In this document: positions 1 through 42,338 of the stretch, piece after piece
Layout: each line of letters starts with the position of its first letter
Numbering within the stretch: position 1 is the stretch's first letter
Origin: Octopus bimaculoides
Lineage: Eukaryota
Assembly: GCF_001194135.2 (NCBI RefSeq)
Contig: NC_068981.1
Span: 190,474,655-190,516,992 of the forward strand
DNA: 42,338 bases
Direction: 5' to 3'
The notes under the pieces: model-generated
The model's input: only the letters and a program-made list of their open reading frames with translations
Databases searched by the model: none
Told to the model about the DNA's origin: nothing
Made by a program: the position numbers and the translations under genes

Positions 1-375
1 TTGATTGATGTTATGTCTTTGGGGTGCGATTTGTGATATAAATTGTTTAAGTCTGGTGTTATGGATGTATTTTATTTGTTGTAAGAAACCACTAGCCGCT
101 AGTGTTTGGTTGTAGTATGGAGCGTGATTGTTAAATATTTCTTCAGAAGAGGATAGATCAGATAAGCGGGTAGAGATCCCTATGATTATGTTATCGAAAG
201 TAGATCTGTGGTGATTAGATTGAATATTGAGGTATTTAAGGTACTGGTTGGGTTTATGATAGGGGGAGTGTTGCGAGTTAGATAGGTTCAGAGAAACGTC
301 CAAGAAGTTAGCCGTTTTGTATGCGTTTTCAAATGTTATTGATAGATTCATACCTGAGAAAAAAACCTGTATATG
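1..375 (-). mobile_element. Penelope-like element (PLE): reverse transcriptase C-terminal/thumb region, 5'-truncated, runs off the window edge
   Basis: Hand translation of the minus strand is stop-free over about 125 codons: ...GMNLSITFENAYKTANFLDVSLNLSNSQHSPYHKPNQYLKYLNIQSNHHRSTFDNIIIGISTRLSDLSSSEEIFNNHAPYYNQTLAASGF... This matches the recalled PLE RT pattern NFLDV..L...Y.KP.....Y....SNHP....I...RLS..SS.E..F....P.Y...L..SG(F/Y). It is absent from the ORF track because its stop lies outside the window. Confidence 0.8.
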
Positions 376-379
376 TATA

Positions 380-725
380 TATATATACACACACAAATTT
401 AGATTCAGATAAATATGGTACTTGAGTTGAGGCATCAGAATTTAGTACGGTATTATCCGTACAATTTCAAAGTAAGGTGATTAAAATCAAAATAAGCAAC
501 AAGGATATCCAGAGGTAATGCAGTACGATCGTTTCATGCAACTCCATTTAATTGAACAATGTAATCATTACATCAAATATAAAATGTAGAGCAATCTTCA
601 GCTGCACAAAGACATAGAATTTAATTAAATTAGAAAAGATGGACACATTAAAATAATTATACCTAAAATCTCCAAGAAGTTAAGGAGATAGACAAAGAAC
701 ATTGTCACCCTTCCTTCCACTTAGA

Positions 726-762
<37 letters not shown>
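380..762 (-). mobile_element. Putative pseudo-LTR of the Penelope-like element
   Basis: Directly upstream of the PLE RT frame on the same strand, contains a hammerhead ribozyme and is bounded on both sides by (TA)n. A pLTR followed by a truncated body is typical PLE architecture. Confidence 0.55.
519..606 (-). ncRNA. Type I hammerhead ribozyme with extended helix II
   Basis: Minus-strand RNA: UGCAG (606-602), CUGAAGA (601-595), U-UGC..51 nt..GCA-U (594-536), GAAA (535-532), C-GAUC-G-U-A (531-524), CUGCA (523-519). Helix I is 5 perfect bp. Helix III is AC/GU capped by palindromic GAUC. The cleavage triplet is GUA. Confidence 0.85.
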
Positions 763-860
763 NNNNNNNNNNNNNNNNNNNNNNNNNNNNNNNNNNNNNN
801 NNNNNNNNNNNNNNNNNNNNNNNNNNNNNNNNNNNNNNNNNNNNNNNNNNNNNNNNNNNN

Positions 861-1198
861 TTTCAGTCATTTGACCGCGGCCATGCTGGAGCACCACCTT
901 TAGTCAAGTAAATCGACCCCAGGACTTATTCTATCAGCCTCTTTTGCCGAGCCGCTAAGTTACGGGAACCTAAACACACCAGCATCGGTTGTCAAGCGAT
1001 GTTAGGGAGACAAACACAGATACACAACATATACACACATACATATATACGACGGGCTCCTTTCAGTTTCCATCTACCAAATCCACTCACAAGGCTTTGG
1101 TCGGCCCGAGGCTATAGAAGACACTTGCCCAAGGTGCCACGCAGTGGGACTGAACCCAGAACCATGTAGTTCGTAAGCAAGCTACTTCCAACACAGCC
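861..1198 (-). mobile_element. tRNA-derived SINE family A (CORE-like, octopus OK/OR-type; exact family not verified)
   Basis: Head GGCTGTGTTGGAAGTAGCTTGCTTAC...GGGTTCAGTCCCACTGCGTGGCACCTTGGGCAAGTGTCTTCT with A/B boxes, an internal (TA)/(TG) tract and the 3' module ...GGTGCTCCAGCATGGCCGCGGTCAAATGACTGAAA. More than 10 related copies occur in the window. Confidence 0.9.
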
Positions 1199-1457
1199 AT
1201 AGTCAATAAAATAAAATAAAATAAAATGTAATTTTTCGTCTTCCCTCAAAAATTGCTGGCTTTGTACCTAAACAAGAAACCATTATTGTTGGATTTTCCG
1301 TGACAAGAAGCACATGGCAATCCTTTCATTTCTGAATAATAGTTTTGTAATTTTTTCTGAATCAATTCGTTTTGGTTTCTTCCATAGAAAGGTGAGCATT
1401 TTTTTAAAAATTTGTTTTCGTTCAAATTTCATTTGCTGGTCCTAAAATGCCACTCAC

Positions 1458-1614
1458 CAGTATGTCACCCCTCTTACCGTTTTCTTCATTAACTCTCCGG
1501 TTGCGACCAATACGCCCCTCCTGTCGTCCCCTGGTCTTGTTTGTTTGTAGCTGACATTCACTGCAAAACGTCAATCGGAAACACCCTTGATCCTGCCAGC
1601 ACAAATTTTGACAG
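1458..1614 (-). other. Candidate spliced exon of a leftward transcript (coding status unknown)
   Basis: Acceptor TTTTCTTCTTGTTTGTGTGTATTTTCTGTGCAG| before 1614. Two donors: ACG|GTAAGA (exon end 1478) and CTG|GTGAGT (exon end 1458). GC content is higher than in the flanks. Confidence 0.4.
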
Positions 1615-1689
1615 CTGCACAGAAAATACACACAAACAAGAAGAAAATGGATTGAAAATATTGTAAAACACAGCTTAACATTTTAAAAC

Positions 1690-2175
1690 AAAATTACGAT
1701 GATATCGAAGGTTTAGTACGAAGAAAAACTACGACAGCAAAAACACTCTGCTCTGGATACACAAATGCGTTAATGTCACGTCCAATAAAGACATTCTAGA
1801 CAAAGACAAGGTCCAGTCAGAGACATCTGTTTGGTAAAAGGTGCATTACAAGAAACACTGACAACTTGTCCAGGAAATTTGTTGAAGGTCAAGTCAGGAA
1901 ACGGTACTCTATGTATTTTCTTTTCATATATTTTAATTAATGTCTTGTACAGTGCAGTACTGTACTCTATTTTAATTTATTAATTTTTAGGCGTAAAAAT
2001 GCTTATTTTATCACAGAAATAATTGGAATCTAAAAAAATATAAATACCTATTGGCCACAGAAACCTTCGATATACCGAGGAGTCTGCGATATAAATTTGC
2101 ATATATTAGCCAGAGAAATCCGCGTTGTACTGAGGGCGCAATAGGTGAACCGCGTTATGGCGTGGGATTACTGTA
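1690..2175 (+). mobile_element. Tigger/pogo-like DNA transposon 3' remnant
   Basis: Ends in ...AGGTGAACCGCGTTATGGCGTGGGATTACTG|TA. The reverse complement CAGTAATCCCACGCCATAACGCGGTTCACCT is a Tigger-type TIR with a TA target. The left boundary is approximate and no left TIR was seen. Confidence 0.5.
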
Positions 2176-2202
2176 TATAAAGTTAAATTTTATGTTCTAT
2201 AG

Positions 2203-2470
2203 TAAAGGCGCGTGTCTTAGTGGTTAAGGTGTTCAGTTACGAATTTAAGGTCATGAGTTCGTTTCCCAGCAGCGTGCTGTGTCCTTCAGCAAGACACTTT
2301 ATTTCATGTTGTCCCCATCCTCTCAGCTGGCAAAAACAAGTAATACCTGTATTTCAAACTACCAACTTTGCTGCATTCTGTGTCTCGCTCAATCTCCCTG
2401 AGAACTACATTAAGGGTACACATGTTTGTGGAGTGCTCAGCCACTTGCACGTTAATTTCATGAGCATCGA
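2203..2470 (+). mobile_element. tRNA-derived SINE family B variant (3'-truncated)
   Basis: A/B-box head GGCGCGTGTCTTAGTGGTTAAGG...GAGTTCGTTTCCC, and body GAGAACTACATTAAGGGTACACATG...GTGCTCAGCCACTTGCACGTTAATTTC shared with 24596-24967. Confidence 0.75.
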
Positions 2471-2619
2471 TAAAAATGCTTGTGAAATAAGAGCGTCGGT
2501 AAAAATTTCTTGCAGTATTCTTTACGTTTTGAGTTCAAATACTGCAAAGATCAAGCTTTGCTTCTCGTCCCTCCAAGATTGATAAAATCAAGTACCAGCG
2601 ATCGAAGTAACTGATCCCT

Positions 2620-2735
2620 TTGTAGTGACGTCATCTTGAGAGTCTTCAGCACGCATGCGCAGGGTTGAAATCTTCAGGAAGGCCTGCCGGAAGTTCCCTC
2701 GTGCGTATGCGCAGAAAACTGGCGGGTAAAAAGTT
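2620..2735. promoter_or_regulatory. CpG-rich housekeeping-type, probably bidirectional promoter
   Basis: Within 110 bp: TGACGTCA (CRE, 2626-2633), CGCATGCGCA (NRF1-like, 2652-2661), CCGGAAGT (ETS/GABP, 2687-2694), TGCGTATGCGCA (NRF1-like, 2702-2713) and GGCGGG (2721-2726). Local CpG enrichment in an otherwise CpG-poor window. No TATA box seen. Confidence 0.7.
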
Positions 2736-2947
2736 CTCTTGCGTTTCTGACTCGAGACGCAACCGCTGAACCTTGTAGACGTGTGTTTAGCAGCTCTGAG
2801 TTCGCCTACGCTCTTGTCCCGGAGGCTTGGAATTTGACCAGCTCTGATTCCTAATGGAGTTCCATGAAGAATGATTAACTCTATCTTTGCTGATCCTACA
2901 CCTCACCTGACCACCGTTTGTTCCAAGTATAATATTGTCTTCATAAA
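2735..2947 (+). other. Probable first exon of a rightward gene (start approximate)
   Basis: Follows the promoter motifs and ends at AAA|GTAAGT (donor 2948-2953). ATGs at 2854 (MEFHEE*) and 2864 (MKND*) open short uORFs. ATG 2871 stays open to the donor (MINSIFADPTPHLTTVCSKYNIVFI, phase 2). Confidence 0.55.
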
Positions 2948-3829
2948 GTAAGTTTAATACCGACCTTGCTGTTTCCACTCCAGACCTGGCTACTGATTGT
3001 CTCGAGTTGTACATTTTGTACATACCGAATAAAATATTGCTTTTGTTAAAATACTTTCTTGTTCTGCTAATTTTTCTAAAAAAAACCCATTGATGTAAGG
3101 AAGTGTGTGACACCCTTCCAGTGCCAATAGAATTCAACCTCTTACACCTTCTCCACAAAAAAACCCCCCAGCTAATCTTGTACTTACATTTGTAAGAATC
3201 TTACATCAGGTTTCCTTTTTTTGACAACATGCTAACCTGGACTGTAAAGCTACCAGTGTTTCTATTGTTTTTATCTTCTGATACGACTATTAGATTATTT
3301 ACAAATAAATGCATTTGAAAACGAAAATGTCAAGTCAATCATTCTGCGTTATACTTTTTTACCTGGAGTGTACTACAGTTTTATTGCACATGGTAAAACA
3401 GAATGACAAAAAAGAATCAGATTTGTTGCAGAATTAAAATAGAATAGCTGTATTTGTTTAGCCTATGGAGACTTGTTTAGGAACGAGAGAAAATTCAAAA
3501 TGTCTTTCTACAGAGGATTAGAAATTCACATCTGAATAATCAGGGTAGCTACAAAGGTTTCGATTATTGACCCGAAACACGTGTTTCGTGAATGTTCTAA
3601 TCTCCAGAGAATGTTCAATAATAGAATAGTTTATCAAATTCTCGGAATTCTTTCAAGGTAAACCGAACAATATTATATTTATTTATAGGAAATGTTACAG
3701 AAAATAAAACGAAATCAATACAGAATATTTTTCCCTAGTAATAATCTTATCACCAGAAACAGATACAAAAAAGAAACAGAGGTTAGCTCTTAAAACAGGG
3801 GAGAAAAACAGAACAAAGAAAAACTTATA

Positions 3830-4060
3830 AATATTGATTTCTAACATAGGTACAAGGCCACGCATTTTGGGAGACAAAACAATCGATTATATCGATACCA
3901 GTATTTGATTGGTACCTTTTTTTAAATTTTACCGGCCTCACATGGATAAAAAGCAAAGTCAACTGTGGTGGGATAAAAACATAAATATGTTTTAAAATAA
4001 ACAAAAAGGAAACACCCTAAATACTGCAGGGCGTTCTGTCCACTGCTGGACCAACATCGT
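3830..4060 (-). mobile_element. SINE family C (Nin/Deu-like central domain), degenerate
   Basis: The reverse complement contains GTTGACTTTGCTTTTTATCC...GGTACCAATCAAATACTGGTATCGATATAATCGATT...GGCCTTGTACCTATGTTAGAAATCAATATT, matching 15135-15300 and 41745-41945. Confidence 0.6.
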
Positions 4061-4475
4061 TATAGTGGGAGGCTATGCTATCAACGAAGCTGGTTTATTT
4101 TGTTTTTGGCTACTAAATTCAATATAGCGATTCTAAAATACAATAAACTTGATACAACTGTGGTTGTCTTAGGTCAAAGTCATTCTCGTCTTTTGATTCC
4201 TGCGTATTGTCAGTATTTCACTTCGTTTGAATGGAATCTGGTTTTGTTTGTTTGTTTGCTTTTTTATTCCTTTTATGATTGTATCGGTTAAATTGGTTTG
4301 TTTTTGCCATCATCTCCTGATGTCATATTTCTCTCACACTCTTTTTTGTTTATTCTTCTCTTTCTCTCCCTCTCCCTCTCTCTCACTCTCTTCCTCTTTC
4401 TCTCTCCACACTCGCACACAATAAATACATACTGATATATAAATACACACACACAACACAAACACACAGGTATGT

Positions 4476-4509
<34 letters not shown>

Positions 4510-4822
4510 TTGGAGAAAAATTACCTAAGATAAATAAATCAGTCACTAGCATTTGAACAACCTTAGATAAATGTAGATATATCAAATTACCAAATACATA
4601 CATTCATTCATACATACATTCACACACATATACATTCATACAAACATACATACATTCATGCATACATACATGTGGAGGTGGGAGTCATGTGAATCGGCAG
4701 GGTTATTTCATTAGAGTGTTGGTTGTATTCGATCCGACTCCGATTCTGGGTTCAAATCCCACTTAAATCAAATTAGCCTTTTATCTTTTCAGGGACAGAT
4801 ACAACAGTTTCAGGGTTTCCTG

Positions 4823-5281
4823 TGTGATGACATCAGAAGCTCAACATCTGCACATCAGACTCTCTTAGATTGCTATCAACAAAAATGTTGATGAATCACA
4901 AGATATAGACTGAAACATTAATTCAGCTAAGCATAACTTATGAAACAATGGTGAACAACAGACTGAGGTTCATAAGGACAGTGTCATATAGAGCTTGGCA
5001 GATTGAAGAGAGGCACAGTCATGTGTCAAGTTCAATATCAGCTGTTCGACAACTAGACTGACCAGCACGAACATTCTATAATGCCCAGCGATGAAACTAC
5101 TAACTTTAAAATCAACCATGACGGGGAAACTCCCATTTATTCACTCAACCTCTCTCTCCCTTTCTCTACATCTCCCTTATGTCTACGTGCAGTTACGCAA
5201 GGTATACTACTATATTACTAAGGCAATCACATCATTCTTTTACAAAATCTGGCCACAACAGTAATCTTATTTTTCCGGCAT
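4823..5281. repeat. Diverged direct repeat A, putative LTR
   Basis: Colinear similarity to 7458-7993 (CAACA.CTGCACATCA; AGTCATGT; AGACTGA.CAGC..GAACATTCT.TAAT; AAACTACT; CTTTAAAA; TTCACTC + CT tract; CTAAGG). Can be bounded TG...CA. Boundaries approximate. Confidence 0.45.
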
Positions 5282-6859
5282 AGTTTGTGATTTTCTTTCT
5301 TGGAACGGTCGTCTTCCACTTTCAAGTATTGATAATAAATCAGATGGTGAACATAAAGGACAGATTACTCTTGTTTTTCTTTAGACTTGTTTATCATAGT
5401 TAAATTAATCTTGTTAAGTTTTTAACCTCCGAGCGAAACGAACTACGCAACCCAGTTTCCAACATACGATATCTGACGTTGAAAATATATGCAGCTCACA
5501 GCCTACAAAATAGGTGTAGCTTGGTGCACTTATTTTGCAAAAATCTGCAAGAATACAACAACCACGGCAATGTTCTTCGAAAATGCATTTGCTTAGCACT
5601 CATAACGACTTCACCGCCTAAATTATGGAAACACATGGAAGACACACAAAATTCACCACCCGTCTTGAGATGCAGAACCAGCTTCCTTCCCTTGGATTCC
5701 ATGTGAACATTTGTATATCTGGATTCCATCGGCGTCCATAGACTTTTCCATATGTTCTTATAATTTTCCATTTCAGCACCAGTTTTCCAGCAACAAACGC
5801 TCTGCATGTTGGACAATTTGTTTTTGTTTTTCTTTCATTTGTTTACATTGTTTGCTTTTATTTTTCATTTTAGTGTTTTGCCTCGTTTGTGCACGCACCT
5901 ACTTTAATTTTGCTATGAACGCAAACACTCTTCTTCTTCACATGCAACAACTCGAATATTCATGTCCTTTTCCTGTACGCTCTTTTTCGTACGCGTTCTC
6001 CTGCACGCTTCCAATTCATAAATATAACAACAACTGGTTCTGCATTTCGTTCAGTTGACAGTTGTTTTCAGCCAACAAACTTCATGTCGAATACGTGGTA
6101 ACACATGCATAAAAGTAACAGCATAGCAATGTTTGTTTTGCTGCGTCCACCTTCTGCATAATACTTCGTTCATAACCTGCAGATCCAAATGCAGCTGGAG
6201 TTCGATTTATGTGCATACACGTTTTCATAGTGTTACTTTCTCTTTTGTCGTTTACACATCATCCATTAAACATTCACATCTGGGATGTGAGTGCTTGGTA
6301 AATGATGCATAAACGACAGAAGGGAGTATATAACACGATGAAGACGAGTTGGGTTTTATAATTTTTTTTTCCAGAACACTCAACCTTTTCTTCAGTTTGC
6401 TTCTTAACTTAAACAACGTTACAACAATCATGCATACATACATTAAATATCTCACATGTACCCTAGTGTTTGTGCCATCAGTAATTATTTCCTGATCTGT
6501 GCCAAACTTAAGCTGTATTTAGCGAAATCGTTTCTGTCTTCTAGTTCTGCAACGAACAACAGTTCACACTGCTCTGCCCTACGTTTTTTCTGCTTATGAA
6601 CCCGCTTCAAGGCTTAACTTGACCAGACCTGTTAACACCGCTTACCATATACTCCTAGTCCCTTTGCCACTCCCGGACCCCACAAAAAAAAAACACATAT
6701 TGCCTACAGCAGACCCAAAAGTACCACCCCTTTGTACGAGATCGCTTGGGTCACGGTGTACGTAAAGGATGTTTACGCGACTCAACGCATCCAGCATGTC
6801 TTTTAAAGCTTATCGTAATTGCTTTATGCGCAGCAATTACTTACGACCACATGGGCAAA

Positions 6860-7110
6860 CACACTTGGCCTCTGCATTTTCTTCAAGGCACCGACCAGAG
6901 TATTTACATATAGTGCCAGAAATCTTTCTGTTATACCATTGGATTGTAAACATATGATTTTTCTTTTTCGCAGCGTTTGCGAGATATTCAAACTCACCTG
7001 AATATTTTACACTGCATCATATTCAGATCTACTTGAATATTATACTGCACTATGTTCAGACTCACTTGACTATGGCATTCATACGTACTTCATTATTCAG
7101 ACTCTCTGGA
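6860..7110 (-). pseudogene. Highly decayed Ty3/Gypsy-like integrase remnant
   Basis: Minus-strand peptides CVYVPESLNNEVR/YECHS (frameshifted, resembling the segment leading into the zinc-binding domain) and LQSNGITERFLALYVNTLVGALKK (resembling the integrase core PQSNGxxERxxxTL..AL). Confidence 0.45.
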
Positions 7111-7457
7111 ACATACACGCATTTAGTACCACACACTTAAATATGTACTTGCAGTCACGTACATTGCAGTTCACATTCTCTCTTCTGATATCTAAGACGC
7201 CTATTTCTGGCCTAGCCTTACATAAACCTTCCATTTTCGCATACACGTTAAATGTCACATTAGTGTTCTGACATTCGTTGTTTAACATCCCTTTCTCTGC
7301 AGGATATGTCAACATAATTAGCACAACCTGTTACACTTACATTTCGATTCACTTGTTGTTATATAAGCAAGTCTCTGGTGAGGAGATTAATTTAGCAGAT
7401 TTCTGCTTCAACTTGAAAACTGTTTTAGTTGTAAACACAAGACAGGATCTTCAAATT

Positions 7458-7993
7458 GTTAGCTGACGTCATTGGAAAAGCTAACGAACGATGTTCAACA
7501 GCTGCACATCAAATTCATTGACTGACGTCAGCAAAATTTCTGGCGAATCAGAAATTGTTGATTGAAAAATCTCTCAAGCTTTAATTAAGTTAAAGTCAGC
7601 CTATAACAGAAATAGCGGATAACAGGCAACGACCCAGACTAATATGGTCTGATACAGCTGGCCAAACTGACAAAAGAGCGACGAAGTCATGTCTTAATTT
7701 AGACCAAGTTCAAAATCAGACTGATCAGCGTGAACATTCTGTAATATCTGACGATTAAACTACTCCTAGCAGCTTTAAAACCAAACAATGCAGGGATAAT
7801 TCATAGCTATTCCTTCATTCATTCACTCTTTCTCTCTCCCTCTCTCTCTCCCTCTCTCTCTCTCACTCACTCTCTCTCTCTCTCTTCTGCTCTCTACGTT
7901 TCACTTTCATCTACACACAATCACACAGCGTCCAACAAATTTGCTAAGGTGAGCACAACATTCATTTTCTTACCAAACCAGGTCAAATATCAG
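7458..7993. repeat. Diverged direct repeat B, putative LTR
   Basis: Homologous to 4823-5281. Contains two TGACGTCA sites, a (CT)n tract and a CTAAG|GTGAG donor-like site. Bounded TGT...ATCA. Confidence 0.45.
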
Positions 7994-9149
7994 TTGGGTA
8001 GTGCTGTTGGAATATTTTCCATATCACACAAAAGATAATGTACTTATGGTGGCATTTAACAAAGTCATGATTCACTGAAAATGGAATTGAGTAGACTTCA
8101 TCTATAGTACCAGCAAATCATCTGGTCACATGATCATACCTAATCAAACTACTGGGATGCCAGGCTCATAATATCTTATTCATAGTCTATATTAACGTCA
8201 TACCTGTCATGTACTAATTTTGACCCGGCTACAATGGGTTAGAGAGCGAAGCTGACAAGACTTTTCAAATGTTTTCATATTTTTTGTTCACCTCTAATTT
8301 TAAAAAAAAATAACCTTTTCAGGTACTCTGTCCAAAACCGTTGAAAATGTTGCACAGAATACCAATTAGTTTACCTTTGACATGGTACAAATAAATAGGA
8401 TGCTATTATCATCGATCATCAAAACCCTGTGTATCTGGAAACCAATTTGTTAACAATACCACAACCATTTCTACATTGAGTATCTCATTTCCGATCCAAG
8501 CAAACAGAAAGACTGGGACCAGACGACACGTCCCATTGGTCAGCTCGCTTTTATAGGATGCTTCATTCTCTGTAAAAGATACTTTGTGTTATTTATAATT
8601 TTTGTTACTTTTGTTGACCTTTTTATTGATTGCCTTCTTAGCAATCTAGAAAGGGACTAAGGTAGTGCCACCATTCAACTACTAATTAACATAATCGTTT
8701 CACTGTTTAGTCATGTGTGTTATTTTAACCAATTAAAAATTCATGCTCTCCAGTTCTTAGACAAGACACACGACTGGCTTTCCAGAATGCACTCGGCACC
8801 GAATAAATCAAGCAGCTGATCTTTCCAGCTTCTTTTCGCACTGAAATGAGAAAACATCAACACAGAACAAGATCGATTCCCAACTGTTCCAAATCATAAA
8901 TGCACATGGAGATGAACGACAATCTATTTATCCAAGTTTTTTTTTTCTTTTTTTTATTTGTATCAGTCATTTGACTACAGCCAAGTTGGAGCATCGCATT
9001 TAGTTATGTTATGAAAGATTTCCGGACAATTGACATCAGTTAAAATAAGAATAGTAATAAATGAGTGTAGAACGAATATATACTGCGTGTGTTTATTTGG
9101 AGAAAAAAATACCATCCTGAAATACAACAAGATATATATATATATATTC

Positions 9150-9541
9150 CTTTATTCTTTCACTTGATTCAGTTATTTTGACTGCGGCCATGCTGGAGTA
9201 GCGCCTTTTAGTTGAGCAAATCGACACCAGGACTTATTCTTTGTAAGCCTAGTACTTATTCTATCGGTTTCTTTTGCCGAACCGCGAAGTAACGGTGACG
9301 TAAACACAACAGCAACGTTTTTTCAAGCGATGTTGGGACACACACACACACACAAAAATATACACACACACACATACATATATACGATGGGCTTCTTTCA
9401 GTTTACGTGTACCAAATCCACTCGCAATGCTTTGGTCGCCCGATGCTATAGTAGAAGACACTTGCCCAAGGTGCCATGCAATGGGACTGAACCCGGAACC
9501 ATGTGGTTGGTAAGCAAGCTACTTACCACACAGCTACTCCT
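9150..9541 (-). mobile_element. SINE family A, full length
   Basis: Complete head, CORE-like segment, (TG)/(TA) middle and 3' module, as in 861-1198. Confidence 0.9.
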
Positions 9542-9832
9542 GCTGTGTGTATATATATATATATATATATANNNNNNNNNNNNNNNNNNNNNNNNNNNNN
9601 NNNNNNNNNNNNNNNNNNNNNNNNNNNNNNNNNNNNNNNNNNNNNNNNNNNNNNNNNNNNNNNNNNNNNNNNNNNNNNNNNNNNNNNNNNNNNNNNNNNN
9701 NNNNNNNNNNNNNNNNNNNNNNNTTTTAGGGAAAATAACCAATTTTCAAGAACTCATCGATGAAAATCCACTATCACATATAGAAAAATTAATAATTTTT
9801 TACCTGTAATTTTGGATTTTGTCCCTAATAAT

Positions 9833-9864
<32 letters not shown>

Positions 9865-10799
9865 TATGTATATTCACACACGCACGCACACACTCACATA
9901 CATGCATGCACACATACACACACACACATACACACACATATGTACACATGTGTATGTATATGTACACATATAACACCAGAAATATATGTTTGTGCATCTA
10001 GTTATTATTTATATGCAAGCAACATTATTTATTCATCTTCAACAGCAAAAAATCATGATGAAGCATCCTCCAGTTTGATTGGAGCAATCTAAACCAATCA
10101 CCTTTTTTTTTTTACTGTAACTGCTGATATACCAACAACAAATAAAATGATACTTAAAAATTACATGGAACAGCAAAATACGAAAAGAAATTTGCGAATG
10201 AAACGAAGCCTAAAATCTTTGCATATTAAATTCTATTTCATTGATATAGGCTTGTAAGCTATCGGAGTAGACAGGCTGGCTTGGCCTACTTTTCTACATT
10301 CCCAAAAACTACCAGCACCACCACCAGCATTACCCAGCAACCAGAAGTAAAACAGTAAAGCCACTAGTGCAAGAAATAATTCCATAGAAGTGTGATAGCA
10401 TATGTGATTGTTCATAAACACATAATCTTTTTTTTTTTAGTCTGTCACACTTGGCATCTTTATTTCGTGAAGACTTCATTTGTAAAACAAATTGTTACAT
10501 TTATGGAAGTTTGTTTAGTTTAATGCCCAATTATCTAGTGAGGAAATGGAAGGATTCCTAAGTGAGTTGGGAACTATTCTGATAACAACACAACCAATCC
10601 ATATTATTGATCTGGTTATTAATGTTCTGAAGGAAGAAAATGTTTTATTTCTTTGGCTTGGCTTCAAGAGATATTCAAGGTCAATAAGAATGCCCATAAA
10701 ACACTCATGCTAATGTCAACCTCTTTGGCAAATTCTTCAGTTAATCAATGAATCTTAGAATCTTATGACTGATACTATGCTAATAATGTCTTCAAGGGA

Positions 10800-11170
10800 A
10801 TACATGATCATCATCACCACCATCGTCATAATCATAGTCATTGTCGTTGAATTTGCTTTAACAGCCAATTCTCTACGCTTGCAAAGGTCGGACAGCATTT
10901 ATCAAGGCAGATCATCTAAGGCTGAATGCCCTCCCTTTCACAAACCAGATACGATATTCCACCACCCACCCACCCTGGCCAGACATGTTCTTTGCAGATC
11001 ATTAGAATCGTTTTACAACTATCACATGTCACACACACACTTACTCATTTCGGTTTTGGCATGGTTTCTATGGCTGGATTCCCTATTTAACTCCAACAAC
11101 TATACAGAGTGTACTGGGTGCTTTTACACAGCACTGGCACATGTGTTTTTTACATGGCACCAGCACCTAC
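10800..11170 (-). mobile_element. Degenerate RTE-LINE 3' end with (GAT)n tail
   Basis: Reverse complement carries GTGCTGGTGCCATGTAAAAAACAC and GAAAGGGAGGGCATTCAG motifs and ends in (GAT)n, as in other RTE 3' ends in the window. Confidence 0.5.
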
Positions 11171-11274
11171 GAGCCTACAAGATTAGGGATGCTCAGCTGG
11201 AGAGGGTTATGAAGTTATTAAGTCTTATGAAGCTAAATTTATAAGTTCTAAAATTGCAGAAGAATTCGTTGCTG

Positions 11275-11346
11275 GGCAGTTTAGTTTAATGGTAAAACAC
11301 TTGGCGCGTAATCACAGAGATGTGAGTTCGAGTCTCATGGCTGGCC
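11275..11346 (+). pseudogene. tRNA-like gene or pseudogene, Thr(CGT)-like anticodon, within cassette copy 1 (about 11235-11500)
   Basis: Cloverleaf: acceptor GGCAGTT/GGCTGGC (1 mismatch), D stem GTTT/AAAC, anticodon arm CTTGG-CGCGTAA-TCACAG (G at position 33, one bulge), T arm GTGAG-TTCGAGT-CTCAT. T6 Pol III terminator at 11356-11361. Confidence 0.6.
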
Positions 11347-11539
11347 AGTAGCGTATTTTTCTGCAATAAATGGATAATTTATTCTGATCACGCTATTTAT
11401 AGCATTATCACGCGTTTGAGAAATAAATTTATTTCTGTTCTTACAATACATCTCAACGCTTCTAAAAAAGAACAAACTTTGTTTGTTTACTTTCATCGTA
11501 AAGTTTTATATATATGCATATATATATATATAAGTTATA

Positions 11540-11810
11540 TATTATCTCCCCTTCTTCCTAGCTCCCCTGTGTGACCCCTCTGTCCGGCATTCGCCATGAT
11601 AGATCACTAGCCAATAAACCTTTTTCTATTTTCTCTCCCTATTTATTTCTGTATTCCTTTCTGTCAAAGAACAAAGGCTCGAACCGTTAACGACTTTCTC
11701 ACTTCCCAAGTGTTAAACTAATACATCTGTTTGTTGTTTACACACCCGTCTTCGTCTTTTGTTGTTTTTTGTTGTTTTTTTTTTGTAAATTCTCACTATA
11801 TGCATATATA
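11540..11810 (+). mobile_element. Penelope-like terminal (pLTR) fragment between (TA)n tracts
   Basis: Degenerate minimal-hammerhead-like segment CTTT-CTGTCAAAGAACAAAGGCTC-GAACCGTTAACG (11657-11692), followed by a T-rich tail ending in TATAT. (TA)n on both sides. Confidence 0.45.
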
Positions 11811-12271
11811 TATATATATATATATATATANNNNNNNNNNNNNNNNNNNNNNNNNNNNNNNNNNNNNNNNNNNNNNNNNNNNNNNNNNNNNNNNNNNNNN
11901 NNNNNNNNNNNNNNNNNNNNNNNNNNNNNNNNNNNNNNNNNNNNNNNNNNNNNNNNNNNNNNNNNNNNNNNNNNNNNNNNNNNNNNNNNNNNNNNNNNNN
12001 NNNNNNNNNNNNNNNNNNNNNNNNNNNNNNNNNNNNNNNNNNNNNNNNNNNNNNNNNNNNNNNNNNNNNNNNNNNNNNNNNNNNNNNNNNNNNNNNNNNN
12101 NNNNNNNNNNNNNNNNNNNNNNNNNNNNNNNNNNNNNNNNNNNNNNNNNNNNNNNNNNNNNNNNNNNNNNNNNNNNNNNNNNNNNNNNNNNNNNNNNNNN
12201 NNNNNNNNNNNNNNNNNNNNNNNNNNNNNNNNNNNNNNNNNNNNNNNNNNACACACACACACACATATACA

Positions 12272-12583
12272 TATGTTTGTTTACATATGACGTAATATAT
12301 ATGACATTTAGTGTTTCTAGATGACATTATAACTTCTAAAATTTCAGAAAAATTTGCTGGTTGGCAGTTTAGCTTAAAGAGTAGAGCAGTCCAACAGATA
12401 TTGGAGGGGTGTGAGTTCGATTCTCATGGATGGTTGGTGGCAATTTTTTCTGCTCTTAAAAGGCTTTTATTCTTTACATATACTGTTCAGTATTTACATG
12501 TGGAAAAATATATCTTTCAACTTGTTCTACAATACATTTCAACACTTCAAAAACAAACTTATGTTTGTTTACATATGATGTAA
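12272..12583 (+). mobile_element. tRNA-like cassette copy 2 with 24-bp direct terminal repeats
   Basis: TATGTTTGTTTACATATGACGTAA (12272-12295) and TATGTTTGTTTACATATGATGTAA (12560-12583). tRNA-like unit at 12363-12435 (D stem GCTT/GAGC, T arm GTGAG/CTCAT). T6 at 12444-12449. Confidence 0.75.
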
Positions 12584-12734
12584 CAAGTAACTATGCACTT
12601 ACATATTTATATATATATATATATCATTTTTAAATTGTTGCACTAGCTAATAATAGAGTCAATGATATCTTTGCAAATATTTTTTTCAGAATTATTTACT
12701 CCATATTGAAAGTATATATATATAAAATATCACC

Positions 12735-12950
12735 CTTTAACATCCATTGTCCATTGGACGGTTTGACTAGACTGGCAAATTGAAAGGCTGTGCCAGGCTC
12801 CAGTATGATTTGGCATGGTTTCCTACAGCTGGACGCCCTTCCTCACGCCAACCACTCCAAGAGTTTAATGGGCACTTTTACATGCCACCAGCACAGGTGC
12901 CATTTGTGTGACACCGGTATCTGCCATGACAATGATTTTGCTCCGCTTGA
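12735..12950 (-). mobile_element. RTE-LINE 3' end fragment
   Basis: Reverse complement: GTGGTTGGCGTGAGGAAGGGCGTCCAGCTGTAGGAAACCATGCC...GGAGCCTGGCACAGCC...GTCAAACCGTCCAA. Confidence 0.75.
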
Positions 12951-12957
12951 TTATACA

Positions 12958-13021
<64 letters not shown>

Positions 13022-13099
13022 AAACTTACTTGGAAAAGGATGCGTGGCGTTCGATCATATAATAATATAAATAATATGCATACATCCATACATATATGT

Positions 13100-13645
13100 A
13101 CATACCTACATCTATATGTATACATGCATGCATATATGGGTACAGGACATAAAAAAACGTTAAACACAATGAGAAACGAAAACATAGAAAACGAACTTTT
13201 TTCAAACAACTCTCTCCTTCTCTTTTTCTTCATCCTATCTGTTCTTCTCTCCCTTTCACTGTTCCCTCTCTCTCTCTCACTCTTCCTCCTTGACTCTCTC
13301 GTTGCTGACACGTGATGAAAGGGGATTGTTCTTATCTGTCCACTTCCTTCCTAAAGAAAAGACATGCCTTTCCTGTCTCCTCGTCTACCTAGTGTTCATA
13401 ATAATGTTTCTATCGTCTTGGCTCAACAGCTCTCACCGTTTGTTTTTACTATCTTGTTCTCACTGTCCTATTCTTGTTAACACTTTCACCCTCGGCAAAA
13501 AATCCCAAATTTTATTTAATTTGTTTTGCGGGAAGGACTGTTTCAACAAAGTCGTGTGTTGTCCTTGCCTTCGAGATGTGGAGTAGATGGAACAGGGACA
13601 ACTGACGAAGGGGTATACTCTTTATGTTGCATGTCTCGTTTCTCG
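13100..13645. mobile_element. Probable Penelope-like terminal region, possibly with an inverted tail
   Basis: Next to (TA)n. Degenerate hammerhead-like GAAAC-A-GTC motif on the minus strand (13532-13572) and a CTGACGA motif near 13603. The 13100-13208 segment resembles the reverse complement of a T-rich PLE tail recalled from memory. The N gap hides the other end. Confidence 0.35.
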
Positions 13646-13722
13646 NNNNNNNNNNNNNNNNNNNNNNNNNNNNNNNNNNNNNNNNNNNNNNNNNNNNNNN
13701 NNNNNNNGGGGGGGGGGGTTGT

Positions 13723-14596
13723 TAAGGTGTGGTAAATAAACAGTCATCTAAATTACGCAAAAATGAAAATAATGCTGATATCTCATTTTAACAGATATAT
13801 TTACCAAAATTACATAAAAATATCTTGAAATACTAAAGAGTAAATTTATTCAATAAAATCGCCATTGGCTTCAACCATGGCCTCCAGACGACTTCAGAAT
13901 CTCCTGTAACCCTTCTGGACTGTCTCCTTGTTTAAGTTGGTCAATGCTGCCATAATCCTTGCCTTCAGTTAATCTTTGGTATTACAAGGAGTTTTGTTGG
14001 TCCCTTGCTCAAATGCAATCCATACATAATAATCAAGGAGGGTGCAGCCTGGAGAGTTAGGTGGCCAGATGTTAGGGGAGATGTGGTCACAGATATTGTC
14101 TGACCGCCAGTGTAGCTTTGTGCAGAGTCCTGTTGGCAGACAAAGGGTCTTCTAGCAGCCACCTGCTTGACCCATGGCAGCACTACCTCCTCCAGGCACT
14201 TAATGTTTGGCCTCCATGTTGAATCTGAGGCTGTGTGGGAAGATGAATGGGGGCATAACATTGCCATCACTAGTGATCACTCCAAACATCATGATGTTGA
14301 CAGGATGTTTGATTTTTATCACTCTCAGTACATATCCTCAGATTGCACTGTCCTCAGATTGATACCCAAACGCTCTGAAATGTTCGTATTGAAGTTTCTG
14401 GTGTGAATGCCAAGCAGTACAGCATGTCAATTCCAAATTTCTGGCACAGTGAATTGCGTCATGGTGTTGTTTTTCTCACAGGCAGTGCCCAACTGACCCT
14501 ACTATGCTGTGTAGTCAACAAAATCGAAAACAAACAAAGCGCATGTGCGAAATTAAAGATATAAAATGGCGACAATTTACCCAGCACACCCTTATA
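13723..14596 (-). mobile_element. Non-autonomous Tc1/mariner-superfamily transposon (mariner/maT-like catalytic C-terminus), internally deleted
   Basis: Minus translation: IKHPVNIMMFGVITSDGNVMPPFIFPHSLRFNMEA/KCLEEVVLPWVKQVAARRPFVCQQDSAQ/SDNICDHISPNIWPPNSPGCTLLDYYVWIAFEQGTNKTPCNTKD*LKARIMAALTNLNKETVQKGYRRF*SRLEAMVEANGDFIE*. Ends resemble TA|AGGGTGTG..GGTAAAT. Confidence 0.9.
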
Positions 14597-14769
14597 CGCG
14601 CGCGCGCGCGCATAGACAGACGCACGCACACACACACACACACACACACGACAGGAGTAAATAGACACCCCATAAAGCATCGTTATTTTATGCTTATTCT
14701 ATAACATGTAAAGATTTATATTTTTTATTAATTGACATTTTTATGTTTCAGGTTCTATATGTGACTGTT

Positions 14770-14940
14770 TAATCCTGCCATGTACAAAAGAAGCCTTGGA
14801 ACTGTGAATTTTAAAGAGGATGTATTGTGGGTCATTCTGAAGGTGGACATAGTCAGTGTAAAATCACAGAAAACTTTGGGATCCCGCTTTCTACTGTTAA
14901 TAGAATGATTGTGTAATTCACCAGAGAGAAGAACCTGGTC
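14770..14940 (+). mobile_element. Tc1-like transposase N-terminal HTH remnant
   Basis: [44 protein letters not shown] resembles Tc1 MPRxKELS...G.S...IA..LGIP.STV..II. Confidence 0.45.
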
Positions 14941-15134
14941 ACTGATCTGCATTCAACTTCCTCCATTATAACACCTGAGTTCACTTCAACATCCATAAAA
15001 TACAAGTGAATACTAGTGGAAAGTTACAATTTACAATGAGACATGTAGAAATATGTATGATTATGCCTGTACTAGTTTTGGTTTCTGCAATAACTGGAAG
15101 TGGATCAGGGGAAATCTTCAATGAACATCTCTCA

Positions 15135-15300
15135 AATATATTCTGAGTTCAAATTCTGTCGAGGTTGACTTTGCCTTTCATCCTTTCAGAGTCGATAAAA
15201 TAAGTACTAGTTATGCACTGGGGTCGTTATAATCGACTAGTCCCCTTCCCCAAAAATTCTCAAGGCCTTGTGCTTTGAGTGGAAATAACTATTATTTCTT
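15135..15300 (+). mobile_element. SINE family C fragment
   Basis: GAGTTCAAATTCTGTCGAGGTTGACTTTGCCTTTCATCCTTTCAGAGTCGATAAAATAAGTAC...CTGGGGTCG. Confidence 0.8.
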
Positions 15301-16250
15301 GAATTGAAATGTGATGAAATGATTGTGGGATAATTTCTAAGTTCCACAAAAAAATCAATTTTTGAAAAATTAGATTTTTAATCTTGGAAAATATAAATTC
15401 TTTGTAAAATTATAATTGCAAAAATGAGAAAATAAGCTAAATTCAAGAATAATGTCATGGAAATAATTTCAACTTGACTCTAGATTTTGTTAGTAAAAAA
15501 AAAATTCAAAAGATTTCTACAAATTAAATTAGGATGATAATGTCTAGGAGGCCATAAAGGGTGATTCCAAATATATTACAGGAATTATTCTGAAATGATT
15601 CTTTCTTGAACATTAAGTTATAACTGACCATAACTGAGAATCTTGACAATTTCATGAGGTTATAACTAAAATTATTCATCCATCAGTTATATTTAATTTC
15701 AAATGACTTAATTCATTATTTAGTGAATGTAATAATGATGATGATGGTGGTGGCGATGGTGGTGGTGGTGGTGGATTTGGTGGTGGTCGTGGTGGTGGTG
15801 GTGGTAGTGGTGGTGGTGGATTTGGTGGTGAAGTAACTAATTTACACTAACATACAGTGTATATACATATGAAAACAAAACGATGCAGTGATATACATGC
15901 ATCTATGTGTGTGTGTGTGTGTGTATGCATGTATTTATGTGTACATGCATGAAGTAAAGTATATACTTACATATGTGTGTGTTTGTGAGTATGTATGTAT
16001 ATATATATATATATNNNNNNNNNNNNNNNNNNNNNNNNNNNNNNNNNNNNNNNNNNNNNNNNNNNNNNNNNNNNNNNNNNNNNNNNNNNNNNNNNNNNNN
16101 NNNNNNNNNNNNNNNNNNNNNNNNNNNNNNNNNNNNNNNNNNNNNNNNNNNNNNNNNNNNNNNNNNNNNNNNNNNNNNNNNNNNNNNNNNNNNNNNNNNN
16201 NNNNNNNNNNNNNNNNNNNNNNNNNNNNNNNNNNNNNNNNNNNNNNNNNN

Positions 16251-16490
16251 CTTGTGCGGGTGGCACATAAAAGACACCATTTCGAGCGTGGCCGTTTTCG
16301 TGCGGGTGACACGTAAAAGCACCCACTACACTCTCTGAGTGGGTGGCGTTAGGAAGGGCATCCAGCTGTAGAAATTCTGCCAAATTAGACTGGAGCCTGG
16401 TGTTGCCATCCGGTTTCACCAGTCCTCAGTCAAATCGTCCAACCCATGCTAGCATGGAAAGCGGACGTTAAACGATGATGATGATGATGA
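16251..16490 (+). mobile_element. RTE-LINE 3' end with (GAT)n tail
   Basis: GTGGCGTTAGGAAGGGCATCCAGCTGTAGAAA...CCAACCCATGCTAGCATGGAAAGCGGACGTTAAACGATGATGAT. Confidence 0.85.
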
Positions 16491-16800
16491 TTATGTCATA
16501 TGTAAAAAAACAACTTTGTTTTTGAAGTGTTGAAATGTATTGTAGAACAAGTAGAAAGATATATTTTTCAACACGTAAATACTGAACAGTATATATAAAG
16601 GATAAAAGCCTTTTAAGAGCAGAAAAAATTGCCACCAACCATCCATGAGGATCGAACTCACACCCCTCCAATATCTGTTGGAGTGCTCTACTCTTTAAGC
16701 TAAACTGCCAACCAACAAATTCTTCTACAATTTTAGAAGTTATAATGTCATCCAGAAACACTAAATGTCATATATATTACGTCATATGTAAACAAACATA
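16491..16800 (-). mobile_element. tRNA-like cassette copy 3 (inverted relative to copy 2)
   Basis: Near-identical reverse complement of 12272-12583. tRNA-like unit at 16637-16709 with arm CTCCAA-CAGATA-TTGGAG. Terminal repeat at 16777-16800 is exact, and the one at 16491-16514 is degenerate. Confidence 0.75.
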
Positions 16801-16802
16801 TA

Positions 16803-16848
<46 letters not shown>

Positions 16849-16851
16849 TAT

Positions 16852-17010
16852 GGTGGCACTTCACTGGCTGTGACGACGAGGGTTTCAGTTAATCTGATCA
16901 ACGGAACAGCCTGCTCGTGAAATTAACGTGCAAGTGGCTGAGCACTCCACAGACATGTGTACCCTTAACGTAGTTCTCGGAGAGATTCAACATGACACAG
17001 AGTGTGACAA
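16852..17010 (-). mobile_element. SINE family B 3' fragment
   Basis: GGCACT..CTGGCTGTGACGACGAGGGTTTCAGTTAATCTGATCAACGGAACAGCCTGCTCGTGAAATTAACGTGCAAGTGG matches the 3' part of 24596-24967. Confidence 0.85.
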
Positions 17011-17643
17011 TCCTTAACTTTTCCTGCCACCCACAAAAACACAACATATTCTTCAGTGATTGCCTATAATCAAAGTCCCTCTAAACTGAAAACTGTGAGT
17101 AGAGTCCCAACAATAAAACCATTTTTGTTTTATTGCTGACATGATGAGAATTTATAAACTTGCAAAAGAACATGAAGTAACTCTTCTTTGGAAAGGTGGT
17201 TCTTAATGGAATGTAGAGGGCTCTGAATAAAAGTAGTGCCTTTGGTGTCTGATAGATGCACCTGGCTAGAACTGGTCAGATGGACAGGTGGACAGTGTTT
17301 GTCTCTCTAATACTTCCCAATGACAATAATCATCCACAATCTAGTATCCACCACTGAGGCAATAGTTAATCAAAATAACTATCTATGTATCATACTTAAT
17401 GTATATACACTGTTGCTAGGCCATTTACTTATCCAGAGATAACATCTCCCATTGACTTGCTGCATGAAGAACAATAAATATTTGAGAGAAACAAAAGTTC
17501 ATTCCACCAGCAACCAGCTACTTTTGGGGCTTTCTCAATGGCTCATGCTCGCAGCCAACCTTATGCTCAGTCACATGCTAGCCTATCGACAGAGTGCATA
17601 CATTAAATTCAAGACATATAAGGTTATATCATCCACAATATTT

Positions 17644-17775
17644 CCATTCTCAGGTTATCTTATGGCATTGGATTACCATTCTCAGATTATCTTTCACCAT
17701 TGGATTACCATTCTCAGATTATCTTTTACCATTGGATTACCATTCTCAGATTATCTTTCACCATTAAATTACCAT
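17644..17775. repeat. 32-bp tandem repeat, about 4 units
   Basis: Unit ATTGGATTACCATTCTCAGATTATCTTTCACC starts at 17667, 17699, 17731 and (partial) 17763, with a partial unit upstream. Confidence 0.9.
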
Positions 17776-18811
17776 CTTGGATTGTGATCTTCTACATTTG
17801 CTTTGTTTTTATTTGTGTTTCTACTTGTTATCACAGATTACACAAAAATCCAGCACAAACACGACAAGGTATTTGACCAATGCTTTAACAATTTGAAACT
17901 GCCATACCAAACGAGCTCATGGGGTCAATATAATCTATACCTTGTTGGCAGTGCCTTAGCATGACAGTCGGAGAAAGTTAAACCCAAACTGAATAAAAGA
18001 AAGACACACAACGACTTTCTGCAAATCAATTCCTGGTTGAGTTAAGTCAGTAAAGAATTATTGGAAATTATATTCGAATGTTTGCTCTAGAAATTATTTT
18101 TGTACATTTGCTTTCATTGTGAACTCATAATAATTTCTTGTGAGTATATAATTTTAGTTTCTTCATGACTGAGATATCTAGCATCAATGATAAAGCATTA
18201 GGCTATTTTCATTACATCTACATTTGTGCCTACCTCTCTCTCTCTCTCTCTTCCGCATCCACTCCTGCAATGTACCCAACAGCATGTCATTTCTCTCTCT
18301 CTCTCTATTTCTCTCTCTTGTACTCATTCTGTTTTTCTCCTTCATCCTCCTCCTGTTTACTGAATCATCATTTCTATTCTGCTGCTCGGCTCTATCAGAC
18401 ATCCCCTACTCCACTTACTTCCGGCACCTCTGTCCCACTCATTCCTACCCACCTCACACCTCCAAAGTCCAATCTGACACACCACATCACCTCACAACTT
18501 TTTCAATCATCTTCCAGCTCTTTCCTCACCCTCTCCTCTAAAATGTGAAAAACCACACAGCTTCTCTACAGCAAGAAACCTCTTCTGCTCTGGCCATTTT
18601 CCCTTGTCATTCTTAGTTCTCCCAGCATAAAGTTACCCCATCCAGTCTTCATAGTTATACAAGCTTCATGGTGACCTCACTAGTGCTGGAACTAAAAAAG
18701 GCACCTAGTACATTCTGTAAAGTGGTTGGTGTTAGGAATGGCAGCCAATCATGGACATTATGCCGAAGCAGGCTCTGGAGCACGATGCAGTCCTTGGACT
18801 CATTGGAACCT

Positions 18812-19238
18812 GTCAAGCTATCCAACCCATTTCAGTATGGAACATGGGCAGTAAATAATGAGGAGGAGGAAGATCTCTGTGTTGGGTTGGTATATGGCAC
18901 AGAGTGTCACAGTGTGCCTTACAGCATATCCCCATCCATTACAGTTCTTTGCCATCTTATCTACGTGTTCTAACCTTCCTTATTTTTCATCTACTATAAG
19001 CATCAAATGCGTTCAATAAAACAGTGGCCCACAATGTGTTTGCAGTGCCAGTACTCATACCAACATTTGGGCTGCTTGATTCAACTCTTGATGAATTCTG
19101 AGCCATTTATGTAAAAACCCCAAAAATACTAACAAGCACACATAATTTCCATATAAACAGTGATGTAGACCGCCTCTAACTAAAAAGAAAAAGGAAAACC
19201 CGAAATGACGGAATTGTCACAACAGTAATGCTTCTGAT
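18812..19238 (+). repeat. Local direct duplication, copy 1 (about 427 bp)
   Basis: Colinear and mostly identical to 21248-21671: an RTE-type tail followed by about 370 bp not seen elsewhere in the window. Confidence 0.9.
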
Positions 19239-19444
19239 CAACATGATAGCATCATAAGTCACTTCTGTCAGTTCTAAGCTGGAGCTAAATAACATTAAGC
19301 GCAGCTTTCTTTCTCATGTATCAAAGTAGAGGGACCTCAGCATGGTCACTCAATCTGCTCGAAACACAATCAAATCTGTCTCAAATCAATCACAGTTTAC
19401 AATTTTAAAGATTGGAAGAATACTTTGGACAATGTGGTCATAAA

Positions 19445-19815
19445 TCATTGTCGTGGCACTCTGTCAGTTACGACGACAACCGTTCCAGTTGATCTGATCA
19501 ATGGAACAGCCTGCTCATGAAATTAATGTGCAAGTGGCTGAGCACTCCACAGACACATGTACACTTAATGTAGTTCTCGGAGAGATTCAGCAAGACACAG
19601 TGTGACAAGGCTGGCCCCTTTGAATTACAGGTACAACAGAAACAGGAAGAAAGAGTGAGAGAAAGTTGTGGTGAAGGAGTACAGCAGGGTTTGCCACCAC
19701 CCCTTGCCAGAGCCTCATGGAGCTTTAAGTATTTTTGCTCAATAAACACTCATAATGTCTGGTCTGGAAAATGAAACCGCGATCCTATGACCGCAAGTCT
19801 GCTGCCCTAATGATG
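19445..19815 (-). mobile_element. SINE family B, near full length
   Basis: Same layout as 24596-24967, including the head ...GCGGTCATAGGATCGCGGTTTC. Confidence 0.85.
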
Positions 19816-21247
19816 GAGCCATTGTGCCTCCACAATCCTAAATACACAATGATTAATAAACAAGAAAAGAAAGGAGAGTCATGGCTGGAATGTCTTTTCA
19901 TCATGGATTGGATGAGGTCTTATCTAGACAACAACAGCATGAAACTAAATAATTACACCAAACAATGTCTTGTGGGTGCAATTGGGAGTGTGTTTGTGTG
20001 TGTGGCTGAGTACTCCATCAACACATGTATGCTTAATGAAATTCTCAGGCAGAATCAATATGACACAATGTGTGACAAAGCTGTACCATTGAATTGCAAA
20101 TGCAATCCAGCTGGAGGGATTCTACACAGTTTCCATGTGCACAATTTCATTCCATACAGTATGAGTTAAAATAACGCTAAAAAGAAAAAAAAAACATTTA
20201 GACCAAGATACCACAGAAGGGGATTGAACTCAAGACCTCATACTTGCAAAGCAAACTTCTTAACCATTCAGCCAAGCAGACATGAGCATGCAGTCCTTCA
20301 CTTACTCGCATGTTCCTCGTGTGTACATAACATTTACACTCAAACTCAACCTTACTTTGTGAACTTAACACACAGATACATTGGAAAAAATGTGCAACGC
20401 TTAAAAGATTAAACTAACAAAAATTTCAATAAGAATCTTACAGCGATTTAGTGCAAAACTTGAAATCAGTTATCTGTAAAATCTTCTAAGAGAGAAAGAG
20501 AGGAAATGGTAATTTGTCTTTGTAGAAGTAAAAATAGATTTAATCTCCTCAAAAGATTTTTATTTTGCAATTTACTTGTTAGTTGTTTTAATAAGGGAGA
20601 ACAAAGGAATAGTCAGGGTTAAAATTAGCTAAGTGAGAATTTTGAAGCAAAATTAATTTTAATTCGGAACAACAATGGTAAATGTAAACTTGTAGACAAA
20701 AGTAGAAAAATCACATTCTTTTGATCTGTATAAAGATCAGTCATAAGTTTTATGACTAGTCATTACTTACAGCAAAATTTCAACTTTCCGATTACTATTT
20801 TTATTATATTTGTCTTACTGCGTCAAAAGCTGAAGAAATACATACGTACATACATATATATACATACAAACACACACACATGCGCATGCATGTGTGTGTG
20901 TAAAAGACAACTATTGGATCTTAGAATAGATTTTAAAGATCATAGATATTTTAACTGGAGTAAAATTATTTTATGAGAAAAGCTCATGTGTTTTCATATG
21001 TTAATTGAGATCGTTACACAATTCAAAGTCATTTTGGGTAAATTATCTTTTAAAATAAGTATCTTGAAAATTCCAACTTCTGTTTGTTAAAGGTACACAA
21101 TACATCTTTGATATGTTCTGATTCTCTTCAGCAAAAAGATTCCAAAGAATTTGGTTAAGAAGTTCTCTTTCCGATGATGTGGTTTAGGGTTCAGCACCAC
21201 TAAGGGATAATTGAGTGTCTTCTGTTATAAGTTCCAGACCAACCAAA

Positions 21248-21671
21248 GTCAAACTATCCAACCCATTTCAGTATGGAACATGGGCAGTAAATAATGATGA
21301 GGAGGAAGATCTCTGTGTTGGGTTGGTATATGTCACAGTGTCACAGTGTGCCATACAGCATATCCTTATCCATTACAGTTCTTTGCCATCTCATCTATGT
21401 GTTTTAATCTTTCTTATTTTTCATCTATTATAAGCATCACATGCTTTCAATAAAACAGTGGCCCACAATGTGTTTGCAGTGTCAGTACTCATACCAACAT
21501 TTGGGCTGCTTGATTTAATGCTTGATGATTTCCTAGCCATTTATTTGAAAACCCTAAAAATACTAACAAGCACATAATTTCCACATAAACAGTGATGTAG
21601 ACCGCCTCTACTTAAAAAAGAAAAGGAAAAACCTTAACTGATGGAATTGTCACAACAGTAATGCTTCTGAT
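21248..21671 (+). repeat. Local direct duplication, copy 2
   Basis: Matches 18812-19238 at an offset of about 2436 bp. Confidence 0.9.
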
Positions 21672-22068
21672 TGCTACTTTTTACATGCCACCAGCATGGA
21701 TGCCAGTCAGGTGGCACTGGCATCGGCCAACATTTGAAGGGTGCTTTTAAATGGGCCAGTTATGTGACACTGGCCATGACTACGATCTCACTTTGCTTGC
21801 CAGGTCTTCTCAAGCACGACATATCTTCAAAGGTATTGGATGCTTGTCATTGCCTCTGCGAGGCCCAACATCCAAAGGTAATGCTTCACCACCTCATCCC
21901 ATGTCTTCCTGGGTCTACTGCTGCCACAAGTTCCCTACACTGTTAGGGTGTGACTCTTCTTCACACAGCTGCCCTCATCTATATGCATCATATGACCATA
22001 CCAGTGCAGTCATCTTTCTTGCACACCACATCAGATGCTTCTTATGCCCAACTTTTCTCTCAGGGTGC
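21672..22068 (-). mobile_element. RTE-clade LINE, 5'-truncated (ORF C-terminus plus part of the 3' UTR)
   Basis: TLREKLGIRSI*CGVQER*LHWYGHMMHIDEGSCVKKSHTLTV*GTCGSSRPRKTWDEVVKHYLWMLGLAEAMTSIQYL*RYVVLEKTWQAK* has the RTE-type (R)L.W.GH and GRPRKTW motifs. The same AVLEKT end precedes the GAT-tailed module at 30340, which links those modules to this LINE. Confidence 0.9.
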
Positions 22069-22159
22069 ACTGGTCGTCAAACATTGGCAAGAGACAAACA
22101 CAAAGACACACATAGGCATACATAAATAGATATATAGTCATATGACAGGCTTCCACACA

Positions 22160-22428
22160 GTTGATCTGGACCTTTTTTGAAGGTCATCACTGGTGAAAAA
22201 AGCTGGTGCTACAGAATTTTCAGATGTAGAACAAGTGTGTAAAAAAACGACTGAGGTGCTAAAAAGCATCACTTCACTAGAGTTCTGGCACTGCTTCAAA
22301 CAGTGGAAAACGCATCCAGACCAATGCATTGTTTCAAATGGAGAATACTTTGAAGGCAATAAAAGTGTAAAATTAAGTGAATAAAATAAGATTGCAAAAT
22401 TTCGGTTTCTTTTGGGTACCCCATTGTA
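22160..22428 (+). mobile_element. mariner transposon 3' fragment with TIR
   Basis: EFSDVEQVCKKTTEVLKSITSLEFWHCFKQWKTHPDQCIVSNGEYFEG is the mariner C-terminus (W..R...C....G.YFE). Ends AATTTCGGTTTCTTTTGGGTACCCCATTG|TA. Confidence 0.85.
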
Positions 22429-22559
22429 TTGACATATATTTGTGATCCATGAACGAAGACTCAGTCCACAGAATGGCATCACAACTCTTCTCCAAGTCTT
22501 AGGTACCAAAATATAATTAGCAATATATTATATTGGTGTGATGCCAGACCATACTAGCG

Positions 22560-22790
22560 CTATGCTGTGTAATGCGCTGCTGATGCCATGCAAAATGCAC
22601 CACATAAAAAGCACCCAATACACTCTATAAAGTGGTCGGCAGTAGGAAGGGCATCCAACCATGGAAACCTGCCGAAATAGATGACTGGAGCCTGGTGCAG
22701 CACTCTGGTTCATCAGCTCCAGTCAAACCATCCAACCCATGCCAGAATGGAAAGTGGTCACCAAATGATGATGATGATGATGATGTGGTA
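22560..22790 (+). mobile_element. RTE-LINE 3' end with (GAT)n tail
   Basis: AGGAAGGGCATCCAACC...GGAGCCTGGTGCAGC...GTCAAACCATCCAACCCATGCCAG...AAATGATGATGAT. Confidence 0.8.
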
Positions 22791-22929
22791 GAAGATGCCA
22801 GGCTGTACTCATTTGCATATGATAATGAGGTTATTGAATAAACATGGTAAACATTTACAACTGTCTCATGCATCTAGTAATTTTGGTGCATTTATCTTAA
22901 TGAATTTACAAACACACCAATGGCTAAAA

Positions 22930-23695
22930 CTTATGGATAATTCCCATAATAAACCTATGGAGGATAATCCCCATAATAAACCTATGGATAATCCCTATAA
23001 TAAACCTATGGATAATCCCCATGATAAACCTATGAATAATCCTCATAATAAACCTATGGATAATCCCCATGATAAACCTATGGATAATCTCCATAATAAA
23101 CCTATGGATAATCCCCATGATAAACCTATGTATAATCCTCATAATAAACCTATGGATAATCCTCATAATAAACCTATGGATAATCCCCATAATAAACCTA
23201 TGGTGGATAATCCCCATAATAAACCTATGGATAATCCCCATAATAAACCTATGGATAATCCCCATGATAAACCTATGGATAATCCTCATAATAAACCTAT
23301 GGATAATCCCCATGATAAACCTATGGATAATTNNNNNNNNNNNNNNNNNNNNNNNNNNNNNNNNNNNNNNNNNNNNNNNNNNNNNNNNNNNNNNNNNNNN
23401 NNNNNNNNNNNNNNNNNNNNNNNNNNNNNNNNNNNNNNNNNNNNNNNNNNNNNNNNNNNNNNNNNNNNNNNNNNNNNNNNNNNNNNNNNNNNNNNCCATA
23501 ATAAACCTATGGATAATCCCCATAATAAACCTATGGATAATCCCCATGATAAACCTATGGATAATCCTCATAATAAACCTATGGATAATCCCCATGATAA
23601 ACCTATGGATAATTCCCATAATAAACCTATGGATAATCCCCATGATAAACCTATGTATAATCCTCATAATAAACCTATGGATAATCCCCATAGTA
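22930..23695. repeat. 24-bp minisatellite (CATAATAAACCTATGGATAATCCC)n spanning a gap
   Basis: About 25 units are visible around an N gap. Variants AAT/GAT and CCC/CCT, plus two 3-bp insertions. Confidence 0.95.
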
Positions 23696-23714
23696 AACAT
23701 CAACTTTTACTTTT

Positions 23715-24085
23715 TATTTTTCGTTTCAGTCATTTGCACTACAACCATGCTGGAGCACTATCTTGAAGGGCTTAGAGAAAAAAATTGACCCTACTACTTA
23801 TTTCTAAGTCTAATACTTACTTTATAGAACACTTTTGGTGAATTGCTAAGTTATGGAGACATAAACAAACCAACACTGGTCGTCAAATATTGGCAAGCGA
23901 CAAACACAAAGACACACATAGGCATACATAAATAGATATATAGTCATATGACAGGCTTCCACACAGTTTCTGTTTATGAAATTCATTCACACGGCTTTGG
24001 TCAATCTCGGAATATAGTAGCAGACAAATGCCCAAGGAGCCATGCAGTGGGACTGAACCTCAAACCACATGCTTGCAAAACCAAA
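23715..24085 (-). mobile_element. SINE family A (older copy)
   Basis: Reverse complement has head GTGGTTAAGATGTTTGG...GGTTCAGTCCCACTGCATGGC and the family A 3' module. Confidence 0.8.
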
Positions 24086-24087
24086 CA

Positions 24088-24174
24088 TCTTAACCACATC
24101 TTCTACTATAGCCTCGGGCCGACCAAAGCCTTGTGAGTGGATTTGGTAGACGGAAACTGAAAGAACCCATCGTA

Positions 24175-24263
<89 letters not shown>

Positions 24264-24485
24264 ATGTGTGTGTATATGTTTGTGTGCCCGTGTTTGTCCC
24301 TCCAACATCGCTTGACAACTGATGGTGGTGTGTTTACATCCCCGTAACTTAGCGGTTCGGCAAAACAGAACGATGGAATAAATACTAGGCTTACACAGAA
24401 TAAGTCCTGGGGTCGATTTACTCGACTAAAGGCGGTGCTCCAGTATGGCCACGGTCAAATGACTGAAACTAGTAAAAGAGTAAAA
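24088..24485 (+). mobile_element. SINE family A lacking its tRNA head, inverted relative to the adjacent copy
   Basis: Starts at TCTTCTACTATAGCCTCGGGCCGACC, has an expanded (TA)n middle and ends GACTGAAACTAGTAAAAGAGTAAAA. Confidence 0.9.
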
Positions 24486-24595
24486 TTTTAGTCACAATTT
24501 ATGTTCCTAACACTAGCTTAATGATAACTAAGTGATTTTACTAAATTCTTTGTTATATTAGAGCATTTCAACAGAAATATGGTAACAAAAGGGTT

Positions 24596-24967
24596 GTTGT
24601 TGGCACTCCGTCGCTTACGACGTCGAGGGTTCCAGTTGATCCGATCAACGGAACAGCCTTCTCGTGAAATTAACGTGCACTCCACAGACACGTGTACCCT
24701 TAACGTAGTTCTCGGGGATATTCAGCGTGACACAGTGTGACAAGGCTGACCCTTTGAACTACAGGCACAACAGAAACAGGAAGTAAGAGTGAGAGAATGT
24801 TGTGGTGGAAGAGTACAGCAGGGTTCGTCACCATCCCCTGCCGGAGCCTCGTGGAGCATTTGGTGTTTTCGCTCAATAAAGACTCACAACGCTCGGTCCG
24901 GGAATCGAAACCACGGTCCTATGACCGCGAGTTCGCTGCCCTAACCACTGGGCCATTGCGCCTACGC
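24596..24967 (-). mobile_element. SINE family B, full length, with 12-bp target-site duplication
   Basis: tRNA(Arg)-like head GGCGCAATGGCCCAGTGGTTAGGGCAGCGAACTCGCGGTCATAGG...TTCGATTCCC and (AAC)n tail. TSD AACAAAAGGGTT at 24584-24595 and 24968-24979. Confidence 0.92.
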
Positions 24968-24994
24968 AACAAAAGGGTTAACAAATGATTAATA

Positions 24995-25212
24995 TAACCC
25001 ATTTGATACCAACCTGGCTGAAACTGATTCTGGATCAGTAGTACAAATGTTTTGTTTTCAAAAGTTTTGAATTAAAATCTTCCACCAAACCTCAGTCACA
25101 ATTTATGTTCCTAACACCAGCTTAATGATAACTAAGTTATTTGACTAAATTCTTTCTTATATTCAACGTAATTGAAAGAAACACAGAAAATAAATGTAGT
25201 AACGAAAGGGTT
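24995..25212. mobile_element. MITE with TTAA/CCC-type (piggyBac-like) ends
   Basis: Left TAACCCATTTGATACC, right GTAACGAAAGGGTT. Internal AGTCACAATTTATGTTCCTAACAC.AGCTTAATGATAACTAAG is repeated at about 24490-24545 in a second partial copy. A related right end lies near 39120-39145. Confidence 0.6.
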
Positions 25213-25849
25213 GAAAACCAGTAAAATAAAATCAATAGTTTCGGGATGTCTGGATGTAAAGGAAAGAGTGAAATAAAGAAGAAGCAAACAGAGACCGAGT
25301 GTGAAATAATGAAATACGTGTTTGAAAACAAATCACTGGAAGGACATGAAAAGATAACACACAAGCAGAGATGTTAAAGATTTTCCTGTTTTATCACGGT
25401 AGAATCAACTTTCCTGCCAAACCAAATTTCTGTCATGGGTTTGAAGTGTGTCTGCTTGAAGTGTTTTTCCATCGAATTATGTTAGTTGTGATCTTGAAAA
25501 AGGCATAAATGTCACATAATCTCATTTCTCCTCTCTGACGTTCTTTTCCCTTTGTCTACATGAGAAATCAATATTGTTCCGAAAACACAATTGATTAAAT
25601 AATAGAAACTAGAAGTGTAGTGCAGGAGTGGTCAAGGCATTGGATCGGAACTTGAAAGTTCACGTGGTGTGCTGATGTATCACAAGTAAAGGGGCTAAAA
25701 TGTAAATATGAATACAGTGTCATTTACAGTTAAATGTTGTTAGGTATTGTTAGAGATTGGAATAATGTGACAGAAAAGAGAGAATGGGGTTTTAGTGGAT
25801 TGTTGCTGGAGTGTTAGGGTTTAACTCTATGGTCAGAGTAAATATATAT

Positions 25850-25891
25850 ATGTGTGTGTGTATATATATACACACATATATATATATATAG

Positions 25892-25926
<35 letters not shown>

Positions 25927-25961
25927 TATATATATATATACACACACATATATATATTTAC

Positions 25962-25993
<32 letters not shown>

Positions 25994-26017
25994 ACAGAAG
26001 GATAGATAGATAGATAA

Positions 26018-26062
<45 letters not shown>

Positions 26063-26205
26063 GGTAGGTAAGTAGGTAGGTAGGTAGGTAGGTAGGTGGT
26101 AGGTAGGTAGACAGAGAGACAGGCAGGCAGGCAGGTAGGTAAGTAGGTAGACAAACAAACAGACAGACAGACAGATAAACACACAGACAGACAGACTGTT
26201 GTCTT
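25850..26205. repeat. Compound microsatellite (TA)/(CA)/(GA)/(GGTA)/(GGCA)/(GACA)
   Basis: Seen directly in the sequence. Confidence 0.95.
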
Positions 26206-26299
26206 TTGCTGGTTTAGACAGAGTTGTGTGGTTAAGAAACTTGCTCCCCATCCACATAGTTCCCACTTTGGGAAAGTATCTTTCACTATAGGTGCAAGA

Positions 26300-26448
26300 G
26301 TAGCTGTGTGGTTAGTAGCTTCCTTACCAACCACATGGTTCTGGGTTCAGTCCAACTGCGTGGCACCTTGGGCAAGTGTCTTCTACGAAGCAAGCCGACC
26401 AAAGCCTTGTGAGTGGATTTAGTAGACGGAAACTGAAGGAAGCCTGTC

Positions 26449-26455
<7 letters not shown>
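26300..26455 (+). mobile_element. SINE family A 5' half
   Basis: AGCTGTGTGGTTAGTAGCTTCCTTACCAACCACATGGTTCTGGGTTCAGTCC...CCTTGGGCAAGTGTCTTCT. A second degenerate head lies at about 26220-26295. Confidence 0.85.
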
Positions 26456-26485
<30 letters not shown>

Positions 26486-26504
26486 CATGTATCGTCATAG
26501 TCGT

Positions 26505-26895
26505 TATCGTCATTTAACGTCCACTTTCCATGCTGGTATGGGTTGGACGGTTTGACTGAGGACTGGTGAGCCAGAAGGCTGCTCCAGGCTCCAATCTGAT
26601 CTGGCAGAGTTTCTACAGCTGGATGCCCTTCCTAATGCCAACCACTCAGAGTGTGTAGTGGATGCTTTTACGTGCCACCAGCACAAGGCCTAGTCAGGTG
26701 GTACTGGCAACGGCCAAGATCAAATGGTGTTTTTTAAGTGCCACCTGCATGGTAGCCAGATTGGCAGCACTGGCAACGTTGTTTTTCACATGCCACCGGC
26801 ACATGTGCCCTTCCTAACGCTAACCACTCCGAGAGTGTAGTGGGTGCTTTTTATGTGCCACTAGCACGAGGGCCAGTCAGGCAGCACTGGCATAT
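26505..26895 (-). mobile_element. RTE-LINE 3' UTR with internal repeats
   Basis: Reverse complement of the GAT-tailed module, with several GTGCCACC.GCAC sub-repeats. Confidence 0.8.
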
Positions 26896-27519
26896 AGGAT
26901 CATTTTTAAAAATACATAAATCCAGAGGAGAAGCACACTCTAAGATGTAGAGCAGTTAATATTAAAGCAGGGTAGGCCAGTTTATCTTTCCATATTTATG
27001 GGAGACCTGTGGTTTTCATGGAATTGATTGGCCCAGGGCTATAGTAGAAGACACTTGCCCAAGGTGCTGTGCTGTGGGACTGAACCTAAAACTATCTGGT
27101 TGCAAAGCAAGTTTCGTAACCATGCAGTCATGCCTGTACCTAATCAATTATTTAAAGTGCAGCTTCTCGTTGTGCAACTGAAGTTTCAGACAAATATCTG
27201 ATTAACTCCCTTCCCAACTCTTCAGTTTTAAAATGCAGTTTTGCTCTTCACAAATGTTTCTGATCAGAATGCCAAAACTCAAAATCATTATCCACTTTGC
27301 TTGCTTCGTGAAAGATGTAGAAGAATCCATTATGCACAATTCCTCCCTTTACTGTATCTCTTGAATACTTTGTCAGCTGTCACATACATAAATAAAGGTT
27401 ATTTAGTTAAGAATATATTTTTTTAAATGACAAAATTATGCCACAATTGTGACAGTATCCATGCAGCAAATGAACCATAGATATGCCATTTGCTGGCAAG
27501 AACATTAACGCCATTTTTA

Positions 27520-27835
27520 TCTTTTATCCTTTGCTTGTTTCAGCCATTAGACCATGGCCATGCTGGGGCACTGCCTTGAAGAATTTTCGCCAAATGAATT
27601 GACCCCACTACCAATTTATTTTAAGCAACAAACACAGACACAAAGACACACATATACACATAGATACACATATATACATATATATACACACACACACGTG
27701 CGCACGTGCACACACACGCACACACACACATATATATACATATAGCTGAAGACACTTGCTCAAGGTGTCATGCAATAGAACTGAACCGAGAACCATGTAG
27801 TTGGGAAGTAAACTTCTTATCACACATCTCCAATA
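27520..27835 (-). mobile_element. SINE family A-like copy
   Basis: GCCATGCTGGGGCACTGCCTTGAAG 3' module, (CA)n middle and GACACTTGCTCAAGG...GAACCGAGAACCATG head. Confidence 0.8.
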
Positions 27836-29034
27836 TTCCATGTCTGTAGACTAAAATACCAAAAAAAAGAAAAAACAACAAGGTTTAGCAATCAATTTGG
27901 TTGCATCTGCTCTTCTTCATCTTCATTGTTTTAACATCCATTTTTCTGTGGTTGCATGGGTCAGATGGAATTCATTCAGGAAGATTTTTGGTAGCTTGAT
28001 ATCCTTACTCTCATCCATCTTTATTTCTTTCCAACTAATGGAATATTTCTCCATCTCCGTACATAATTTCATGGAAGATTAGAAGTGAATGACACTGTTG
28101 ATATGACAATGGGGCTCGTTTATGAATATTTTGCCAAGAAAAAGAGACACAATTGCACACACATACACACATATATATACACATATATGATGGGCTTATT
28201 TCAGCTTTTGTCTACAGGAGTCATTCACAAGGCTTTGATTGGCCCAGAGCTTCAAAAGAAAACACTTGTCCACAGTGATATTGAACCCAAAACCTCATGG
28301 TTGGGAAGCGAGCTTCTTAACCACACGGCCATGACTGTGCCAAGAATTTTAAAGTACGTAGAATAGAACTGTTTTTCACATAAAAACAAAACAAAAATTT
28401 AATTGCTGCCAAGAAAACTATGATCACAGCCACCATTGTCAGATGAATTTTGCACTAAAATGGTATCGCTAAAAGAGTGGAACCAAAATGATGGTACCAA
28501 AACAGCAGCCCCCAGCATGTACCGAACACACAGCAGTGGGATTAAGTTAGTTTAATGCTAAAATTAGTTATTAAAGTCCAAGTTGTTCTTCTTGAGACAA
28601 TATATCATAAACACTTCACACATTTTAGTGTAACTTTCAAAATAGTTAATTATATAAGAAAAATAAAATTTCCATTTATATATTTTATTATCTGCTAATT
28701 ATTGTTTTGTTGTCTTTTTAGACTTTGCTTCTTTTTGTGATATGCTTTATGCTTTTGTTGTTTATTTGCTTTTGCTGTTCTTTATGTTTAGAGAAAGAAT
28801 TGGTAAAAATAAGACTAAAATTTTGAGGATATTTATGAGAAAATTGTCATTGTTGTTGTTGTTTGTCTTCTTCTTCTTCTTCTTCTTCTTCTTCTTCTTC
28901 TTCTTCTTCTTCTTCTTCTTCTTCTTCTTCTTCTTTTGTTGTAGTCTGGGTGTTGATGGTGCTTGAGGTGAAAAGGATGAAACAAATTATTTGAAGTTTA
29001 TGTGAGTAGAAAGATAACAAAATAATACCAGGAA

Positions 29035-29052
29035 ATAATAATAATAATAATA

Positions 29053-29088
<36 letters not shown>

Positions 29089-30140
29089 TGATGATGATGA
29101 TTTCACTTATTTGTCACAAGGGTGAAGGATGAGGAGGACAATACAAACACAGACATAAAATATTGGGGTTTACAAATAATGAAATGATAAGAAAATAAAA
29201 AAAGAAAGAAGGTATACATGATATATACTGAAAAAGAAGGGACATATGCATAGTATATAAAGGTTTAAATAAAAAGGGGTGACGAGGATGATAGAGATGT
29301 GGCCCTCCTAATACAGGAAGGCCTCTAGGGATAATCGAGGAATCCCATTGTCAGATTTCCCTGAAACCCCAAGCGCAAGTGCCCTCTCCAATTTTTTCTC
29401 TCCAACTCACAGGTCTACACTTAGAGAGGTACCATCCACTCTTGCCATTTTCCCAACTTTCATCCACCTTTTAATAAACTCACTCGAAGACAGCACTTCC
29501 CTCTCAATTTCCTTTCCAAGTGAAACTTGAAGAAGTCAATGAGAGGAAGGTATCTGTCCTCATGCCTTTCATCTTTGTCCATCAAACAATCTCTTTCACC
29601 ACAGTCACCAGGCAAAGGAAAGCTGCCTTTCCTGCCCAATTGAAGGAGGGTGGTGGTGCAATCATCACTATAGACTTGGCCAACAGACAATTCCACCCCA
29701 CATGTAACAGTAGCTGTTTGACATAACCCCACAAGTCAGCAATGCCCGGACACTGACCAAGGGCATGCAGAATGGTTTCATCATTCTGCAAACACCTTGG
29801 ACAAGCCCATCTGACAGCACATCCATGCCTGTAGAGTTTATCTCGAACTGGTAGCATCCCCCAGTAGCTTCCAGGCCAAGAACATCTGGAAATTATCCAT
29901 GGTAGTTCCTAACTGAAAAGTCCTCCAGAACAGACCAGCCAGTTTGTTCTTGCCGGCACCCAGAATCTCTCCGAGCATGATGTCACACTTCCCCAGCATT
30001 AATCCTCTATAAATCTCTAAAGCAGAACATCCACTGATCCCATTGCCCAACTGGTAGAGGGCTGTGAGCATCTGATGACACTTTAGGTGCCAGGTGCCCA
30101 GTCTTGGCCGTTTCTTCACCCAGGACCGCAGCTCCATCAA
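29035..30140 (-). mobile_element. L1/Tx1-like LINE, 5'-truncated, with C-terminal zinc finger, 3' UTR and (ATC)/(ATT) tail
   Basis: LPVRDKLYRHG..CPRCLQNDETILHALGQCPGIADLW is the CxxC...ET..H....C zinc-finger-like C-terminus of L1/Tx1 ORF2. The frame ends KMARVDGTSLSVDL*. The 3' UTR ends AAATAAGTGAA-(ATC)n(ATT)n. Confidence 0.8.
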
Positions 30141-30339
30141 GGAAATGATGATAATAATAATAAGGTAAGAAAAAAGTTTAAATTGAAATTTAATGGTGTA
30201 AATAGTATCTCTGTTATTAACTCCAGTGCTCAAAGCATGATAAGGTATGCAGGTGGTGTAGTCTAATGAACGAAGGATGACCTAAAGATCTTGGTGACAA
30301 AGACCAGAAAATTATTAATCATATGTATGGTATATATGC

Positions 30340-30780
30340 TGTGCTTGAGGAGACCTGGCAAGTCAAGTGAGATCATAACCGTGGCCTATGCCAGTGCAGC
30401 ATAACCAGCCCATTTAAGAGTATGCTTCAATCATTGGGCAATAAACTGTGCTTGCGAAAACCTGTTGAGGCAAGTGAAGTCATTGTCATGGCTGATGCCA
30501 GTACTGCCTGACTGGTTCCTGTGCTGGTGGCACGTAAAAAGCACCATTTGAGCGTGGTTGATGCCAGTACCACCTGACTGGCCCTCGTGCTGGTGGCACG
30601 TAAAAAGCACCCACTACACTATTGAAGTGATTGGCATTAGGAAGGGCATCCAGCTGTAGAAACTTTGCCAGATCAGATTGGAGCCTAGTGCAGCCTCCTG
30701 GCTTGCCAGTCCTCGGTCAAACTGTCCAACCCATGCCAGCTTGGAAAGCGGATGTTAAACGATGATGATGAGGAGGAGGA
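30340..30780 (+). mobile_element. RTE-LINE 3' end (ORF stop, 3' UTR with two internal repeats, GAT tail)
   Basis: GCTGTGCTTGAGGAGACCTGGCAAGTCAAGTGA (AVLEETWQVK*), then two GATGCCAGTAC..CCTGACTGG..C.TGTGCTGGTGGCACGTAAAAAGCACC units and a GAT tail. Confidence 0.88.
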
Positions 30781-31587
30781 GGGCATTCCATCTCCAAGGA
30801 AATGTTGATTGACTATATGTGAAGAGGTGCAAAGGATGANNNNNNNNNNNNNNNNNNNNNNNNNNNNNNNNNNNNNNNNNNNNNNNNNNNNNNNNNNNNN
30901 NNNNNNNNNNNNNNNNNNNNNNNNNNNNNNNNNNNNNNNNNNNNNNNNNNNNNNNNNNNNNNNNNNNNNNNNNNNNNNNNNNNNNNNNNNNNNNNNNNNN
31001 NNNNNNNNNNNNNNNNNNNNNNNNNNNNNNNNNNNNNNNNNNNNNNNNNNNNNNNNNNNNNNNNNNNNNNNNNNNNNNNNNNNNNNNNNNNNNNNNNNNN
31101 NNNNNNNNNNNNNNNNNNNNNNNNNNNNNNNNNNNNNNNNNNNNNNNNNNNNNNNNNNNNNNNNNNNNNNNNNNNNNNNNNNNNNNNNNNNNNNNNNNNN
31201 NNNNNNNNNNNNNNNNNNNNNNNNNNNNNNNNNNNNNNNNNNNNNNNNNNNNNNNNNNNNNNNNNNNNNNNNNNNNNNNNNNNNNNNNNNNNNNNNNNNN
31301 NNNNNNNNNNNNNNNNNNNNNNNNNNNNNNNNNNNNNNNNNNNNNNNNNNNNNNNNNNNNNNNNNNNNNNNNNNNNNNNNNNNNNNNNNNNNNNNNNNNN
31401 NNNNNNNNNNNNNNNNNNNNNNNNNNNNNNNNNNNNNNNNNNNNNNNNNNNNNNNNNNNNNNNNNNNNNNNNNNNNNNNNNNNNNNNNNNNNNNNNNNNN
31501 NNNNNNNNNNNNNNNNNNNNNNNNNNNNNNNNNNNNNNNNNNNNNNNNNNNNNNNNNNNNNNNNNNNNNNNNNNNNNNNNNNNNNNN

Positions 31588-31623
<36 letters not shown>

Positions 31624-32378
31624 TCAGTTCGTATGTAGCAATTCATCATCTGTCATATGAATGACAGGGGTAACTTTTGAAGTATATTTTTTGCCACCAT
31701 GGCTAATATCAGGAAACACAATAATTATAATTCAACTTTTATCAAATTTTTTTGCTGCTTATGCAAAAAGATGAAGTGAATACAAGCTCTCAAAGGAAAA
31801 ATATTCATTAATTCAAGATATAAGTATGAGTGTGTATATATATGTATCTATGTGTGTGTGTGCTTGTATGAACGTGAATAAGTATACATGTATGTATATC
31901 TGAATGTTTGTGTACATGTGCATATGTATGTGTGAGCATTTGTGTATGTGTGTATATGTTTATATTTCTGCATATCTCACTCATATACATACGACCATGT
32001 CTCTATATATTCTCACTTTACCTAATACAAATGTATTTCTCTGTTTAAATTTCAGACAAATATATTTGTATTTATCTTTATTCCTCTCTATAAAACTCGT
32101 CATTGTTTCGCAACTCAAACTGTCGAAATTCCCTGTCAATTAATGAGTCCTGTCGAAATAACCTGTCAATTAATGAGTCTTGTCTTTATTACAATATTTT
32201 CATTATTTTTCATATAACTTTATAAATATGATACAGCTTCAATTTATAATTGACTCTCTCTCTCTCCCTCTCTCTCTCTCCCTCTCTCTCTCCCTCTCTC
32301 CCTCTCCNNNNNNNNNNNNNNNNNNNNNNNNNNNNNNNNNNNNNNNNNNNNNNNNNNNNNNNNNNNNNNNNNNNNNNN

Positions 32379-32412
<34 letters not shown>

Positions 32413-42338: not shown

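Follow-up and report, generated by a model that had tools for sequence, protein, structure and literature searches.

Which kind of locus gives rise to three related tRNA-like units lying close together in an octopus genome: a mobile element, a SINE family, a cluster of tRNA pseudogenes or a family of small-RNA genes? The question is raised by a stretch of 42,338 nt from Octopus bimaculoides (assembly GCF_001194135.2, contig NC_068981.1, positions 190,474,655-190,516,992, forward strand), here called the window. An earlier note on this DNA had described three cassettes with a tRNA-like Pol III unit and had suggested an undescribed mobile element or small-RNA class. The cassettes, each a unit of about 300 bases, are referred to as c1, c2 and c3. 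In our analysis the best explanation, with a probability of roughly one half, is that three paralogous tRNA-derived Pol III units were copied as DNA together with their flanks, forming either a relic cluster or a small-RNA gene family resembling the 4.5S genes.

Three related cassettes within 5.6 kb

Window-wide searches with blastn and nhmmer revealed exactly three cassettes, with the tRNA-like unit and common flanks at the places given in the earlier note (Table 1), and the whole cluster lies within 5.6 kb. No further copy was detected in about 33 kb of other resolved window sequence and 77 kb of other loci, the latter including about 31 kb of resolved Octopus sequence; this sample of about 110 kb is able to detect only families whose copies number in the tens of thousands. 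The shared upstream string, the contexts of the A box, the B box and the T run as well as a distal block (TACAATACATYTCAACRCTTC) were found in the three cassettes only, as judged from the window and four other loci.

Cassettes c2 (12257-12583) and c3 (16815-16496) share 94% identity across some 320 nt (blastn) and differ in 21 of 318 columns, corresponding to 6.6% pairwise. Their homology extends from the (CA)n tract to ...ATGAYRTAA, and only this unit of about 325 bp is common to the two copies, which lie 3.9 kb apart in inverted orientation. The identity of c1 (11239-11490/11545) to c2 and c3 is 69-71% (blastn), or 65% with gaps counted as mismatches, and homology of c1 upstream of 11239 is not significant. 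An A-rich CAAAAACAAAC is present near the cassette 3′ end, (TA)n follows c1 and c2, and the body of c2 contains additional runs of four or more T residues.

Twelve assembly gaps are present in the 42 kb, three of them near cassettes and none of these three inside a cassette. Since one gap (11831-12250) lies between c1 and c2, adjoining the (AC)n tract at the 5′ edge of the latter, the distance of 1088 bp between these copies is an estimate only; another gap (16015-16250) is 240 nt away from c3. Gaps at these places in a gap-rich assembly could point to an artefact, with c2 and c3 being one locus or allele placed twice. We regard this as extremely unlikely, because the differences between the two copies are far above allelic or error level, their flanks are unlike each other, and c1 represents a third, much older copy in uninterrupted sequence.

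Table 1 Features of the three cassettes and of the adjacent SINE (window positions)
Feature	Position	Strand	Description and evidence
Cassette c1	11239..11506	+	Older paralogue: TATA-like block, tRNA-like core, T5, ~150 nt common downstream; blastn, nhmmer, alignments
TATA-like block TTATAAGTTCTAAAAT	c1 11239..11254; c2 12327-12342; c3 16745-16730	+; +; -	-36 to -21 from tRNA-like 5′ end; kept in 3/3 copies
c1 inverted repeat, 5′ arm ATTGCAGAAGAATTCGTTGCTGGGCAG	11253..11279	+	27 nt, 81% Watson-Crick; 25/27 counting G-T pairs
tRNA-like core of c1	11275..11346	+	A box ~11282-11292, B box ~11324-11336; Rfam RF00005, 32.8 bits, full length
c1 inverted repeat, 3′ arm CTGGCCAGTAGCGTATTTTTCTGCAAT	11341..11367	+	Holds T5 (11356-11360), then CT
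Degenerate terminal-repeat copy closing c1, CTTTGTTTGTTTACTTTCATCGTAA	11477-11501	+	
(AC)7.5 tract	12251..12265	+	5′ edge of c2 (12251-12583 with tract), directly after gap 11831-12250; TRF, sequence
Cassette c2	12266..12583	+	blastn, repeat search
c2 5′ terminal repeat	12272-12295	+	
c2 TTATAA	12327-12332	+	
c2 inverted repeat arms CAGAAAAATTTGC, GCAATTTTTTCTG	12345..12357, 12440-12452	+	13 nt, 92% complementary; second arm includes T6
c2 core	12363-12436	+	
c2 T6	12444-12449	+	
c2 hairpin AAACAAAC-TTAT-GTTTGTTT	12551-12570	+	Overlaps 3′ terminal repeat
c2 3′ terminal repeat	12560-12583	+	
SINE with (GAT)n tail	16298..16490	+	Unrelated, outside cassette, abuts c3 3′ end and marks junction; alignment of ten other copies
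Cassette c3 with (CA)n edge	16491..16815	-	94% identical to c2
c3 5′ terminal repeat	16800-16777	-	
c3 inverted repeat arms	16728-16716, 16631-16619	-	13 nt
c3 core	16709-16636	-	
c3 T6	16628-16623	-	A6 on plus strand
c3 3′ terminal repeat	16513-16490	-	

The tRNA-like core

The core of c1 shows likeness to tRNA-Thr(CGT) with an anticodon stem of 3 bp. When the units were scored as tRNAs, as proposed in the earlier note, c1 exceeded the Rfam cut-off (32.8 vs. 29 bits), but c2 and c3 yielded local matches below it (20.6 bits at 12370-12427 and 23.6 bits at 16702-16645, respectively). ARAGORN at default settings predicted no tRNA among the cassettes, and cloverleaves were obtained only with relaxed thresholds. 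In c2 and c3 the acceptor stem is mostly G-U or mismatched, and the anticodon arm consists of a 5-6-bp stem and a 6-nt loop. Functional cytoplasmic tRNA genes were rejected on the cloverleaf score, with two of the three units below the cut-off, and on the anticodon stem and loop, despite the presence of A and B boxes and a downstream T run.

The anticodon arm of c1 had been described as self-complementary (CTTGG/TCACAG), but only three of 5-6 pairs form and Rfam pairs two. Of the postulated covariation between stems, a single compensatory pair, T-A replaced by C-G in the D stem, and one wobble could be verified, but nothing beyond; the T stem is invariant and thus uninformative on covariation. 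Our results do not support selection on structure combined with a variable anticodon arm. The cores of 73-74 nt fold like shuffled sequences (z = -0.12 for c1, +0.50 and -0.50 for the others), acceptor and anticodon stems are degraded, and the divergence of the arm does not exceed the background: 6 of 18 positions in the anticodon-arm window are identical, which is no outlier against 65% (p = 0.3).

Conservation of the upstream block and of Pol III elements

The homology of old and young copies begins 36 nt before the tRNA-like 5′ end, with an upstream block that is the best-conserved part of the unit (35/40, including an identical run of 21 nt at 11246-11266; permutation p = 0.005). Conservation is heterogeneous along the unit (block variance p = 0.01) and centred on promoter and terminator blocks, the parts most similar between copies being those of type 2 Pol III genes, namely the TATA-like block, the A box (TTTAGYTTAA.G), the B box (GAGTTCGANYCTC) and T5/T6, located 7-10 nt past the core. 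The T6 terminator reported for all copies is present in c2 and c3 but is a T5 in c1. Type 2 Pol III genes have boxes at -31/-24 (PMC7279448), and by analogy the TATA-like block may act as a promoter element.

Since the upstream block lies 36 nt before the tRNA-like 5′ end, it is not carried by a Pol III transcript starting there, and copying thus occurred at the DNA level or via a longer transcript. This bears on the possibility of ordinary tRNA-derived SINEs, in which the T run is read through and the upstream likeness stems from insertion into a pre-existing repeat. Octopus genomes are described as containing numerous tRNA-derived SINEs (Ohshima and Okada 1994, as cited in PMC4758252 and PMC4824008). 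Mollusc SINEs (octopus OK/OR1/OR2, Vhc, Snail) resemble the cassettes in their tRNA-like head, which contains A and B boxes, in the C/CT that comes after an internal T run and in their association with (CA)n-type repeats; CT after a T run is a context reported to favour read-through, and it is seen after internal T runs of these SINEs (PMC4758252). The A-rich stretch and the (TA)n tracts would also fit. However, homology between copies does not start at the tRNA-like 5′ end but at least 36 nt upstream of it, in the part best conserved between old and young copies, the body of c2 contains further T runs, and individual, variable target-site duplications were not seen. Genuine SINE families recur 5-11 times in the window and a second locus (L003), whereas the cassette unit recurs locally only. 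SINEs are thus very unlikely, in agreement with the earlier note, which had likewise pointed to shared upstream flanks. Its second argument, an immediate terminator, is weaker than stated: the T run does directly follow the head, but it stands in a CT read-through context and is part of an inverted-repeat arm.

An inverted repeat formed by leader and trailer

This inverted repeat, which has the conserved upstream block and the "terminator" as its two arms, is a new finding. The helix pairs the upstream GCAGAAGAATTYG with the T-run-bearing CRWATTTTT(T)CTGC, and c2 and c3 have retained the outer 13 bp of this helix. The RNA of c1 (11250-11370) folds with -48.6 kcal/mol (z = -6.2), compared to z = -1.8 without the full leader (11270-11352). 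In c2 the outer stem appears in MFE and centroid folds. Over the leader/trailer helix 84% of cells are paired, with one compensatory pair, while slid controls for the whole structure gave 36-54%. This evidence for constraint comes from just two independent lineages and is thin. To our knowledge the helix has no counterpart in 4.5S-type genes.

The helix is one of several features consistent with functional lineage-specific small-RNA genes, a small local cluster encoding Pol III panhandle RNAs with a variable centre, which would act like vault RNA, 4.5S or VA-type RNAs or as Dicer substrate. The TATA-like block, A and B boxes and T run are kept at a background identity of 65%, the outer part of the long terminal helix of c1 is retained in c2 and c3, and the centre varies across three paralogues; vault RNAs are defined by such features and are often clustered (PMC8824774). 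Furthermore, a CRE-like TGACGTAA is located about 70 nt upstream in c2 and c3, inside the 5′ terminal repeat, and CREB sites matter in the 5′ flanks of 4.5S genes (PMC7279448). Nevertheless, such genes appear improbable to us. Even when the outer stem is included, c2 and c3 do not fold better than shuffled sequences (z = -0.24 and -1.18), and a start site placed by either the TATA-like block or the A box would leave half of the long helix of c1 upstream of the transcript. For small-RNA genes Rfam gave no match at E ≤ 10 to Vault (RF00006), Y RNA or any other family.

Vault RNA genes resemble the cassettes in being Pol III units of 80-150 nt with boxes A and B, a variable centre, a panhandle, a T run and clustered paralogues, and RF00006 has a mollusc member (PMC8824774). 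A vault-type panhandle is present in c1 (z = -1.8, or -6.2 with leader) but weak and not convincing in c2 and c3, and unlike in vault RNAs the D-arm and T-arm are still tRNA-like. Vault RNA was rejected on the missing Rfam match and on the sequence after box A, where GTAAAACACTTGG (c1) and GTAGAGCAGTCC (c2) stand instead of the TTACTTCG motif.

Terminal direct repeats and the c3 junction

The 24-mer TATGTTTGTTTACATATGAYGTAA occurs at 12272, 12560 and 16777 (minus strand), with a chance expectation of 0. A 24-bp repeat with a period of 288 bp had been claimed for both young copies; the spacing was found in c2 and in c3, each time in uninterrupted sequence, and the repeats are 23/24 identical in c2, but the 3′ repeat of c3 matches at only 20/24 positions. 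In c1 no significant 5′ repeat was found. The repeat probably dates back to a single event in the common ancestor of c2 and c3 and hence does not testify repeatedly to a mechanism of replication.

On its 3′ side c3 stops exactly where its terminal repeat ends, and there it adjoins an unrelated SINE. Ten other copies of this SINE from the window and L003 align as far as 16483-16504, and in most of these the alignment reaches 16490/16491. This SINE differs by 10.5% from its family consensus, compared to about 3% per branch for c2 and c3, and looks older than the c2/c3 split. No target-site duplications specific to a copy were seen; on its 5′ side c2 runs into a gap, and c3 has the SINE tail on one side and a compound microsatellite on the other.

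The position of c3 exactly between the older SINE tail and the microsatellite is what a dispersed non-autonomous mobile element of about 290-325 bp with a Pol III mini-gene, the idea of the earlier note, could produce. Such an element might move as DNA or through a longer transcript, its terminal redundancy deriving from a tandem or circular intermediate, or it might be a microsatellite-targeting retroposon read from the opposite strand, where its tail would be (TG)n. The unit looks discrete, running from (CA)n to ...ATGAYRTAA, it has the terminal direct repeat and a 3′ hairpin overlapping it, and (CA)n, a tail type common in mollusc SINEs (PMC4758252), borders both young copies. On the other hand, there are three copies only, within 5.6 kb and with none in about 110 kb elsewhere, c1 has no significant 5′ repeat, and c2 and c3 go back to one duplication event, so that their common ends count once. 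Terminal inverted repeats, TG..CA ends with a 4-5-bp duplication, a primer-binding site, a polypurine tract and Helitron ends are all absent from the cassettes, copy-specific target-site duplications were not seen, and protein collections including Octopus annotations contain no relatives of the element's ORF. We therefore consider a mobile element doubtful, and nothing in the cassettes so far shows a new kind of element.

Several known classes were rejected individually. TRIMp3 elements (Helenus, Cassandra, Ajax) have LTRs holding a tRNA- or 5S-derived Pol III unit (PMC10886601). They resemble the cassettes in having a tRNA-like unit placed centrally in a repeat of a few hundred bp, between stretches of common sequence; the class has short terminal redundancy and is known in molluscs (bivalves). 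The cassettes differ in that no LTR pair encloses a primer-binding site and polypurine tract and that a target-site duplication of 4-5 bp is lacking. With the same orientation but only 69% identity, c1 and c2 are far too diverged for LTRs of one element, no TGG-type primer-binding site follows c1, and (AC)n and a gap precede c2. Possible TGTTTG...TTTACA ends have the flanks CATA/TATG (c2) and TATA/TATG (c3), which are common to both copies. A tandem tRNA array or tRNA-derived satellite was not supported by TRF, which found no array with a period of about 288 bp, though the gap 11831-12250 could hide one; each locus holds 1.08 units. No hammerhead or other ribozyme family matched at E ≤ 10 in 10800-17200, which speaks against a retrozyme. 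A MITE is not indicated either: the unit ends are direct repeats, terminal inverted repeats are missing, and the sole long inverted repeat is internal, around the core.

Proposed duplication as DNA and relation to known gene families

According to our preferred reading, duplication of paralogous units as DNA, all units would descend from a single tRNA gene, Thr(CGT)-like in c1. They were probably duplicated in two events, together with 5′ and 3′ flanking sequence of about 36-110 nt and about 150 nt, respectively: an old one separating c1 from the rest (~65-70% identity) and a recent, inverted one giving c2 and c3 (94%).

Some observations count against duplication in this way. c2 and c3 share only the unit of about 325 bp, and they are 3.9 kb apart and inverted. 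The end of c3 at the terminal-repeat end, next to the older SINE tail, would fit the insertion of a discrete unit better than segmental duplication at random, and the terminal repeats of c2 are 23/24 identical despite the age of the family.

Precedents for copied units with conserved flanks are known. Type 2 small-RNA genes of the 4.5S type have TATA-like and CREB-site 5′ flanks that are conserved. Like the cassettes, they combine A and B boxes inside the gene with a CREB-type site and a TATA-like box at about -30 in front of it, have a T run as terminator and were amplified at the DNA level with flanks, as local or tandem paralogues and not by retroposition (PMC7279448). The cassettes show no sequence relation to these genes, and the terminal stem of c2 and c3 is badly degraded. 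Clusters of tRNA genes and pseudogenes provide a second comparison: repeating 0.4-kb units with one tRNA gene apiece are described for Arabidopsis tRNA-Cys in PMC10701932 (see also the survey in PMC2888827), and such clusters likewise comprise diverged paralogues of a few hundred bp duplicated locally with flanks. The cassettes differ from them in that they form no head-to-tail array, one copy is inverted and two of three cores are below the Rfam cut-off.

The units are probably not decoding tRNAs. If still transcribed, they would yield non-tRNA RNAs of about 85-105 nt with pairable ends. The outcome in Octopus bimaculoides would be either a relic mini-cluster of tRNA pseudogenes or lineage-specific small-RNA genes of the 4.5SI/4.5SH type.

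Three tRNA-derived cassettes

The cassettes that the earlier note had described, units of about 300 bases with a tRNA-like core, were recovered by blastn and nhmmer as exactly three copies in the window (see table), a further copy possibly being hidden in the assembly gap 11831-12250. The listed motifs are all present and are confined to these three sites. Copies 2 and 3 (c2, c3) show 94% identity, with 21 of 318 columns differing. Identity of copy 1 (c1) to this pair is 69-71% by blastn, or 65% with gaps counted as mismatches.

The window contains 12 assembly gaps in 42 kb, and the O. bimaculoides comparison locus L001 is likewise gap-filled. No gap lies inside any of the three cassettes, and an assembly artefact is a most improbable origin for them. 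Gap 11831-12250, flanked by (TA)n and by the (AC)n tract opening c2, lies in front of c2, so that neither the 5′ context of c2 nor the c1-c2 distance is fixed. Gap 16015-16250 takes away the 5′ part of the SINE adjoining c3. A G10 run (13708-13717) at the right edge of gap 13646-13707 resembles an artefact of sequencing or of a contig end, and no continuity was detectable between the flanks of this gap.

The Rfam tRNA model (cut-off 29 bits) matched the c1 core over its full length with 32.8 bits, and the c2 and c3 cores only locally with 20.6 and 23.6 bits; no further tRNA-like match was found in the whole window at E ≤ 0.5. With default settings ARAGORN found no tRNA in the cassette cores. 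Relaxed settings gave a Thr(CGT)-like cloverleaf with an anticodon stem of 3 bp for c1. The cloverleaves drawn for c2/c3 have an anticodon loop of 6 nt, and G-U pairs make up most of their acceptor stem. In folding energy the 73-74-nt cores do not surpass dinucleotide shuffles (z −0.12, +0.50, −0.50), and none has a cloverleaf as its minimum-energy fold. The cores are tRNA-derived sequences, not working tRNA genes; a functional tRNA gene fails at least one of the defining features tested.

Conservation and pairing between the copies

Conservation between c1 and c2/c3 is uneven (block variance p = 0.01). The segment from −36 to +4 is identical at 35 of 40 positions, including a 21-nt identical run (p = 0.005). 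Other conserved stretches are TTTTTCTGC, a distal block (15/20) and the blocks around the A box (16/20) and the B box (17/20). Similarity was retained in the 5′ flank, which carries TATA-like boxes between about −36 and −21, in both internal boxes (A and B), in the T run and in the pairing of the ends. This pattern fits a type 2 Pol III transcription unit that no longer makes a tRNA. The "swapped", self-complementary anticodon arms proposed earlier do not form a distinct segment: with 6 of 18 positions identical the arm does not stand out from the 65% background (permutation p = 0.3), a downstream window diverged as much, and the arm of c1 is not self-complementary. As to the proposed covariation of the stems, one compensatory pair each was seen in the D stem, the anticodon arm and the outer helix, but the T stem is invariant, and the comparison comprises two independent lineages, c1 and c2/c3, which makes it thin evidence.

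A feature missed in the earlier note is an inverted repeat bracketing the core, with GCAGAAGAATTYG upstream as one arm and CRWATTTTT(T)CTGC as the other, both conserved; what had been called the terminator is one of these arms. The T6 run ascribed to all cassettes holds as a T run in general, but c1 has T5. The run is followed by CT, a context reported to weaken Pol III termination; in mollusc SINEs it is found behind internal T runs (PMC4758252). The fold of c1 (11250-11370) reaches −48.6 kcal/mol versus −27.2 in shuffles (z −6.2). In c2/c3 the helix keeps its outer 13 bp (12/13 Watson-Crick in c2) but has decayed further in (z −0.24 and −1.18). With all three copies taken together, 84% of the cells in this helix pair, compared to 36-54% in slid whole-structure controls, a comparison biased by taking the structure from c1. 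This conserved helix joining promoter and terminator regions gives the cassette a more interesting anatomy than first described.

Ends of the unit

The 24-bp direct repeat with 288-bp spacing was confirmed in that TATGTTTGTTTACATATGAYGTAA occurs at 12272, 12560 and 16777 (−), with 0 occurrences expected, and both spacings fall in uninterrupted sequence; the 3′ copy of c3, however, matches at only 20 of 24 positions. The sequence common to c2 and c3 runs from (CA)n through ...ATGAYRTAA. A small hairpin, AAACAAAC-TTAT-GTTTGTTT, overlaps the 3′ terminal repeat and is also present in c1. The first 60 nt at the 5′ end of c2 have no significant homology in c1, so only the c2/c3 lineage attests the 5′ terminal repeat, which counts as one event; extending c1 upstream across the neighbouring SINE in search of such a repeat gave nothing significant (p 0.29-0.65). 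The unit ends carry no terminal inverted repeats; neither a tandem array of the unit nor a target-site duplication specific to one of the three copies was seen.

The 5′ terminal repeat includes a CRE-like octamer, TGACGTAA (12288-12295; 16784-16777 on the minus strand), which precedes the c2/c3 cores by about 70 nt. The corresponding position in the 3′ repeat reads TGATGTAA in c2 and TGACATAA in c3, and no counterpart was seen upstream of c1. The compound microsatellite (TG)n(TA)n(CA)n bordering c3 (16801-16852) forms a perfect hairpin. Like other (TA)n/(CA)n tracts of the window, it attracts spurious Rfam miRNA matches below threshold (mir-297, mir-466 and others).

At its 3′ end c3 meets the (GAT)n tail of a SINE, and ten other copies fix where this SINE ends. 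This SINE differs by 10.5% from a rough family consensus and c2 from c3 by 6.6% pairwise; as the SINE is the more diverged, c3, or an ancestor copy at this place, probably came later. With a crude consensus and equal rates assumed, a discrete unit seems to have its true end at this junction, which is the best argument for a copy-and-paste event.

Neighbouring repeats

Several repeat families of the window recur in L001 (GCA_001194135.2) and in the O. vulgaris locus L003 (GCA_951406725.2), at 78-89% identity. The most abundant SINE-like family has at least eight copies in the window (77-88% pairwise identity) and more in L003. One copy stands beside each cassette, at differing distances and with identity below that of the cassettes, which indicates independent insertions. 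A copy of a second SINE-like family begins at 16855, directly after the microsatellite bordering c3. The transposase-like remnants share 72-85% nucleotide identity with copies in the four comparison loci and have no Pfam match; by motif resemblance only, they may be of Tc1/mariner type. A 24-nt minisatellite (22900-23720) with an open frame (DNPHNKPM repeated) spanning gap 23333-23495 is probably non-coding repeat DNA.

Cassettes and repeats located in the window
Feature	Position	Strand	Remarks
Cassette c1	11239-11506	+	blastn, nhmmer
Inverted-repeat arms of c1	11253-11279 and 11341-11367	+	27 nt; 81% Watson-Crick, 25/27 counting G-T pairs
Cassette c2	12257-12583	+	blastn, nhmmer
Cassette c3	16815-16496	−	blastn, nhmmer
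Abundant SINE-like family	12754-12900, 16298-16490, 22607-22784, 26495-26684, 30585-30777, 36996-37185, 41993-42167, 11055-11145		about 190 nt aligned; (GAT)n tail at 16474-16490
Second SINE-like family	16855-17010, 19455-19608, 24604-24743		starts GGTGGCAC...
Second SINE-like family	2374-2466	−	
Transposase-like remnants	13724-14592	−	frameshifts and stops; resemble proteins annotated as "uncharacterized" in O. bimaculoides and O. vulgaris
Transposase-like remnants	34111-34520 and 35430-35609	+	as preceding
Decayed non-LTR retrotransposon fragment	29460-30233	−	Pfam zf-RVT (zinc-binding domain of a reverse transcriptase), E 8e-9, divided between two frames

Search for relatives

Comparison loci were reached through a transposase-like fragment of the window. 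O. bimaculoides contributed 20.5 kb, of which about half is gaps, O. vulgaris 20.3 kb and a more distant ENA assembly 36.6 kb. Neither the rest of the window nor these 77 kb (about 31 kb of resolved Octopus sequence) contained a further cassette, a sample that could have revealed a family only if it numbered some 10^5 copies or more. Within that limit this speaks against a dispersed non-autonomous element with terminal redundancy, for which the end of c3 abutting the tail of an older SINE would argue; we rate such an element at about half the weight of our preferred reading. Cassette patterns had 0 matches in metagenome, prokaryote-genome and viral collections, which is uninformative as these hold no octopus DNA, and full-text literature searches with the cassette's own sequence strings found no paper.

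An open frame of 90/97 amino acids (12311-12583, plus strand; 16468-16761, minus strand) spans c2 and c3 with their tRNA-like cores. No relative was found among 5.8 billion clustered or 1.8 billion representative proteins: a word-indexed search was empty, and exhaustive HMMER gave only two repetitive unrelated proteins scoring by many repeated short matches. Having neither relatives nor a Pfam domain, and being broken in c1, the frame was rejected as a chance one. Exact protein look-up of ten open frames of the window gave no match, in which the handling of stop and start codons may have interfered.

Origin of the cassettes and known systems

The upstream block cannot travel in a transcript starting at the tRNA-like 5′ end, so the unit was copied as DNA or via a longer transcript. 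A canonical SINE is accordingly very unlikely; together with a Helenus-type LTR, a MITE, a retrozyme and a tandem satellite it fails at least one of the defining features tested. Likewise rejected on defining features were c1 and c2 as the two LTRs of one TRIM, Helitron ends, MITE terminal inverted repeats and a vault RNA by homology.

We favour, with a probability of about one half, a small family of Pol III units that derive from a tRNA and were duplicated as DNA, whether as a mini-cluster in decay or as a family of lineage-specific small-RNA genes. An old duplication at the DNA level would have separated c1, and a recent one in inverted orientation would have given c2/c3. Nothing yet raises the cassettes above a locally duplicated tRNA-derived Pol III unit. 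We consider it unlikely, less so than a canonical SINE, that they represent an undescribed cephalopod Pol III mini-gene family in which promoter, terminator and panhandle are kept while the cloverleaf decays, be it a new class of small RNAs of about 90-105 nt (vault-, 4.5S- or VA-like, or a Dicer substrate) or a discrete DNA unit of about 290 bp with terminal redundancy.

The closest working analogues are the rodent 4.5SI and 4.5SH genes, which are SINE/tRNA-related, have conserved 5′ flanks with TATA-like and CREB sites and were amplified together with these flanks (PMC7279448); the cassettes resemble them in keeping a TATA-like 5′ flank that was copied with the unit. Small repeating tRNA-gene units are a second analogue (PMC10701932). 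A vault-RNA-like unit was also considered: vault RNA genes share the panhandle, boxes A and B, the variable centre and the clustering (PMC8824774), but the cassettes have no RF00006 match at E ≤ 10 and lack the TTACTTCG motif.

If only a relic cluster, the cassettes are of practical value as a worked example of a tRNA-like match that is neither tRNA nor SINE, a kind of case to be marked when tRNAs and repeats are annotated in cephalopod genomes. If the unit is dispersed genome-wide, the terminal redundancy and the precise c3 junction would make it a candidate for an unusual DNA-level spread. If the cassettes are transcribed, a tRNA gene would have given rise to a Pol III small-RNA family specific to the lineage, and they would show which parts of a type 2 gene survive the loss of decoding, namely the 5′ flank, the boxes, the terminator and the end-pairing.
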